Assembly: GCA_024518585.1 (NCBI GenBank)
Contig: JANIHI010000008.1
Location: 6,989-70,988, forward strand
Source of the DNA: Methanolinea sp.
Lineage (GTDB): Archaea; Halobacteriota; Methanomicrobia; Methanomicrobiales; Methanospirillaceae
Direction of reading: 5' to 3'
Length of the DNA: 64,000 nucleotides
Shown here: positions 1 to 64,000 of the stretch, piece after piece
How positions within the stretch are numbered: the stretch's first letter is position 1
How the letters are laid out: every line of letters begins with the position of its first letter
The notes under the pieces: generated by a model
Seen by the model: the letters and a program-made list of their open reading frames with translations, nothing else
Told to the model about the DNA's origin: nothing
The model's database searches: none
Program-made: the position numbers and the translations under genes

Positions 1-938
1 TTCTCATTCTCGAATTTTTCCCACCTTTTCAGCGCTTTTCTGTAGAGCCCGGCTCTCCTTTTCTGACACTCGGTGAGCAGGTATGTCATCCCTGGCCTGA
101 TGTGGACGGCAAGTTCGGATCTCTCCCTCCCACCGGCAAGTATTCTCTCTTCCGTCTCCAGGAAACCGGGGAGCATGGCTATCCAGACATCCATATCGTG
201 CAATTGTCCAAGGATGTCCTGGAGGCGCCGGAGGTCCTTAATGGCGAAGAGAATCGCATCACCGGTCAGTGGTAAGTAAACCTCAAGGGTATACCGCAGT
301 TTCTTGACAGCGATCCTCATTGCATGGTGCCTTTCAACAGCCAAAGGATCCCTTATATCTTCCCGGAATTCCATGAGGGCCAGTAGTCTCTGCCTGATGG
401 CATCACGTGCCAATGTTGACAGCAAGGGGTCCGGCTCTGTGCCAGGGGACATTTCTGATTTTTTGTGGGCTTTAGCCCAGGCATGGAATTTGTCCGGGAT
501 CTTCTTCTGGCAGATCCGCGAAATGGCCTCCTCGACGGGGCCCTGGAGAGTTTCCCTCTCTTTTTCCAGGATGCGATAGATGTACTCGAGCCCGGGGAGG
601 AGGGATGGGTCTTTTGTCTTTCCTATCATATCCCGTAAAAATTCCAGCTGGACGTCCCTGTCCCGGGCCCTTGAAAGGGCCCTCGTGATGCGGCGGACCC
701 CTTTGATCCAGGATTCCCTCTCCTTTTTGGGCAGGCAGAAAGAAAAGACGGAGAGCGCAGCCCGGAGGCGTCTCGAGGCAACCCGCATGTCGTGGATAAA
801 CCCCGGATCCCGCGAACTCCTGGCGCCTCCTATCTGACCGGCAAATTTCAAAAAAAGTGGTGCAAGCACGGAATATCCGTATCCACAGATCCTCCTTTTC
901 TCTGGTGGAGTATAATCCGGCGGGGATTTACCCGTCAT
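1..938 (-). CDS. CHAD-domain protein (C-terminus lies beyond the window start)
   Basis: Absent from the ORF track because no stop lies inside the window. My minus-strand translation from ATG 938..936 reads MTGKSPPDYT...GFIHDMRVASRRLRAALSVF, and later ERHHAMRIAVKKLRYTLEVY. These are two H-x-x-R-[IV]-A-x-[KR]-[KR]-LR-[AY] helices typical of CHAD domains. The start overlaps the ppk stop by 11 nt. Confidence 0.75.
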   Translation of the reverse strand, partial: MTGKSPPDYTPPEKRRICGYGYSVLAPLFLKFAGQIGGARSSRDPGFIHDMRVASRRLRAALSVFSFCLPKKERESWIKGVRRITRALSRARDRDVQLEFLRDMIGKTKDPSLLPGLEYIYRILEKERETLQGPVEEAISRICQKKIPDKFHAWAKAHKKSEMSPGTEPDPLLSTLARDAIRQRLLALMEFREDIRDPLAVERHHAMRIAVKKLRYTLEVYLPLTGDAILFAIKDLRRLQDILGQLHDMDVWIAMLPGFLETEERILAGGRERSELAVHIRPGMTYLLTECQKRRAGLYRKALKRWEKFENE

Positions 939-3219
939 GGTACTGCCATACCCCCTTGTTCTCGAGGAACCAGGTCTGGGACCGGATCGGCTCCTCGTCC
1001 TCCTGTGGATGCAATCTGCGGTAGGTTCCATCCCCGAGGAGTTCCCAGGCCCTTGTATTGTCTTTCAGATGGATGGCAAGTATTTTGTCAAGGATTGCAT
1101 CCCTGAGTCCCGGATTTTTGACGGGAAAGAGGATCTCTACCCGGCGGTCGAGGTTTCGCGGCCGTAGGTCTGCACTTCCTAGGAAAACTTCATCCTCCCC
1201 CCTGTTATGGAAATGGTAGATCCGGGAATGCTCAAGAAACCTGTCCACGAGCGATGTGACCCGGATCGTGTTGCTGGTCCCCGGGATTCCCGGGCGGAGG
1301 CAGCATATCCCTCTCACGTCAAGCCTGATACGGACGCCGGCCATGGAGGCCCGGTAGAGCCACTGGATGATCTCCCTGTCCTCAAGCCCGTTGACCTTGA
1401 TTGTGATGGCGCCGTTGCCGGATTCTTCCTGGTGCTTGATTTCCCGTTTTATCCTGTTTAGCAGCTCCCTGCGGAGGCTGACAGGTGCGACGATGAGAGA
1501 CCGGAAAGACTGGATCCGGGAGTAACCGGTCAGCATGTTGAAGAGATCGGAGACATCCGCCCCGATCGAGGGATCAGTGGTAAAGAAGGAGAGATCTGCA
1601 TAGAGGCGGGCCGTTGTGGCGTTGTAATTGCCGGTCCCCATGTGGACGTAACGTACAATACGTTCGCCCTCCCGGCGGACAACCATGCAGACCTTTGCGT
1701 GGACTTTCAGCCCAAAGAGACCGTACACGATGTGGACGCCTGCACGTTCGAGGGCTTTTGCCCAGATAATATTCCTTTTTTCATCGAAACGTGCCTTTAA
1801 CTCGACAATAGCGGTAACCTGTTTCCCATTCTGGCGTGCTTCGATGAGGGCATCGATGAGGGGAGAATGTTCATCGATCCGGTAGAGGGTGATCTTGATG
1901 GCCAGAACATCGGGGTCTTCTGCTGCCTGCTGGAGAAATGAGATGACCGGCAGAAAGCTCTCGTAGGGATGGTAGAGAATGATGTCCCGGGTCCGAAGGG
2001 CAGAAAAAATATTTTTCTCAAGGAGAAAGGGAAGGGGAACAGAGGGAAGGAAAGGCGTATATTTCAGGTCAGGTCGCGAGACCGCTGTCATCTCCATGAG
2101 ATCGGCAAAACCGATCGGCCCGGGCAGCCGGTAAACAAGCTGGGGTGAGAGATCGAGTTTTCCCGCTATGATTGAACAGATCTCGGGTGGCGCCTTCTCA
2201 TCAATCTCCAGGCGGATGGGAAACCCCAGTCTCCGTGCCTCCATGCCCTCTTCGACAGCGGCGAGGAGGTCGGATGCCTCGTCTTCACGTATCTCGATAT
2301 CAGCGTCACGGGTTACACGGAAAGGATAGGCAGCGTTAATAGGCACCCCGGGAAAGAGGAGATCGAGATTGGACGCAACGAGGTCTTCCAGCAGGACATA
2401 TCCCGTCTCCTTCCCTGTCCCGTTATCCCGTTGAGGAGATATCCGGATTAATCGTGAAAAAATGGAGACCGGGACCTTTACGCGCGAGAAAAGGCGTCCC
2501 CTTTTTGGGTCCTTCAGAATCACAGCGAGGTTGAGGGAGAGGTTTGAGATGAAGGGGAATGGATGTGTGGCATCAAAAGCGAGGGGGGTGAGGACCGGTG
2601 CGATATCTGTTTCGAATTTCCCTCTCAGGTATTCCCTCTCGTCTTCCCGGAGGTCTGAATACCGTTTGATACGGATCCCCTGGAGTTCCAGGAGGGGCAC
2701 GAGCCGGTCTTGCCAGCATTCCCTGGACTCCTTGTAGAGTGAGGTGGCCATTTCGCGTATTTTTACCATTTGCTCATCGGGTGACAAGCCATCGGGGGGA
2801 AGTTCAAGGGCTCCGGCCTTCTGTTGTCTCCGGAGTCCGGAGACGCGAATCATGAAGAATTCATCAAGGTTGCTCGCGAAAAGTGCCAGAAATTTTACCC
2901 TCTCGAGAAGGGGATGGCAATCTGCCTTTGCCTCGCAGAGGATCCGCCGGGTGAACTGGAGCCAGCTGATCTCCCTGTTGATAAAGAGTGCAGGGGAATC
3001 AAGGGGGATCCCCGGTTCTCCCCCCGCATCATCAATTGCCGGTGTCAGAAGAGACCTCTCCCTTTTTCTCTCGTTGTAATTAGTATGGCTGACCATTTCA
3101 ATAAAATCACCCATGATGCGTTCAGGATCAGGCACGTTGGATGAGAACAAGGAGGCATTTTCACAGAAAATGCCCTTTGCTGCCATGCAGGTGAGAATAA
3201 AAGATGGAAATGGGTGCAT
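928..3219 (-). CDS. ppk: polyphosphate kinase 1
   Basis: 763-aa ORF with FINREISWLQFTRRIL near the N-terminus and HMGTGNYNATTARLYADLSFFT, typical of PPK1. The first ~35 aa are not PPK-like, so the true start may be an internal Met. Confidence 0.9.
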   Translation of the reverse strand: MHPFPSFILTCMAAKGIFCENASLFSSNVPDPERIMGDFIEMVSHTNYNERKRERSLLTPAIDDAGGEPGIPLDSPALFINREISWLQFTRRILCEAKADCHPLLERVKFLALFASNLDEFFMIRVSGLRRQQKAGALELPPDGLSPDEQMVKIREMATSLYKESRECWQDRLVPLLELQGIRIKRYSDLREDEREYLRGKFETDIAPVLTPLAFDATHPFPFISNLSLNLAVILKDPKRGRLFSRVKVPVSIFSRLIRISPQRDNGTGKETGYVLLEDLVASNLDLLFPGVPINAAYPFRVTRDADIEIREDEASDLLAAVEEGMEARRLGFPIRLEIDEKAPPEICSIIAGKLDLSPQLVYRLPGPIGFADLMEMTAVSRPDLKYTPFLPSVPLPFLLEKNIFSALRTRDIILYHPYESFLPVISFLQQAAEDPDVLAIKITLYRIDEHSPLIDALIEARQNGKQVTAIVELKARFDEKRNIIWAKALERAGVHIVYGLFGLKVHAKVCMVVRREGERIVRYVHMGTGNYNATTARLYADLSFFTTDPSIGADVSDLFNMLTGYSRIQSFRSLIVAPVSLRRELLNRIKREIKHQEESGNGAITIKVNGLEDREIIQWLYRASMAGVRIRLDVRGICCLRPGIPGTSNTIRVTSLVDRFLEHSRIYHFHNRGEDEVFLGSADLRPRNLDRRVEILFPVKNPGLRDAILDKILAIHLKDNTRAWELLGDGTYRRLHPQEDEEPIRSQTWFLENKGVWQYHDG

Positions 3220-3344
3220 CAGTCATAGTCGGGACCGCGTCTGCAGATTCCCTTGGGGGACTTTTGACCGGTTTTTCACAATTTGGCTGGTATCATTTTT
3301 TATCACCACCTCTCACCATCAGGATACCTGAAACCTCTGAGTAA

Positions 3345-3373
3345 TTCAAATTTTTTTGAACAAATTTAATATA
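3345..3373 (+). promoter_or_regulatory. palindrome TTCAAA-TTTT-TTTGAA followed 4 nt later by TATA-like TTTAATATA
   Basis: Read directly: ttcaaa 3345-3350, tttgaa 3355-3360, tttaatata 3365-3373. It is an AT-rich island in a GC-rich genome. Its position implies a TSS near 3400, which favours ATG 3450 over ATG 3387 as the start. Confidence 0.4.
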
Positions 3374-3449
3374 CGGGGAGGAGTGAATGGAACAATACTG
3401 GACTCCCCGGGCAGGACCCAGGGAGACCAGCAGAAGGGGGAATGAAGAA

Positions 3450-4949
3450 ATGTCTGAATTATACAAAAAAATGGTCCACGAGGCGATGGCAGCCCAGCGG
3501 GCCGACGTGGAAACGGTCAGGAAGAAGAGAGGACAGTCCTTTGTCATCGATGATGCAAAGGCATACCTCGATGCCGTGAAGTTGATGAAACCAATCGGGG
3601 AACAGTCAAAAGCAGTCTTCTCCCTTCACGTGGAATCGGTCAAAGCCCATTTTGACGTCCTCGAGAAACTGACACAAACCGTCCGGCCCGAAGATGATCC
3701 CTTTGTCGAGCATTACCAGACACCCGTGGTGATGGAAATCCTCTACGACCAGGACCCGGCGTTCAAGAAGAGCGTTGATGCCTTCGTCAAGGCGATTGGA
3801 AAGGCCGAGGCACTCATCGGGAAGGAGTCTGCCCGCCGGTATGCAGGCTTCTATGGGCCGACCTGTGTTGTTGACTTTGCACTCATTCCGGGCAGCACGA
3901 GCAATGTCGTGAACCAGGTCCTGCAGAAGACCGATATCCCTGCCGCCCACAAGCAGGCGATCCTTGCTTCAAAGTCCTGGGGCATGAACACGTCATACGG
4001 GATTGGGGAGGTATTTGCCCACGAGGTCGAGAAGGGTGCCACCCTTGCCGATGCGGTCAAAGCAGAGATCAAGATGCTCCAGGCGGTCTACGAAAACCCG
4101 GTGGAGACGCAGGCAAAGCTGATGGACGATGCCGGAATGAGCTCATTTGACTGCCGGAAGTACATGTCCGGGTACCGGAAAAAGATGGAAGCTCCGGTCA
4201 GGGCGGCGATCGATGACGGAATCCACTACGGAAACATCGTTACAATTCCCGCGTACTGCGTGGGGGATATTGCCCACCACATCGCCCAGTCCACCTTCAA
4301 CATGTGCAAGGACGACGTCATCATGGCCACGATCGATGCTGCCACCGAGGTAATGGACAGGAACCTGAACGCAGCAGTCCCGAAATTCAGGAACGAATAT
4401 GATGTCCTCTCGGTTGCGACCGGGGCTTCGGCCTGTGCTGCCGAGTACCTCCTGGAACTGGACGGCTTTAATGCCATCATGGTAGTCGACCTCCTCACGA
4501 AACGGTGGCACAACTATGTGCAGCTTTACCCGCGCCGTGGGGCAGCGGCCGAACTGCACAACTGCGACTTCATGGACATGATCTACCGGGGCTGGAAGTA
4601 CATCGATAAGGCCAGGCGGGCCCAGAACGGGCATTCCGGCATGTTGAAACCGAAAGTGGGAGGCTTCGATATTGACCTTTCGCCGATCCACGAGAACGAG
4701 GTCCTCATGAACCCCCAGCGGTATGCGTACCCGGCATGTGCCATCACCGTGCGTGCGTCGGCGATGCTGCGCCTCGCCGACTATCCCTGCCTCTTGACAA
4801 GCGAGCCCGTGACGGCGACCCTCATGACCAACATCATCGCCCTGCACAAGGAGGTTGCCGCAGCCCCGGCCAGGATCTGCAAGGACTGTGCATCGGCAGC
4901 GCTCATGGACTTCCGGCATTGCTATTGCCAGTGGAGAGAAGCAGTCTAA
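3450..4949 (+). CDS. conserved archaeal/methanogen protein of unknown function (~500 aa; I recall this family as DUF2193 but cannot verify)
   Basis: Long ORF with protein-like composition. Start chosen at MSELYKKM (GGGGGA about 12 nt upstream). C-terminal CKDC...HCYC cysteine cluster. No catalytic motif that I recognise. Confidence 0.7.
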   Translation: MSELYKKMVHEAMAAQRADVETVRKKRGQSFVIDDAKAYLDAVKLMKPIGEQSKAVFSLHVESVKAHFDVLEKLTQTVRPEDDPFVEHYQTPVVMEILYDQDPAFKKSVDAFVKAIGKAEALIGKESARRYAGFYGPTCVVDFALIPGSTSNVVNQVLQKTDIPAAHKQAILASKSWGMNTSYGIGEVFAHEVEKGATLADAVKAEIKMLQAVYENPVETQAKLMDDAGMSSFDCRKYMSGYRKKMEAPVRAAIDDGIHYGNIVTIPAYCVGDIAHHIAQSTFNMCKDDVIMATIDAATEVMDRNLNAAVPKFRNEYDVLSVATGASACAAEYLLELDGFNAIMVVDLLTKRWHNYVQLYPRRGAAAELHNCDFMDMIYRGWKYIDKARRAQNGHSGMLKPKVGGFDIDLSPIHENEVLMNPQRYAYPACAITVRASAMLRLADYPCLLTSEPVTATLMTNIIALHKEVAAAPARICKDCASAALMDFRHCYCQWREAV

Positions 4950-4969
4950 AGCAGAGCTGGTGAGGTCAC

Positions 4970-5179
4970 ATGAAGTGCTATGTCTGTGTGAAAGAAGGGC
5001 GGTCCACCGATGCGGTTGCGGTGTGTATCGTCTGCGGCATGGGTCTTTGCAAAGATCATGCCATACGCGAGGAATTGGACCTGTGGGAGGGGGGCTACCC
5101 CTTCCCGGCCAAGAAGGTGAAGGCAAAGATCCCACGCATTCTCTGTCCCGAGTGCTACCAGGCACTCAAGGGGAAGTGA
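4970..5179 (+). CDS. small Cys-rich zinc-ribbon-like protein (69 aa; DUF2180-like from memory)
   Basis: CYVC...CIVCGMGLC..H...CPEC pattern. Lies 20 nt after the preceding gene and 4 nt before the aquaporin gene. Confidence 0.6.
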   Translation: MKCYVCVKEGRSTDAVAVCIVCGMGLCKDHAIREELDLWEGGYPFPAKKVKAKIPRILCPECYQALKGK

Positions 5180-5183
5180 GACG

Positions 5184-5939
5184 ATGAGCGATCTCGCAAA
5201 GCGTTGCATTGCAGAACTTGCCGGCACCGCCCTCCTCGTCTATTTCGGTGCAGGTGCCGCGGCAATCACCCTCATGATCGCCCGCGGAACAGACACGGGG
5301 ACACCCTTCAACATCGGCATTGGGGCACTGGGAGGGCTTGGGGACTGGTTTGCCATCGGGATGGCGTTTGCCATCGTGATCGCCGCAGTCATCTATTCGA
5401 TGGGAAGGGTCTCGGGCGCCCATATCAACCCTGCCGTGACTGTCGCGCTCTTCGCAACGAAGAGGTTTCCCGCCGGCGATGCCGGTGCGTACATCGTTGC
5501 CCAGCTGGTCGGGGGAGCCATTGGCAGCCTGCTCTTTGCCGCCAGTGCAGGGATGGAGGCGGTCATGGTCGGGGGACTCGGGGCTACTGCACCCTTCCCG
5601 GGGATCGGCTACGGCCAGGCGATCCTCGCGGAAGCAATCGGCACCTTTGTCCTGATGCTGGTTATCATGGGCATTGCCGTCGATAAGAAGGCACCCCAGG
5701 GTTTTGCCGGGTTGATCATCGGGTTGACCGTCGGAGGGGTGATCACGACAACCGGCAACATCGCGGGCGCATCCCTCAATACGGCCCGCACATTCGGCCC
5801 GTACCTGGTCGATTCCCTCCTGGGGGGACCGGACCTCTGGGTGTACTTCCCGATCTACATCATCGGCCCCATCATCGGTGCGGTCATTGCGGCGTTCTTC
5901 TATGACTACCTTGCAGGGGAAGGCAGTGCGACTGCCTGA
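5184..5939 (+). CDS. aqpM: MIP-family channel, AqpM-like aquaporin
   Basis: KRCIAELAGTALLVYFGAG, GLGDWFAIGMAF, HINPAVT (first NPA box) and SLNTARTFGPY (second box reads NTA). From memory it is closely collinear with Methanothermobacter AqpM. Confidence 0.9.
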   Translation: MSDLAKRCIAELAGTALLVYFGAGAAAITLMIARGTDTGTPFNIGIGALGGLGDWFAIGMAFAIVIAAVIYSMGRVSGAHINPAVTVALFATKRFPAGDAGAYIVAQLVGGAIGSLLFAASAGMEAVMVGGLGATAPFPGIGYGQAILAEAIGTFVLMLVIMGIAVDKKAPQGFAGLIIGLTVGGVITTTGNIAGASLNTARTFGPYLVDSLLGGPDLWVYFPIYIIGPIIGAVIAAFFYDYLAGEGSATA

Positions 5940-6344
5940 ATGAGGGTAAAAAGACGAGCACCGGAGAGAAACCATGGCAGAAAAGGGGCTGCCATGTCCC
6001 TATCAGGAGTCGGGCGGGCAGTCCAGTTCCCCCTCTCTTCTCTCGTGTCCCGGGTAATGGGATGCCATTGACACAGGACGTGCAGTTTTTATACCAGTGA
6101 CCGGCAAGTCCTGCATCATGTGCCGGAAAGTTATCTGTCCCTCCTGCAGGGAGGCGAAAGTGCGTGTCGCCATGATGAGGGCGTACATCAGGCCGAGGGG
6201 GCCCGATGGAAGACCCCGGTTGGTCCCGGTCGGGTGGTGGTGCCCCTCGTGCGGAGGATTCCAGAAGGAGTGATATCGGGAGAAACCATTTTCTTTTTCC
6301 CCGACCCGGAACAAATATCTCCCCGGCCCAAAAAAGACTCTCCC

Positions 6345-6725
6345 ATGGGCCAGTGGGTCAGGGACATGGTCGGGCTCGGTGTATTTCTCTGGTTACTCGG
6401 TTATATCGCCTCAATCCTGCTCTTTTTTTCGCCGTATGCCCCCATCATGGGATGGGTCATTACTCCTGCATTCATTCCGGTTACCATTGCCATCACATGG
6501 TGGTGGTTCCGGCGACGAAGGCTCCCTCTTTCCTATTACATCCGGGTGGGACTGGTCTGGACAGTTATTGCTGTTGTATTCGACTACCTTTTCATCGTCG
6601 TGCTCTTTCATGCCACCTATTACGCCATCGATGTCTTTTTGTACTATGGCCTGACGTTCCTGATACCTGTCGGAGTCGGCCTGTTCATTGACCAAAGCGA
6701 GGGGAAAAAGGACACGGAAGGGTGA
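6345..6725 (+). CDS. small integral membrane protein (126 aa, about 4 TM helices)
   Basis: From ATG 6345 (MGQWVRDMVGLGVFLWLLGY...) the product is strongly hydrophobic with a WWWFRRRR positive-inside loop. The upstream part of track ORF 6120..6725 is not protein-like. Confidence 0.55.
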   Translation: MGQWVRDMVGLGVFLWLLGYIASILLFFSPYAPIMGWVITPAFIPVTIAITWWWFRRRRLPLSYYIRVGLVWTVIAVVFDYLFIVVLFHATYYAIDVFLYYGLTFLIPVGVGLFIDQSEGKKDTEG

Positions 6726-6921
6726 AAAGGGGCCCGTGGGGAGCAGAAAAAGTCACCCTGTACTCCCTTTTCGATCTGAGGCGGACCCGGACAGTCTCAT
6801 TTCCCAACCTGCTTACGAAGGTATTGGGGGAGCTCGTTTTTTTCGGGTGATTTTTGGGGGTGGTATGTCCCAAATATCCCTTGCTTGCGGGAGAGGGAAC
6901 CACCCTTGTCATTTCCGCCAT

Positions 6922-6975
6922 GTTCATATATGTTGAACGATGATATTTCAAATGTATTTGAAATGACTTTATTCG
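6922..6975 (+). promoter_or_regulatory. two palindromes (GTTCA-N7-TGAAC; ATTTCAAAT-GT-ATTTGAAAT) with TATA-like elements upstream of the permease operon
   Basis: gttca 6922-6926 / tgaac 6934-6938 flank tatatgt. A perfect 9-2-9 inverted repeat lies at 6945-6964 and contains TTCAAA-tgta-TTTGAA (6947-6962). CTTTATTC starts 4 nt after it. Confidence 0.45.
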
Positions 6976-7062
6976 TGTTGTTTCCCCAAAACCGAGGGAC
7001 GATGGGTGTCCGGGTCCCTTGGATGTGCGAGTCTCTCAGATGGCGCAGGGGACCCCGGAGTC

Positions 7063-8151
7063 ATGGAAGGGATTGCAATGATTGATGCTCTCATCGGATC
7101 GCTCATGCTTGGCTGGGAGACGCTCGCGGGATACCTCCAGGAGCATGTCCTCACCTGCCTCGTGCCCGCGTTCTTCATCGCCGGCGCGATAGCCATCTTT
7201 ATCAAGAAGGAGGCTATCCTCAAGTATTTCAGCCCTGACTCCCCGAAACCGGTTGCCTACGGGCTGGCATCGGTATCGGGGACGGTGCTTGCGGTCTGCT
7301 CCTGCACCATACTCCCGATGTTTGCCGGGCTCTTCAAGAGGGGGAGCGGGATCGGCCCTGCCACCACGTTTCTCTATGCAGGACCTGCCATCAACATCCT
7401 TGCCATTGTCTACACCGCAAAGGTGCTCGGATTTGACCTCGGGATTGCAAGGGCAGTCTTTGCTATCGGGATGTCGATCCTCATCGGCCTGATCATGGCG
7501 ATGCTCTTTCGGTCCTACGATACGGAGACGAAGGAGAAGATGAAACTCATGCCCTCGGTCCCCGCGGGTGAGAGGCCGGAGCGACCTGGATGGGCTGTCC
7601 CCCTCTTCTTCGTCCTGCTCGTCGGCATCCTGGTCACGGCCACTGCGCGGGTCGACTGGATGATCAAGTTCCCTATCATCTACGCCATGACCCTGGTGGT
7701 CGCCTACCTCCTGGTCTACTTCTTCGAGCGGGACGAGGTCACCGAGTGGGGATACGAGACCTGGGACCTGACAAAGAAGATCTTCCCCATCCTCATCATT
7801 GGGACCTTCTTCCTCGGGATGCTCGCCTTCTTCCTCCCGCCCGAGTCTTTCCGTCCGTTCTTCGGGAACAACTCTATCCTTTCCACGCTCCTTGCAGCCA
7901 TCGTGGGAACAATCCTGTACATGCCGACCCTGCTTGAGGTGCCAGTTATCGGGACCACGTTTGGCTACACGACTGGCGTGATGGCGGGAGGCCCTGCACT
8001 CTCCCTCCTCCTCTCAGGCCCGAGTGTCAGCCTCCCCTCGCTCCTCGTGCTCTCCCGCATCATGGGGGCAAAAAAGACTGTCACGTATGCGATACTGGTC
8101 ATTGCCTTCTCGGCTCTTGCAGGGTTTGCCTACGGGGTGTTTCTGGGGTAG
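7063..8151 (+). CDS. ArsP-like / YraQ-type permease (PF03773-type predicted permease)
   Basis: Polytopic membrane protein with the vicinal-cysteine motif VLAVCSCTILPMFAGL seen in ArsP-family permeases. Start uncertain (ATG 7063 or 7078). Confidence 0.7.
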   Translation: MEGIAMIDALIGSLMLGWETLAGYLQEHVLTCLVPAFFIAGAIAIFIKKEAILKYFSPDSPKPVAYGLASVSGTVLAVCSCTILPMFAGLFKRGSGIGPATTFLYAGPAINILAIVYTAKVLGFDLGIARAVFAIGMSILIGLIMAMLFRSYDTETKEKMKLMPSVPAGERPERPGWAVPLFFVLLVGILVTATARVDWMIKFPIIYAMTLVVAYLLVYFFERDEVTEWGYETWDLTKKIFPILIIGTFFLGMLAFFLPPESFRPFFGNNSILSTLLAAIVGTILYMPTLLEVPVIGTTFGYTTGVMAGGPALSLLLSGPSVSLPSLLVLSRIMGAKKTVTYAILVIAFSALAGFAYGVFLG

Positions 8152-8164
8152 GGTGAAGTATCAT

Positions 8165-8425
8165 ATGGGAGAGAGAGATAAACCGTGCTGTGCGGCAGAA
8201 GCTCTCCGGCGTATCCGGCAGGTGGACGTCGGGGGTATTACCGTCGGGCTCGCGATGCTCGATGACATCATCGATGAGGTGCAGGGGCTCCACCTTGCAT
8301 CAAAAGATGCGATTGTCAACGAGCTCGTCAAGCGCATAAAGGTCTATAATTACGTTCCCCCATCAGCGGAGGACAAGTATCGGGAAGCAATGTATCGTGA
8401 GTATGAAAAAAAGGTGAAATCATGA
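8165..8425 (+). CDS. hypothetical 86-aa protein (N-terminal PCC motif)
   Basis: ATG 8165 lies just after the permease stop, and its own stop overlaps the next start (ATGA at 8422). Conserved-looking charged C-terminus. No family recognised. Confidence 0.5.
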   Translation: MGERDKPCCAAEALRRIRQVDVGGITVGLAMLDDIIDEVQGLHLASKDAIVNELVKRIKVYNYVPPSAEDKYREAMYREYEKKVKS

Positions 8426-8655
8426 AGATCGAGATCCTTGGGACTGGGTGCATGAAGTGCAAACGGCTGGCAAAGAACGTTGAACACGCAGTCGCGGAGA
8501 TGGGGATTTCCGCCGAGATCCAGAAGGTGGAGGACATCACCGCGATCATGGACCGGGGGGTCATGCTCACCCCTGCGCTGATAGTGGATGGTGAACTGAA
8601 GGTTTCGGGTAGGGTAGCCGATGTAAAAGAATTGAAGGAGATCCTAAAGAGGTGA
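8422..8655 (+). CDS. thioredoxin-fold redox-active disulfide protein 2-like (77 aa)
   Basis: MKIEILGTGCMKCKRL... has the N-terminal CxxC and ...TPALIVDGELKVSGR typical of this small Trx-like family. Confidence 0.85.
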   Translation: MKIEILGTGCMKCKRLAKNVEHAVAEMGISAEIQKVEDITAIMDRGVMLTPALIVDGELKVSGRVADVKELKEILKR

Positions 8656-8660
8656 AATCA

Positions 8661-9056
8661 ATGGCAGAGGAAATGAAATGCGTATGCGGTGGACCCGGAG
8701 TGGGAGAAGGTGGGAAGAAAAGGGTTCTCTTCCCCTGTTCCGGTGCCTCCAACACAGGCCAGATCTCCAACCATGCAGCGGTCCGGCTCGCACAGGAGGG
8801 TTTTGGTATCCTCGCCTGCACGGCAGGGATTCCCATCCGTGCCCCTGCGACGATGGACAAGGTTGAGAAAGGGGAGGAGATGGTCGCCATCGACGGGTGT
8901 CCCGTCGCGTGTGCAAGAAAGGTGCTTGAGCAGCAGGGGATCACGGTTGGCCAGCATATCATTGTGACCGACCTTGGGATCAAGAAAACCGGTGAGCTGA
9001 TACCGTCCGAAGAAGAGATCGAGAAGGTCGTTGACGCCGCGTGGAGCAGTTCATAA
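8661..9056 (+). CDS. DGC-domain (putative zinc-binding) protein
   Basis: FPCSGASNTGQ...AIDGCPVACARK matches the DGC-domain signature. The start is taken at ATG 8661; GTG 8652 is also possible. Confidence 0.75.
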   Translation: MAEEMKCVCGGPGVGEGGKKRVLFPCSGASNTGQISNHAAVRLAQEGFGILACTAGIPIRAPATMDKVEKGEEMVAIDGCPVACARKVLEQQGITVGQHIIVTDLGIKKTGELIPSEEEIEKVVDAAWSSS

Positions 9057-9177
9057 AGGCGAGCGATACGTTCACCCACAGTCCTGGGATACGGAATGTC
9101 CCCCTCAGGCATCATGCATGGAATGAATGGAGAGAGGGCAGAGGAAAAGGAGAAAACAGTATCCTCGTAAAGGGGGA

Positions 9178-10263
9178 ATGGAAGTGACCGAGCGCCGCCT
9201 TAGTACTTTTGAGAAGTATCTCACGGTCTGGGTGGCCCTCTGCATCCTTGCCGGGATCGCTCTTGGAGCGATTGCGCCCGGTGTTGCCGTAGCCCTCGAT
9301 TCCTTCTCTGTCTACCAGGTCTCGATCCCGATTGCAATAGCCCTCTTCTTCATGATGTACCCCATCATGGTGAAGATCGACTTTGCCGAGGTGCTCAAGG
9401 CCGCCCGGACCCCAAAACCCGTGGCCCTCACCCTGTTTATCAACTGGGCCATAAAGCCGTTCACGATGTACCTCCTTGCCACGTTCTTCCTCGGATACGT
9501 CTTTGTCTCCTTCATCCCCGGGACCGAAGTGCTTGCAGACGGGAACACGGTCGAGCTCTGGAGGAGTTATGTCGCAGGCTGCATCCTGCTCGGCATCGCA
9601 CCCTGCACCGCCATGGTCTTGATGTGGAGCTACCTGGCACGGGGAAACGACGGCCTCACCCTGATCATGGTTGCCGTTAACTCGCTCACCATGCTCGTCC
9701 TCTACGCACCCCTTGGGGGGTTCCTCCTCGGGGTGAACGCGATGCCGATCCCCTGGGAGACCATCCTCCTCTCTGTCGCCATCTATGTCGGCCTTCCCCT
9801 CCTCGCCGGTTATTACACGAGGAAGTGGATTATTCAGCACAAGGGGATGTCATGGTTTGAAACAAAGTTCCTCCACCTCCTCACCCCTGTCTCTATCATT
9901 GCTCTCCTCGGGACGCTCGTCCTCCTCTTCACCTTCAAGGGAAACGTCATTGTCGAAAACCCGGCAACCATCCTCTGGATTGCGATCCCCCTCTTCATCC
10001 AGACCATGCTCATCTTTTCCATTGGGTACTTCGCCCTGGCCCGCTGGCTGAAACTTCCCTACCGCGACGCTGCCCCCGCTGCGATGATCGGGGCTTCTAA
10101 CCACTTCGAGGTCGCAATTGCCACCGCAACCATTCTCTTCGGGCTGGCTTCAGGAGCAGCGCTCGCAACGGTCGTAGGTGTGTTGATCGAAGTGCCCGTA
10201 ATGCTCATGCTCGTGAAGATTTGCTTGCGGACGCAGGGGTTATTCAGGAGTGAACCGGTATGA
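9178..10263 (+). CDS. acr3: ACR3-family arsenite efflux transporter
   Basis: [23 protein letters not shown]... and 10-TM BART-superfamily architecture, with GIAPCTAMV containing the conserved Cys. Start at MEVTERR. Confidence 0.85.
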
Positions 10264-11108
10264 AAATGAAATCAATGCTTGTGCCATTGGAAATCCACGG
10301 TGCGGGAACGGTGATGGTCCCTGCCGTGGAAGAGATCGCCCGTCTCGGTATCGAGAGGGCAGACCTGCTGTATGTCGTAGGAGCTGATACAGGTCTCCTT
10401 GCCCGCGATCAACAGATAATGAATGAATGGAAACAGCGCCTGGAAGGATGTGGAGTAAAGGAGGTCCGGGTCGATATTGACGAGGGTATTCCCTGGATCG
10501 ATATCCTGGAACGGGCGGAAGCGGAGCCCCCCTCCCTCATTGTCATGGGATCGCACGGCAGATCTCTCATCCCCCGCATGTTCCTCGGCAGCCAGACAGA
10601 GAATGTGCTCCATCATGCAAAAGCCCCCCTCCTGATCCTCCGCCTCACCATCATGAAGAGTGGTGACCCCGACACCTGCACGATCCGCCCGGGGCTCTTC
10701 CGCCGGGTCCTCTACCTCACCGATTTCTCGGCCGAGGCGGAGCGGTGCATCCCGTTCATCGAGTGGCTGGCCGGTGCGAAACCCGAGCAGCTGGTCATCA
10801 TGCATGTCCAGGACACCCGTCGTCTCTGGACCGCTACGCAGGAACAGATTGCCGAATTCAATCGTAAAGACGCCGGGAGGCTCGCAGAACTGAAAAAACG
10901 GTTCGAACCACTGGGAATCCCCCAGGTCGTGACCGAGCTCGTCACCGGGAATGCCATCGATGAAATTCTGGCAGTGGAGGACTCCTTCGCACCGACGGTC
11001 ATCGTTATGGGGGCGAAGGGCCGGACCAGCAGTGTGAGTTCCCTGCTGGGCGGTGTCACAGAGGCAATAGTCCACAGGGCAAAGGCGCACGTGCTGGTGA
11101 TGAGGTAG
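10260..11108 (+). CDS. tandem universal stress protein (2 USP domains)
   Basis: Two repeats each end in a G-x-HG-x9-GS-type motif ([33 protein letters not shown]; [32 protein letters not shown]). ATGA overlap with acr3. Confidence 0.85.
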
Positions 11109-11177
11109 TGATAAAAATCCTTTTAAATTGGGGCTTTTGGCTTTTGCGATGAGTTCGGTGAAACAGGGGCGGTAACG

Positions 11178-12650
11178 ATGGGGCACGGTGTTCATAAACC
11201 CGGCGAAGACAGAATGTCGGCGACGATGGCGAGCATCGAGAGGTGGCTTGGGAATCCGTTTACACGGGTCATCCTCCGCTGGTTGTCATCGGACTGTGCA
11301 CGATGCGGCAACAGGCTCGAGCTGGCACTGGACCGGTTCACTGGCAGGAAAAACTCGTCCCCCTGTGCATCCTGCCTTGTGGCGTCCTGGATCGTTGGAC
11401 TTACTATCAAGAAGAGCGGGGACGTCTTTGGCGTCAGTGATGACAGTTTAAAGGAGGGCCTTCTCGACCCCTACCTGAGGCGAGGTCTCTCGACCGTGAT
11501 CAGGGGGATTGCCCGCTATGGGGTCACCCGGCCGCAACGGGTGGATGCACCGTTCCTCGTGGTCTGGGACATCACGCACCGGTGCAACCTCAGGTGCATC
11601 CACTGCTACCAGGATGCCCATAAGGCCTTCCCCGATGAGATGAGTACAGAGGAAGCAAAAAAGGTCCTTGACGATCTCAGTGATGCCGGTGTGGTGGCGA
11701 TCGCCTTCTCCGGCGGTGAACCGCTCATGCGCCCGGACATGCGGGAACTGGTCAGCTACGCCAAGGACAAAGGCTTTTTCGTCTCGCTTGCCAGCAACGG
11801 TACCTTGATCGATGAGCACATGGCAAATGACCTTGCCGCCAGAAAGCTTGACTATATCGAGATCTCTGTTGACGGTGCAGACGCAGCGCACCACGACCTC
11901 TTCCGAGGGGTCCCCGGGGCGTTTGACAGGGCGGTGGCGGGGATACAGGCATGCGTTGGGGCGGGACTCGATACAGGGGTAGCGACAACAGTCACGCGGG
12001 AGACCGTCGGACAGCTCCCGGCCATCCACCAACTGGCGGCAGGCCTTGGTGTGAGCCGCATGATGTGTTTTAACTTTGTACCGACAGGCAGGGGAACCGG
12101 GATGGTTGACCAGGACATCCCCCCTGACCAGCGCGAAGCGCTTCACAGGTGGATCCTCGGAGTCGACCGTCGCGGCAACCTTCCTGTCCTGCTCTCGACG
12201 GCGCCACAGTTTGCCCGCGTGGCAGTCGAGGATGAACAAGGGGAGGGAGGCATCCCCGTCGGCCATTTCTATACAGGAAAGGGACTGGAGGGAAAGGCGG
12301 CGGCCCTCGCAGAATTCATTGGCGGGTGCGGGGCAGGGAGGATCTATTGTAGCATCGAGCCGGAGGGGACCGTCCAGCCCTGCGTCTTTTTACCTGTTCC
12401 GGCCGGCAACCTCCGGCAGTCATCGTTTGCTGAAATCTGGCATAACTCAGATGTCCTTTCCCACCTCCGCTCCCGCGAGAACCTCAAAGGGAATTGCGGG
12501 ACTTGCCGGTACCGGCTGCTTTGCGGGGGGTGCAGGGCGAGGGCATATGCATATTTCCAGGATCTCGATGCCCCGGACCCGGGGTGTATACGAAACCGGG
12601 TTCTCTGGGACTCGCTCAGCTCAAAGGCGGAGGCCGCCCATGCGTCATGA
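11178..12650 (+). CDS. radical SAM enzyme with C-terminal SPASM domain and ~120-aa Cys4 N-terminal extension
   Basis: ITHRCNLRCIHCY (CX3CX2C), GGEPL, and C-terminal CGAG...C...CGTC...CGGC SPASM-type cysteines. The N-terminus has CARC-x19-CASC. Confidence 0.85.
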   Translation: MGHGVHKPGEDRMSATMASIERWLGNPFTRVILRWLSSDCARCGNRLELALDRFTGRKNSSPCASCLVASWIVGLTIKKSGDVFGVSDDSLKEGLLDPYLRRGLSTVIRGIARYGVTRPQRVDAPFLVVWDITHRCNLRCIHCYQDAHKAFPDEMSTEEAKKVLDDLSDAGVVAIAFSGGEPLMRPDMRELVSYAKDKGFFVSLASNGTLIDEHMANDLAARKLDYIEISVDGADAAHHDLFRGVPGAFDRAVAGIQACVGAGLDTGVATTVTRETVGQLPAIHQLAAGLGVSRMMCFNFVPTGRGTGMVDQDIPPDQREALHRWILGVDRRGNLPVLLSTAPQFARVAVEDEQGEGGIPVGHFYTGKGLEGKAAALAEFIGGCGAGRIYCSIEPEGTVQPCVFLPVPAGNLRQSSFAEIWHNSDVLSHLRSRENLKGNCGTCRYRLLCGGCRARAYAYFQDLDAPDPGCIRNRVLWDSLSSKAEAAHAS

Positions 12651-12787
12651 ACGAAGGGTGTCACACCTCCCCCCGGAGGGTGCCGGATAAGATATTTTTG
12701 GGGAGCACAGGAAAAAGTTCTGAATTAACAGGGAAACAGGTGAATGAATTGACACACCTAGAAGAGATCAGGAAAAACGGTAAGACA

Positions 12788-13525
12788 ATGAAAGAGATCC
12801 TCGGCCTCCACGGGTCGCCCATCGGAGTCCGTATCGTACGGAAGGGTATCTCAGAGACGTTCTCCGAACCGTGCGCGGAAGAGCACATGCGGTTCTGCCA
12901 GGCCCTGATGAGGGGCCGGCACGGAATGCGAACGGTGATTTGCAAGGAGAACCTCGTATGCCCGGCGGCGGCCTGTGCATTCGGGTTCAAACCGCTTCCA
13001 GAGCCGTTGAAGACCGGCAAGGGCCTTGTTGGTTTTGGCATCACGGCAAGAGAAGAGATCGGAGTGAGGATGTTCGAAGAAATGACGGTGTTTGAAAAGG
13101 GTAATATTGATCGGATCGACGTATTCCCTCTCGAAAAAGCCAGGATAGAGCCGGACATCGTGGTGGTGGAGGACGAAGTGGAGAAACTCATGTGGATCGT
13201 CCTCGCCTCGATGCACAGCCGTGGCGGCGAACGGGTCCGGGGGACCACGGCCGTGCTGCAGGCTACCTGCGTGGACGCGACTATCATTCCCTATAAGGAA
13301 CAGCGACTCAACTTCAACTTCGGATGTTATGGCTGCCGGGATGCGACCGATATCGGACCGGGTGAAGCGATCGTCGGGTTTCCGATCGACGAACTGCCTT
13401 CGATTATCACCCACCTGGAGTACCTGAACAAGAAGGCCCTTCCCCATTCACGGGGCAAGCATGCCTTGGAAGCGTTCATGAAACAACACAAGGGCGGGGA
13501 TGAAGGTTCATGTTCGTCGCTGTGA
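12788..13525 (+). CDS. DUF169-like protein
   Basis: GLHGSPIGVRIV...CPAAACAFGFKP...GCYGCRDATDI resembles the DUF169 family from memory. An alternative GTG start lies at 12740. Confidence 0.6.
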   Translation: MKEILGLHGSPIGVRIVRKGISETFSEPCAEEHMRFCQALMRGRHGMRTVICKENLVCPAAACAFGFKPLPEPLKTGKGLVGFGITAREEIGVRMFEEMTVFEKGNIDRIDVFPLEKARIEPDIVVVEDEVEKLMWIVLASMHSRGGERVRGTTAVLQATCVDATIIPYKEQRLNFNFGCYGCRDATDIGPGEAIVGFPIDELPSIITHLEYLNKKALPHSRGKHALEAFMKQHKGGDEGSCSSL

Positions 13526-13656
13526 CCAATGGCTGGGCATAGAGGAAAATACCACTGATGCATCACGCACACAGGCGTGCCGAATACATACGCGATAGCG
13601 TGTTGCAGTCGTAAATGAGGGGAAATGAAGGTTTCAGAGAAGACCCGGGGGATATA

Positions 13657-14691
13657 ATGGCAAAGAAAAATGCGCTGTTGAAGTATGCAGCGTTCGTGAG
13701 AGAATACTATGCACTTATCATCATTGCAACCCTTTTCGTGGCAGTAGCAGTCGGGCTGGTCTCATCCGCTCCAGGAAGGGTTCTCCAGCGGTACAGCGTG
13801 CTGTTCATCGTGATCATGATCGGGGCAATGGGCTTTTCCATCACCTTCAAGAGCCTCAGTGCCTCTCTCAAGGAATGGTGTGCACGCTGCCTCTCGCTTG
13901 GCCTGGTATTGAACTTCCTCTTTGCACCGTTCCTGTGCTGGCTCCTTGCTCTCCTGCTGCTCCAGGAATATCCTGATTTTGCCGTGGGGCTTATCCTTAT
14001 CGGCGCGGTCCCCTGCGCCGGGATGGCCATGGTATGGACCGGTCTCCTGAAGGGTGACCTCCCGCTCGCAACCGTTATCAATGCCGTGACGATGGTGCTC
14101 GCACCCTTCCTGATCCCATTGATCATGCTCTTTTTTGCCGGGCGCTTTGTCGTTATTGATATGGCTGCCATGTTTGTGCAGGTGCTCCTCACCGTCCTCT
14201 TACCCCTCCTTATCGGCATATCCCTGCGGGAGATCCTTGAATGGAGGACCTGTGCCCAAAAAGGCCAGGATGACCCCCAAAACCGCGGCACGACAAGGAG
14301 AGAGAACAGCGTGCAGTATATACTCCCCATCATGTCAGCGATCTCCGCGACCATGGCAGTCCTGCTCATGTTCATGGCCATCAATACGAGTATCCCGCTC
14401 ATCCTGAAAAATCTCGCCTCTATCGTCCCGCTGGTCATGTCGACCGTGACGATCTTCCCGATTTTATTCATTGTCTCATACGTGATCAGCGTGCGGCTCT
14501 TCCCCCATGCCCAGAACATTGCCCTCACCTACTCTTCCGGCATGAAAAACCTCCCCATTGCCATCGGGATAGCCTCGGTCAGTTTCGGGGGGCTCGCGAT
14601 GCTGCCGGTCGCGGTTGGATTTGCCTTCCAGATGCTGACTGCAGTCGGGTTCTACCAGGTATACAAGAGATCCTCCGCGGACAGCCGTTGA
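13657..14691 (+). CDS. bile acid:sodium symporter (BASS/ACR3-related) family transporter
   Basis: About 10 TM helices. LILIGAVPCAGMAMVWTGLLKGD and TYSSGMKNLPIAIGIA are typical SBF-like motifs. Confidence 0.7.
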   Translation: MAKKNALLKYAAFVREYYALIIIATLFVAVAVGLVSSAPGRVLQRYSVLFIVIMIGAMGFSITFKSLSASLKEWCARCLSLGLVLNFLFAPFLCWLLALLLLQEYPDFAVGLILIGAVPCAGMAMVWTGLLKGDLPLATVINAVTMVLAPFLIPLIMLFFAGRFVVIDMAAMFVQVLLTVLLPLLIGISLREILEWRTCAQKGQDDPQNRGTTRRENSVQYILPIMSAISATMAVLLMFMAINTSIPLILKNLASIVPLVMSTVTIFPILFIVSYVISVRLFPHAQNIALTYSSGMKNLPIAIGIASVSFGGLAMLPVAVGFAFQMLTAVGFYQVYKRSSADSR

Positions 14692-14717
14692 TTGGGTGAA
14701 GCGAGGAGACATTTTTT

Positions 14718-16118
14718 ATGAACGTCCCAGCATGTTCTCACAGCACCCGATTGGACCAGCGTAGTATCCTCCTTGTCGCAATACTCACCTCGTTTCTCAC
14801 GCCGTTCCTGATCTCCTCCGTCAATATTGCCATTCCTGCCATAGGGTCGGAATTCGGGGCAGATGCCGTCCTCCTCGGCTGGATTCCGACATCCTACATC
14901 CTGGCATCGGCGATCTTCCTCATCCCGGTAGGAAGGCTCGCCGACATCCATGGCATGCGGCGGGTCTTCTTCCCGGGGATTGTCATTGTTACCATCGCAA
15001 CGGTTCTCTGTGCATTTTCTGTTTCTACCCCCATGCTCATCGGTTTCCGGGTACTCCAGGGGATAGGGAATGCCATGGTCTTCTCGACTGCGGTTGCTGC
15101 TCTCACTATCGTGTATCCCCCGGGGAAGCGGGGTATGGCGCTTGGGCTCAGTGTCACGGCGTCCTACATCGGGCTCTCCCTCGGCCCTTTCATTGGAGGG
15201 ATATTGACCCAGAACCTCGGATGGCGGAGCATCTTCCTTGCCACGATCCCGATCTCGGCACTCATTATCCTCCTGCTCATGCAAAACGGTGACGAGTGGA
15301 CAGAGAGAATCCCGGAGCGCTTCGATCTTGCAGGGTCCATCGTCTATGGCTCCATGCTCCTCTGCCTGATGTACGGCCTCTCGCTCCTCCCCGGGACGGA
15401 AGGGTGGGCCTTTGTTCTTGGCAGCCTGCCGCTGCTCGCGATCTTTGTCCTCTGGGAGATGCGCATCGAGAGCCCGATTATAAAGGTCAGCCTGTTCCTG
15501 GAGAACCGCGTCTTTTCCTTCTCGAGCATCGCAACGATGATCAATTACAGTGCCACCTTTGCAACAAGCTTCCTCCTTGCACTCTACCTCCAGTTCAACA
15601 GGGGATTTGACCCCCAGGCCACAGGTCTCATTATCATGGCGCAGCCGGTCGTGCAGGCGGTCTTTTCACCCGCGGCAGGCCGTCTCTCTGACCGCGTGGA
15701 GCCGGGACTCATCGCATCGGCAGGGATGGGTGCAACGGTGATCGGCCTTGTGATGCTTGCCCTCCTCGCAGAGGAGACGCCTCTTCTCTTCATCGTGGCC
15801 GCCCTCGTCGCCCTTGGCATCGGTTTTGCGCTCTTCTCATCGCCAAACACGAATGCTATCATGAGTTCGGTAGACCGGAAATTTTTTGGCGTTGCCTCAG
15901 CCACCGTTGCAACCGCCCGCCAGGTCGGGATGATGCTCTCACTCGGTGTCACCATGGTGATTTTCTCGCTGGTCATCGGGCGTGTCCAGATCACCCCGGA
16001 AGTGCACGCGCAACTCCTGGAAAGCATACAGATTGCCTTCACAGTCTTTGCAGTCCTCTGCGCGGCGGGAATCTACTTCTCGCTCGCACGGGGGAAGGTG
16101 AGGGAGGAAGCAGGGTAG
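14718..16118 (+). CDS. MFS transporter (14-TM DHA2/EmrB-like)
   Basis: 466 aa and polytopic. The GRLADIHGMRRVF loop motif (G-x-L-x-D-x-x-G-R-R) lies between TM2 and TM3. Confidence 0.85.
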   Translation: MNVPACSHSTRLDQRSILLVAILTSFLTPFLISSVNIAIPAIGSEFGADAVLLGWIPTSYILASAIFLIPVGRLADIHGMRRVFFPGIVIVTIATVLCAFSVSTPMLIGFRVLQGIGNAMVFSTAVAALTIVYPPGKRGMALGLSVTASYIGLSLGPFIGGILTQNLGWRSIFLATIPISALIILLLMQNGDEWTERIPERFDLAGSIVYGSMLLCLMYGLSLLPGTEGWAFVLGSLPLLAIFVLWEMRIESPIIKVSLFLENRVFSFSSIATMINYSATFATSFLLALYLQFNRGFDPQATGLIIMAQPVVQAVFSPAAGRLSDRVEPGLIASAGMGATVIGLVMLALLAEETPLLFIVAALVALGIGFALFSSPNTNAIMSSVDRKFFGVASATVATARQVGMMLSLGVTMVIFSLVIGRVQITPEVHAQLLESIQIAFTVFAVLCAAGIYFSLARGKVREEAG

Positions 16119-16142
16119 ACCGGCGTGCAAAAAAGGGCTCTC

Positions 16143-17552
16143 TCACCCGACGCATATGAGTCGGCGAATGAATATGCCTGCCCACATGTAACCGACGAAA
16201 CCCCCGATAATATTCCCGACGACGATTCCGGAATAGACACCAAACTCGCCGAGCCCGAGCACTATGCCAAGGATGAATGCAAAGAGCAGATCAAAGGCAA
16301 GGGTCCTGAGGAGGCTGATGACAAGGGACGTAAAGCCGTGCCCCGTCCCCTGGAAGACGGAGGACGAAAACATCCCCAGCGGGATGAAGGGGTAAAAGAA
16401 GCACATGGTCTGGAAGAAGAGGATGAAGGCCGGGAAGAGGTGAGCGCTCTCGGGTGAATACGTGAAGAGTGCCGTAATCTGGGGGGAGAGCAGGTAGGTA
16501 AGGATACCGGTCACGAGGCCGATACCAACCCCGATACGGATCGAGTACTGGTGCACGGTGCGGATCTTTTCATATTCCCGTGCCCCGTATGCTGCCCCGG
16601 AAACGGCAATGACCGATGTTGCGATCCCTATCAGGGGGACGATTGCAAACATCACGATTCTCCAGCCCGAGGTATAGACGGCAACTGCATCGGTGCCCGC
16701 GATCGTGACAAGGATGAGGTTGATCGAAAGGGACATGACCGAGAGGAGGAGGTACTCGAGGCTCGCCGGGATTCCCACATCGAGGATGGACCGGAAGATC
16801 CGCATGTCAGGCGAGAAACCCCGGAATTTTAGATTGACAAAGGTGTCATTGCTGATAAAAAACCAGTAAGCAAGCACGACGAGGACTGACGCTATCGAGA
16901 TGACGGTGGCAATCGCTGCACCGGCAACCCCGAGTCCTGCCCAGTAGATGAGGATCGGGTCGAGGATGATGTTGAGCACTGATGAGACGGCCATTGCGTA
17001 CATCGTCCTCTTTGTATCACCCTCGGCCCTGAGGACGGCATAGGCCATCTGGACGACGAGGAAAAATATCGTGCCCAAAAAGACGATCTGCCCGTATTCA
17101 ACTGCAATGTCGGTCACCGGCCCCGCACCGAGCAGGACCACGATGGGGCGCAGGAAGAGGACAAATATGACCGTCAGGACCGCTGAGACGATGAAAGCGG
17201 TGAGGATAGCGTGGCTGGCCGCGGTATCTGCCCCCTCTTTGTCACGGGCCCCTATGCACCGTGCGACAACCGAGGTCGCCCCTGCCCCCAACCCGTTCGA
17301 GAGGCCCATCAGGATCATGAAGAGCGGCGTGACGAAGCCGACACCGGCGAGGGCATCGGAACCGAGCCCCGCAACCCATATGGCATCGGCGAGGTTGTAG
17401 ATCGCAATCAGGAACATAGCAACGATCATCGGGCCGGCAAGCTTCCGGACGGCGACTTTCGGGTCGCCCCGGAGGATGCTGACTCCCCTCGTCACCTGTT
17501 CGTCGAATGCACGTCCAGGTGCGTCCCCGTCTTTATCCGCTGTTGCAGTCAT
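16143..17552 (-). CDS. MATE-family efflux transporter
   Basis: 469 aa, 12 TM, with an N-terminal ILRGDPKVAVRKLAGPMIVAMFL-type MatE repeat. Overlaps marR by 20 nt. Confidence 0.85.
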   Translation of the reverse strand: MTATADKDGDAPGRAFDEQVTRGVSILRGDPKVAVRKLAGPMIVAMFLIAIYNLADAIWVAGLGSDALAGVGFVTPLFMILMGLSNGLGAGATSVVARCIGARDKEGADTAASHAILTAFIVSAVLTVIFVLFLRPIVVLLGAGPVTDIAVEYGQIVFLGTIFFLVVQMAYAVLRAEGDTKRTMYAMAVSSVLNIILDPILIYWAGLGVAGAAIATVISIASVLVVLAYWFFISNDTFVNLKFRGFSPDMRIFRSILDVGIPASLEYLLLSVMSLSINLILVTIAGTDAVAVYTSGWRIVMFAIVPLIGIATSVIAVSGAAYGAREYEKIRTVHQYSIRIGVGIGLVTGILTYLLSPQITALFTYSPESAHLFPAFILFFQTMCFFYPFIPLGMFSSSVFQGTGHGFTSLVISLLRTLAFDLLFAFILGIVLGLGEFGVYSGIVVGNIIGGFVGYMWAGIFIRRLICVG

Positions 17553-17994
17553 CCTTGCATTCCTCTCCTATCAGGTGCATGCTCTGGCGCGCGAGGACCA
17601 TGAGATGATCCCGGACCCGGACCCGGTCCTCCCTCGCAAGGACAGCAAGGAGTTCTTCCTCCCATTCTGCCTCGATACCGAGGATTTCGGCGATCGTCCC
17701 CCTCCCTTTGTCCGTCAGGAAAAGCCCCCAGGCACGACGTTTCCCGGGTATTTTTCTCCGGGAGATGAAACCACCCCGTTCCAGGCGCCGTACGGCACGG
17801 GCAACCGTTGCCTTGTCGAGGTAGAAGAACCGCGCAAGGGTCTCCTGCATCACACCCTCCTTTTGGGACAGGTACATGAGGAGGGGGAACTGCCCGGCGG
17901 CAAGGCCACGTGGCACCAGGTGCCTGTTCAGGGCGATGGAGTGGTTCCGGTGAATGAGGGAGAAAATGGCTCCCAGGGGGAGGTCAGGGTGCAT
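17533..17994 (-). CDS. MarR-family transcriptional regulator
   Basis: 153 aa. The winged-HTH segment is GQFPLLMYLSQKEGVMQETLARFFYLDKATVARAVRRLERGGFISR. Confidence 0.85.
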   Translation of the reverse strand: MHPDLPLGAIFSLIHRNHSIALNRHLVPRGLAAGQFPLLMYLSQKEGVMQETLARFFYLDKATVARAVRRLERGGFISRRKIPGKRRAWGLFLTDKGRGTIAEILGIEAEWEEELLAVLAREDRVRVRDHLMVLARQSMHLIGEECKDDCNSG

Positions 17995-18022
17995 CAGGCA
18001 TCAATAGCAGTAAAGGTGAGCA

Positions 18023-18052
18023 GGGTTGCTGTATAAAAGTTGCGTATGCAAC
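18023..18052 (-). promoter_or_regulatory. marR-MATE promoter: TATA-like TTTTATA with GTTGC-N4-GCAAC palindrome and a third GCAAC half-site
   Basis: Plus strand gttgcgtatgcaac at 18039-18052, tataaaa at 18032-18038 and gttgc at 18024-18028. It lies about 40 nt upstream of the MarR ATG (17994). Confidence 0.4.
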
Positions 18053-18154
18053 AATAAAATTCTTCAAACCCCCTCCCATGTGGACGGGAGGAAAACCGGG
18101 ACATGTCCTCTTATCCTGCTGCCATGATACCCGGGATAGACCAGGGTTTTTGTT

Positions 18155-18757
18155 TCAGGAGACCGGCATGAGGATGTCAGGGAACTCCTGTGTCCTCTCG
18201 AGTGACCTGACCCGCGTTTTTAAGATCAGGGTGTGACCGATACATCTGGTTGCAAGGAAACCACAGTCGGCGTTGACCTGAATCGTTTCAGTCTTAAGCG
18301 ATCCTCCCTGAAGGTCCCCGATGCACCTTTCGATGGATGGGCCCGCGTTGATAAAAATCCTCTCTCCGGCATCGTTGAACACCTCCAGGATGACACAGAC
18401 TGAATGGGCCGTCTCGTCGCCCGTGTTTGCAATCGTTGCCGTGGTCTCCCGGCAGGTAAGACCACAACTTGCGGGTGTCCCGGAGTCCAGGGTGAATGCA
18501 ACGGGCCGGGGGGCTGGAGTCAGAGAGACTGTAACCGGTGTTGTCCCCCCGGTCTGAACCAGCGTCACCGCCGCCACCTGGTCGCTTGACGGCGTTGCCA
18601 CCGGAGTCCAGGTATCCATGATATCCCGTGCAGAATCGGGATGGGGTGTGACTCCCCCACCTTGTTGAATCTGGTCCGGGACCAGGAGCCAGATCCCAAG
18701 ACAAATAACCACTCCGATACCGAGAATCACTGCAAGGATCGCAGGGGAGAATTTCAT
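18155..18757 (-). CDS. hypothetical membrane-anchored extracellular protein (N-terminal TM, T/P-rich linker, Cys-containing beta-rich domain)
   Basis: MKFSPAILAVILGIGVVICLGIWLLV signal anchor. No family recognised. Confidence 0.55.
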   Translation of the reverse strand: MKFSPAILAVILGIGVVICLGIWLLVPDQIQQGGGVTPHPDSARDIMDTWTPVATPSSDQVAAVTLVQTGGTTPVTVSLTPAPRPVAFTLDSGTPASCGLTCRETTATIANTGDETAHSVCVILEVFNDAGERIFINAGPSIERCIGDLQGGSLKTETIQVNADCGFLATRCIGHTLILKTRVRSLERTQEFPDILMPVS

Positions 18758-18928
18758 CCGGTCTGGTATATGACGGGAAAGGACAAGAACCCCCCCGTTA
18801 GCCCCTGCAGGAGAGTATTCCTATATCAGGAAAACGGATACCATAGAATGGGATGCGACGGTCTTTTCGTGAGAAAATTTTCATGGAAGAAAAACCATGA
18901 TGAATTATTCTTTTAGGGGCATGAACTA

Positions 18929-19654
18929 ATGGCAGCAGTGATCGAGACATGCGGGCTCTCGAAGGTCTACGGTGACGTCACGGCCCTTGACTCCGTCTCC
19001 CTCTCGGTCGAGAAGGGGGCACTTTTTGGTCTTCTCGGCCCGAACGGGTCCGGCAAGACGACCATGATAAAGGTTCTGACCGGCCAGGTCCGGCCAACCG
19101 GGGGTTTTGCAAAGGTGCTGGGGCTCGATCCGGCGAAGGATGGCGTAGGGGTGAGGGAAAGAGTCGGGATCATCCCGGAGCAGGAGTCTCCGCCCAGTTT
19201 TCTCTCGGCGATGGAATACCTGGAGTTCGTCGGGGCCGTGAGAAAAATTCCGGACATCGCGGAAAAGGCGGAAAAATGGTTCGATATCCTCGAATTCGGG
19301 GATAAAAAGAACGTACTGTGCAAGGATCTCTCAAGGGGAACCCGCCAGAAGCTCATGTTTGCCCAGGCCTTCATCCATGAACCCGTCCTTGCCCTGATCG
19401 ACGAGCCCCTGATCAACCTCGATCCCCTGATGCAGGACGTGGTCAAGGAATTCCTTTCTGACTATGTCAGGAAAGGAAACACGCTCTTTCTCTCGACGCA
19501 TATCCTCGAGGTCGCCGAGGAGATCTGTTCTGCGGTCGCAATCCTCCACCGGGGAAGACTCCTCCATGCGGGACCGGTCGCTGACGTGAGAGCGCATGGT
19601 GAGCACCTCCCCGGGTTCTTCCTCTCGCTCGTCCGGAAGGGTGGCCATGCCTAA
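18929..19654 (+). CDS. ABC transporter ATP-binding protein
   Basis: Walker A GPNGSGKTT, signature LSRGTRQK, Walker B LALIDEP. Confidence 0.9.
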   Translation: MAAVIETCGLSKVYGDVTALDSVSLSVEKGALFGLLGPNGSGKTTMIKVLTGQVRPTGGFAKVLGLDPAKDGVGVRERVGIIPEQESPPSFLSAMEYLEFVGAVRKIPDIAEKAEKWFDILEFGDKKNVLCKDLSRGTRQKLMFAQAFIHEPVLALIDEPLINLDPLMQDVVKEFLSDYVRKGNTLFLSTHILEVAEEICSAVAILHRGRLLHAGPVADVRAHGEHLPGFFLSLVRKGGHA

Positions 19655-21053
19655 TCTCTTCTCCTGTCTGATGAAAGAGGAGTGGAGGATGCACTCCACG
19701 ATGTTCGGGAGCGTCTCCTTTGCTCTCTTCCCGGTGATGATCTTTGGGATCGTGTTCATGGGCTCGTTCCTGCTCCCCCTGCTCTCTGCCGCGTTTCCGG
19801 CAGGAGACCTTGCGTTTCTTGCTCATGCCACCTTCCTCCTGCTTGGGTTCATGGTCGGTGGCTTCGGACTCCTTGGGAACGAGATGATGAACAGGAGGTT
19901 TGGCCAGGCGAGTCTCCTCGTGTATTCGGCGCGGAGTCTGCCCCTTTCAGAGCGGTCCATCTTTGCACACTTTGTCGTAAAGGACATCTTCTACTACTTC
20001 TTCCTCTGGGTTCTCCCCTTTGGGGCAGGGTACATTGCCGCATCGCCATTTTCAGGTGTCCCCCTCTCACGGGCACTCCTCCTCCTGCTGACCTTATCCC
20101 TTTCATTCCTCCTCGGTCTCTGCGTTGTTTTCCTCCTCTCGTCCCTCTATGTCCGGTCGAAAACGGCGTGCCTCCTTGCAGTGGTCTTTCTTGGTGTTGC
20201 GGCCGGGATATACACGTTTTGGTCCGGCACGAACCCCGCACTGCTCTTTCCCCCGTATCTCCTCTACTCTGCCTTCTCGTGGATGGCTTTTCTTGCGACG
20301 GCCCTTGCAATTGCTGTCCTGTTCGCCGCATCAGTCGTGCTCTTTTCTCCGGAAGGGAGGAGTTCGGCACGGACATACAGGCGCGTGCTCGGGCGCCTCG
20401 CGAAAATGTTATCGTTCCTTCCTGATTCACCAATCGTCGCAAAGGACTTGCTCGATCTCGCCCGCAGCGGCATCGGCATCGGTCAGACACTCTTCTCTTT
20501 CTTGATCCCCCTCGTCGTGATCTGGTTCTTTCTCTCACTTCTCAGGGGATCCCTTCCCCCCCACGGTTTGATCATCATATTCAGTCTTACAACCGGCATC
20601 ATTGCCTCGACCATCTACACGTGGGTGACGGAATTCGATTCTTTCGGGCCCTATTCCTGCCTCCCTGTTTCCGTCAGCACCCTGATTGCCGGCAAGATGA
20701 CAACGTTCCTTGTCCTGCAGGCTCTCCCCGCGGTCTTTATCGGGACGGTCGCAACCCTTTCTTCCGGTCCCGAACTGGTTGCCCCTGTCATCGTCCTCTG
20801 CCTCTCGATCTCTGTCTATGCCGCAGGCGTGATGGCGTATCTCTGCGGGCTATCTCCAAGCGTCCTCGTCTATGATGTGCGTGTCCTCATCACCTATCTG
20901 GTCCTTGACAGCGTGGCACTTGTCCTCCTCGCTGCGGTCTCCTTTGCAAACTCCCTCTATGCTTTCCTGTCGCTCTTTCTCCTCGTCCCTGCATACATCC
21001 TTGTCAGGGCAGCGAGGGCCCGGTGGGATGCCCGGGACCCTGCCGGGATTTAA
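19647..21053 (+). CDS. polytopic membrane protein, probable permease partner of the ABC ATPase
   Basis: Start ATG 19647 overlaps the ATPase stop by 8 nt. About 12 hydrophobic segments. No specific family recognised. Confidence 0.6.
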   Translation: MPNLFSCLMKEEWRMHSTMFGSVSFALFPVMIFGIVFMGSFLLPLLSAAFPAGDLAFLAHATFLLLGFMVGGFGLLGNEMMNRRFGQASLLVYSARSLPLSERSIFAHFVVKDIFYYFFLWVLPFGAGYIAASPFSGVPLSRALLLLLTLSLSFLLGLCVVFLLSSLYVRSKTACLLAVVFLGVAAGIYTFWSGTNPALLFPPYLLYSAFSWMAFLATALAIAVLFAASVVLFSPEGRSSARTYRRVLGRLAKMLSFLPDSPIVAKDLLDLARSGIGIGQTLFSFLIPLVVIWFFLSLLRGSLPPHGLIIIFSLTTGIIASTIYTWVTEFDSFGPYSCLPVSVSTLIAGKMTTFLVLQALPAVFIGTVATLSSGPELVAPVIVLCLSISVYAAGVMAYLCGLSPSVLVYDVRVLITYLVLDSVALVLLAAVSFANSLYAFLSLFLLVPAYILVRAARARWDARDPAGI

Positions 21054-21230
21054 CTGGGCCCCTCCGTTTTAATTACTTATATTCGACCGGCCGGGGGGCA
21101 TGGGCCGTTCGAATCGAAGTGCACCGGGTTTTCCTTACGACAGCAAGGGTGAAAAATGCATCATGAATGTTCCATGAAAAAGACTACTCTTTCTCCCCTT
21201 TCAATCGCATTTCATGTTTTTTTGAATACA

Positions 21231-21237
21231 TTTATAT
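21231..21237 (+). promoter_or_regulatory. TATA-like box (TTTATAT) for the AOR gene
   Basis: Lies 33 nt upstream of ATG 21270, which implies a very short or absent leader. Confidence 0.3.
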
Positions 21238-21269
21238 GGTTGTGTATCTACAGGTGGCTTTGTGGTATC

Positions 21270-23045
21270 ATGGACGCCTATGCAGGAAAGATAGCAGATA
21301 TTGATCTGACCAGGAAAAAAGTGACAGTTGCATCGACACCCTCTGACTGGAAGAAGAGGTATCTTGGAGGAAGGGGGTTTGGTGCCCGCGTTGTCACCGA
21401 CAGGGTTGATGCCCGCGATGATCCGCTTGGAGAAAAGAATGTCTTTGTCCTCGCCTCGGGTCCCACGACGGGAACGGGGATCCCGCTCGGGTCGAGGTAC
21501 GAGATTAGCGCGAAATCTCCCCTGAACGGCACCCTGATGTCCTCCAACTCCGGGGGTGTCTTTGGGTGGAAGATCAAGAGGGCTGGTTTTGACGCCGTCA
21601 TCCTGAACGGTAAGGCAGATAAGCCCTGTTTCATTTTTTTGAACGAGGGAAAAGCCGAGATACGGGACGCCTCCGCCTACTGGGGAAAGACCACACATGA
21701 GGCGACCGAGATGATCATCTCGGATCTCGGGGACACTAAGGCAAAGGTTGCCTGCATCGGTCCTGCCGGGGAGAAAAAGAGTCTCCTTGCCTGCGTGATC
21801 AATGACATGGATAGGGCAGCAGGCCGGGCTGGTGGCGGGGCGGTGATGGGTTCGAAGAATGTGAAGGCAATCGTTGCAGCCGGCGACCTTTCCATAGGGG
21901 TTGCAGACGAGGAACGCCTCAACACCGTCAAGGAACGCATCAGGGAGAAACTCGAGAAAAACGGCATCTGCCAGGCCCTGACCAAATACGGGACGGCAGT
22001 CCTTGTCAACATCATCAACGAGGCCGGCATTCTCCCGACACGCAATTTCCAATCGGCGCACTTTGCAAATGCAGAGAAGGTCTCGGGGGAGGCTCTCGCC
22101 GAGAAGTACCTGAAGAAGAACAAGGGGTGCTATGCATGCATCGTCCGGTGCAGCAGGGTGACAGAGGTCGATGGCGAGATCCACGAGGGGCCGGAGTACG
22201 AACCGCTCTGGGCATTCACTGCTGACCTGGGGATTGATGACCTTGCATTTGCCACGAAGGCCACGTGGCTCTGCAATAAGCTTGGTTTAGATGCAATCGG
22301 CACCCCCACCGCGATTGCCTGTGCGATGGAGATGAAGGAGAAGGGATACATCAGGGATGGCCCTCACTTTGGTTCCCCGGACGGGCTCCTCGATCTTATC
22401 CGCCAGATGGCATACCGGGAGGGATTCGGCGCTGAACTCTCGGATGGGTCGTACAGGTTTGCCGAAAAGCACGGACATCCTGAACTCTCGATGAGCGTCA
22501 AAAAACAGGATATCCCGGCTTACGACCCGCGGGGTCTCCAGGGTCACGGTCTTGAGTATGCGACATCAGTGCGGGGTGCGGACCATGTCTATGGCTACAT
22601 GGTCTCACCCGAGGTCCTTGGTGCTCCAGTCAAGCTTGATCCTTACACAAGCGAGGGCAAGGCGCAATGGACAAAGACTTTCCAGGATCTGACAGCGGCC
22701 ATCGATGCATCGGGGATGTGCCTCTTCTCCTCGTTTGCCCTTGACGCGGATGACTATGCAGACATGATCTCTGCAGCAACGGGAACGTCGCTTTCAGCCA
22801 GGGGGCTTCTCCATATCGGGGAGAGGATCTGGAACCTCCAGAGGCTCTTTAACCTGAAGGTTGGATATACCAAGGACGATGACACGCTTCCCTCCCGTCT
22901 GCTGAATGAACCGCTCCGCGAGGGTGCTCCGAAGGGGAGAGTCTGGCAGCGCCAGCCCCTGCTTGACGAGTACTACGAGCTCCGGGGGTGGGATAAAAAT
23001 GGGGTCCCGACCAGACAGAAACTGGAAGAACTGGGCCTTGCGTGA
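21270..23045 (+). CDS. aor: tungsten-type aldehyde:ferredoxin oxidoreductase (AOR family)
   Basis: MDAYAGKIADIDLTRKKV...YLGGRGFGARV is the AOR N-domain. Full-length collinearity with the AOR family. The upstream 38 codons of the track ORF are not AOR-like. Confidence 0.9.
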   Translation: MDAYAGKIADIDLTRKKVTVASTPSDWKKRYLGGRGFGARVVTDRVDARDDPLGEKNVFVLASGPTTGTGIPLGSRYEISAKSPLNGTLMSSNSGGVFGWKIKRAGFDAVILNGKADKPCFIFLNEGKAEIRDASAYWGKTTHEATEMIISDLGDTKAKVACIGPAGEKKSLLACVINDMDRAAGRAGGGAVMGSKNVKAIVAAGDLSIGVADEERLNTVKERIREKLEKNGICQALTKYGTAVLVNIINEAGILPTRNFQSAHFANAEKVSGEALAEKYLKKNKGCYACIVRCSRVTEVDGEIHEGPEYEPLWAFTADLGIDDLAFATKATWLCNKLGLDAIGTPTAIACAMEMKEKGYIRDGPHFGSPDGLLDLIRQMAYREGFGAELSDGSYRFAEKHGHPELSMSVKKQDIPAYDPRGLQGHGLEYATSVRGADHVYGYMVSPEVLGAPVKLDPYTSEGKAQWTKTFQDLTAAIDASGMCLFSSFALDADDYADMISAATGTSLSARGLLHIGERIWNLQRLFNLKVGYTKDDDTLPSRLLNEPLREGAPKGRVWQRQPLLDEYYELRGWDKNGVPTRQKLEELGLA

Positions 23046-24206
23046 GTGAAGAGAATGGTTGTAACACCCGGACAGGAACCTGGGCTCTGGCACGGTATAC
23101 CCAGGGACGAGATCGACTGGCACCCGGTGGTGAATGAAGAGAAATACATCGGTTGCGGGTTCTGCTTCCTCACCTGCGGGAAAGGAGTATTCGGGTTTGA
23201 CTGGGAGAGGAAGAAATCAGTGGTCATCCACACTGAAAAATGCGTGGTCGGCTGCCAGACATACGCGAACCTCAGCCCTGCGACAGCGATCAGGTTTGCA
23301 GAAGAGGGCGATAATCCCCGGGCGAGGGTGCAGCGGCTCATCAAGGAACGGAAAGTCCTCCCAATGGTGAAAAAAAGAGCTTGCCATGATGCAGACCTGA
23401 CAAGTGGAGCATATAAAGGCTCGATATCCGGAGAAAAGACCATAAAACGGGCAAAAGAACTAAAAACCATGTTATCGCTTGTTGAGCGCGAACAGTACCT
23501 CCGCCAGATCCCCATCATAGGTGAGGCAGGCCAGGAGAGATTGAGGGATGCGGCAGTGCTTGTTGCCGGTGCAGGAGGTCTTGGATCGGTCTGTGCCCAG
23601 ATGTGTGCGTGTGCAGGGTTCGGGAAGATCCGGATCGTGGACAATGACGTCGTGGAGCGCCACAACCTCAACCGGCAAGTACTGTATGCGGCAAGGGACC
23701 ACGGCCTCTTCAAGGTGGAAGTCGCTGCACGCCGGCTCCGGGAGAACAATCCATTTCTCCTGGTCGAGCCGGTGCGGGAGAAAATCACCCGCGAGACCAT
23801 CGGCGGGCTCGCGAGGGGAATCGATGTGATCATCGATGGAATGGACAATTACGATGCCCGTTATATCCTCGACGATGCCGCGTTCGAAGTGGGCATCCCC
23901 CTTGTCCACGGGGCGGTGAACGGGTTCTATGGCCAGGTCTCATCAATCATCCCGGGAAGTACTCCCTGCCTGCACTGCATCGTCCCCCACCCCCCTCCTT
24001 CCGGGAATATTCCCATCCTTGGAGTCACGGTCGGAACGATCGGGAGCATCCAGGTGGCAGAGGCAATCAAGCTGGTGACGGGGCTTGGAAGACCGATGGC
24101 AGGACGGATGCTCCTCTGGGACGGGCTCATGGGCGAAGCGGAAGTGATACCAGTCACCAGTGACCCATCCTGTACCCGGTGCAACGGGAGAAGTGTCTCG
24201 CCATGA
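23046..24206 (+). CDS. ThiF/MoeB-type E1-like adenylyltransferase with N-terminal ferredoxin-like Cys domain
   Basis: VLVAGAGGLGS nucleotide loop, NLNRQVLY, and C-terminal CLHC...CTRC zinc motif. The N-terminal ~100 aa carries CGFCFLTC and CVVGC. GTG 23046 abuts the AOR stop; ATG 23055 is an alternative. Confidence 0.85.
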   Translation: MKRMVVTPGQEPGLWHGIPRDEIDWHPVVNEEKYIGCGFCFLTCGKGVFGFDWERKKSVVIHTEKCVVGCQTYANLSPATAIRFAEEGDNPRARVQRLIKERKVLPMVKKRACHDADLTSGAYKGSISGEKTIKRAKELKTMLSLVEREQYLRQIPIIGEAGQERLRDAAVLVAGAGGLGSVCAQMCACAGFGKIRIVDNDVVERHNLNRQVLYAARDHGLFKVEVAARRLRENNPFLLVEPVREKITRETIGGLARGIDVIIDGMDNYDARYILDDAAFEVGIPLVHGAVNGFYGQVSSIIPGSTPCLHCIVPHPPPSGNIPILGVTVGTIGSIQVAEAIKLVTGLGRPMAGRMLLWDGLMGEAEVIPVTSDPSCTRCNGRSVSP

Positions 24207-24481
24207 AGGTGCGGGTGAAGTCGTTTGCGATCCTCAGGCAGTATCTGCCCAGGGAGACTGTAGTCGAGATGGCAGAAGGGGCATCGATCCGCGATCTCCT
24301 CTCTATCCTCGTGCAACAGGTCCCGCCCCTTGCAGGGGAGATTTTCAATGAACAGGGGGAACTGAAAGAATTCGTAAACATCCTTAAGAACGGGAGGAAC
24401 ATCCACTTCATCTCCGGTCTGGAAACTACCATCGGGGATGGCGATCTCGTTGCCCTGTTTCCTCCCGCAGGAGGAGGGTAG
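24203..24481 (+). CDS. moaD: MoaD/ThiS-family ubiquitin-fold sulfur carrier (SAMP-like), C-terminal GG
   Basis: 92 aa ending ...LFPPAGGG. ATGA overlap with the E1-like gene. Confidence 0.85.
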   Translation: MKVRVKSFAILRQYLPRETVVEMAEGASIRDLLSILVQQVPPLAGEIFNEQGELKEFVNILKNGRNIHFISGLETTIGDGDLVALFPPAGGG

Positions 24482-24565
24482 GTACATAGAGGTTCCATTG
24501 CAGGTATCTGAACCCGGATTGGATCATCATACATCCATTGCGAAAAGGAAAGGACTGGATTCACC

Positions 24566-26524
24566 ATGAAGGAAGAGAAAAAACCGCAGATTATCAGGGA
24601 ACGGATCGAGGTGTGCGAGCTTGACCGTGCACGCCTGTCCCTGATGAACCCCGAACTGATCAAACAGAAGAGGGAGAACAGGACGATAGACGAGGCGGCA
24701 AAGCCGTTCATCGAGCTTACGATGAAAGAGGGGATAGAGACCGTCTGGGACCGGCACGAGATGCAGCAGCCGGAATGCAAGTACTGTGCAGCCGGGATCT
24801 CTTGCCAGCGGTGTGCGATGGGCCCGTGCCGGATCATCCCCCCGCACCGGGTCAGGGGTGTCTGCGGGGCCGATGCCGACCTGATCGTTGCCCGGAACCT
24901 GCTCGACCAGCTGGCGACCGGTGCAGCGGCACACTCGGACCACGGGAGAGAGATTGTCCTTACCCTGTACGGTGTGGGGAAAGGCACGGTCAACGATTAT
25001 ACAATCTCGGACCCGGAGAAGATGAAAAGGCTTGCCCGTGAGTACGGAATCGAAACGGCCGGGAAGAGCGAGAGGAAACTGGCCGAGGAACTCGGGCTTG
25101 CCATGCTCGAGGAATTTGGAACCCTCAAGGACTCCCTCCGGATCGCAGACCGGGCACCCCGGGCCACGCGGGAGGTCTGGAAGAATGCCGGCATCGTCCC
25201 GCGCGGGATCGACCGGGAGGTGGTCGAGGCGATGCACCGCGTCCAGATGGGTGTTGCGGCCGACTATGCCAACACGCTGGTCCATGGGTTGCGGGCCTCG
25301 CTCTCTGACGGCTGGGGTGGCTCAAGCCTTGCCACCGAGGTCTCCGATATCCTCTTTGGGACGCCGCGGCCCAACGAATCTCTCGTGAACCTGGGTGTTG
25401 TGAAAAAGGACCATGTCAACATCTCGCTCCATGGCCATAACCCCATGCTTTCAGAGATGGTCGTGAAGGCAGCAAAAGACTCCGAGATCCAGGCTCTTGT
25501 CAGGAAAGTCGGGGCGGCCGGGATCAACCTCGTCGGGCTCTGCTGCACCGGCAACGAGCTCCTGATGAGAAAGGGAATCCCCAATGCCGGCAACCACTTC
25601 AACCAGGAGCTCGTGATCACGACGGGAGCGCTCGAGGCGATGGTCGTGGACTACCAGTGCATCTTCCCCTCTCTCCCGCGCACGGCAAGCTGCTACCATA
25701 CCTACATCATCTCCACGAGCCCGAAATCACGCATCCCCGGTTCCTACTACTTCGAGTTCGAACCCGAGACTGCCTATGAAACGGCAAAGGCCATCGTGAA
25801 GATGGCGGTTGAGAACTTCCCGAACCGGAACCCCGACAGGGTCTTTATCCCCGTTGAGCCCGTGAAGGTGACGACCGGCTTCTCGGTCGAGGCTATCAGG
25901 GGGGCACTCGGGGGGACATTCAAGCCGCTCATCGACCAGATCGCGTCCGGGAATATCCGGGGTGCGGTCGGTATCGTGGGCTGCAATAACCCGAAAGTGA
26001 AGCATGACTACGGCCATGTGACTCTCTCGAAGGAGCTGATCAAGCGCGATATCCTCTGCGTCGAGACCGGGTGTGCTGCCATCGCATCCGGAAAAGCAGG
26101 TCTGCTCCAGCCGTCAGCCGCATCCCTGGCCGGACCGGGTCTCGGGCCAGTCTGCACGTCGCTTGGAATCCCGCCTGTCCTCCACATGGGCTCCTGCGTC
26201 GACTGCTCGCGGATCCTGCACCTGGCTGCAGAACTGGCAAATGCCCTGAACGTCGGTATCCACCGCCTCCCGATTGCCGGGGCAGCTCCAGAGTGGTATT
26301 CACAAAAGGCAGTCTCGATCGGCTCCTACTTTGTCGCATCGGGAGTATTCACGGTGCTCGGAGTCATGCCCAAGATCTCGGGGAGCCCGGCGGTCATCTC
26401 CCTCCTGACCGAGGGATTGAAAGGCGTTGTCAACGCGTCCTTTGCTGTCGAACCTGACCCGCTCAAGGCCGCGGACCTGATATCGGCACACATCGAGAGG
26501 AAGAGGACAGAACTTGGGATTTGA
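24566..26524 (+). CDS. cooS: Ni-dependent anaerobic carbon monoxide dehydrogenase catalytic subunit
   Basis: 652 aa. The N-terminal CKYCAAGISCQRCAMGPCRI cluster motif and prismane/CODH-family collinearity support the call. Confidence 0.85.
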   Translation: MKEEKKPQIIRERIEVCELDRARLSLMNPELIKQKRENRTIDEAAKPFIELTMKEGIETVWDRHEMQQPECKYCAAGISCQRCAMGPCRIIPPHRVRGVCGADADLIVARNLLDQLATGAAAHSDHGREIVLTLYGVGKGTVNDYTISDPEKMKRLAREYGIETAGKSERKLAEELGLAMLEEFGTLKDSLRIADRAPRATREVWKNAGIVPRGIDREVVEAMHRVQMGVAADYANTLVHGLRASLSDGWGGSSLATEVSDILFGTPRPNESLVNLGVVKKDHVNISLHGHNPMLSEMVVKAAKDSEIQALVRKVGAAGINLVGLCCTGNELLMRKGIPNAGNHFNQELVITTGALEAMVVDYQCIFPSLPRTASCYHTYIISTSPKSRIPGSYYFEFEPETAYETAKAIVKMAVENFPNRNPDRVFIPVEPVKVTTGFSVEAIRGALGGTFKPLIDQIASGNIRGAVGIVGCNNPKVKHDYGHVTLSKELIKRDILCVETGCAAIASGKAGLLQPSAASLAGPGLGPVCTSLGIPPVLHMGSCVDCSRILHLAAELANALNVGIHRLPIAGAAPEWYSQKAVSIGSYFVASGVFTVLGVMPKISGSPAVISLLTEGLKGVVNASFAVEPDPLKAADLISAHIERKRTELGI

Positions 26525-27359
26525 GGCAAAAGATATGGCGACCCGGGAGGGCCGGGTGCATTCGTCTTGTATCGGGGAGAAAGTGAGGGTCGTCATCACG
26601 GGGAAGGGCGGTGTCGGCAAGACAACCCTGGCAGCCCTCCTTGCCCACCGATTTGCGCGCGTTGGACGGACGGTCCTCGCGGTGGACGGAGACCCCCAGC
26701 AGAACCTGGCCTGCACTCTCGGCCTTTCGGCCAGCGATGTCCAGTCGATCGTTCCTCTCTCCGAGAGGAAAGAATACATCGCAGAAAAAATCGGGGCAGT
26801 ACCTGGCCGGGGTGGATTCATGGTCCTCAACCCGGACACGGCCGATGTCGTCGACCGTTTCAGCTATCCCGCGGGAGACGGGATACGCCTCCTCGTCCTT
26901 GGCGGGGTAAAAAATGCAGGATCGGGCTGTCTCTGCCCCGAGTATACCCTCCTCTCGGCAATACTCAGGAGTGCAAAGTACCTGCCCGGGGACGTCGTAC
27001 TCCTTGACACGCCAGCCGGCTTGGAACATTTCGGGCGTGCAGTTGCACAGGGGTTTTCGATTGCCCTCGTCGTAACCGATACGTCATTCAATGGGAGGGC
27101 TGTTGCCAGGGAACTCTGCCGGCTTGCGCACGAATGCGGTATACCGCTGGTAACCCTTGTCACAAACAAGGCGCCGGTGAATGGCAGGGATTTCGTGAGA
27201 AACGATCTCCCTCCCGGGTTAGTCTCCAGGGAAATCGAGATCCCTGATGATCCCTGTATCAGGGCCCATGAACCTTCTGTCGTTTCAGTGCTGGATGAAG
27301 AGTGTCCCGCGGCGAGGGCCGTGGGACGGCTTGCACGGGCCATCTCTCCGGGATGGTGA
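26514..27359 (+). CDS. cooC: CODH nickel-insertion accessory ATPase
   Basis: P-loop ITGKGGVGKTT and the GSGCLCPE CxC metal motif. Overlaps the cooS end; the exact start is uncertain. Confidence 0.8.
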   Translation: MGFEAKDMATREGRVHSSCIGEKVRVVITGKGGVGKTTLAALLAHRFARVGRTVLAVDGDPQQNLACTLGLSASDVQSIVPLSERKEYIAEKIGAVPGRGGFMVLNPDTADVVDRFSYPAGDGIRLLVLGGVKNAGSGCLCPEYTLLSAILRSAKYLPGDVVLLDTPAGLEHFGRAVAQGFSIALVVTDTSFNGRAVARELCRLAHECGIPLVTLVTNKAPVNGRDFVRNDLPPGLVSREIEIPDDPCIRAHEPSVVSVLDEECPAARAVGRLARAISPGW

Positions 27360-27515
27360 ACGGGATCATGGATCTTCCAATGGAAAAATGTATACTCCTT
27401 AAATGCGGATCAAGGGACAAAAAAGTCAAAATTGAAAAATTGAGAGAAAATTGCAAAAGAATAACCCGGGGGAACACCACCAACGTTCCCCGGGACTCTT
27501 CAGGAGGGAAGTAAA

Positions 27516-27746
27516 ATGGTCCATGTCAGAATCAAACGCGAGGACTGCACGGCGTGCAGCACCTGCTGGGAGACGTGCCCGGAGGTGTTTGAAGAGAATC
27601 GTGACGACAGCTTCAGCCAGATACGGGAAGAGTTCCGCTCAGGCGGGGGAATTTCCGAAGGGGAGGTGCCTGAGAGCCTGAAAGGCTGCGTCGAAGAAGC
27701 GGCAGCTCTCTGTCCCGTCCAGATTATCTCTCTCACCAATGAATGA
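27516..27746 (+). CDS. small [4Fe-4S] ferredoxin (76 aa)
   Basis: CTACSTCWETCP plus a distal CP (AALCPV). RBS-like GGAGGG 8-13 nt upstream. Confidence 0.8.
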   Translation: MVHVRIKREDCTACSTCWETCPEVFEENRDDSFSQIREEFRSGGGISEGEVPESLKGCVEEAAALCPVQIISLTNE

Positions 27747-27863
27747 AAAAGCGGACTCTGCCGTATTTCATCTTTGAAAAGGGAATATCCCTGTTCAAGG
27801 GGGTCCAGGACGGTAAGGGGGGGCAGTAAGAGGTGGGAAAATATTATTATCCCATCAAACCAA

Positions 27864-27886
27864 ATATTTCAACATAATTTGAATAT
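27864..27886 (+). promoter_or_regulatory. imperfect palindrome ATATTTCAAC-ATA-ATTTGAATAT (contains TTCAA-N6-TTGAA) downstream of TATA-like AAATATTATTAT
   Basis: ttcaac 27868-27873, tttgaa 27878-27883, AT-rich box 27838-27850. Lies 39-61 nt upstream of ATG 27925. Confidence 0.35.
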
Positions 27887-27924
27887 CCCTGCAGCCTCGA
27901 TGAGCCCGGGAGCAACGTGATTGA

Positions 27925-29118
27925 ATGGCAGGTCGTGAAAATTGTAAAAATATCCATCCTTTCATTCTCCTTCTCACATCTCTCCTGATCCTCGCATGTA
28001 CCTTTCCCGTTGCTGCCCAGTCGGAGACGGGCGGGGCCCCTCTCTCACCCTCCGCCGGGGAAGAGACGCTTGGACTCCCGGTGAGTCCTGACCACCGCTA
28101 CACAGAGAATGGTCCGGTCCTCGTCATGTTTTACAACACGAACTGCGGTGACTGCATGAGGACTCTCCCTTTTGTCCAGCAGTATGCCAGGGACCACCCG
28201 GAACTCGAGACGCACCTGTTGAACATAAAGGAGAATTTTGAATACTGGAAGCTCTTCTCGACATACAAGGAAGCGTACAATACGGGACCGATCCCCGTCC
28301 CCTCCCTTTTTGTGGGGGACAGGGTCCTTACCGGTTACGACGAGATAACCGGTTCACTCGCGGAGGTGGTGAAGGAACAGAGCCGCGGTCCTTCCGCACG
28401 GACCACACCGTCTTTCCCTTCGCTCGGCAACCTTTCGGCGCAGGACATAACCATCCCTCTTGTTATCACGGCAGGCCTTGCCGACGGGATCAATCCCTGT
28501 GCATTCTCTGTCCTGATCATCCTCCTCTTTTCCCTCTCGTTAGCCGGCTCGAGGAGGAAGATGGTCTCCGTCGGTGCCTGTTTCATCGGGACGGTTTTTA
28601 TCTTTTATTTCTTCTCCGGTCTTGGCATCTTCTATCTCATCCAGCTCGCCGAGATATCGAGGGCGATTGGGATTATCGCAGCAGCAATTGCTTTCCTCCT
28701 GGGGGCAATCAGTCTCTTTGAAGGTGTTTTGGACCGGGAGAAGCCCATCCTTGCCATTCCCTCATCAAAGAAGGGGATAATCGGAGAGTACATCCAGAAA
28801 GCATCAGTCCCGGCTTCCATCGTCCTCGGTGTCCTCGTGGGCATGTTTGAGCTGCCCTGCACGGGGGGAATCTACCTTGCAATCCTCTCCCTGATATCCG
28901 ATAAAATGACCATGGCAGAGGGGATCCCCCTGCTCTTCGTTTATAATGTCTTCTTTGTGCTCCCCCTTGTCTTTATCCTGTGTGCCGTCGTCTTTGGCCT
29001 CCCCCTCGAGGGCGTTGACCGCTGGAGGCAGGAACACCGGCGGGCTGTCCGCATCATCATGGGACTTGTGCTCGTGGGACTTGGGATCCTGCTTATCAGC
29101 ACGTTCCTTGGCGGATGA
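27925..29118 (+). CDS. secreted thioredoxin-like domain fused to a CcdA/DsbD-type transmembrane thiol:disulfide electron transporter
   Basis: Signal peptide. NTNCGDC (CxxC) sits in a Trx-like domain. The membrane part has GINPCAFSV and ELPCTGGIYLA, the two conserved PC motifs of CcdA/DsbD. Confidence 0.8.
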   Translation: MAGRENCKNIHPFILLLTSLLILACTFPVAAQSETGGAPLSPSAGEETLGLPVSPDHRYTENGPVLVMFYNTNCGDCMRTLPFVQQYARDHPELETHLLNIKENFEYWKLFSTYKEAYNTGPIPVPSLFVGDRVLTGYDEITGSLAEVVKEQSRGPSARTTPSFPSLGNLSAQDITIPLVITAGLADGINPCAFSVLIILLFSLSLAGSRRKMVSVGACFIGTVFIFYFFSGLGIFYLIQLAEISRAIGIIAAAIAFLLGAISLFEGVLDREKPILAIPSSKKGIIGEYIQKASVPASIVLGVLVGMFELPCTGGIYLAILSLISDKMTMAEGIPLLFVYNVFFVLPLVFILCAVVFGLPLEGVDRWRQEHRRAVRIIMGLVLVGLGILLISTFLGG

Positions 29119-29545
29119 TGCCATGCAGGGACAACGATGACGGGAAATGAACACCTTTCAGACGGGATTGTAGGGAGATGCTGGGGATAAAAAACCACAT
29201 GATTCTCTCCGAGATACAAGGATATAGAATGAAGATCGCGGATGCAATCTTCCTAGTAACCGCCTACGGCCGCCGTGCGGCCGGGTATGAATATTACAAA
29301 TAACAAAGCCGTTCTCATGGGGTACGTCCTGTCTATCTGCACACCTCATTCTGCATGGTCGCAGATAGATGGGGTCTCCCCGACTGTTCAGCTGGCCACC
29401 CTCGCCGGCCATTTGCTCCGGGACCTCTTCCCGGCTTGATCGAAGAGAGGACAATGCGTGCGAAATGGCAATTTTAAAGGCGATACCCGTTGAACAAGCC
29501 ATGGAAAGAGATAGGGAAACGAATGGGTCCCCGGGAAAATAAGGA

Positions 29546-31315
29546 ATGAGAGTCCGTCACGGAATCATTTTCATCATCATCTCTGTCACGCTCGTTTCAG
29601 GACTTGTTGTCGTGGCCGGGATGCAGGCGGTGATGTTCCCGGCGATTGAAGCGATAGAAAAACGCGAGGCAGGAGATGCAGTAGCCCGAGTTTTAAAAAT
29701 TATTGAAAGTGATCTCCTGAAACTCAAAGGCACGTGCGATGACTGGGGAAAATGGGATGACACGTATTTTTTCCTGCAGGGAGAAAATCCCGGCTATGTC
29801 GCGAGTAACCTCCTCAACGAGACATTCGAGGCCCTCCAGGTCGACCTGATCCTCTTTTACACGCCCGAGGGTGAGCTCTTCTTTGGAAAAGGGTATGATC
29901 ACACCGGAGGGGTTCCCTTATCAGTCCCGGAAGAGCTTGGTCGCATCCCCCTGGAACCAGGAAAAGTGGAACCAGGAAACGAGAGTAGGGGAGAGGAAAT
30001 GGAGACCGTATCGGGGATCCTTACCCTGCCTAACACGTCCCTCCTCGTCAGTATCGGGCCTGTCCTGCGGAGTGACCGCAGCGGACCGACTGCAGGCTAT
30101 TTTGCGGTCGGCCGGTACCTTGACGATGAGGAGGTCGCACGCCTTGCAGCCCTCTCGTCGACAAACCCACAGTTTGCCATTATCCGGGAAGGGAGGGGGG
30201 AGGGCTCACCATCACGGGTCCAGCCCTCTCCCGGAGAAAGCCCGGTTGGTATCCGCGTCTCTGACGACACAAATTCCCTCATAGCCGAAACGGTGATCAG
30301 GGACATCCATGGATACCCCGCACTCCTTCTCGGGGTTACGATGGAGAGGGCAACATTCCGTATTGCCAGGGACAGCATGGTCTTTTTCCTCATCCTCGTG
30401 GGGACAATTGGCGGGACATTTGTTATCCTTGGTCTCCTTTTCATTGACCGGCGTTTCCTCCGGCGACTATCACACCTCGAGGAGAAAGTCAGCGAAATCA
30501 CCCGGGAACGGGACTTTGGAAAAAAGACTGCCATACAAGGCGATGACGAGATCGCCTCCCTTTCCCGGAGTATCGATACAATGCTTGCCGCCCTCTCCGA
30601 GCATATCGCGAAGGAGACGGCCGAAAGAGAGAAAGCCCGGTTAGCCAACGCCAAGCTCACTCTCCTCTCCCGGATAACGAGGCACGATGTCTTAAACCAG
30701 GTCAGCGTGATCAGGGGCTTTTCCGACCTCCTTGGGGAAAGCATCCCGGAATCGTCAGAAGAGGGCCGTTTCATCGAACGGATAAAAACAGCAGCAAAGA
30801 CGATAGAACGCCAGCTCGCCTTTACAAGGATGTATGAACTCGAGGGTGAAGACACGTCCCTTGAGTGGATAAACGTCCATGACCTCTTCCTTGAGGTTGC
30901 GAGGGGCATGGGCCTCTTTGGAGTAAAGGCTGAGGTGGCATTTGATGACCTCTTTATCCTGTCCGATCGCCTCCTTGGGAAGATCTTCTACACGCTCATT
31001 GACAATTCGCTTGCCCACGGGGAAAAGGTAAGCCGGGTCTCCCTCTCGTTTTATGAAGAAGACGGTTCCTGTGTCCTCGTGTACGAGGACGACGGCGTGG
31101 GGGTTCCCCCGGAGCAGAAGGAACTCATCTTTGAACAGGGTGTAGGGAATCACCTGGGGCTCGGCCTGTTCCTTGCGCGGGGGATCCTGTCTGTTTTTGG
31201 CATTACCATCAGGGAAACTGGGGAATACGGGAGAGGGGCCCGGTTCGAGATGCGCATCCCGTCCCATGCCTACCGGAAAGGATCCCCTGGCAAAACACCC
31301 CCTGGATCTCCCTGA
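29546..31315 (+). CDS. sensor histidine kinase with periplasmic CHASE4-like domain (no adjacent response regulator)
   Basis: N-terminal TM, CDDWGKWDDTYFFLQGENPGY (CHASE4-like), second TM, H-box ITRHDVLNQ, and C-terminal HATPase (DDGVGVP, GLGLFLARGI). Confidence 0.85.
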   Translation: MRVRHGIIFIIISVTLVSGLVVVAGMQAVMFPAIEAIEKREAGDAVARVLKIIESDLLKLKGTCDDWGKWDDTYFFLQGENPGYVASNLLNETFEALQVDLILFYTPEGELFFGKGYDHTGGVPLSVPEELGRIPLEPGKVEPGNESRGEEMETVSGILTLPNTSLLVSIGPVLRSDRSGPTAGYFAVGRYLDDEEVARLAALSSTNPQFAIIREGRGEGSPSRVQPSPGESPVGIRVSDDTNSLIAETVIRDIHGYPALLLGVTMERATFRIARDSMVFFLILVGTIGGTFVILGLLFIDRRFLRRLSHLEEKVSEITRERDFGKKTAIQGDDEIASLSRSIDTMLAALSEHIAKETAEREKARLANAKLTLLSRITRHDVLNQVSVIRGFSDLLGESIPESSEEGRFIERIKTAAKTIERQLAFTRMYELEGEDTSLEWINVHDLFLEVARGMGLFGVKAEVAFDDLFILSDRLLGKIFYTLIDNSLAHGEKVSRVSLSFYEEDGSCVLVYEDDGVGVPPEQKELIFEQGVGNHLGLGLFLARGILSVFGITIRETGEYGRGARFEMRIPSHAYRKGSPGKTPPGSP

Positions 31316-31489
31316 GAGGGAGATGACAGACAATTTTTATCTATCCATCTCCCCGAAAAAACAGAGGGGACGGTTTTTTACCGCCCCGCCCGCGACCATT
31401 CTGATGGTCTCCTTTCCTGTCGATGATGGAACGCAGGACCGTTTTCATGCGGAGGCCGGGTGAACCACGGTGACCGCGCAAGCCTGCCT

Positions 31490-32803
31490 CTACTGCGGTC
31501 CCGGCACATACCAGTCGGGGAGGACAAAGTCAGCCTCTTTCATGTGGTCCGGCCAGACGATCCGTGGCCTTAATTCCTTTGCGGTCTCGTTCCACACCAG
31601 CTGCTCCATGAAGAGGTCGAATTTTGCCTCCCGGTAATCTTCCGAGAATTTAATCACGCCATTTTTCATGGCTTCGACCATCTGGGGCATCTCGAGGGTG
31701 GAAAGCGCCCGTGTGACAGCAGACTTTTCCCTTGTCCCCGCCTTCTCGACGGCGTGCGCGGCAATGTAGACACCCTCGTAGGTCGAGGCGCCCATCATTC
31801 CGGGATACGTTCCCCAGCGTTTATGGAAATTTTCCCGGAACGCAATCATGTCATCTGCAACAGGCCCCTTCGGGACAGCGTAGGGACTGAAACGGGTCTC
31901 GATAACAGAGTATTCCCCGTACTTTCCAAGACCGGCGTAGTAGTCGGGGTCATCGTTGCATTCGACTGCAAGGAAGATTGTATCAAGCCCCACGTCCCGG
32001 CGTGCCTGGGTCACCATCGGGATCTGCTCGTTGAGGAATGCGGCGGGATACACGACATCGGGCCGGGCAGCCTTGACTGACGTGAGCTGGGTCCGGAAGT
32101 CAGTCTCCCCCATCTTGTAGGTCTCCTCTGCCACGATCACGATGGAGAGGTTATTCTTCTCGATTGTATCCTTCACAGCCTTCTGGACACCCTTCCCGTA
32201 GGGGCTGTCCTGGATGATGAGAGCCATGCGCAGGGGCCGGGAATCGGGGTACCCGAACTTTCCGTTGATGGCCTTCCTGATGACATCGTACGCAAAGAGC
32301 GTTGTCTGTTCCCCGTAATCGTCCGTTGTGGGGCAGTAGTGGAACATCGTGCGGGTGTCGATATCGGTCCGCTGGGTGACCGTTGGTGTCGATGCGCCGG
32401 TAATGATGTAGGGGACGCCATACTCGGAGACGGTAGCCTGGTGGGCCGATACAACGGCGCTCGAGAATCCCCCGACGAGGATATCCACGCCATCCTGGGT
32501 GATGAGACGGGATACCGCTTTCTGGCCGCCCTCCCTTGACGACTCGTCGTCTCCCTGGATGAGGGTGATAGGGACCCTTGCGTTTATGTCTTTTATGAAG
32601 ACCCCGCCACGCGCGTTGATCTCATCTGCTGCAATGACTGCCGATTGCCAGATATCCTTTCCCGTCGTGCTCGCGGCTCCCGTCATCGAGGCCACGACAC
32701 CGATCTTGAGTGTCTCCTGTGTCTGCGCTTTCTGCTCGGTGCATCCCGCCGTGAGCGCGAGGACGAGCAGGAGGACCACAACAACATACCCTGGTCTGAC
32801 CAT
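31490..32803 (-). CDS. ABC amino-acid (Liv/HAAT-type) substrate-binding protein, lipobox-like LTAGC
   Basis: 437 aa. KIGVVASMTGAASTTGKDIWQSA...VGGFSSAV matches the type I PBP of the LivJ/K family. Confidence 0.85.
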   Translation of the reverse strand: MVRPGYVVVVLLLVLALTAGCTEQKAQTQETLKIGVVASMTGAASTTGKDIWQSAVIAADEINARGGVFIKDINARVPITLIQGDDESSREGGQKAVSRLITQDGVDILVGGFSSAVVSAHQATVSEYGVPYIITGASTPTVTQRTDIDTRTMFHYCPTTDDYGEQTTLFAYDVIRKAINGKFGYPDSRPLRMALIIQDSPYGKGVQKAVKDTIEKNNLSIVIVAEETYKMGETDFRTQLTSVKAARPDVVYPAAFLNEQIPMVTQARRDVGLDTIFLAVECNDDPDYYAGLGKYGEYSVIETRFSPYAVPKGPVADDMIAFRENFHKRWGTYPGMMGASTYEGVYIAAHAVEKAGTREKSAVTRALSTLEMPQMVEAMKNGVIKFSEDYREAKFDLFMEQLVWNETAKELRPRIVWPDHMKEADFVLPDWYVPGPQ

Positions 32804-32840
32804 GTCTTTCTCCCCTGAAGGATATGTTTAATATGCTGTA

Positions 32841-32870
32841 TGTTAACATATATCATGCTATTTGTTAACA
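32841..32870 (+). promoter_or_regulatory. two copies of palindrome TGTTAACA (22-nt spacing) flanking TATA-like ATATATC upstream of livG
   Basis: tgttaaca at 32841-32848 and 32863-32870. The TATA-like element at 32848-32854 lies about 28 nt before ATG 32882. Confidence 0.4.
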
Positions 32871-32881
32871 GGGAGCATGGA

Positions 32882-33610
32882 ATGCTGACAGTCAAAGGTG
32901 TGACCAAGTCGTTCGGGGGCCTCGTCGCCGTTAACCAGGTCAGTCTCTCGCTCAACGAGGGTGAGATCCTGGGACTGGTCGGCCCCAACGGTGCCGGCAA
33001 GACAACACTCCTGAACCTGATATCAGGTATTTACCGCCCCGACGCCGGGGGCATCATCTTCCGCGGTGAGGATATCACCTGTCTCTCCCTCGATGCGGTC
33101 TGCAAGAAGGGGATATCCAAGACATTCCAGCATCCCCGCTCTTTCCCGGCGCTCACCGCCCGTCAGGGCGTGATGATAGGTGCCCTGTACGGGAACGGAC
33201 GCCGCCCCACGGTCAGGGAAGCGTCTGACGAGGCAGAAGAGTGCCTCCGAATGGTCGGTTTTCCCGGGGAGAAGATCGACAGCCCGATTACGAACCTCAA
33301 CACATTCGAGCTCCGCCGCACGCAGCTCGCACGTGCCCTTGCGTCCCATCCCAAAGTCCTCCTCCTCGACGAGCTGACAACCGGTCTTACCCCGAGCGAG
33401 GGGAAAGAAGCTGTATCACTCATCAGGAAACTCCGTGACCAGGGAATGACCATCCTGATGATCGAGCACGTCATGCGGATCATCATGGGGGTCTCCGACA
33501 GGATCGTGGTACTTGACCATGGAGAGAAGATCGCAGAGGGAGAACCCACTGAGATCGTTACCAACGAAAAGGTCATAGATTCATATCTCGGGGAACGCTA
33601 CCATTTCTAA
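32882..33610 (+). CDS. livG: branched-chain amino acid ABC transporter ATP-binding protein
   Basis: GPNGAGKTT, LNTFELRRTQLARAL, LLLDELTTGL, and a C-terminal EKVIDSYLG LivG-type tail. Confidence 0.85.
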   Translation: MLTVKGVTKSFGGLVAVNQVSLSLNEGEILGLVGPNGAGKTTLLNLISGIYRPDAGGIIFRGEDITCLSLDAVCKKGISKTFQHPRSFPALTARQGVMIGALYGNGRRPTVREASDEAEECLRMVGFPGEKIDSPITNLNTFELRRTQLARALASHPKVLLLDELTTGLTPSEGKEAVSLIRKLRDQGMTILMIEHVMRIIMGVSDRIVVLDHGEKIAEGEPTEIVTNEKVIDSYLGERYHF

Positions 33611-33631
33611 TAAGAAAGGACCGTGCTCCCC

Positions 33632-34324
33632 ATGCTTCACATAGACGACCTCAGCGTCTCCTACTCCCACCTCCAGGTGTTGTGGGACGTGTCCCTGCAC
33701 GTCGACAGGGGTGAAATCGTCACCCTGATCGGGTCGAACGGTGCGGGCAAGACAACGCTCGTTTCAGCGCTTTTCGGCATCGTCCCGGCATCGAAGGGGA
33801 GGATAGAGTTCGACGGAGAGACAATCAGCGGCCTGGCCCCATACGAGATCGTGAGGCGCGGGCTCTCCCTTGTCCCTGAAAAGAGGGAGCTTTTTCCCCG
33901 GATGACGGTTTTGGAAAACCTGGAGATGGGGGCATTCGCAACCGGCAGGAAGGGTGACCCGGAACGGGTCTTTGAGCTTTTCCCTCACCTTGCAGAACGC
34001 CAGGACCAGGACGCCGGCACGCTTTCCGGGGGAGAACAACAGATGCTCGCGATTGCCCGGTGCCTGATGGCTGACCCGCGGATGATCGTTCTCGATGAAC
34101 CGTCCCTTGGCCTCTCCCCCAAATTGGTTCACACGGTCCTCGGGACAGTGGAACATCTCAACAGGGAAGGCATTACTATCTTCCTCGTGGAGCAGAACGT
34201 GAGAAGGGCGCTTGAAATATCCCACCGCGCCTACGTAATCGAGGCAGGCAGGATAACCCGTTCGGGCCGCTCGTCAGACCTGCTGCACGACGACCAGATC
34301 CGCGAAGCATACCTCGGATTGTGA
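33632..34324 (+). CDS. livF: branched-chain amino acid ABC transporter ATP-binding protein
   Basis: GSNGAGKTT, LSGGEQQMLAIARCL, IVLDEPSLGLSP, and C-terminal REAYLG. Confidence 0.85.
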   Translation: MLHIDDLSVSYSHLQVLWDVSLHVDRGEIVTLIGSNGAGKTTLVSALFGIVPASKGRIEFDGETISGLAPYEIVRRGLSLVPEKRELFPRMTVLENLEMGAFATGRKGDPERVFELFPHLAERQDQDAGTLSGGEQQMLAIARCLMADPRMIVLDEPSLGLSPKLVHTVLGTVEHLNREGITIFLVEQNVRRALEISHRAYVIEAGRITRSGRSSDLLHDDQIREAYLGL

Positions 34325-34356
34325 AAGGGCCCTCCTGCCTCTTTTCCCCCTGGAAC

Positions 34357-35322
34357 TTATTCTCCTTTTCTCTTCCACCTTTTTTCAATCTCCCCGGGGA
34401 GAGAAACGAGTCCCCGGGGGAGGAAGATGATGATGAGGACGAGGAGGATACCGATGATGATGAACCGCCCGTATGTCAGACCGAGCACGTTGAGCCCGTC
34501 CCAGAGGAGGGTAACGACAATCGTCCCGATAACCGGCCCGGCCAGCGTCCCGAGGCCCCCTGTAATCGAGTAGATGATCGGCCAGAACGAGAGGTCGATC
34601 CCGAAGATCTCGGGGGTGATGTACCCGAAATGGAAGATCTCGAGGCCGCCTGCGATCCCGCTTACGAATGCGGACAGGCCGAATGCAAACAACTTGAACG
34701 GGACGGGGTTGATCCCTGCCGCCCGTGCCTCGGTCTCATTCTCGCGTATTGCCGCGAGTGCAAGACCGATACGGGAACGCAGGAGGAAGTAAAAGAGGAC
34801 GAGGACCAGAACAGCGAGGAGGAGAACCACGTAGTACTCGAGGACAAGGTATCCCGGAATCGAGGTAGGGACGATCTTTGGGACTGCAAAGCCATCCCAT
34901 CCCCCCGTCACGGGTGCGAGCTGGCTCACGACGAGGGTCTGGATGATGACGGCAAAGCCGAACGTCACCATCGCAAGGAACCATTCGCGCAGGCGCACAC
35001 ACGTGATCCCAATGAGAATGCCGATGAAAGCAGAGAACAACCCCCCTAGGACGAGTGTCAGCAGCGGGGGAAGACCGAGGCGGACAGCCGCAAGCGAGGC
35101 TGCATACCCGCCTAGCCCGAGGAATGCCGCATGCCCGAGCGATCCCTGGCCGGAGAAGGTGAGGAAATTCCACGCGGACGAGTAGATGATGAAGATGAGC
35201 ATCAACACGAGGACGGTCAGGAGGTACAGGTTCTGGCCGACGAGGAAGGGAACAATAAGTGCAAGGGCCAGGATAACTGCCGCAAGCAGGTTCCGGGGGG
35301 TTCGCACCTGCGCAAGTCTCAT
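34357..35322 (-). CDS. livM: branched-chain amino acid ABC transporter permease
   Basis: 321 aa and polytopic. The GQGSLGHAAFLGLGGY motif is typical of LivM. 4-nt overlap with livH. Confidence 0.85.
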   Translation of the reverse strand: MRLAQVRTPRNLLAAVILALALIVPFLVGQNLYLLTVLVLMLIFIIYSSAWNFLTFSGQGSLGHAAFLGLGGYAASLAAVRLGLPPLLTLVLGGLFSAFIGILIGITCVRLREWFLAMVTFGFAVIIQTLVVSQLAPVTGGWDGFAVPKIVPTSIPGYLVLEYYVVLLLAVLVLVLFYFLLRSRIGLALAAIRENETEARAAGINPVPFKLFAFGLSAFVSGIAGGLEIFHFGYITPEIFGIDLSFWPIIYSITGGLGTLAGPVIGTIVVTLLWDGLNVLGLTYGRFIIIGILLVLIIIFLPRGLVSLPGEIEKRWKRKGE

Positions 35323-36200
35323 TCCCCTTCCTCCCCAAAGAGCCCGGTCGGCTTAACGAGGAGGACAACGATCAGGAGGATGAACGAGATCGCGTCCTTC
35401 CACGACCCTCCAAGGAAAAATGCAGTGAAGTTCTCGACCATCCCGATAGCAAGACCCCCGATGATTGCCCCCGGTATGCTCCCGAGGCCGCCGAGGATGA
35501 TGATTGCAAACCCCTTGATGGCCGGCACCGATCCCATGTAGGGATTAAAGACCTGGCCGCTCACGGCCCAGAGGGTCCCGGCTGCCCCGGCGAGTCCTGC
35601 ACCGATCCCGAAGGTGAGCATGTCCATCCGCTCGACGTTTATCCCCATCAGCATCGCGCCTTTCCTGTTCTGGCTTGATGCCCGGATGGCCTTTCCCGTG
35701 GTTGTCCTGTTGAGGAAGACAGAGAGGCAGACGAGGATAATCGCAGTAACGGCCACGATAATGATGTAGTCAAGGGGCAGCTGGATGGGGCCGACCGCTA
35801 TGGTCAGGTCCGCAAAGGGACTTTTCATGGAGCGCCACTCGTCGGTGAAGACCATTGCAACGCCGTTCTGGAAGATATAGATCAGTCCGAGGCTGATGAA
35901 TATCTCGTTCAGCTTTCCCGTCCCGAGGATCGGCCGGAAGCAAAGACGTTCCACGATGATACCAGCCCCGATCAGGATGGGGATTGACAGGAAAAGGAGG
36001 AGGTAGGGGTTGAAACCACTGAGTACGAAGAAGAAGAACGTGATATACGTCCCGAGCATCAGGAACTCGCCGTGGGCAAAGTTGACGACCTTCATGACGC
36101 CGAAGATCAGGTTGAGACCGGTGGCCAGCAGGATGTAGATACACCCCGAGTAGAGCCCCCAGAATGCGACCTGGCCGAGTACTGCGATGCCACCATCCAT
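35319..36200 (-). CDS. livH: branched-chain amino acid ABC transporter permease
   Basis: 293 aa. NFAHGEFLMLGTY is the typical LivH motif. Confidence 0.85.
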   Translation of the reverse strand: MDGGIAVLGQVAFWGLYSGCIYILLATGLNLIFGVMKVVNFAHGEFLMLGTYITFFFFVLSGFNPYLLLFLSIPILIGAGIIVERLCFRPILGTGKLNEIFISLGLIYIFQNGVAMVFTDEWRSMKSPFADLTIAVGPIQLPLDYIIIVAVTAIILVCLSVFLNRTTTGKAIRASSQNRKGAMLMGINVERMDMLTFGIGAGLAGAAGTLWAVSGQVFNPYMGSVPAIKGFAIIILGGLGSIPGAIIGGLAIGMVENFTAFFLGGSWKDAISFILLIVVLLVKPTGLFGEEGE

Positions 36201-36234
36201 CCTGTACTACCTCACCCTGCCTTAAAATAAAGAT

Positions 36235-37560
36235 TCAGGGAGATCCCGGGGTATACCAGTCCGGAATGGAAAAGTCCCCCGCTTTGAGGTTTCCGGGCCA
36301 GACGATTACCGGCCGTGGCTCTCCCAGTTTCTGGTCCATGGCGAGCTGGACAACGTACAGGTCAAACTTGCTCTCCCGGTAGTCCGGGGAAAAGGTGATA
36401 GTCCCATTCTTCATGATCTCCATCATCTGGGGCACCCGTATTGTGGCAAGAGCATCCCTGATCTTTGCCCGGTCAAGGCTGCCTGCCTGCTCGATGGCGG
36501 CAGCAGCAATATAGACCGATTCGTACGTTGCTGCACCCATCATTCCTGCAAATCCACCGTACTTCCTGTCAAAGTCAGAGAGGAACTTCCGGGTTGCTGC
36601 CTCCGTGGACCCTGCAGGGACCGCGTAGGGAGAGAACCTGCTCTCCATGACCATGCCGTCACCGTACATGCCGACGCCACTGTAGTAATCGGGGTCGTCG
36701 TTGTTCTCGATCGCCATGATCACGGTGTTGAGGCCGACGTCCCGCCTGGCCTGCTGGGTCATGGGGACGAGTTCGTTTAAGAACGTGACCGCGTAGATGA
36801 CGTCAGGGTTCTTTGATTTGACCGATGTAAGGACAGTCCTGAAGTCGGATTCACCCATCTTGAAAGGTTCTTCTGCCACGACCTCGATCGGGAGGTTCTT
36901 CGTCGCAATCAGAGATTTCACTGCGTCGAGCTGGCCCTTCCCAAACGGGCTGTCCTGGTAGATGACAGCGACGCGGAGTTTCCGCCCATCGGAAAACCCG
37001 AACTTTGCGTTGATTGCCGGCCGGAAGACCTCTGTCAGGAACTGGATGCTCGCCTCGGCAGAATCATCCGTGTTTGGCCTGTGGAAGAACATGTAACTTG
37101 TATCGAGATCCTTCCGCCGGGAGACCGCGCTGCTGGACGCGCCCGAGATGATGTACGGCACCTTGTTGTCGGCAACGATCGACTGGTGCGCGGAGACGAC
37201 TGCACTCGAGTACCCTCCCACGAGGACATGGACCTGGTCCTGCGTGATCAGTTTCGTGACCGCCTTCATACCCCCTTCGCGCGTTGATTCGTCGTCCCCC
37301 TGGACCAGGCGGACAGGCAGGGAACGCCCAAGCTCCCTGACGGGGACGCCCCCTTTGGCATTGATCTCGTCGGCAGCAAGTTCTGCAGACTGCCAGATGT
37401 CCTTTCCGGTTGTGCTGGCAGGTCCCGTCAGGGAGGCGACCACTCCGATTTTTATCTCCGAGGGTCCTGTTGCAGCAGGCGCCTGCGTACAGCCGGACAT
37501 GAGGACCAGTGCGATCAGGAGCAATCCCAGTATCGTATAAATGATGCAATCGTGTCTCAT
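36235..37560 (-). CDS. second Liv/HAAT-type substrate-binding protein (paralog of 31490..32803)
   Basis: 441 aa. Aligns by eye over its whole length with the first binding protein (KIGVVASLTGPASTTGKDIWQSA...). Lipobox-like MSGC. Confidence 0.85.
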   Translation of the reverse strand: MRHDCIIYTILGLLLIALVLMSGCTQAPAATGPSEIKIGVVASLTGPASTTGKDIWQSAELAADEINAKGGVPVRELGRSLPVRLVQGDDESTREGGMKAVTKLITQDQVHVLVGGYSSAVVSAHQSIVADNKVPYIISGASSSAVSRRKDLDTSYMFFHRPNTDDSAEASIQFLTEVFRPAINAKFGFSDGRKLRVAVIYQDSPFGKGQLDAVKSLIATKNLPIEVVAEEPFKMGESDFRTVLTSVKSKNPDVIYAVTFLNELVPMTQQARRDVGLNTVIMAIENNDDPDYYSGVGMYGDGMVMESRFSPYAVPAGSTEAATRKFLSDFDRKYGGFAGMMGAATYESVYIAAAAIEQAGSLDRAKIRDALATIRVPQMMEIMKNGTITFSPDYRESKFDLYVVQLAMDQKLGEPRPVIVWPGNLKAGDFSIPDWYTPGSP

Positions 37561-37570
37561 GGAAAATCAC

Positions 37571-37589
37571 CATGCTATGATATAGCATG
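37571..37589 (-). promoter_or_regulatory. perfect 8-3-8 palindrome CATGCTAT-gat-ATAGCATG containing a TATA-like core, 10 nt upstream of the binding-protein ATG
   Basis: Read directly at 37571-37589. On the minus strand CTATATCA lies about 24 nt before ATG 37560. Confidence 0.4.
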
Positions 37590-37708
37590 ACATAGAAAGA
37601 ACTGGGATGAAAAAGTTTATAGGATTTTTGTTTTTTCCCTGCGGGACATGAAGGCAGGGTAAATTGACCAGAGAGGGAAGGGCGTAATTCCTCGGGAAAA
37701 ATCCCCGG

Positions 37709-38002
37709 TCACACCGTCTCTTTTTCCGCCTCTGTCACCGTCCCGGGGTGGGACTTTTCACGGGCATGAAACTCATTTAACTGTTGCACGGAGGCAGTAT
37801 ACGCGGTATCGAGGGCCTTCTCGTTGAACTCGCGTTCTTCGGGAGGGAGGCTCTTCACTGCACTGTACCCCATCCTGCGGTACGAGTCCAGGCTCTTTTG
37901 GGTTGACTCGATCGTCGAGCGTGTCTGGATATGTCTCTTGATGATCTTCGGGAATGTCTCCTCGATGATCAACCTGACCTTTGGGTTCATTTTTTCATGC
38001 AA
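37709..38002 (-). CDS. hypothetical 97-aa soluble protein
   Basis: Only credible ORF in this interval, with balanced charged/helical composition. No family recognised. Confidence 0.4.
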   Translation of the reverse strand: MHEKMNPKVRLIIEETFPKIIKRHIQTRSTIESTQKSLDSYRRMGYSAVKSLPPEEREFNEKALDTAYTASVQQLNEFHAREKSHPGTVTEAEKETV

Positions 38003-38149
38003 CCAGGAATCTGTTCCGTCCAGTTTCCCCCGCCTCGGAGATAAACTTCACCTTCCGGGAAGGAGGACAGCCGCCCATTCGTCCCTTTCGACCCTTCCGA
38101 AAGAGCCCAGAGCCAAAGAATTCATGGGAATTGCGGCGGCCCCCGGAGA

Positions 38150-38716
38150 TTATCCTATCGGGGGGAGCCAGGTCTTTGCCATTGTCTGAACGAGGGTATA
38201 GGTCGCCGAGACCGAGGGGGTCAGGGATGCGGCCTCTTCCATGGCGAGGATGATGATCCGCAGGGCATCGGCAGGAGTGCCCCCCGTCTCCTTCCAGTGG
38301 GAACGTATGCAGCGGTGTGCAATATCCTGTGTCGTCCTGTTCCCAAGGACGATGAAACGGCTTGCACATCCCCGGGCGACCTCCTTTTTCCTGCCATCCA
38401 GCACCTCCGTGATCACGAAGTGACCGCAGGAGACATGCAGCTTCCGTGAGCGCGCGGAGAGCCCATCCCTCTCGCTTACCTGTCCGATGAGAATTCCCTC
38501 CTCCTCCCAGGCCTTGCACCTGTCATCATGGATCCAGAGTTCGATCCCAAGTTCACGGGCCCGCTCATGGAGCGCCTCTTTGCTCTTTATCCGTCCGGAA
38601 TAGAGTTCATCTTCCAGGGTCCTCGTGCACAGGTCGTCTCCCCGAAAGCAGATCTCTCTCCTGTCCCCGGCCATAAAAGAGCGATCTTTCCCGCAGAATG
38701 CAATGACAAGGCTCAT
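38150..38716 (-). CDS. conserved archaeal protein of unknown function (DUF2121-like from memory)
   Basis: Start taken at MSLVIAFCGKDRSFMAGDRRE (ATG 38716). The 61 upstream codons of the track ORF are S/P/R-rich and overlap the neighbouring gene's terminus region. Confidence 0.55.
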   Translation of the reverse strand: MSLVIAFCGKDRSFMAGDRREICFRGDDLCTRTLEDELYSGRIKSKEALHERARELGIELWIHDDRCKAWEEEGILIGQVSERDGLSARSRKLHVSCGHFVITEVLDGRKKEVARGCASRFIVLGNRTTQDIAHRCIRSHWKETGGTPADALRIIILAMEEAASLTPSVSATYTLVQTMAKTWLPPIG

Positions 38717-38771
38717 GGGAACACCCCTGCAGCAGGGACATGGGGGACGAAGGATATAAAAGATCCGTTCA

Positions 38772-39521
38772 TTACCTGGTCTTCCACCTGTAGACAGAGT
38801 AGGAGAGGGCAAGGATTGCAATGACTGCCACGAGGGTGACGATCCCTGCCGTGATGTCGGAGAGGAGGAGGTCCTTGATTGCCTGGGAGCCAATGGCAAT
38901 CAGCGTGCACCCGAGGAACGCCCCGATGGTGATGGCAAGAAGGGTGCGGCCGGGGGACAGGCCGATCATCCAGCCCACGAGCGAGCCACCGATGCCTCCG
39001 CTCCCCTGGAGGGGGAACATCACGAAGAGGACGACACCGGAGAAATAGAACTTCTCGAGCCAGGGACGTTTTCTCACGAAGTCATTCCCCTTTTCGAGGA
39101 ACCGCCGGATCCAGCGGCCGAGGATGGGTATCCTCACCGCGACGTCACAGTTCAACGCCATGAATATCCCGGCGAGCACGTCCATCAATCCTATGGAGAA
39201 GGCAATCAGCCACCAGGGGAGACCAAGGGCGATGCCCAGGGGCACGATGCTCTCCTTTCCAGCCGGGGGGACAAGGTAGCCCAGCATCAGGCCACCGAGC
39301 AGGAGTGCACTGTCGTATGGCATGAAGAGAAAGCAGAGGAGGATATAAAAACCCCCGATGACGAATGGAATGGCAATATGGACGAGCCTTTCGTGGAGAG
39401 GGATACTCTTCGCCGGACAGATCTCAAACAGGGATGTCTTGAGCGGAACGTCCATGGGAAACACGTGACCGGGAATCTGTTGCAGGATTTCTCGTCCCCG
39501 ATAACCAAAAAATGTGCCCAT
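38772..39521 (-). CDS. membrane protein, small-multidrug-export-like (COG2426-type), paralog of 55970..56524
   Basis: Several TM helices around a central amphipathic loop RWIRRFLEKGNDFVRKRPWLEK. The same architecture occurs in the 55970 product. The start may be internal (MDVPLK, 39455). Confidence 0.5.
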   Translation of the reverse strand: MGTFFGYRGREILQQIPGHVFPMDVPLKTSLFEICPAKSIPLHERLVHIAIPFVIGGFYILLCFLFMPYDSALLLGGLMLGYLVPPAGKESIVPLGIALGLPWWLIAFSIGLMDVLAGIFMALNCDVAVRIPILGRWIRRFLEKGNDFVRKRPWLEKFYFSGVVLFVMFPLQGSGGIGGSLVGWMIGLSPGRTLLAITIGAFLGCTLIAIGSQAIKDLLLSDITAGIVTLVAVIAILALSYSVYRWKTR

Positions 39522-39598
39522 TTATCCCTGGCAAGACAGCGCCCCTCCCCGTGAACCTCGTATTTTATGACGTGGGGAAACCAGAACAGGCTAGTGTT

Positions 39599-40279
39599 AT
39601 GGACATCATCGGGCACAGGGGTGCGGCTGCTGCAGCACCCGAAAATACCCTGTCGGCCGTCCGCCTTGGGATGGAATGTGCCGATTACGTGGAAGTGGAC
39701 GTGCGACTCTCCCGTGACCATGTCCCGGTCATCATGCATGACCCGACAGTCGACAGGACGACGAACGGAAGCGGGCGCGTCGGAGAGTTCACGGCTGCCG
39801 ATCTCCGCCTCCTCGATGCCGGGAAAGGCGAACACGTCCCGACCCTCGAAGAGGTATGCCTTCTCGTGGGGGGGAAATCAGGTCTCTGCATCGAGATTAA
39901 GGAGCCTGGGAGTGAACTTGAAGTATGCGGGGTCCTCGACCGGGTAGCAAGGGGACCACTCCTCGTGGTATCGTTCCACCGTGCCGCGCTTGCGATGGTC
40001 CATGACGTTCTGCCAGACGTCCCCCTTGGCCTCATCCACACCCAGCCAGTGCCCCCGACACCAAGGAAGGGTGAAGATCCGCCATTCTGGGCATACCTGC
40101 CACGGTTCGACACCCTTACCCGGGATGCCGTTGCCGAGGTCCACGCACGGGGCATGCGTGTTATCCCCTGGACACTTGATTCGATTGCTGAATGGGAAAG
40201 GGCCCGCGAAATGGGAGTTGACGGGTTTGCAACTGACGACCCCTGTGGTGCCTGGAGCTGGAGGAAGACTGTGGAATAG
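39599..40279 (+). CDS. glycerophosphodiester phosphodiesterase (GDPD family)
   Basis: MDIIGHRGAAAAAPENTLSA...VEVDVRLSRDHVPVIMHDPTVDRTTNG is the canonical GDPD N-terminal motif. Confidence 0.85.
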   Translation: MDIIGHRGAAAAAPENTLSAVRLGMECADYVEVDVRLSRDHVPVIMHDPTVDRTTNGSGRVGEFTAADLRLLDAGKGEHVPTLEEVCLLVGGKSGLCIEIKEPGSELEVCGVLDRVARGPLLVVSFHRAALAMVHDVLPDVPLGLIHTQPVPPTPRKGEDPPFWAYLPRFDTLTRDAVAEVHARGMRVIPWTLDSIAEWERAREMGVDGFATDDPCGAWSWRKTVE

Positions 40280-40387
40280 TCATGCATACCTGGAATCCTT
40301 TTCACCGGTAAAAATCCCGGGAATTTTTTTCGTGGCACAGTGGCAACCTTTTTGGCCGTCTTTGACTACACCAGCCTGTGAAAGCAG

Positions 40388-42166
40388 ATGGACACCGGAA
40401 TCCTCCTCGTCTTGGCCGTCGTTCTCGGGACGCTCGTCCTTTTTGCAAGCGACCTGATACGGGTCGACCTGGTCGCGATCCTCGCATGTCTTGCCCTCGC
40501 GTGGTTCGGTCTCGTCACGCCACAGGAGGCACTTTCCGGTTTTTCCTCAAATGCTGTCGTTGCCATGGCGGCCGTCATGGTGCTGGGAGCAGGACTGAAG
40601 CGCGCGGGGGTAACATCGCGACTTGCAGCCCTGATCGTCCGGTATGCCGGGACCGCCGAGAGGCGGGTCGTGGCCGCGACCTCGCTTGCAGTCGGCCTCC
40701 TCTCGTCCGTCATCCACAATGTCAGCGCAGCGGCCGTCTTCCTCCCGGCGACAGGAAGGATCGCGAGGCGGACAGGCATTCCCGTTTCGCGCCTGATGAT
40801 GCCCATCGGGTTTGCTGCAATCCTCGGGGGGACAGTGACGATGATCGGGTCAGGACCCCTGATAGTCCTCAATGACCTGCTCCGCCAGGCCGGAGCCGAA
40901 CCCTTCTCCCTCTTTGCAGTCACTCCCATCGGCATTGTCCTCCTCCTTGCGGGAGTTGCCCTCTTCTCCCTTGCCGGAGAAAGGATACCCCCCCGATGGG
41001 GGCAGAAGTACCCGGGCTATCAGTCCCGGAGATCTGGAAGATAGACCAGCCCCTCATGACCTGCCGGATAGGGGAATCATCATCCCTGTCAGGGAAGACC
41101 CGCGAGGAGATCTTTTCAGGGAACCCGCATGGTCTCACCCTCCTCGCAATCCGGGATGGGGACGATATCCAGGTCGCGCCCTCCCGCTGGACACAGTTCG
41201 AGTCAGGGCAGGAACTCGCAGTCCTCGGTCCGAAAGAGGGTTTCGAGCAGTTTACAAGGGAAAAAGGGTGTATTCCGGACGGGGAGGCGGGGAGTCTCGC
41301 CGAAATGCTCACCGGAGGGGGATACGGTTTTGCAGAGCTCGTTGTGAGGCCGCGGGCGTCCATCATAGGGAAGACACCGCGGGAGATCATGTTCCGGAAG
41401 ACTTTTGGCATCGAACCCATCGTTCACGTGAGGGGGAGAGACCGAGACCCGGGCTGACTTCTCTGACATGCCCTTTGCTGCCGGCGATATCATCGTTGCG
41501 TTCGGTTCATGGGAGAACCTCATGGTTCTTGCGGGGCATACCGACCTGCAGCTGATATCTCAGCCGGAGGGAGACCCTGTGCAGTACCGGAAGGGGTACC
41601 TTGCCGTGCTGATCTTCGCTGCGTCACTTGGACTCACCCTGACCGGTGTCCCCCTCTCTCTTTCACTTCTCACGGGTGCAGTGGCCATGGTCCTCTCCGG
41701 GATACTCGGCGCTGCCGACGTTTACCGGGCGGTCGACTGGAAGACCATCGTCCTCATCGGGGGACTGATCCCCCTCGGAATAGCCGTTGAAAAGAGCGGG
41801 GCAGCCTCGCTCCTCGCAGGATCGCTGACCGGCATGCTTTCCGGTGCGCATCCGCTCGTGGTCATGCTTGTCGTCGCCCTGGTTGCAACGGGCCTCTCCC
41901 TCATCATCTCGAACGTTGCAGCAACAATCCTCCTTGTCCCGCTCGTGATGCTGGCAGGCCAGGGCATGGGTGTTGACCCGAGGGCCCTTGCCCTCCTCGT
42001 GGCAGTCTGTGCCCAGAACAGCTTCATTCTCCCCACGCACCAGGTCAATGCACTCCTCATGGGACCGGGGGGATACCGCCCGAGGGATTATATCAGGACA
42101 GGGAGCATCATGTCGGCAGTGTTCATTGCCATCGCCGTCACCCTCATGTATCTCATTGCTCTATAG
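40388..42166 (+). pseudogene. SLC13/DASS-type permease with two internal TrkA-C (RCK_C) domains, split into three ORFs by two compensating frameshifts
   Basis: ORFs 40388..41044 (frame 2; TM half), 40996..41457 (frame 1; two RCK_C-like repeats, ...SSLSGKTREEI...LLAIRDGDD... and ...ASIIGKTPREI...) and 41468..42166 (frame 2; TM half) are collinear with one ~590-aa protein. The shift points coincide with a C7 run (40988-40994) and a G5 run (41432-41436). Confidence 0.75.
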
Positions 42167-42172
42167 AACGGT

Positions 42173-43514
42173 ATGATAATCCAGCAGTTCTTTGTCCCCG
42201 GAATAGCCCACAGTTCCTACATCGTTGCCGGGAACAGAACATGCGCGGTCATTGACCCAAGCCGCGATACCGGGAAGTATATCGATTTTGCACGCGCCAA
42301 TGGTCTTTCCATCACGCATATCCTTGAAACGCACCTCCATGCAGATTTCGTATCGGGTCACCTCGACCTGGCCGATGAAACCGGTGCAGAAATATTCGCA
42401 CCGCGGGCAGGACGCTGCTCTTTTCCCCATCAGGGGGTAATAGAGGGCGATGAGATCCCGATCGAGGACATGGCATACACCCGAGCATGTCTGCTACATT
42501 GCAACCGACAAATCCCGGGGCAGGACGCCGGTCGCGCTCTTCTCGGGTGACACCCTCTTTGTCGGCGACGTCGGCCGCCCCGACCTCTTTCCCGGCCGGG
42601 CAGAGGAACTCGCCACATCACTGTTTGAGAACCTGCAGGCCAAGGTCCTCACACTCCCGGACGAGTGCGAACTGTACCCCGCACACGGCATGGGCTCGCT
42701 CTGTGGCAGGGCAATGGCGGCAAAGAGGACGAGCACGATTGGGTACGAAAGAAAGTACAACTACGCGCTCCAAATCCGGGATCGAGAGGAATTCGTCCGG
42801 GCACTCACGTCCGACATGCCGGCCGCGCCTGATCATTTCTCCCGCTGCTCGGAGATAAACCGGAAAGGCCCTGCCCTGATGCGGGATCTCCCAAAACCCG
42901 TCCCGCTTGCACCGGAGGAATTCAACCGGCGGGCGTGCGGAGACGGTGCCGTGCTCCTGGATGTGCGGGGCTATCCTGCTTTCTCCGGTCTCCACATCCC
43001 GGGATCATGGCATATCGACCTTTCCGGGAACTTTCCCACCCAGGCGGGATGGGTCCTCCCCCCCGGGCAGGATGTCTATCTCGTCGTCGAGAACAGAGAA
43101 CAGGCCATGGAAGCCGCGCTCCAGCTGAAGCGCGTCGGATTCGACCGGGTAGCCGGGTACCTCGATGGCGGGATGCTGCTTTGGGGTACTGCCGGTCTCC
43201 CCATCGACCGGGTCCCGGTCATTGGACCTGCCGACGCGCACGCACTCCTTAGGAAAGGTGATGCAGTCCTCGTAGACGTCAGGTCACGGGAGGAGTGCAC
43301 GGCTGCCTCAGTGGAAGGTTCAGTCCATATCCCCTGGCATGACCTCCGTGCACGGTACACGGAGCTAGACCCGGGGATGCACACCATTGTCATGTGCAGG
43401 GGAGGGCAGAGGGCGAGCATTGCGGCGAGCATCCTGAAGATGAAAGGGTTCAAATCTGTGTCCAACCTCGGAGGCGGTTTCTCGGCGTACCAGAAGGCAG
43501 GTTTCGTATCCTGA
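42173..43514 (+). pseudogene. MBL-fold hydrolase (persulfide-dioxygenase-like) fused to two rhodanese domains, interrupted by a frameshift near 42473
   Basis: Frame-2 ORF 42173..42550 carries HILETHLHADFVSGH. Frame-0 ORF 42450..43514 continues with HTPEHVCYIA...GDTLFVGDVGRPD and two rhodanese domains (the second with active-site-like CRGGQRA). The segment between IEDM and HTPEH looks about 8-9 residues shorter than I expect for this family. Confidence 0.65.
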
Positions 43515-43565
43515 TGGGAGGTCTTATGAGGGTGGAGTGCTCCTCCTACAGATCAGGGTATCCTG

Positions 43566-44090
43566 ATGTTTGAATGGTTATTTTCGGCGACCTGGTCGCC
43601 TGTCGTCGTCGGCGCAGGGATTGGCGTCCTGATATGGATGACATTTCTCCTCTCCGACCGGCCACTCGGAGTGTCGACTGCCTACGCAAAGACGGCAGGC
43701 ATGGTCGAGAAGGCAATATCGCGGGAAAATGTTAAATCGATGCCGTACTACCGCCAGGTGACCCCGGAGGTGGACTGGCAGTGGACGATCATCATCGGGG
43801 TCATTGCAGGCGGGTTCATCTCGGCATACTTATCGGGGACATTTGCCCTTTCTGCCGTCCCCCCGCTGTTCGCCGCAACTTTCGGGACCGACACCCTCTT
43901 GCGTTTCTCTGTCGCACTCGCAGGCGGTATAATCATGGGTATCGGTGCCCGCTGGGCCGGCGGGTGCACGTCCGGTCACGGTATCTCCGGCACGCTCCAG
44001 CTCTCCCTTGCGAGCTGGGTCGCGGTGGTCTGCTTCTTTGCCGGGGGGATCCTCGCAGCTGGACTCCTCTTTGGTTTTGGGTTCCTGTGA
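43566..44090 (+). CDS. YeeE/YedE-family sulfur-compound transport protein (half-size, 4 TM)
   Basis: GARWAGGCTSGHGISG is the family signature. Confidence 0.8.
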   Translation: MFEWLFSATWSPVVVGAGIGVLIWMTFLLSDRPLGVSTAYAKTAGMVEKAISRENVKSMPYYRQVTPEVDWQWTIIIGVIAGGFISAYLSGTFALSAVPPLFAATFGTDTLLRFSVALAGGIIMGIGARWAGGCTSGHGISGTLQLSLASWVAVVCFFAGGILAAGLLFGFGFL

Positions 44091-44102
44091 GGTGAAAGCG
44101 TC

Positions 44103-44660
44103 ATGCCATTCGAAGGAATAAGGCAGAACAGGTCTCTCCAGGTTCTCCTCGGGCTCGTCTTTGGCATTGCATTCGGTTTTCTCCTCCAGAGGGGAGGAGT
44201 GACACTGTATGACGTGATCATCGGGCAGCTCCTCCTCTCTGACTTCACGGTCGTGAAGGTGATGCTCTCTGCCATCCTCGTCGGGATGATTGGCGTCCAC
44301 GCGATGAAGACTGCCGATCTTGTCCGCCTCCACGTCCGGGCAGGCTCTGTCGGCTCGACCGTCATCGGGGGCCTTATCTTTGGTGTCGGGTTTGCGGTCC
44401 TTGGGTACTGTCCCGGAACAGCCGCCGGTGCACTTGGGTCGGGGGCACTCGATGCAGCGGTCGGAATGGCCGGGATCGTGATCGGCGCGGGTATCTTTGC
44501 CCGGCTCTACCCGGCCCTCGAGGGGGCTGTCCTGAACCGCGGGAAGTTCCCGGCTGAGACCATCCCGCAACTATTCGGCGTCTCTCCCGCGCCCGTTGCC
44601 GGGGCAGTCGCCGCCATGATCGTTGTCGTCCTCGCCCTGCTCGCGTTCATGGGCCTGTGA
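44103..44660 (+). CDS. YeeE/YedE-family sulfur-compound transport protein (second half-size subunit)
   Basis: FAVLGYCPGTAAGALG motif. Adjacent to the first half with a 12-nt gap. Confidence 0.75.
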   Translation: MPFEGIRQNRSLQVLLGLVFGIAFGFLLQRGGVTLYDVIIGQLLLSDFTVVKVMLSAILVGMIGVHAMKTADLVRLHVRAGSVGSTVIGGLIFGVGFAVLGYCPGTAAGALGSGALDAAVGMAGIVIGAGIFARLYPALEGAVLNRGKFPAETIPQLFGVSPAPVAGAVAAMIVVVLALLAFMGL

Positions 44661-44690
44661 GACCGGCCCCTAGACCTGGTGCACTGGCGC

Positions 44691-45134
44691 ATGGTCAATA
44701 TCCTCCTCGGGGTCGGAAACCCCCTTCGCCGGGACGACGGCGTGGGGAATTACGTGGCGGCGAACTTCCGCCGGGAGGGCTGGAGGTCGATTGACTGCGG
44801 GACCGTGCCGGAGAATTTCACGGGCATCGTCAGGAAGGAGCATCCCCCCCTCCTCGTCATCGTCGACGCGGCAGAGATGGGCATGTCCCCCGGGGATTTT
44901 TACGTGGTCCCAAAGGAGAGGGTGAAGGACGTCTCCTTCGGGACGCACCAGCTCCCGCTCGACGTCATCGTGGACTATCTCGCCCATTCTGCCGGACGGA
45001 TAGTCATTATCGGGATCCAGCCCCGGGTTGTAGAGACAGGGGAAGGGCTCTCCCCCCCCGTCCGGGAAGGGGCAGACAGGCTCATCGGGCGCCTGGCACG
45101 GGGAGAACTGGACACGATCCCCGTGTTTTGGTAA
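44691..45134 (+). CDS. hycI: [NiFe]-hydrogenase maturation endopeptidase (HycI-like)
   Basis: MVNILLGVGNPLRRDDGVG...VIVDAA...GTHQLPL matches the motifs of hydrogenase maturation proteases. Confidence 0.8.
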   Translation: MVNILLGVGNPLRRDDGVGNYVAANFRREGWRSIDCGTVPENFTGIVRKEHPPLLVIVDAAEMGMSPGDFYVVPKERVKDVSFGTHQLPLDVIVDYLAHSAGRIVIIGIQPRVVETGEGLSPPVREGADRLIGRLARGELDTIPVFW

Positions 45135-45333
45135 CGGGCGGGCTGGAGCCGGCTTTGACGGGACCTTCTTTCCCGGCAGGAATCCCTCAAGCCTTCCGGG
45201 AAAAAATCCCATTCGTCTCCCCGGGACACAACAAGAAAGGATGAAAGTGGCAAAGCCCCTTTTGGCGGAACCGCCCTTGAACGGTCTGCAGTCAGGCAAA
45301 AGAGGGGAAAATCACGAATTGATCTTCCTGTTT

Positions 45334-45352
45334 AAAAAAAGGTGGCCTTTTT
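45334..45352 (-). terminator. oligo-T terminator / small hairpin immediately after the mbhN stop
   Basis: Minus strand reads TAG-AAAAAGGCCACCTTTTTTT. AAAAAGG/CCTTTTT can pair. The T7 tract fits archaeal oligo-T termination. It sits between convergent genes. Confidence 0.45.
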
Positions 45353-45757
45353 CTACTCCACGATCAGCTCTTCGGCATACCTGTCCTCCCCGGCGAGGAG
45401 GAATGCATCCGTCATGGAAAGGCAGCTCTTCGGGCAGATGCTCGTGCACTGGGAGCAGAAGATGCACTGGTCGACCCAGACACGGATCTTTTTGGTATCA
45501 GGGATGAACTCAATGGCGTGGGCAGGACAGACCTTCACGCAGAGCGTGCACCCGATGCAGGAGTCCCTGTCGTAGGCAATCTTTCCCCGGAACTTTGGCG
45601 GTGTCGGGACGGGTGGGTTCGCGGCAGCCCGACCGGCCTGCACCTCCCGGAGAAAGACCCGTATTGAGGGTGGGAGGTACTTGGCCGGGAACCGGTTCGT
45701 TGCTGGCCTCCGGAAGAGCTGGCGGACGAGCTCGGGGACGAGCGGAAGGGTCCTCAT
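45353..45757 (-). CDS. mbhN: Mbh hydrogenase 2x[4Fe-4S] subunit (NuoI-like)
   Basis: CIGCTLCVKVCP and CIFCSQCTSICP. Only the last 134 codons of track ORF 45353..46237 are used. ATGA overlap with mbhM. Confidence 0.85.
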   Translation of the reverse strand: MRTLPLVPELVRQLFRRPATNRFPAKYLPPSIRVFLREVQAGRAAANPPVPTPPKFRGKIAYDRDSCIGCTLCVKVCPAHAIEFIPDTKKIRVWVDQCIFCSQCTSICPKSCLSMTDAFLLAGEDRYAEELIVE

Positions 45758-46773
45758 ACCCCCACCCCCGCCAGGGGTCCCGCGACCACATCGGCCATCA
45801 GGAGGACCATTCCGGCAAGGCCGATGACAGAGAGGTAGACCCAGTAGAACGAGACGAGCTCGTTGATCCGGAAGCGGGCCATCGCGACGCGGACGAGGGT
45901 GACGGCAAAGAAGAGGACGAGGACTGCCTTGAGGAGGAAGAAGAGGAGATCGGCAGCCTGGGCGATGACGGGGGGCATCGCAAGGAAGGAGGAGATGTTC
46001 CAGGGGAAGAAGACAGCCACGATGACCGCCGCGAGGACGAGCGTCTTTGCAGCCTGGGCCAGGGAAAACATCGCGAGGTTCCTGCCTGAATACTCGACCA
46101 GCAGGCCTCCTGCAAGTTCGGTCTCGGCCTCCTGCGTGTCGAACGGGACGCGGGAGAGCTCGGCGGGTGTGACGGCAGCAAGCACGATGATGAGGAGGAA
46201 AACGCCGATGATGCCCAACGGCCCTGTCACAGTCCATATCGGGTTTGCAGCGATGGACTGGAGTGCAAACGGGTGGGAGATACCTGCTGCACCAAGCCTC
46301 CAGGCAACCCCGATGACAACGACTGCAAGCGGGAACTCGTAGGCGATCATGGTCACCATCTCGCGCTGTGCCCCGACGGTGGCGTAGGGCGACCCGGATG
46401 CAAAGCCGCCCGCAACGAGTGCGAGTGCGGGGACTGTGAGGAGGTACATTACCAGCACGAGGTCACCATACGGCCCGAGAACGGGCATCGTGCTCGCGAC
46501 CGGTATGTAGAAGAGGACCAGGATGCTCGAGACCAGTGCGACGACAGGTGCAGCGGAAAAAAGCCAGGGGATGGCATTGGCCGGGACCACGTTCTCCTTC
46601 TGGAGGAGCTTGACCGTGTCGATGAAGGGCTGCCGGACCGGGGGCCCTATCCGTGCCTGCATATGCGCGGCAAGCTTCCTGTCGATCCCCGAGAGGAAGA
46701 GTCCCCCCGCAAGGGCAAACACGGAGAGGGCGGCACACCACGCTACCAGGAGGGCGATCTCTGCCGGGTTCAT
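45754..46773 (-). CDS. mbhM: Mbh hydrogenase membrane subunit (NuoH/HycD-like)
   Basis: 339 aa and polytopic, with RIGPPVRQPFIDTVKLLQKE, the NuoH-family loop motif. Confidence 0.85.
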   Translation of the reverse strand: MNPAEIALLVAWCAALSVFALAGGLFLSGIDRKLAAHMQARIGPPVRQPFIDTVKLLQKENVVPANAIPWLFSAAPVVALVSSILVLFYIPVASTMPVLGPYGDLVLVMYLLTVPALALVAGGFASGSPYATVGAQREMVTMIAYEFPLAVVVIGVAWRLGAAGISHPFALQSIAANPIWTVTGPLGIIGVFLLIIVLAAVTPAELSRVPFDTQEAETELAGGLLVEYSGRNLAMFSLAQAAKTLVLAAVIVAVFFPWNISSFLAMPPVIAQAADLLFFLLKAVLVLFFAVTLVRVAMARFRINELVSFYWVYLSVIGLAGMVLLMADVVAGPLAGVGV

Positions 46774-47999
46774 CCCTGCAGCCTCCTTGTCTTCTCCACG
46801 GAGAGACGGTGGAGGTCATCCTTGGAGAGAATGGACCTCCTGTTGTCCTGCACGATGGCTACCCTGTCGGTGCAGGAGAGGCACGGATCAATGGACGCCA
46901 CGATGATCGGGATATCGGCAATCTGTGACCCCCGGAGCATGGGTATCCAGGACATCAGGTTCGAGTAGGACGATGCCTTGACCTTCCACGAGGCGGGGGA
47001 GTCCTTCCCCTCCATCCGGACGTAGTGGAGACACTCGCCCCGGGGGGCTTCGACCCTCCCGATACCTTCCCCCGTCGCCTTCTTGCAGGTCGCGAGGAGC
47101 TTCACCAGCTTCTCCTCGGCGGTGACAGGCCCTGCCGGCATCTCCGAGAGGCACTGCCGGATGATCTGGCAGGACTGGCCGACCTCGAGCAGGCGCACGA
47201 CGATCCTATCGTAGACATCACCGTGGGTCTCGCCCAGGTGCCGTTCGGGCAGGATGGCCTTCACGTCCAGGTCGCCGTAGGCGGCGTACGGGTAGTCCTG
47301 GCGGAGGTCGACGTTCACCCCGGATGCCCGTGCCGTCGGGCCGACAGTGCAGAGCTCGAGGGCGTCCCTGCGCGAGAGGACACCGACGTCTCGGCACCGC
47401 ATCTGGATGGTCCTGTCGTCCAGGAAGAAAGAGAGGAGGGTGTCGAGCAGCCCCTCGTACGTGGCAAGGCACTTCTCGATGACCGGGTGCTGCTCCGGCA
47501 CAATATCCCTGCGGACTCCCCCGACCTGCACGATCCCGTAGTTGACGCGGTTCCCCGTCAGGTTCTCGATCACGTCCATGGCCTCCTCCCTGACCCTCCA
47601 GGTGAGGTGGAGGAGCGAGTCGAACCCGAGCTCGTGGGCTGCAACGCCTGCCCAGAGGAGGTGGGACTGGATGCGCTCGAACTCGTGCACGATCGCCCTG
47701 ATGTAGTCCGCCCTCTCGGGGACCTCGATGCCGGCGATCTGTTCGACGGCGAGAGAGAAGGAGAGCGAGTGGACGACACCGCAGATCCCGCAGATCCTGT
47801 CGGTCAGGTGGACGATCTGGACGGGGTTCCGACGCATCCCCATCCACTCGATACCCCGGTGTGCCTGGCCGGGGGCAAAGTCGACGTCCTTGACGACCTC
47901 TCCCTCCATTTCGAAGGTAAACATCACGGGTTCCTTGAGTGCAGGGTGGTTCGGGCCTATCGGGACCCGGTACGGTGCTTTTTTCGCCTCGCCACTCAT
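46770..47999 (-). CDS. mbhL: group-4 [NiFe]-hydrogenase large subunit (NuoD-like)
   Basis: N-terminal RICGICGVVHS and C-terminal DPCLSCTDR NiFe-ligand motifs are both intact. Confidence 0.92.
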   Translation of the reverse strand: MSGEAKKAPYRVPIGPNHPALKEPVMFTFEMEGEVVKDVDFAPGQAHRGIEWMGMRRNPVQIVHLTDRICGICGVVHSLSFSLAVEQIAGIEVPERADYIRAIVHEFERIQSHLLWAGVAAHELGFDSLLHLTWRVREEAMDVIENLTGNRVNYGIVQVGGVRRDIVPEQHPVIEKCLATYEGLLDTLLSFFLDDRTIQMRCRDVGVLSRRDALELCTVGPTARASGVNVDLRQDYPYAAYGDLDVKAILPERHLGETHGDVYDRIVVRLLEVGQSCQIIRQCLSEMPAGPVTAEEKLVKLLATCKKATGEGIGRVEAPRGECLHYVRMEGKDSPASWKVKASSYSNLMSWIPMLRGSQIADIPIIVASIDPCLSCTDRVAIVQDNRRSILSKDDLHRLSVEKTRRLQG

Positions 48000-48643
48000 T
48001 TCTCAACCCCCCTTGTCAATCCTTCGGCGGGTGCCGCCGCGGGAGTTCCTTCACCGGCCGCCGTGCCGGGTCTCTTCCCTTCCACTGGCGGTGCAGGGCG
48101 ATTTTCCGGCCTCTTCGACTTCCAGAGGTCCTTTACCATTCCCTCCTGGACACCCGTCCCGTCTTTTCGCCACGGAAAGACACCGTCGGGGAAGTCCTCG
48201 GGCAGGAAGAGGCGCCTGTTGTCAGGGATGCCGGTCACCCGTATGCCAAAGAACTCCTGTTTCTCCCTCTCGGAGAAGACGGCACCCGGTATGAGGTCCG
48301 AGATGGTCGGGACCGTTGGGTCGGACTTGGGCAGGGGAATCGCGAAGGTGACCATGTACTCGCTCTTTGGACTCCCGTACTGGATGGAGAAGATGTAGAG
48401 GAGGCGGATTGCATCACCGAGGTCTGCCCCCGCGATCACCGAGAGGTGGGGGAACTGGATCTCCATCAATGCCTGGATTGCAGGTTTGAGGAAGTCGCGG
48501 TCAAGCTCGACCCAGAGGGTGTAGTGCGGCACCCTCTTTTTGCCCTGGTCCCACCTCCTGATGGAAGTATCCCTGATGCCCTGGGAAAGGCGCGAGGCCA
48601 GGTGCGCCATGACCTCTTCGGGAGTAAGAGTCCCTTCCTTCAT
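47996..48643 (-). CDS. mbhK: Mbh hydrogenase NuoC-like subunit with Pro/Ala-rich C-terminal tail
   Basis: FSEREKQEFFGIRVTGIPDNRRLFLPEDFPDGVFPWRKD is the NuoC-type motif. About 40 extra C-terminal residues (RPENRPAPPVEGKRPGTAAGEGTPAAAPAEG). Confidence 0.8.
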   Translation of the reverse strand: MKEGTLTPEEVMAHLASRLSQGIRDTSIRRWDQGKKRVPHYTLWVELDRDFLKPAIQALMEIQFPHLSVIAGADLGDAIRLLYIFSIQYGSPKSEYMVTFAIPLPKSDPTVPTISDLIPGAVFSEREKQEFFGIRVTGIPDNRRLFLPEDFPDGVFPWRKDGTGVQEGMVKDLWKSKRPENRPAPPVEGKRPGTAAGEGTPAAAPAEGLTRGVEK

Positions 48644-49074
48644 GCCTTCACCCCCTCGAGCCGTTCCAGTTTCTCAAGTGCCTTCACGACCCCGTGGATG
48701 ATCGCTTCGGGCCGTGGCGGGCAGCCCGGGACGTAGACATCGACAGGGATGACCTCGTCCACGGGACCATCCAGGTTGTACGAGTCGTAGAAGACACCGC
48801 CGGAGATCCCGCAGGCCCCGATGCACATCACGAGTTTCGGGTCGGGGATCTGCTGGTAGACCCGGAGAAGACGGTCTTTCATCCTGTGGACGACGGGGCC
48901 TGTTACGAGCATGACGTCTGCGTGCCGCGGGCTCCCGACGAGCTTTATCCCGAACCGTTCGGGGTCATACCGGGGTGTGAGGGTGGCCACGATCTCGATC
49001 TCGCACCCGTTGCAGGACCCGGAATTGAAGTGGTAGACCCAGAGTGACCGGTTGAACAGTGCATTCAGTTTCAT
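48640..49074 (-). CDS. mbhJ: [NiFe]-hydrogenase small subunit (NuoB-like)
   Basis: GSCNGCEIE, GACGISGG and PGCPPRP are the proximal-cluster motifs. Confidence 0.9.
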   Translation of the reverse strand: MKLNALFNRSLWVYHFNSGSCNGCEIEIVATLTPRYDPERFGIKLVGSPRHADVMLVTGPVVHRMKDRLLRVYQQIPDPKLVMCIGACGISGGVFYDSYNLDGPVDEVIPVDVYVPGCPPRPEAIIHGVVKALEKLERLEGVKA

Positions 49075-49418
49075 CGGAAGACCACCACCACGATGAAAAA
49101 CAGGGCAGTTATTCCCATGTACCAGAGGACGTAGTCATCGAGGTCTCCGGTGTGCAGGGGGACAAGCCGCCGGTAGTACCCGTCCATTGCATCCAGGAAT
49201 CCCCAGTAGAGGTTCCCGGAGCGGACGTGTACGAGCCCCTTCTCCGGTTCCGGGTTCCCCGATATGAAGGGTTCTGTCTGGGCGGTCCCCTTCTTGTAGC
49301 CCCTTTCACCGAGGGAGTAGAGGAAAACGGCGATGACCCCGGCGACAGCGGTCCCGAGGACCCAGAGAAGCGGGTTCCAGAAGCCGGTGCCGGTATCGAG
49401 GGTAAAAAGCATGTCCAT
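49071..49418 (-). CDS. mbhI: Mbh small membrane subunit
   Basis: 115 aa from MDMLFTLD, with two TM helices. Position and size match MbhI of the Pyrococcus-type operon. Confidence 0.65.
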   Translation of the reverse strand: MDMLFTLDTGTGFWNPLLWVLGTAVAGVIAVFLYSLGERGYKKGTAQTEPFISGNPEPEKGLVHVRSGNLYWGFLDAMDGYYRRLVPLHTGDLDDYVLWYMGITALFFIVVVVFR

Positions 49419-49422
49419 CGTC

Positions 49423-51000
49423 TCACGCTCCCCCGCCGATGACGGCGGCGATGTACATCCCCTGGTCCGCAAGGGCGTGTGCTGCCGGGGCAACAAGTGT
49501 CTCTACCACGAGGGAGGGAAAGAGCCCAAAGACGATGACCACAAGGGCGAGGATCCCCATCCCCGCGAGCATCGGACCGGGGACTTCCCTGACGTCCTTG
49601 TACTCGGGCAGGACGGGGCCCATGAAGATCGAGTGGAACACCTTGACGAACGAGGCAAGGGTCAGGATACTCACCACCATGGCAATCACGGAGAGGACGG
49701 GGTTGAAAACAAACACTGACTCGTATATCATGAGTTTCGAGGCAAACCCGTTAAAGGGGGGGATCCCGGCAATCGCGAGCGCGCCGATGATGAAAAAGAC
49801 CATGGTCCACTTCATGGAATGCCCAAGCCCCCCCATCTTGTTGAGGTCATAGGTCCCGATCCGGAAGAAAATGGCTCCCGCCGTCAGGAAGAGCAGCCCC
49901 TTGTACATGGCATGGTTGATGATGTGGAAGATCCCCCCCTCCATGGCCATGTACCCGAAGGCCTCGAGGAGAGGCTGGTTGTCGAGCACTGCAAGCCCGA
50001 CTCCCACGCCGAGGAGCATGTACCCCGTCTGCGAGACGGCATGGTAGGCCATCAGGCGTTTCACGTTCTTCTGGGGGATTGCCATTGTTACTCCCACCAC
50101 CATCGAGAGCACGCCGAGGATGATGATGAGCCAGCCGACGCAGGCGGCGTTCAGGGTGATGTTGTAGAGGGAAAACACCGTCCGGAACAGCCCGTAAAGG
50201 CTTGCCTGGCTTGCAACCACAAGGAGGGCAGTGATCGACGAGGGGGCCATCGAGTACGCGTCGGGCGTCCAGAAGTGCATGGGGACGGCCCCGCACTTCA
50301 TGGCGAGGGCAGCGATGATCAGGACAAGGGCGAGCTGGTCCAGGAGGGTAAACTGCATCCTCTGGGCAATGAGGGCCATGTTCAGGGCGTTGTATTCCCC
50401 GTAGTAGATGCCGATTGCAACGAGGATTGCGAGTGCACCAATGGTGCTCAAAACGAAGTACTTGATTGCAGCCTCTACGGCGACACCCCCGTCGATGCGG
50501 AATGCTATCAGGCCCGCCGACGCAATGGAAAGGATCTCGAGGAAGACGAAGAAATTGAAGATATCGCCTGTTGCGACCATCCCGAGGATCCCGGTGACCA
50601 TCAGGAGGAAGAGCGTGTAGTAGCTGCCCAGCCCCGAGTGGTGCCTCTCGCTCGTCAGTGAATAGATGACGACTGCAAACGCCGCGATGGCGGTGATGAC
50701 GAGCATGAGGGCGCTCATCGGGTCCACCGTGAACATGATCCGGACCGGGATGCCGCCCGAGTCCTGGGGCACTGCCAGCGTTGCCGCCTGTGCCCCGAAG
50801 ACGTAGAGCCGCGTGCCGTGTGCGTACACGTCGGACGCGAGGAGGAGGGTGATCGCCGACGTGATCGCCATCGCTCCCCCGACGACCAGCGCCCGGACAG
50901 CGGGTTTCGCTCTGCCCGCAAACGGTGCAATGAACGCTGCGACAAACGGCACGATGATCATCAGGGCGGGCGAGTTCTCGACGACAAACGCGGGGATCAT
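49423..51000 (-). CDS. mbhH: Mbh antiporter-like subunit (NuoL/M/N, MnhD-like)
   Basis: 525 aa, about 14 TM. WTPDAYSMAPSSITALL and MAYHAVSQTGYMLLG are typical proton-pumping antiporter-subunit motifs. Confidence 0.88.
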   Translation of the reverse strand: MIPAFVVENSPALMIIVPFVAAFIAPFAGRAKPAVRALVVGGAMAITSAITLLLASDVYAHGTRLYVFGAQAATLAVPQDSGGIPVRIMFTVDPMSALMLVITAIAAFAVVIYSLTSERHHSGLGSYYTLFLLMVTGILGMVATGDIFNFFVFLEILSIASAGLIAFRIDGGVAVEAAIKYFVLSTIGALAILVAIGIYYGEYNALNMALIAQRMQFTLLDQLALVLIIAALAMKCGAVPMHFWTPDAYSMAPSSITALLVVASQASLYGLFRTVFSLYNITLNAACVGWLIIILGVLSMVVGVTMAIPQKNVKRLMAYHAVSQTGYMLLGVGVGLAVLDNQPLLEAFGYMAMEGGIFHIINHAMYKGLLFLTAGAIFFRIGTYDLNKMGGLGHSMKWTMVFFIIGALAIAGIPPFNGFASKLMIYESVFVFNPVLSVIAMVVSILTLASFVKVFHSIFMGPVLPEYKDVREVPGPMLAGMGILALVVIVFGLFPSLVVETLVAPAAHALADQGMYIAAVIGGGA

Positions 51001-51350
51001 TCTTTCAGCCTCCGGAGGAACCCGATCTCAATGCTCCCGTACTTCTTCCAGATGATGATGGCAAACGAGAGCAGGAGAGCCGTTGTGGCAACCCCAATCA
51101 CGATCGATGTCAGCGTCAGGGCCTGGGGCGTGGGAAGCACCATCACCCTGTCCGGTGCGTTGGTGTAGATGGGGGCGATGCCGCCTTCCCTGTACCCGAG
51201 CGAGACGAGGAAGAGGTTGACTGCAGATTCGAGGATCATGATCCCGAGGAATATCTTGATGAGGTTTTGTTTGAGGACGATTGTCCCAAGGCCGATGATG
51301 GTGAGAACGACAACGGCCACGTACGGGAGATTGTAAAGCACCATTGTCAC
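50997..51350 (-). CDS. mbhG: Mbh NuoK/MnhC-like membrane subunit
   Basis: 117 aa, 3 TM, with ILESAVNLFLVSLG. Start is GTG 51350 or ATG 51344. Confidence 0.8.
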   Translation of the reverse strand: MTMVLYNLPYVAVVVLTIIGLGTIVLKQNLIKIFLGIMILESAVNLFLVSLGYREGGIAPIYTNAPDRVMVLPTPQALTLTSIVIGVATTALLLSFAIIIWKKYGSIEIGFLRRLKE

Positions 51351-51814
51351 GTCCTCTCACCCCCGGTCGCGGAGAACAGGTACACGAGGATGATCGCAAG
51401 ACCTCCCCAGACCTCCACCCCGACTGCGATGTTCATGACGGGGATGACACCCGCGGTGTTCAGGTCGCCCGGGTTTGGGCCCGGCGGGACCGGCAGCCCG
51501 AAGAGGAGACCGCTGTTGGCAAGGATGTTGGCAAAGAACGGCGCCCCTGCGAGCAGCCCCAGTATCCCGGCACCAATGAACAGGAGGAGGCCGAGCGATT
51601 CCTGGGCCGACAAGAATGCCTTTCTGACCATCCCGGCGATCTCCTCGTGCGAGAACGCGACGAGGACGAGGGCCGCAGCCGTCGCGATCACTGCCCCGCC
51701 CTGGAAACCCCCTCCCGGTGTCAGGTGGCCGTGAACGACCACGTAGAGACCAAAGATGATGATGAGCGGGTAGAGGATACACGCCCCGGTCCGCACGATC
51801 TTACTCATCCTCAT
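51347..51814 (-). CDS. mbhF: Mbh MnhB-domain membrane subunit
   Basis: [17 protein letters not shown] is the MnhB-domain signature. Start ambiguous (51808/51814/51823). Confidence 0.8.
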
Positions 51815-52085
51815 GTTCCTCACCCTCCTTCCTCGCCCGGAACATGAGTGCCACGCCGGTCACGGCTGTAAAGAGCACCACGGACTCTCCGAGGGTATCG
51901 AACCCCCTGAAGTCGAACACGATCGATGTGACGATGTTATTTGCAGCAGCAGCCGCCTGGCCGGTCCTGATGAAATAAGTGTCCATGTCTGTTGCAGCAG
52001 GGTCCCCAAACGAGAGGAAGAGGGGTATGGTACACAGACCTGCTGCCCAGACGAGAAATATTGCGGCAACGAGGACCTTTTTCAT
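51801..52085 (-). CDS. mbhE: Mbh small membrane subunit (MnhB-related)
   Basis: 94 aa. [18 protein letters not shown] is the motif typical of the MnhB N-terminal region. 4-nt overlap with mbhD. Confidence 0.7.
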
Positions 52086-52336
52086 GGGGTCTCCCCCTCG
52101 AACCGTGTCGTGGCCCGGATCGCGATGATGAAGATAGCTGTTGTCAGTCCTGCACCGATCGCTGCCTGAGAGATCGCGACGTCGGGGGCCTGGAGGATAT
52201 AGAACTCAAGGGAGACGAGGAACGAGAAGAATCCCGCGGCGAGGGCGGCTGCAAGCAGGTCCTTAAAGGAATAGACCAGAATAGCAGAGACTATCAAGCC
52301 GCCGATGACCGCGAGCTGGATGAGTGATTCGATCAT
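52082..52336 (-). CDS. mbhD: Mbh small membrane subunit (DUF4040/MnhB N-terminal-like)
   Basis: 84 aa from [10 protein letters not shown]. Only the last 84 codons of track ORF 52082..52717 are used. ATGA-type overlap with mbhC. Confidence 0.7.
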
Positions 52337-52689
52337 GGAGGCACCTCCGCGAGGCGGTCGATCACTGCCTGTGCCGGCATGATCCCTGACCGGTGTGCGC
52401 CGCGTGCGATGGCATGGGACCCGATGGCGTTGGTGACCGCAAGGGCGAGTGCGGCAAGGACGGTGTGGAGGGAGAGGGTGATGTACTGCCCGTCCCCTGT
52501 GCCGATGAACTGGCTGGCACCGTAGATGATGACGGAAAGTGCCGTGAAGACGGACCCGAACGTCGTCATCTTTGTCGTTGCATGCATCCTCGTATAAACA
52601 TCGGGGAAACGCAGGAGGCCGATGATCCCGAGGCAGTTGAAGGTAGTGCCGATGACAAGGCAGGCAACGACGAGGAACTCGGCGATCAC
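52333..52689 (-). CDS. mbhC: Mbh MnhG-like subunit
   Basis: LGIIGLLRFPDVYTRMHATTK is the MnhG/PhaG signature. GTG start overlaps the mbhB stop. Confidence 0.85.
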   Translation of the reverse strand: MIAEFLVVACLVIGTTFNCLGIIGLLRFPDVYTRMHATTKMTTFGSVFTALSVIIYGASQFIGTGDGQYITLSLHTVLAALALAVTNAIGSHAIARGAHRSGIMPAQAVIDRLAEVPP

Positions 52690-52943
52690 AGTTCACCCCC
52701 GATGTACTTAGCGACATAGAGCGTGCTCACGAAGGAGAGGAGTGCGTACACGATGGCAACGTCGATGAAGATGATCTGCTGGTAGACCACGCCAAGAACG
52801 ATGAGGGCGGCAACCACGAGCGTATTGACGGTATCGACGGCAACGGCACGGTCGGCGATGGTCGGCCCGAGGACGAGCCGGACGAGTGCGAGGCAGACGA
52901 GCACGAGGAGGATGAATACGGCTATATCGAAGGGAACTGTCAT
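52686..52943 (-). CDS. mbhB: Mbh MnhF-like subunit
   Basis: 85 aa from MTVPFDIAV. LVLGPTIADRAVAVDT is the MnhF motif. ATGA overlap with mbhA. Confidence 0.85.
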   Translation of the reverse strand: MTVPFDIAVFILLVLVCLALVRLVLGPTIADRAVAVDTVNTLVVAALIVLGVVYQQIIFIDVAIVYALLSFVSTLYVAKYIGGEL

Positions 52944-53467
52944 TCGGCAATCCTCCGTATCCATGCCGGGATGTTTGCAAGCCAAAACAACTTCCGCGCT
53001 TCCACCGAGGATCGGGTCTCCCAGCCTTCCGGGACGTTGATGTTATGGACGAAGAGGTCGTTTGTCTCCTCGCCGATGTCAACGGTTATAGTCCCGGGGG
53101 TAAGTGTGATGGAATTGGCCAGGAGAAAGGCACCGAGGTCCGTCCTCATGCCTGACGGTACCCTGATGATGCCAGGCCGGATCTTTCCCGTGATGACACG
53201 GTATGCCACGTCGAGGTTGGCCCTTGTCACCTCGATGAAAAACGGCCCGAGCAGGTAGACGGGCAGGATGAGGAGGCGGACAGGATTTGCCATCCTGTAG
53301 TCCTTTCCCCGACAGAGGACCTTTCCTGCGACTGCTGCCGTGAGGAGAGCGAGCAGGACACCTGCCAGAAGTTCAGATGGTGACCACAGCCAGAGCGTGC
53401 CGCTCCCGGCTGAAAAGACGAGGTAGAGGAGGAGGGCCATGATGAAGGTAACCAGATAGGCTATCAT
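52940..53467 (-). CDS. mbhA: Mbh MnhE-like subunit
   Basis: 175 aa from MIAYLVTF (GGAGG 8 nt upstream). ANLDVAYRVITGKIRPGIIRV...ANSITLTPGT is the MnhE motif. Confidence 0.8.
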   Translation of the reverse strand: MIAYLVTFIMALLLYLVFSAGSGTLWLWSPSELLAGVLLALLTAAVAGKVLCRGKDYRMANPVRLLILPVYLLGPFFIEVTRANLDVAYRVITGKIRPGIIRVPSGMRTDLGAFLLANSITLTPGTITVDIGEETNDLFVHNINVPEGWETRSSVEARKLFWLANIPAWIRRIAE

Positions 53468-53817
53468 CCGGGCCCTCCGCACCGATGCTGTATTCGTCCG
53501 ATATGTGCCTTGATCGTCATGGGAATCACGGAGGGTTCTCGGGTGCCGGGGGCCAGTATCTCCCGGCTTTCTCCTGGGGCCCCGGTCCTGGGGCCCCCGA
53601 GATCCTTTCGCGGGAACAATACATCATGATTGATAATGAAGATACCGGAAAGAATCATCTCTTCCGGCGAATGGTGTAATTTTTCCCCGTTAACCGTCGG
53701 ATAATACGGCTCTCTCCGGCCGTTTAATCTTCCGGGAATTCTCTTTGCACTGTCTCGGCCGGGAACGTTGCATACCCGTGGATATTTATGGAAAGATCGG
53801 CACACGTCTAAGGTGCG

Positions 53818-55230
53818 ATGCCGTCCCCCCTCTCTTTCAAGGGAATGCTCTGGTGGTGCGACACGTGCCACACACCCGTCCTCTCGCGCGGGTGCTCGCG
53901 GTGCGGTGGAGTGACACGGAGGGTCATGCTCACGCCACCGGGGGATCCGCGACCGGCATTTCCTGCTGACGTGGCCCTTGTGAACCAGGTCTATTCCGAC
54001 CATTTCGGGTCCCCCCTTGTCCCGGACGGTCACCTCGCCCTCCTCAACAAGGTCCCTGATACAGACCGCATGGAAGAGGTGATCGTGGGGGGAGGGGTTG
54101 TCGGGGCGATACGCTACATCCCGGGGGAAGGGCGATGGGAGGCGATCCCGCGCATGGAATCGTTCGGACTCTCTGCCCCGGCCAGGAAGTGGGTGGTCGC
54201 TGACAACGGGGCAGCAGCTGCGATCAGGGACCGGTCTGCAAGCCTGCTCGCCCCGGGCCTCGCCGGGATCGAGCCCTCGGTCATGAAGGGCGATGAGGTT
54301 TTTGTCCTCGACGAAAAGGGAGAGTGCATTGCCGTCGGCCGGGCACGTGTTGACGCAGCCGTTGCAGAATCGATGGAACGGGGACTTGTCGTCAGGACCC
54401 GGCGGACATTTTCATCTGTCTGTGTCCCGGGGAAGGCAACGTGGGAAGATGCCGTGGCAGCAAATGCAGGGCCTCTTGCCGAACACGAGGAGGAGGCAAT
54501 CAGCTTCGTGAAAAACGTTGCACGGGGTCATGGCAGTCTCCCCCCGAATGTCTCCTATTCGGGTGGAAAGGACAGCCTCGTGACACTGATCCTCGTGACA
54601 AAAGCCCTCGGCGACGTTCCCCTCCTCTTTGCAGACACGGGTCTTGAGTTTCCCGAGACGTACGACAACGTCCGGGAGGTGGCTGCACACTTTGGCCTCC
54701 CTGTCACAGTGGCCCGGGGCAGCGAGGCGTTCTGGGAGGCTTTTTCGACCAGGGGGCCCCCTGCACGTGATTTCCGGTGGTGTTGCCGGGCAGCAAAACT
54801 TGAACCTGTCGACGGGGTCATCAGGAACACGTGGGGCGAGTGCCTCTCCTTCATCGGGCAGCGGAAGTTCGAATCGTCGCGGAGGATGGCAAGTCACCGC
54901 GTGTGGAGGAACCCGCACATCCCTGCCCAGGTCTCGGCGGCACCCATCCACCACTGGACGGCCTTGCACGTCTGGCTGTACCTCTTTCGTGAGAAAGCAC
55001 CGTATAACCGCCTCTACGAGCAGGGAGTCGACAGGATTGGGTGTTTCATGTGCCCTTCGAGCGACCTTGCCGTCATCCGACACGTCATCTCCCGCTACCC
55101 GTCCCTTTGGGAGAAGTGGGACGCTCATTTGAGAGAATGGCAGAAGGCCCGCGGCCTCCCCGATTCCTGGGTGGAAGGTGCCGGCTGGCGGGTCAGGGGT
55201 GTTTCCGGTGAAGAAGATTACAATTGTTGA
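53818..55230 (+). CDS. PAPS-reductase-family PP-loop ATPase with N-terminal zinc ribbon and PUA-like domain
   Basis: WWCDTCHTPV...CSRCGG zinc ribbon, a PUA-like middle region (...GDEVFVLDEKGECIAVGRA...), and the SYSGGKDS PP-loop. Confidence 0.75.
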   Translation: MPSPLSFKGMLWWCDTCHTPVLSRGCSRCGGVTRRVMLTPPGDPRPAFPADVALVNQVYSDHFGSPLVPDGHLALLNKVPDTDRMEEVIVGGGVVGAIRYIPGEGRWEAIPRMESFGLSAPARKWVVADNGAAAAIRDRSASLLAPGLAGIEPSVMKGDEVFVLDEKGECIAVGRARVDAAVAESMERGLVVRTRRTFSSVCVPGKATWEDAVAANAGPLAEHEEEAISFVKNVARGHGSLPPNVSYSGGKDSLVTLILVTKALGDVPLLFADTGLEFPETYDNVREVAAHFGLPVTVARGSEAFWEAFSTRGPPARDFRWCCRAAKLEPVDGVIRNTWGECLSFIGQRKFESSRRMASHRVWRNPHIPAQVSAAPIHHWTALHVWLYLFREKAPYNRLYEQGVDRIGCFMCPSSDLAVIRHVISRYPSLWEKWDAHLREWQKARGLPDSWVEGAGWRVRGVSGEEDYNC

Positions 55231-55816
55231 TTACGGTCTTGGAAACTTACGGTCGGTCTTCCGGGGTCTCGAAAAGGCCGGGGGAAGACCGGTTATCACG
55301 ACGGACCCGGCAGACGTGGCCTCTGCCAACGGGGTCGTCCTGCCGGGTGTCGGGGCATTCCGCGACGGCATGGAGCAGCTGGGGGACCTCCGGGCCGTTA
55401 TCCTCGAGGCATCACGGTCGGTCCCGCTGCTCGGGATATGCCTGGGGATGCAGATGATGCTCGAATGGAGCGAGGAACAGGGACTGCACAGGGGGCTCGC
55501 ACTCGTCCCCGGGACCGTGCGCCGGTTCCCCCGGGCCAGTGGGTTCAAGGTCCCCCACATGGGGTGGAACTCGCTCTCCCATGTCCGCGAGGACAATCCA
55601 CTCTTCGAGGGGATTCGGGCCGGCGATTACATGTATTTTGTCCACTCCTACTATGCCGATACAGAAGCGAGGTACACCCTTGCCCAAACGGAATACATCC
55701 TCCAGTTTGCATCGTCGATATGGGACGAACGGTATGTCTTTGGGGTCCAGTTCCATCCCGAGAAGAGTGGCACTCGCGGTCTTAGCCTCCTGAAAAGTTT
55801 CCTCGACCTCCTGTGA
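55208..55816 (+). CDS. hisH: imidazole glycerol phosphate synthase, glutamine amidotransferase subunit
   Basis: KKITIVDYGLGNLRSV, GICLGMQ, HSYY and QFHPEKS. The GTG 55208 start overlaps the upstream gene by 23 nt; GTG 55178/55199 are alternatives. Confidence 0.88.
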   Translation: MKKITIVDYGLGNLRSVFRGLEKAGGRPVITTDPADVASANGVVLPGVGAFRDGMEQLGDLRAVILEASRSVPLLGICLGMQMMLEWSEEQGLHRGLALVPGTVRRFPRASGFKVPHMGWNSLSHVREDNPLFEGIRAGDYMYFVHSYYADTEARYTLAQTEYILQFASSIWDERYVFGVQFHPEKSGTRGLSLLKSFLDLL

Positions 55817-55969
55817 CGAAAATTAAAAAACCCGGACAGTGACCGCCTGGACATCTTTTCGTCTCCCGTCCTCTCGTGTCCTTGCACAACGTAAGTTGGG
55901 TATTCTTCCCCCAGGGCACGCCCCCCTCCAGGGGCAAACCATATCAGAGATACCGGCCCATTTGTCACC

Positions 55970-56524
55970 ATGTTTTCCTGGCTCCGTTCCCACATGCGTG
56001 TGCTGGCGGAGCTCTCGCGTGCGATTCTATTCCTGTTTACCTTTGTACTCGCGGTCCCCCTCCTTCTGGGTGCCATCCTCGGAATTCCGGAGGGCAAAAT
56101 CCTCCCGCTCATCGCATCTGCGTTCATCCTTCAGGGGGCTGCACCTCCCCTCGGGCATCCCCTCGGGCTTGCTGACCCTGTCATCATCGCCCTGATGGCG
56201 TCCTTTGCAGTCGGTGTGGTGACCTGCATCCTCGAGGTCTGCGATGCCCTCTCCCTGACATCAGAACGGGTTGCACGCTGGATCCGGAAAGTCGGGGAGA
56301 GTATGGAGAAACACCCATCGATTCGCTCGTACGGGGCCATCTCCTGCATCTTCATCGCGTGGATACCCGGGATCGGGCTCTACGGCACTCCCGTCATTGC
56401 CTGGATTCTGGGATGGCAAAAAATCCCAACCATCATCTTCACGACGGCAGGTTTCGTGATCGCTTCCGGACTTGTCCTCACGGTGACGGTTTTTGCCGAG
56501 AGTATTCACCACGTCTTCTTCTGA
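55970..56524 (+). CDS. membrane protein, small-multidrug-export-like (paralog of 38772..39521)
   Basis: 184 aa. TM helices flank the loop RWIRKVGESMEKHPSIRSYG. Same layout as the 38772 product. Confidence 0.5.
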   Translation: MFSWLRSHMRVLAELSRAILFLFTFVLAVPLLLGAILGIPEGKILPLIASAFILQGAAPPLGHPLGLADPVIIALMASFAVGVVTCILEVCDALSLTSERVARWIRKVGESMEKHPSIRSYGAISCIFIAWIPGIGLYGTPVIAWILGWQKIPTIIFTTAGFVIASGLVLTVTVFAESIHHVFF

Positions 56525-56610
56525 TACCATTTCCGGTACATAGAGACCCATGGACAGGATTCGAGCCGGGAGACGTCTGACGCAAAATTTTTCCCCGGAG
56601 CCACAATCAG

Positions 56611-56618
56611 AAAAAAAA
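56611..56618 (-). terminator. T8 tract directly after the stop of the last gene of the small-protein operon
   Basis: Minus strand reads TAA-TTTTTTTT. Fits archaeal oligo-T termination. Confidence 0.45.
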
Positions 56619-56930
56619 TTATTCACCCGGGTTTTCCGTTGTGAGGTGGAGAGTGATGATCCCGTTGCATGCCTTGCATGCATAGAACTTTTCCGTCCAG
56701 CAGGAGGCACAGGCCCACCTCCCGCAGAGGGCACATTGCCTTAAGTCTTTCTTGGGGAATGTGTTGTTGCAGAGGTCGCATGAATAGCGGGAGAAACTGG
56801 CGGGGTCCCGTTCGGGGGAGTCCCCCTGCCTCCTCACCCTCTGGATATCCTTCCTGATGCGGGAGATGAGGTCTTCCCCCCTCTTTTTTTCCGGAAGACT
56901 ACCGTGGGACCTGCTTTTCCAGAGCCTCAA
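56619..56930 (-). CDS. basic protein ending in a four-CxxC zinc ribbon
   Basis: CDLC-x11-CALC-x4-CASC-x7-CKAC. The only long-ORF start is TTG 56930, which overlaps the upstream gene by 32 nt. An in-frame GTG further down is an alternative. Confidence 0.5.
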   Translation of the reverse strand: MRLWKSRSHGSLPEKKRGEDLISRIRKDIQRVRRQGDSPERDPASFSRYSCDLCNNTFPKKDLRQCALCGRWACASCWTEKFYACKACNGIITLHLTTENPGE

Positions 56931-57237
56931 TCCTCTCCTCCAGCCTGTTTAGTTCTTCGCCGAAATCCTTTTCGAAGGCCTTGAGCGCTGCCATCCTCTC
57001 CTCGTCCCTTGCGAGGAGGGTCATCTTTTCGTCCCTGAACTGCTCTGCCTGGGGACGCCGGACGAGCGACCATTCCTCGATGAGCATGTCGAATTTCCGG
57101 TCGAGGTACTCGTCGATCCGGCTCTCCAGCGGGCGGGATATATCCAGCCTGCCGGTCGACCCCCGCAAGTAATAGTAGAGGGTAAAGGCAATGAGAACGA
57201 TGAGAATGAGGACGAGGAGCCCTTCGATGATTGTCAT
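56899..57237 (-). CDS. TM-anchored coiled-coil protein (112 aa), paralog group with the next two genes
   Basis: N-terminal IIEGLLVLILIVLIAFTLYYYL helix, then EYLDRKFDMLIEEWSLVRR, then a heptad-rich helix. ATGA overlap upstream. Confidence 0.6.
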   Translation of the reverse strand: MTIIEGLLVLILIVLIAFTLYYYLRGSTGRLDISRPLESRIDEYLDRKFDMLIEEWSLVRRPQAEQFRDEKMTLLARDEERMAALKAFEKDFGEELNRLEERIEALEKQVPR

Positions 57238-57455
57238 TGTCGCCTCCCCCTGATATACTCGAGCCTCTTTTCAAGTTCGGTGAGCTTTGCCGAGGCCGTC
57301 GCCTCGAACCCTGCACACATCCGCGCCTCCTCTTCGAGTACGGAGAGGCGGGATACGAGGTCGCCGAGGTCCCGCCGGGTTGCGAGATCCCATTCCTCGA
57401 TCAGGTACTTCATGCGTCGGTCCACGTAGGAGCCGAGGTAGTCCGGGCGCTTCAT
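57234..57455 (-). CDS. small coiled-coil protein (73 aa), paralog
   Basis: SYVDRRMKYLIEEWDLATRRDLGDLVSRLSVLEEE. ATGA overlaps on both sides. Confidence 0.55.
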   Translation of the reverse strand: MKRPDYLGSYVDRRMKYLIEEWDLATRRDLGDLVSRLSVLEEEARMCAGFEATASAKLTELEKRLEYIRGRRQ

Positions 57456-57760
57456 TGCCCCTCGAGCCCCCTCAACTCTTTTTTGAGGGCAGCAGCCCTC
57501 TTTTCGAGTGCATTTCTGTTCTTCTCGAGGAGATCGATCTGCCCGTGGACACGATCAAGCCTCCGTTCCAGGTTTTTCAAGTGGATGGAGGTTACGAGCC
57601 CCCACTCGCTGATAATTGCCGGGAAATTCCGGTCGAAGTACTCGTCGAGCCCCCTGTCCATCGTCGGGAGGTGCTCATCGATGACTGCCGGGATCTCCTT
57701 TATCGATTCCAGTACGGGGTACTTCTCAATTGTCCTGCCGGGAGTCTCGTATTCGGCCAT
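57452..57760 (-). CDS. small coiled-coil protein (102 aa), paralog
   Basis: EYFDRNFPAIISEWGLVTSIHLKNLERRLDRVHGQIDLLEKNRNALEKRAAALKKEL. GGTGAG RBS-like sequence 4 nt upstream. Confidence 0.6.
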   Translation of the reverse strand: MAEYETPGRTIEKYPVLESIKEIPAVIDEHLPTMDRGLDEYFDRNFPAIISEWGLVTSIHLKNLERRLDRVHGQIDLLEKNRNALEKRAAALKKELRGLEGQ

Positions 57761-57764
57761 TGTC

Positions 57765-58148
57765 TCACCCCAACCTCTCCTCTTCGCGTTTTATCTTCTC
57801 TATCATCCGGTCGAGCTTTGTCAAGGCAACCTTGCTCTCGAGGCGCTTCAACCGTTTTTCAACGGCAGTATGCCGCGCAAGGATGTCAGTCTCCAGTCCC
57901 GCGTTCTCGTCATCGAGCTGCCTCAGTTCCTCGAGGTCCGCCGGGGCTATCCTGAAGAACGGGCGTCCCCTCTGTTCCATGTCCGCCTTCAGGAGGTTGA
58001 TCTTCTCCCGCTCGAGTTCAAGCTGGGCGAGCCGTGTCCGGGAGTAGACAAGGCGCATCTCCCGGATGATAAAGTAAACGATAACCAGACCAACAAGGAA
58101 GAAAATGACCGGGAGAGACTTTTCAAACAGCACCCACGCATCTGTCAT
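57765..58148 (-). CDS. TM-anchored coiled-coil protein (127 aa)
   Basis: SLPVIFFLVGLVIVYFII helix, then long E/R/L/K-rich helices. Confidence 0.6.
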   Translation of the reverse strand: MTDAWVLFEKSLPVIFFLVGLVIVYFIIREMRLVYSRTRLAQLELEREKINLLKADMEQRGRPFFRIAPADLEELRQLDDENAGLETDILARHTAVEKRLKRLESKVALTKLDRMIEKIKREEERLG

Positions 58149-58167
58149 GTATCAGGACCCCCGGATC

Positions 58168-58596
58168 TCAGAGGCTCTTTTCGTGAAGGCCTTTCTTAAC
58201 GGATTCAACTTCTTTTTCCACCGTCCCCTTTACCGAGGCTGTCTTGCTGGAAATTGTCTCCCTGGCTTTCTTCACATCCGCTTTTAAGGTCTCCCTAGTC
58301 TCCTCCGCGGTCTTTTTCATGCGTTCTCCCACTGGAGGCCTCCGCGTCACGTTCACCTCCGATCCTGACCGTGCCCCCACCTGGGCCATATCATCCGGGC
58401 TTAACCTGATATACCCAACCTCGACGAGCGTATCGGCAAAGACCGTGACCACGACAGGTTTTTTGCCACCCGGGGCAGAGACCTCGACCTCGTCTCCCTC
58501 GCCGATCCCGAGAGACTTTAAATGGCTCTCGTTCAGCCGTGCCCGTCCCCTGCTGGGAAATGCCCTTTCCTGGACTTTCAACGTGATTGAATCCAT
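58168..58596 (-). CDS. stand-alone Cdc48/VAT N-domain-like (double-psi barrel) protein with K/E-rich tail
   Basis: ITLKVQERAF..GRARLNESHLKSLGIGEGDEVEV...VGYIRLSPDDMAQVGARSGSEVNV follows the LKV-EA..G.ARL....LG...GD.VE..G.IR....R...G...G..V pattern of the VAT-N subdomain. Confidence 0.65.
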   Translation of the reverse strand: MDSITLKVQERAFPSRGRARLNESHLKSLGIGEGDEVEVSAPGGKKPVVVTVFADTLVEVGYIRLSPDDMAQVGARSGSEVNVTRRPPVGERMKKTAEETRETLKADVKKARETISSKTASVKGTVEKEVESVKKGLHEKSL

Positions 58597-58620
58597 ATGG
58601 GGGAGATTATGCTTGGGTAC

Positions 58621-58627
58621 TATAAAA
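58621..58627 (-). promoter_or_regulatory. TATA box (TTTTATA on the minus strand) 24 nt upstream of ATG 58596
   Basis: Plus strand tataaaa at 58621-58627. It is the only AT-rich element in the divergent intergenic region. Confidence 0.4.
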
Positions 58628-58716
58628 CCTCTCCCGGGCTTGGGTTTGACACGATCGGCGGGATGCCCCTGATATCCAGCAGAAACTAATTATCTTCTGT
58701 GCACAGAGACGTTTCC

Positions 58717-59547
58717 ATGAGATCGGCTGTTTTTTTTCTGCTCTGTCTGTTCTGCCTGGTCAATGGCACGGCAGCGTATGAACTGACCATCAATGCCCCT
58801 GCAGAAGTCCGGGCCGGGGCACCGCTCGAGGTAACGGGGAATACGACGTTTCCAGCCGGGACGCAGTTTGACCTCGTCCTCTACTACCTCCAGACGACAA
58901 TGCCCGAGATCGTCGCCCAAAAGATCATCATCGTTGATGAATCACGGTCATTCCAGGCATCATTCCCGACCATGGGACTGACACCGGGAGATTACAAGCT
59001 GGAGGTGCGTTTCCCGAGGGACCCGGGGTCACGGTTGAGTTCAAGCTCAGTGACGACCCGCATTGTACGGATCACGGACAGGTCAGGCGAGATTGAGATC
59101 ACATCGGACAGAAACCAGGTGATAGGAGATGCCCTGCGGATCGAGGGATACATGCCGAAGGCAGGGGTGACCACCCTGACCCTGAAGATAACGGGGCCGC
59201 AGGGCAGAGTCCTCCCCCCGCAGGATGTCAGGACAACGACCCGCCTTGGAAAGGATGAGGGGTATTTCTCCCTTGTTATCCCGGTTGGGGAGAGAGGTAA
59301 CTACTACGTCGACTTTTCAGATACTAAGGGGTATATAACGACGGTCCGGTTCACGGTCGAATCTTCCCCGGGAGCGACGCCGGTCCCTTCGGAAGAGGTC
59401 CATGACCACCAGGCGGAAGTGACCGTTCCCCGCAGTTCATCAATTCCTCTCCCCCTTGCAGGATCCATCGGCGGGCTCCTGATTGCATCGGGCCTTTCGT
59501 ACAGGAAGGTGAGAAAAATGGGAGAAAGAACGCAGAAAAAATACTGA
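58717..59547 (+). CDS. secreted surface protein with C-terminal TM anchor (beta-rich, Ig-like repeats likely)
   Basis: Signal peptide MRSAVFFLLCLFCLVNGTAAYE. C-terminal GSIGGLLIASGLSY helix followed by a basic tail RKVRKMGERTQKKY. Confidence 0.65.
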   Translation: MRSAVFFLLCLFCLVNGTAAYELTINAPAEVRAGAPLEVTGNTTFPAGTQFDLVLYYLQTTMPEIVAQKIIIVDESRSFQASFPTMGLTPGDYKLEVRFPRDPGSRLSSSSVTTRIVRITDRSGEIEITSDRNQVIGDALRIEGYMPKAGVTTLTLKITGPQGRVLPPQDVRTTTRLGKDEGYFSLVIPVGERGNYYVDFSDTKGYITTVRFTVESSPGATPVPSEEVHDHQAEVTVPRSSSIPLPLAGSIGGLLIASGLSYRKVRKMGERTQKKY

Positions 59548-59702
59548 TACACTACCTTTTTTTCCTTTGGGGGTTACCCCAGTTATTCTTAAAAATTATG
59601 CACAAAAAAACGTATTTTCGATAGTGATTTTGCAAAACGCAGGGATTATATTCGTCCTTCTTTGCCGGGGATGTGGATTGAAGGGTTTTTGGGCTGGTCA
59701 GT

Positions 59703-60341
59703 TTACTGCATCCTTCTCCATACCGCGACTTCGTAGAGGAGAAGGAGGAAGGTGACCATGACACCGCCAAGGAAGAACGCGAGGACGACCTCCGTGGGAA
59801 AAGCAGGGGCTGCCGGGACAGGGACAGCTGCGCGTTCGGCCATGATACCGACTGCCTTTTCTGCCTGGAAGGCTGCATCACCCCGCGGTGCCCCCTCCGA
59901 AAAGAAAGTCGAGGCCGCAAGGATTGCGTAGCTTGCCAGGGAGGCAAGGGCCACAACACCGAAGAGCGCAGCATACTTGAGGAGTATCGAGCGGATATTC
60001 GGCGTCTTTGGTGCCATGATGAGCAACTGGTTGCGAAGTCCGTACACCTTGACCTGCCTGCCTTTCACGCTGTACTTCACGTTCTTTACTTCAATCAGAC
60101 CAGCGTCAAGCAGGTTCTCGATGTGGTACTTGATGGTGCCCATCGGCATGGTAAGGGATGCTGCAAGGTCGCCTGAAGTCTGAGGTCCCTTCTCAAGGGC
60201 GTGGAGGATATCACTGGCAGCCTGGCTCGCAATTGCCTTCCCGATTTTTTGGGCCCTCTCGTCCCCGGGGAGGAGGATGACCAGGTCAGCGTCTGCCGGA
60301 TGCGTTTCCTGTCCCGTGCCGCTCCCTTCCTCCCCGTGCAC
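59703..60341 (-). CDS. ArsR-family winged-HTH regulator fused to C-terminal transmembrane segments
   Basis: ILHALEKGPQTSGDLAASLTMPMGTIKYHIENLLDAGLIEV is an ArsR-type HTH. It is followed by two hydrophobic helices. Confidence 0.75.
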   Translation of the reverse strand: MHGEEGSGTGQETHPADADLVILLPGDERAQKIGKAIASQAASDILHALEKGPQTSGDLAASLTMPMGTIKYHIENLLDAGLIEVKNVKYSVKGRQVKVYGLRNQLLIMAPKTPNIRSILLKYAALFGVVALASLASYAILAASTFFSEGAPRGDAAFQAEKAVGIMAERAAVPVPAAPAFPTEVVLAFFLGGVMVTFLLLLYEVAVWRRMQ

Positions 60342-60356
60342 AACTACCTACTCCCA

Positions 60357-63098
60357 TCACGGACCAAGGGCCGCGAGGATCTTTTCCCTCCCGGCTTCGA
60401 GGGCGCGCTCAATCTTATCAACGGCAGGCCCTCCCCCCCGGGCAAGCGCCGGAGACCCGCCCCCCTTTCCACCGAGGATACTGCAGACCGGCCCGATAAT
60501 TTCACCTGCATTGACCCTGTCCGTCCCGGACATCACGAGGACGGTTGCCTGCTCCGACCCGCTGGCAAGGAGGGCGACTCCCCCCTGGGCAGAGATATCA
60601 CTTGCGATGGCCGCAAGTTCCTTGGGCGAGAGGTCTATCCGCCTCACGAGGATCAAAACACCATTCACAGTCTCGGGGACGAGGGACTTCCTCTCGAGCT
60701 CCGCGATATGAAGGCGAAGCCGTTCTATCTCCTTCTTCTGGTTCTTCCACTCCGAGAAAAACCGGCTCACTGTCGCAGGGAGGTACTCGTACTGCACAGA
60801 GAGGACTTCTGACGCCTGGGCAAGGATCTTTTCAACACGCTGGACGTGTTCGACCGCCGCCAAACCGGCTGCAAATTCGAGCCGCTCTATCCCGTCCTGG
60901 ATGTGTTCCACGCGGATGACCTTGATGAAACCAACGTCTCCCGTTGTCCGGCAGTGCGTTCCGGCACAGGCTTCCACGTCACCAGCGACCTGGACAACGC
61001 GGATGTCCTTGCCGGGCGGAACACCGCCCTGGTACAGGGAAAACCCATAGAGCTGTTCGGCACGTGTCCGGTCGAGGTACTTGACATCCACCGGCAGATC
61101 TGCCATGACCATGCGGTTAGCAGCAATCTCAATTCTCCGGAGTTCGTCGGGCGTGATATGCTTGTAGTGACGGATGTCGAGCCGGGAACTCTCCGGGCCT
61201 TTCTGTGCCCCGGCCTGGTGGACATGGGCGCCGAGGACTTCCTTTGCGGCATGGAGGAGGATGTGGGTTGCCGTATGGTGGCGCATGAGAGACCACCGGC
61301 GTTCCTCGTCAACGATGCCCTTCACGCGGTCCCCCCGGCGCAGGATCCCGCCGGTCACGTGGTGGACGATGACGTCGCCTACTTTCTGGACGTCATCGAC
61401 CTTGACCATGCTCTCGGCCGATATCAGCATGCCGGTATCCGATGGCTGCCCGCCCCCCTCGGGGTAAAAGATCGTCTGGTCCATGACCACGTACCCGTCG
61501 AAGAAGTCGATGACCACGGCATCGAACTCCATGTCGGAAGGCTGCTCATAGTACAGTTTCCGGGTGGCGGGCAGCGCGGAAATCCGGTCCCGGTACTGGG
61601 CAAAGGGGTCTTTCTCTTCTTCAGGCTCCGACTCGGAGTGCATGTCCGCAATGAGCGAGTAGAAATTATCCGGCAACTCGACGACTGCCCCCTCGGCGGT
61701 CGCCACCTCCCTGATGATCTCTGGTGGTATCCCGTGGGAGTCGTACAGCGTGATCACTTCCTTGAGGGGGACCCGTTCACGCTTGGTCTTGTAGGTCCGG
61801 GCTATTCTCTGGACTATCTTTGTGCCCCTCTCCAGGGTGGCGTTACTCTTTTCCACCTCACGCTCCACTATCTCCCGCACGGTGCCGATGTCCTGTTCAA
61901 AGGCCGCCGTACCGACGATCTTCATCTGCTGCTCGATCAGGTCGGCGAGGGGTACCTGTATCCCGAGTTCCTTCATCATGCGGAGTGTCCGGCGCAGAAC
62001 AAGTCGGACAAGGTAACCTTCCCTGACATTCGAGGGGACAATGCAGTCACCGAGCATGTAGGCAAGGCAGCGCGTGTGGTCCACGATAGCATACACCTTC
62101 TCGATCGGCGCGATCATCCTGTCCAGGCGCTCGATGGGGACATCGATGGCAGTCGCAACCTTCTTGCGCAGCTGCCAGAGGTTGGTACCCGAAATATCCA
62201 TTACCCCTGCAAACCTCGCGTTCAGCGAGAGGATCCGCGTGTATTCCTTGTCTTCCAGGGCGTGGGCCAGTCCCGCAGCTTCCATGACCCTGCTTACCAT
62301 CTCAGGGAAGACCGCATCGTAGATCGTGGGAGACCCGCGAGATGCCCAGACCAGCCTCTCGAGGCCATAACCCGTGTCAACGATGTAATTGGGCATGGGG
62401 TAATACGTCTCGCCGGCCAGTTCTATCCCGGGTTTCCCCGTCTTTTGACGGCCGAGGTTCATGAAGACGAGCGTTGCGACTTCCAGTCCCCCGATCAACA
62501 CTTCAAGGCTCGGACCGGCGTTGCCTCCCCCTATCCAGGGGTGTTCCTTGTATGTGACGGAATTGAGGTCTCCACCGATGGAGGAGAGGAATTTCTCGCA
62601 CAGTTCCACGGTTTTTTCTTTCCAGTAGACCTCTTCGCCCTCCCGGTTGAATGCATGGTGTGCCATCATTTCAAAGAGGGTGAGGTGCCGGCCGGAACGC
62701 CCGACCGAATCGAGGTCATTGAGCCTGATGCAGGGCTGCGATATGGTGAGGGGGTTTGCAGGCGGGGGGACGATCCCTCCCGTGACCCATGGCTGGAAAT
62801 CGGCTATGGAGGCGATGGTCAGGTATATGTCATCCCTCCAGCGCGCTGCAACAGGGTAGCGGGATATGCGGGTGTGCCCGTTTTGTTCGAAGAAGGAGAG
62901 GAATGCTTCCCTCATCTCGTCAACAGTGTGACACCTGAATACCGGGGCCCCGATGAACTTGTAGGTCTCGCAGGGCGCATCCCCGCAGGTCTGGGTGTCA
63001 GGGTTCCGTGTCCAGAACGCCGCGCCACACCTGGAACAGATCCTGCGGGTAAGCCCGTGGGCCCTGAAGTATTCGAGCTGGTATTCTTCTTCGAGCAT
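60357..63098 (-). CDS. alaS: alanine--tRNA ligase (archaeal type)
   Basis: 913 aa. N-terminal ICSRCGAAFWTR...CGDAPC, class II core, editing-domain HHTATHILLHA and C...H...CAGTHC motifs. Confidence 0.95.
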   Translation of the reverse strand: MLEEEYQLEYFRAHGLTRRICSRCGAAFWTRNPDTQTCGDAPCETYKFIGAPVFRCHTVDEMREAFLSFFEQNGHTRISRYPVAARWRDDIYLTIASIADFQPWVTGGIVPPPANPLTISQPCIRLNDLDSVGRSGRHLTLFEMMAHHAFNREGEEVYWKEKTVELCEKFLSSIGGDLNSVTYKEHPWIGGGNAGPSLEVLIGGLEVATLVFMNLGRQKTGKPGIELAGETYYPMPNYIVDTGYGLERLVWASRGSPTIYDAVFPEMVSRVMEAAGLAHALEDKEYTRILSLNARFAGVMDISGTNLWQLRKKVATAIDVPIERLDRMIAPIEKVYAIVDHTRCLAYMLGDCIVPSNVREGYLVRLVLRRTLRMMKELGIQVPLADLIEQQMKIVGTAAFEQDIGTVREIVEREVEKSNATLERGTKIVQRIARTYKTKRERVPLKEVITLYDSHGIPPEIIREVATAEGAVVELPDNFYSLIADMHSESEPEEEKDPFAQYRDRISALPATRKLYYEQPSDMEFDAVVIDFFDGYVVMDQTIFYPEGGGQPSDTGMLISAESMVKVDDVQKVGDVIVHHVTGGILRRGDRVKGIVDEERRWSLMRHHTATHILLHAAKEVLGAHVHQAGAQKGPESSRLDIRHYKHITPDELRRIEIAANRMVMADLPVDVKYLDRTRAEQLYGFSLYQGGVPPGKDIRVVQVAGDVEACAGTHCRTTGDVGFIKVIRVEHIQDGIERLEFAAGLAAVEHVQRVEKILAQASEVLSVQYEYLPATVSRFFSEWKNQKKEIERLRLHIAELERKSLVPETVNGVLILVRRIDLSPKELAAIASDISAQGGVALLASGSEQATVLVMSGTDRVNAGEIIGPVCSILGGKGGGSPALARGGGPAVDKIERALEAGREKILAALGP

Positions 63099-63154
63099 AA
63101 AACCACGTGTTCTGATTTAATTCGGCTTTAAACGATAAAAATTGTTGGATTCAC

Positions 63155-63484
63155 TTAGCCCTTCCCCTTCCACTTCTCCTGGTACCATTCATCGACTGTC
63201 AGAAAAGTATCACACAGGGTGGCGAGGCGCACGGCAAGGATGTGCCAGCAGCACCCCCCGCGGTAGAGGTAATCCTGGCAGGTGCAGAACTCCTCCTCGA
63301 CGACATAATCTCCTGATGATCCCCTGACCACGATGAAGTCACGGAATTTCATGACACGGCCTTTGTCGAGGGCATCGATGGCCTTCCTCCCCCGCTCTCC
63401 ATACACACGGACGAGTTCTGCACGGAGGGCCGGCGAAAGCGCCTTCTCCTCCCTTATTTTTCTCCAGAATTCCTCGGTTTCCAT
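63155..63484 (-). CDS. SWIM zinc-finger protein (109 aa)
   Basis: CTCQDYLYRGGCCWHILAV is the SWIM CxC...CxH signature. Confidence 0.75.
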   Translation of the reverse strand: METEEFWRKIREEKALSPALRAELVRVYGERGRKAIDALDKGRVMKFRDFIVVRGSSGDYVVEEEFCTCQDYLYRGGCCWHILAVRLATLCDTFLTVDEWYQEKWKGKG

Positions 63485-64000
63485 GCGTTGACAACCGGCC
63501 TGTCATCGATGTAAGACCAGCCCATTTTTTCCGCGAGGTATTTCATGCCAGGGGCCTCGAGGGCATAGTGCGTCGCCTCTATGAGTGGCAGGGGGGAGGA
63601 GCGGGCAATAGAGTGCTTCAAGTCCGCAGAAAGGAACGATTCTGCCCCTCTATCCACTGCTTCGGTGATGAGCACCGGGTCGAAGGCCGCGCCTCCCGCG
63701 ACGGCAAGTCTCCCGGGCAGCGGCGGTGTGCCATATACGATCAGCGGGGACATGAGCCTGTCGGAGACTTCCTGGACCGTGAGAGGGCAGTCACCCACAA
63801 TCCCGAGGGACAGGCGGGAGGAGTCAGACATTCCGAGAACCTCCGCGAGTGCATCGTTTATGCCGCCGGATGCATGGTCGAAATTCGAGTGCATCACAAA
63901 GAGATGCATCCCGGAAGAGAGCAGGAGACGCATGAGACCGGCGAGGGGCCCGGTCAGGGACGTGACAGGTGACCACAGGGGAGTGTGATGCACCACGAGT
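63454..64000 (-). CDS. Nif3-family dinuclear-metal-centre protein (N-terminus beyond window end)
   Basis: VHHTPLW...HSNFDHASGGINDALAEVLG...EATHYALE are typical Nif3/YbgI motifs. The ORF is open to the window edge. Confidence 0.75.
   Translation of the reverse strand, partial: LVVHHTPLWSPVTSLTGPLAGLMRLLLSSGMHLFVMHSNFDHASGGINDALAEVLGMSDSSRLSLGIVGDCPLTVQEVSDRLMSPLIVYGTPPLPGRLAVAGGAAFDPVLITEAVDRGAESFLSADLKHSIARSSPLPLIEATHYALEAPGMKYLAEKMGWSYIDDRPVVNAWKPRNSGEK

What the first reader, a model, noticed from the sequence alone, without database searches (positions are those of the whole stretch)
56611..58627. Six-gene, translationally coupled operon of small coiled-coil / TM / zinc-ribbon proteins headed by a stand-alone Cdc48-N-like domain: best candidate for an undescribed system
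This minus-strand unit is bounded by a TATA box (58627..58621, 24 nt before ATG 58596, so nearly leaderless) and a T8 tract (56618..56611) right after the last stop. Gene spacing is 19 nt, 4 nt, two ATGA overlaps, then a 32-nt overlap.

Products:
- A: a VAT/Cdc48 N-subdomain-like barrel plus a K/E-rich tail.
- B: a TM helix plus coiled coil.
- C, D, E: these share a motif I aligned by eye, Y-[FVL]-D-R-[NRK]-[FM]-x-x-[IL]-I-[SE]-E-W-x-L-[VA]-[TR], followed by heptad-rich helices. E also has a TM helix.
- F: a basic protein ending in four CxxC pairs.

Three in-operon paralogs, two membrane anchors, an adaptor-like barrel and a zinc ribbon look like a membrane-associated scaffold or complex. I cannot assign it to any characterised system. 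The W-x-L-V-T + coiled-coil element only loosely recalls phasin or BMFP/UbiK-type helices.
Basis: partly seen in the sequence, partly recalled or inferred. Interest (0 to 1): 0.7.

Follow-up and report, generated by a model that had tools for sequence, protein, structure and literature searches.

The report
Conserved archaeal membrane scaffold gene cassette
Six small, tightly packed genes in this methanogen genome form a real operon that recurs in about 90 related stretches of archaeal DNA, encodes no enzyme, and most likely builds a membrane-anchored scaffold of unknown role that matches no characterised system.

Summary
Six minus-strand genes (A-F, 56619-58596) have the stated spacings, TATA box and T8 tract. 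All six are under purifying selection.

The order A-B-C-D-E-F is kept in 22 of 22 Methanomicrobiales species genomes and in about 50 metagenome contigs. Shuffled or variant cassettes occur in a Thermoplasmatota MAG, a Theionarchaea-related contig and unplaced low-GC contigs.

- A is a VAT/Cdc48-Nn-type double-psi barrel with an 11-residue-periodic amphipathic tail.
- B and E are N-out/C-in single-pass membrane coiled-coil proteins.
- C, D and E are true paralogs (hhalign 97%) of a small helical domain with no Pfam family. Only 88 representatives were found among 1.84 billion proteins.
- F is not a plain zinc ribbon. It is Pfam Prok-RING_2 (PF14445), an eight-Cys RING-type finger.

Variant cassettes add a PRC-barrel protein and a second zinc-ribbon protein, or fuse TrkA_C to A. 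No enzyme gene was seen inside any cassette.

Best reading: a stoichiometric, enzyme-free, membrane-anchored coiled-coil scaffold that displays protein-binding adaptor domains. The cellular process is unknown. Candidates are division or envelope organisation, proteostasis, and membrane stress.

I found no functional description. The 2011 paper that defined Prok-RING_2 could not be read and may already mention this neighbourhood.

The parts
58621..58627 (-). TATA-box-like promoter element (TTTTATA), 24 nt upstream of the ATG of A. This implies a leaderless or very short-leader mRNA.
   Evidence: Sequence read. An A/T-rich TATA-like element sits at the same roughly -25 to -33 position before the A start in all 22 orthologous loci. 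No SD-like motif precedes A.
58168..58596 (-). Gene A (142 aa). Residues about 1-95 (58312-58596) form a VAT/Cdc48-Nn-type double-psi beta barrel. Residues about 96-142 form a K/E-rich amphipathic helical tail.
   Evidence: Pfam hits: Molydop_binding 30.3 bits (cut-off 26.8), CDC48_N 28.4 (below cut-off 35.1), and FeoA, MazE and apolipoprotein/YtxH on the tail. The family profile hits PDB Cdc48/VAT DPBB constructs (7du7 E 3.6e-6, 7dg9, 1cz4) across both barrel halves. The tail shows lag-11/22 autocorrelation in orthologs and a hydrophobic moment that peaks at 98-100 degrees. It is 100% identical to NQU46_05605 of a Methanolinea sp. MAG.
57765..58148 (-). Gene B (127 aa). Single N-terminal TM helix (residues about 10-28, 58065-58121) followed by a cytoplasmic coiled coil. 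Predicted topology N-out/C-in.
   Evidence: Hydropathy and flank charges. Family alignment A7 with invariant positions. No Pfam or NCBIfam hit and no PDB relative. Not demonstrably related to C, D or E (hhalign 32% and 6%).
57452..57760 (-). Gene C (102 aa). Soluble paralog 1 of the 'YxDR-EW' helical domain, with a conserved N-terminal extension (LPTMDK).
   Evidence: Alignment A3. hhalign to D and E at 97%. Sub-threshold PF05597 phasin hits in 9 of 18 orthologs. PDB search returned only generic coiled coils.
57234..57455 (-). Gene D (73 aa). Soluble paralog 2, the minimal domain. Its start overlaps the stop of C (ATGA).
   Evidence: Alignment A4. hhalign. The 4-nt D-E overlap is conserved in 22 of 22 loci.
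56899..57237 (-). Gene E (112 aa). Membrane-anchored paralog 3: TM helix residues 3-25 (57163-57231), motif helix 37-57 (57067-57129), long helix 61-109.
   Evidence: Alignment A5. AlphaFold2 model with mean pLDDT 76.5 and those three helices. No fold match in PDB. 677 homolog clusters, with no name beyond 'hypothetical protein' and no Pfam domain among the 120 listed. 100% identical to NQU46_05585.
56619..56930 (-). Gene F (103 aa, TTG start, 32-nt overlap with E). Basic N-terminal helix plus an eight-Cys RING-type binuclear zinc finger (residues 42-96, 56643-56807).
   Evidence: PF14445 Prok-RING_2, E 3e-25. Eight invariant Cys. GGAGGAGAGGA lies directly upstream of the TTG. The E-F overlap of 29-32 nt is kept in 21 of 22 loci (41 nt with the start I chose in L003). 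The AF2 core has pLDDT 72-81, and the top Foldseek hits, though not significant, are FYVE, PHD and RING domains.
56611..56618 (-). T8 tract immediately after the stop of F. Candidate archaeal oligo-T terminator.
   Evidence: T-tracts follow F in some orthologous loci but not all, so this element is plausible but weakly conserved.

Best explanation
The six genes encode the subunits of one enzyme-free complex anchored on the cytoplasmic face of the membrane.

Shown:
- The genes are co-transcribed from a conserved promoter, probably as a leaderless or short-leader mRNA, with overlapping or closely spaced starts.
- The gene set is retained even where the gene order is shuffled.
- C, D and E are paralogs.
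- B and E carry single N-terminal TM helices, with their coiled coils predicted to be cytoplasmic.
- A is a Cdc48/VAT-Nn-type barrel with an 11-residue-repeat amphipathic tail.
- F is a RING-type zinc finger.
- No enzyme gene was seen inside any of the roughly 90 cassettes examined.

Inferred:
- B and E anchor a hetero-oligomeric helical bundle.
- The three paralogs (C, D and the cytoplasmic part of E) assemble through their shared helix-break-helix domain, probably 1:1:1 given the translational coupling.
- A lies on the membrane surface through its amphipathic tail.
- The barrel of A and the RING of F act as protein- or peptide-binding adaptors that recruit or hold a still unknown cytoplasmic partner at the membrane. 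In variant cassettes a PRC barrel and a second zinc ribbon would do the same.

The cellular process is not established. My leading guess is organisation of a division or envelope-associated assembly. Its basis is that every variant cassette whose contig reaches that position carries a PRC-barrel protein, that PRC-barrel proteins are shown division factors in haloarchaea, and that all variants lack enzymes.
For: - Operon structure.
- Purifying selection on all six genes.
- Collinear A-F in 22 of 22 GTDB Methanomicrobiales loci, with conserved overlaps.
- About 50 further collinear metagenome loci.
- Same gene set in other orders: L025 is B-C-D-E-F-A; L028 is F-A-paralog-E-B-paralog-ZnR-PRC; L032 has the same eight genes.
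- Paralogy of C, D and E.
- TM topology and tail periodicity.
- DPBB assignment.
- RING assignment.
- PRC barrel above the Pfam cut-off in three variant loci and found by HMM in four more.
- TrkA_C fused to A in L029 and L031 and in several clusters.
- No defence or phage family hit, apart from one weak hit of E to an unannotated PHROG (E 0.0005), and GC content like the flanks.
- PRC-barrel proteins CdpB1-3 are haloarchaeal division proteins: bioRxiv 10.1101/2023.03.28.534520, read.
Against: - No experiment or complex prediction supports assembly. The monomer models are only helices or of low confidence.
- The window's own cassette has no PRC barrel, so the division link is indirect. PRC barrels also serve unrelated roles. 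The same paper notes that many are encoded beside translation and RNA-processing genes, and that HVO_1607 is not a division protein.
- The distribution is patchy and no named haloarchaeal member was seen, which argues against a core divisome role.
- Neighbouring genes are not consistent between lineages.
- The barrel of A is also related to AbrB/MazE DNA-binding barrels.
Confidence: 0.55

Rival explanations
1. Proteostasis adaptor hub. The membrane-anchored complex uses the Cdc48-N-like barrel and the RING finger to capture damaged or misplaced (membrane) proteins. It then hands them to an AAA+ unfoldase such as VAT/Cdc48 or PAN with the proteasome, or to a chaperone system. This would be an ERAD-like arrangement without ubiquitin.
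For: - The barrel of A is closest to the substrate- and adaptor-binding Nn subdomain of VAT/Cdc48. Most A orthologs carry a precomputed PF02359 hit.
- F is a RING-type finger.
- The two-gene B+E-like variant sits beside dnaJ-dnaK-grpE and an M24 peptidase in L024 (the peptidase also in L027).
- DnaJ lies 7.5 kb upstream in L094.
Against: - No ATPase, protease, Ubl, E1, E2 or JAB gene was seen inside any cassette in about 90 loci.
- A lacks the Nc subdomain that forms the binding cleft in Cdc48.
- The Hsp70 adjacency was seen in only one low-GC lineage plus one distant case.
Confidence: 0.15
2. Membrane-stress or osmotic-stress protective coat, analogous to Psp, phasin or LEA proteins. The amphipathic repeats of A and the phasin-like helices coat or stabilise stressed membrane, anchored by B and E. 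TrkA_C in some A proteins senses an ionic or nucleotide signal.
For: - The tail of A has 11-residue periodicity and hits apolipoprotein, YtxH and ApoO families, and its length varies between orthologs.
- C and D give sub-threshold phasin PF05597 hits.
- E gives weak PspB hits in 8 of 18 orthologs.
- TrkA_C is fused to A in some lineages.
- Neighbours include MscS and OpuA in Methanogenium marinum, and a Na+/H+ exchanger and a TrkA_C permease in strain CYW5.
Against: - All of these hits are below the curated cut-offs and concern low-complexity helices.
- The RING, the DPBB and the PRC barrel have no role in this picture.
- The neighbour evidence is anecdotal.
- No PspA/IM30 gene was seen in the cassette.
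Confidence: 0.15
3. Membrane-tethered transcription control. A acts as an AbrB/MazE-like DNA-binding barrel and F as a TFE/TFIIE-alpha-like zinc ribbon that contacts RNA polymerase. The coiled-coil proteins sequester or release them.
For: - A hits MazE/AbrB families (17.5 bits in the window; 25.7 bits against a cut-off of 24.7 for the L028 ortholog).
- The F profile aligns to the helix-plus-zinc-ribbon region of TFIIE-alpha at E 2.7e-5.
- A has a conserved Arg-rich loop, RAFPSRGRAR.
Against: - A carries both barrel halves in one chain and matches VAT-N DPBBs over its full length.
- Zinc-ribbon matches to RING-like fingers are reported as fortuitous (PMC4678705).
- F has eight Cys where TFIIE-alpha has four.
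- No target operon is evident.
Confidence: 0.05
4. The cluster is not one system. It is a chance or merely syntenic run of unrelated small genes, or some of the small ORFs are not translated.
For: No expression data were available here. All products are small and helix-rich. The T-tract terminator is poorly conserved.
Against: - pN is far below pS for every gene.
- The same gene set recurs in different orders in distant lineages.
- The 4-nt and 29-32-nt overlaps are conserved.
- NCBI annotation gives A and E locus tags NQU46_05605 and NQU46_05585, a span that fits six consecutive genes.
Confidence: 0.02

Closest known systems
N-terminal (Nn) double-psi beta-barrel of VAT/Cdc48/p97 AAA+ ATPases
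   Same: A residues about 1-95 align over both pseudo-symmetric halves (GRARxxE...GD-V-V twice) to Cdc48/VAT DPBB structures. Most orthologs hit PF02359.
   Different: A is a stand-alone protein. It has no Nc beta-clam and no AAA+ domains. It carries an amphipathic 11-residue-repeat tail, and TrkA_C in some lineages.
Prok-RING_2 (PF14445) and eukaryotic C4C4 RING fingers
   Same: F scores far above the Pfam cut-off. Its ligand spacing is C-x2-C-x11-C-x2-C-x4-C-x2-C-x7-C-x2-C, which from my own knowledge of the RING consensus is close to a C4C4 RING.
   Different: No E1, E2, Ubl or JAB gene lies nearby, so nothing suggests E3 ligase activity. The cross-brace fold was not confirmed (pLDDT 59, Foldseek E at least 0.25).
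PhaF/PhaI-type phasins (PF05597) and UbiK/BMFP-type helices
   Same: C, and more weakly D, aligns to profile positions 56-125 of PF05597 across the EW-x-L-x-T-R-x-D-L...R-L...LE region.
   Different: All scores are below the cut-off, and E gives no hit. No PHA synthase gene was among the cassette neighbours examined. The resemblance may be a shared helix-cap plus leucine-zipper pattern rather than homology.
Phage-shock (PspA/B/C) and FtsB/FtsL/DivIC-type sets of small bitopic coiled-coil proteins
   Same: The architecture is similar: several small, co-transcribed, single-pass membrane coiled-coil proteins plus peripheral amphipathic partners. There are weak PspB hits for E and weak DivIC hits for C.
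   Different: No hit reaches a cut-off. There is no PspA, FtsQ or FtsZ in the cassette. The resemblance is in design only.
Haloarchaeal division proteins CdpB1-3 (PRC barrel) and CdpC (zinc finger plus amphipathic helix)
   Same: Variant cassettes carry a PRC-barrel protein. The theme of zinc finger, amphipathic helix and small barrel at the membrane recurs (bioRxiv 10.1101/2023.03.28.534520 and 10.64898/2026.07.16.738847).
   Different: The window's cassette has no PRC barrel. No sequence relation of F to CdpC or of A to any Cdp protein was tested or found. FtsZ and SepF are not neighbours.

Membership tests
Prok-RING_2 (PF14445) | Score above the Pfam gathering cut-off | tested here: met
   F scores 88.6 bits against a cut-off of 22.4, E 3e-25. 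The divergent L025 ortholog scores 54 bits.
Prok-RING_2 / RING finger | Eight conserved metal ligands with RING-like spacing | tested here: met
   C51, C54, C66, C69, C74, C77, C85 and C88 are invariant in alignment A2. The C4-C5 spacing is 4 residues, against 2-3 in the RING consensus as I recall it.
Prok-RING_2 / RING finger | Cross-brace binuclear zinc fold | tested here: inconclusive
   The AF2 model has mean pLDDT 59, with the core at 72-81. The top Foldseek hits are FYVE, PHD, RING and RBR domains, but the best E-value is 0.25.
RING E3 ubiquitin-like conjugation system | E1, E2, Ubl or JAB genes in the neighbourhood | tested here: not met
   None was seen in the window flanks or in the Pfam-annotated neighbours of 12 loci.
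RING E3 ubiquitin-like conjugation system | Ligase activity with an E2 enzyme | not testable with these tools
   This needs biochemistry.
Cdc48/VAT AAA+ ATPase | N-terminal double-psi beta barrel (Nn) | tested here: met
   The family profile hits PDB entries 7du7, 7dvf, 7dg9 and 1cz4 (E from 3.6e-6 to 0.02). The window protein scores 28.4 bits on CDC48_N, below the cut-off of 35.1.
Cdc48/VAT AAA+ ATPase | Nc beta-clam subdomain and D1/D2 AAA+ domains | tested here: not met
   A has 142 aa. Only a helical K/E-rich tail follows the barrel, and there is no AAA hit.
Phasin PF05597 (PhaF/PhaI) | Score above the cut-off of 28.8 bits | tested here: not met
   The best score is 25.6 bits (C ortholog of L012). 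9 of 18 C orthologs and 6 of 18 D orthologs give sub-threshold hits; no E ortholog does.
Phage-shock system | PspA/IM30 gene present, and PspB or PspC membership | tested here: not met
   No PspA hit on any cassette protein of the window. The best PspB hit is E 0.0017, below the cut-off.
FtsB/DivIC family | PF04977 score above the cut-off, with an N-terminal TM helix | tested here: not met
   C scores 16.1 bits against a cut-off of 28.9 and has no TM helix.
AbrB/MazE/SpoVT swapped-hairpin barrel | A single half-barrel of about 50 aa that dimerises, scoring above the PF04014 cut-off | tested here: not met
   The window's A scores 17.5 bits against a cut-off of 24.7 and holds two tandem halves in one chain. 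Only the L028 ortholog passes, marginally, at 25.7 bits.
PRC-barrel (CdpB/CdvA-type) division modules | A PRC-barrel protein encoded in the cassette | tested here: not met
   It is absent from the window and from all collinear A-F loci. It is present in the variant cassettes L023, L026, L028, L032, L038, L040 and L041.
Anti-phage defence or phage gene families | A match to a PADLOC or PHROGs model | tested here: not met
   No PADLOC hit. One weak hit to an unannotated PHROG for E, E 0.0005.

The most novel reading that the evidence does not exclude
The cassette encodes a previously unrecognised, ancient archaeal membrane machine. It would be a heteromeric coiled-coil scaffold built from a triplicated new domain, which tethers a Cdc48-N-type barrel, a RING finger and, in some lineages, a PRC barrel.

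It could act either as a lineage-variable part of the FtsZ-type division or envelope apparatus, or as a ubiquitin-independent forerunner of the eukaryotic pairing of a membrane RING with Cdc48 (as in ERAD).
Probability: 0.2. Interest if true: 0.85.

Novelty: categorically new. Interest (0 to 1): 0.62.

Why it matters
Archaeal cell biology is still short of parts lists. This cassette is single-copy in the 64-kb window, lies among core genes rather than on a mobile island, and is conserved throughout Methanomicrobiales, a major group of methanogens. Variants occur in a Thermoplasmatota MAG and a Theionarchaea-related contig.

It combines three adaptor folds that have well-known roles elsewhere:
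- the Cdc48-N barrel,
- the RING finger,
- the PRC barrel.

It joins them to a new triplicated helical domain and to no enzyme at all.

If it proves to be a division or envelope scaffold, it adds a module to the poorly known FtsZ-based archaeal divisome. If it proves to be a proteostasis hub, it would show RING and Cdc48-N domains cooperating at a membrane before ubiquitin. Either way, it gives a defined, small and testable set of proteins.

The label 'categorically new' means only that every system-level membership test failed. The component domains of A and F are known. The neighbourhood may have been noted, without functional work, in the 2011 paper that defined Prok-RING_2.

Tried and rejected
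- **Prior literature.** Burroughs, Iyer and Aravind 2011 (PMID 21547297, PMC5938088, doi 10.1039/c1mb05061c) is not held. Seven full-text searches found no paper describing the operon.
- **Fold searches.** Foldseek against PDB gave no significant match for the F model and none for the E model.
- **PDB profile searches.** B, C and E returned only generic coiled coils or nothing. The variant PRC proteins returned nothing useful.
- **B as a fourth paralog.** Rejected: hhalign gives 32% and 6%.
- **NCBIfam.** Nothing near a cut-off.
- **PADLOC and PHROGs.** No defence or annotated phage family; one weak hit of E to an unannotated PHROG.
- **Horizontal-transfer island.** Rejected on GC content and housekeeping flanks.
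- **Sigma-70 promoter and hairpin terminator scan.** Not applicable to an archaeon, so ignored.
- **Metagenome scan with a 10-sequence alignment.** I redid it with four sequences.
- **Motif scan for DnaK, DnaJ, FtsZ and Cdc48 signatures in all loci.** Found only DnaJ in L024. The two FtsZ-like hits in the window were chance matches in non-genes.
- **First regex for the shared motif.** It had the wrong spacing and found nothing.
- **SNARE-like four-helix reading.** Considered because of the two anchored and two soluble coiled-coil proteins plus an NSF/Cdc48-N-type barrel. Not pursued: the only support is one stray Syntaxin_2 hit at E 0.0025.


Full report
**Observation**

The six minus-strand ORFs are present exactly as described:

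| Gene | Coordinates | Length |
|---|---|---|
| A | 58168-58596 | 142 aa |
| B | 57765-58148 | 127 aa |
| C | 57452-57760 | 102 aa |
| D | 57234-57455 | 73 aa |
| E | 56899-57237 | 112 aa |
| F | 56619-56930 | 103 aa (TTG start) |

- Spacing is 19 nt, 4 nt, two ATGA overlaps and a 32-nt overlap.
- TTTTATA lies at 58627-58621, 24 nt before the ATG of A. T8 (56618-56611) directly follows the TAA of F.
- A has no SD-like motif upstream. Each of B-F has a G-rich SD-like motif 4-14 nt upstream, including GGAGGAGAGGA before the TTG of F.
- Long antisense ORFs over the region (for example 57231-58199 on the plus strand, 322 aa) are shadow ORFs of a GC-rich coding strand.

**Are the genes real, and is this one unit?**

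- The proportion of non-synonymous differences is far below that of synonymous differences for all six genes. For E against L001, pN is 0.03 and pS 0.26. For A against L017, pN is 0.44 and pS 0.84. This was tested against eight orthologous loci.
- A scan of one genome per species (GTDB) with the F alignment found 22 loci, all Methanomicrobiales. They cover Methanolinea, other Methanoregulaceae, Methanoculleus, Methanogenium and Methanomicrobiaceae.
- All 22 carry A-B-C-D-E-F in this order.
- The D-E overlap is 4 nt in 22 of 22 loci. The E-F overlap is 29-32 nt in 21 of 22, and 41 nt with the start I chose in L003.
- A TATA-like element sits at the same distance before the start of A in all 22 loci. 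This argues for a conserved promoter and a leaderless or very short-leader mRNA. The oligo-T tract after F is not uniformly conserved.
- The window comes from a Methanolinea sp. MAG. A and E are 100% identical to NQU46_05605 and NQU46_05585, a locus-tag span that fits six consecutive genes.
- GC content matches the flanks. The neighbours are housekeeping genes: hisH by its conserved sequence, alaS by its size and sequence, and a PUA-PAPS-reductase protein confirmed by Pfam.
- No defence or annotated phage family matches. E gives one weak hit to an unannotated PHROG.

**The proteins**

*A.* Residues about 1-95 are a double-psi beta barrel of the VAT/Cdc48 Nn type.
- Pfam gives Molydop_binding 30.3 bits (above its cut-off), CDC48_N 28.4 bits (below its cut-off), and FeoA and MazE. 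All are cradle-loop barrels.
- The family profile matches solved Cdc48/VAT DPBB constructs over both pseudo-symmetric halves: 7du7 at E 3.6e-6, plus 7dg9 and 1cz4.
- The tail is K/E/G/A-rich and varies in length between orthologs. It shows lag-11 and lag-22 autocorrelation, and its hydrophobic moment peaks at 98-100 degrees. From general knowledge, this is the pattern of surface-lying amphipathic helices in apolipoproteins, alpha-synuclein and LEA proteins. It also hits apolipoprotein and YtxH families.
- In some lineages a TrkA_C domain follows the tail.

*B and E.* Each has one N-terminal TM helix with a net positive C-terminal flank. This predicts N-out/C-in topology with cytoplasmic coiled coils.

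*C, D and E.* These are genuine paralogs.
- hhalign gives 97% probability for each pair, with E from 5e-11 to 6e-12.
- The motif Y-x-D-R-x5-I-x-E-W-x-L occurs three times in the window and never in 50 shuffles.
- An AlphaFold2 model of E (pLDDT 76.5) shows the TM helix, a 21-residue motif helix, a break at W-x-L-x-x, and a 49-residue helix. It has no fold match in PDB.
- B is not detectably related to them.

*F.* It is Pfam Prok-RING_2 (E 3e-25) with eight invariant Cys at RING-like spacing.
- Its AF2 model is only moderately confident. Foldseek gives no significant hit, although the top of the list is FYVE, PHD, RING and RBR domains.
- Its profile also aligns to the TFIIE-alpha zinc-ribbon region at E 2.7e-5. 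A published analysis of another RING-like finger treats a similar TFIIE-alpha zinc-ribbon match as fortuitous (PMC4678705).

**How wide is the family?**

- A profile of the shared C/D/E core was searched against 1.84 billion representative proteins. It found only 88 proteins at E of 1e-3 or better. All but one are 44-250 aa long; the weakest hit is a 533-aa repetitive coiled-coil protein. The domain is new to Pfam and narrow.
- It nevertheless extends beyond Methanomicrobiales. Members come from a Thermoplasmatota MAG, an unclassified 'archaeon' MAG, and a cluster that includes a Theionarchaea protein. A also has a Theionarchaea homolog.

I scanned the genomic contexts with my own HMMs of A-F and a PRC model. 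Three arrangements emerged.

| Type | Composition | Where seen |
|---|---|---|
| I | A-B-C-D-E-F, collinear | The 22 species genomes; L029-L031 (A fused to TrkA_C in L029 and L031); about 50 metagenome contigs. One lineage (L057, L059, L060, L065) has no F within 5 kb. L025 has the same six genes in the order B-C-D-E-F-A. |
| II | A, paralog, TM-paralog, usually B, paralog, often a 114-119-aa four-Cys zinc-ribbon protein, then a PRC-barrel protein | PRC (PF05239) is above its cut-off in L023, L026 and L028 and found by HMM in L032, L038, L040 and L041. F lies nearby in L028, L032 and L036, on either side and on either strand. |
| III | Only a B-like and an E-like gene | L024, beside dnaJ-dnaK-grpE and an M24 peptidase. 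L027, a related low-GC contig with an assembly gap upstream, shows the E/C-like gene and the peptidase. |

Retention of the gene set through changes of order and strand is strong evidence of functional coupling. No enzyme gene was seen inside any cassette.

**Interpretation**

What is shown is a co-expressed, stoichiometrically coupled set of small proteins:
- two membrane anchors;
- a triplicated helical domain;
- a peripheral amphipathic barrel protein;
- a RING finger.

Lineage-specific additions are a PRC barrel, a zinc ribbon and TrkA_C. From established knowledge of these families, I regard them as binding or sensing modules rather than catalysts.

What I infer is a membrane-anchored heteromeric coiled-coil scaffold on the cytoplasmic face that presents adaptor domains to an unknown partner.

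The process is open. I lean towards organisation of a division or envelope-associated assembly, for these reasons:
- PRC barrels are fixed members of the variant cassettes. PRC-barrel proteins CdpB1-3 are experimentally shown division factors in haloarchaea (bioRxiv 10.1101/2023.03.28.534520).
- Sets of small single-pass coiled-coil proteins are typical connectors in divisomes (general knowledge).
- A zinc-finger protein with an amphipathic helix anchors FtsZ1 in Haloferax (bioRxiv 10.64898/2026.07.16.738847). This is analogy only.
- An enzyme-free composition suits a structural role.

Against this reading: the window's own cassette has no PRC barrel, PRC barrels have other roles, the distribution is patchy, and FtsZ and SepF are never neighbours.

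Rival readings:
- **Proteostasis adaptor.** Supported by the Cdc48-N and RING domains and the Hsp70 adjacency in type III. Weakened by the absence of any ATPase, protease or Ubl gene.
- **Psp-, phasin- or LEA-like membrane-stress coat.** Supported by the amphipathic repeats, sub-threshold phasin and PspB hits, TrkA_C fusions, and MscS, OpuA and Na+/H+ exchanger neighbours in two genomes. It does not explain the RING, the DPBB or the PRC barrel.
- **Membrane-tethered transcription control.** Rests on AbrB-like and TFE-like resemblances and is weak.

**Comparison with what is known**

- At domain level, A belongs with Cdc48/VAT-N barrels and F with Prok-RING_2.
- At system level, every membership test failed. 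It is not an AAA+ ATPase, and there are no ubiquitin-type enzymes. It scores below the cut-offs for phasin, PspB and DivIC. It has no PspA. The window's cassette has no PRC barrel.
- The public annotations I saw are 'hypothetical protein' or clear mis-calls. JGI labels A as formylmethanofuran dehydrogenase subunit D and labels C as a predicted nuclease.
- I found no paper describing the operon. I could not read the 2011 paper that defined Prok-RING_2. From my own unverified recollection that its families were found through gene-context analysis, it may already depict the neighbourhood.

**Verdict**

- F is a catalogued RING-type finger.
- The cassette is wider and more variable than assumed.
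- 'Undescribed' is unverified.

The finding is a solid, conserved, uncharacterised archaeal system. The structural model is reasonable and the function is open. Interest is 0.62.

Noticed in passing
window 58699-59547 (+): Divergently transcribed 282-aa protein with a signal-peptide-like N-terminus and a C-terminal TM anchor, and no Pfam hit. A homolog lies next to the cassette in 16 loci from two clades. It is divergent in the Methanolinea group and on the same strand (368 aa) in the Methanoculleus-like loci L017, L019, L020 and L061. It may be a linked surface component.
   Followed up: partly
window 55970-56524 (+); L023 760-1992: A membrane protein resembling PF06695 (Sm_multidrug_ex) is convergent with the operon in the window and in 12 related loci. 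A 410-aa PF06695 protein also lies 2.3 kb upstream of the Thermoplasmatota variant cassette. This may be coincidence.
   Followed up: partly
window 57231-58199 (+) and 58244-58672 (+): Long antisense ORFs (322 and 142 aa) overlap genes A-D. Their apparent 'conservation' in tblastn only mirrors the conserved minus-strand genes. They are shadow ORFs.
   Followed up: yes
window 56619-56930 (-), F residues 20-80: The F family profile aligns to the helix plus zinc-ribbon region of TFIIE-alpha (8byq_W residues 98-160, E 2.7e-5). F Cys pairs 1 and 3 fall on the four TFIIE ligands. This fits a treble-clef core with an added second zinc site, or it is a fortuitous match.
   Followed up: partly
L029 1858-2763; L031 2775-3602; clusters P0322, P0330, P0339, P0340: Some A orthologs are about 275-307 aa long. 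They consist of the DPBB, a long amphipathic repeat region and a C-terminal TrkA_C (RCK_C-type) ligand-binding domain.
   Followed up: partly
L028 2611-2970; L032 5719-6063: The PRC-type cassettes hold an extra 114-119-aa protein ending in a four-Cys zinc ribbon (CxxC-x12-CxxC). It lies between the last paralog and the PRC-barrel gene, in addition to the RING protein F.
   Followed up: partly
L024 4587-5477 and 6137-9869; L027 3282-5312; L094 1-154; L093 1808-2647 and 15221-18342: In L024 the two-gene variant (B-like plus E-like) sits beside dnaJ-dnaK-grpE and an M24 peptidase; the peptidase is also beside the E/C-like gene in L027. In complete Methanomicrobiaceae genomes the cassette lies within 8 kb of DnaJ, a Na+/H+ exchanger and a TrkA_C permease (strain CYW5), or of MscS and an OpuA-type transporter (Methanogenium marinum). 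These are stress- or osmotic-flavoured neighbours, but anecdotal.
   Followed up: partly
L026 1833-2822; L032 2169-3839: PAS-domain proteins flank two independent PRC-type cassettes. In L032 the sequence looks like PAS repeats with a C-terminal HTH-like region, but I did not scan it. They are possible regulators.
   Followed up: no
clusters of P0249, P0254, P0226, P0199 (public annotations): JGI/IMG names A orthologs 'formylmethanofuran dehydrogenase subunit D', 'anaerobic selenocysteine-containing dehydrogenase' or 'YhaV-PrlF antitoxin'. It names C orthologs 'predicted nuclease (RecB/TOPRIM)'. These are mis-annotations caused by the barrel fold and the coiled coils.
   Followed up: no
window 59703-60341 (-): A 212-aa protein with an ArsR-type HTH (HTH_20/HTH_5) fused to a C-terminal membrane region resembling HVO_1552_C. 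It is conserved upstream of the cassette only in the Methanolinea group.
   Followed up: no
L022 (Methanogenium cariaci JCM 10550 draft) 4747-5119 and 5971-6300: B is split into two frames, and F and A carry small insertions relative to close relatives. These are probably sequencing frameshifts in the draft assembly rather than pseudogenes.
   Followed up: no
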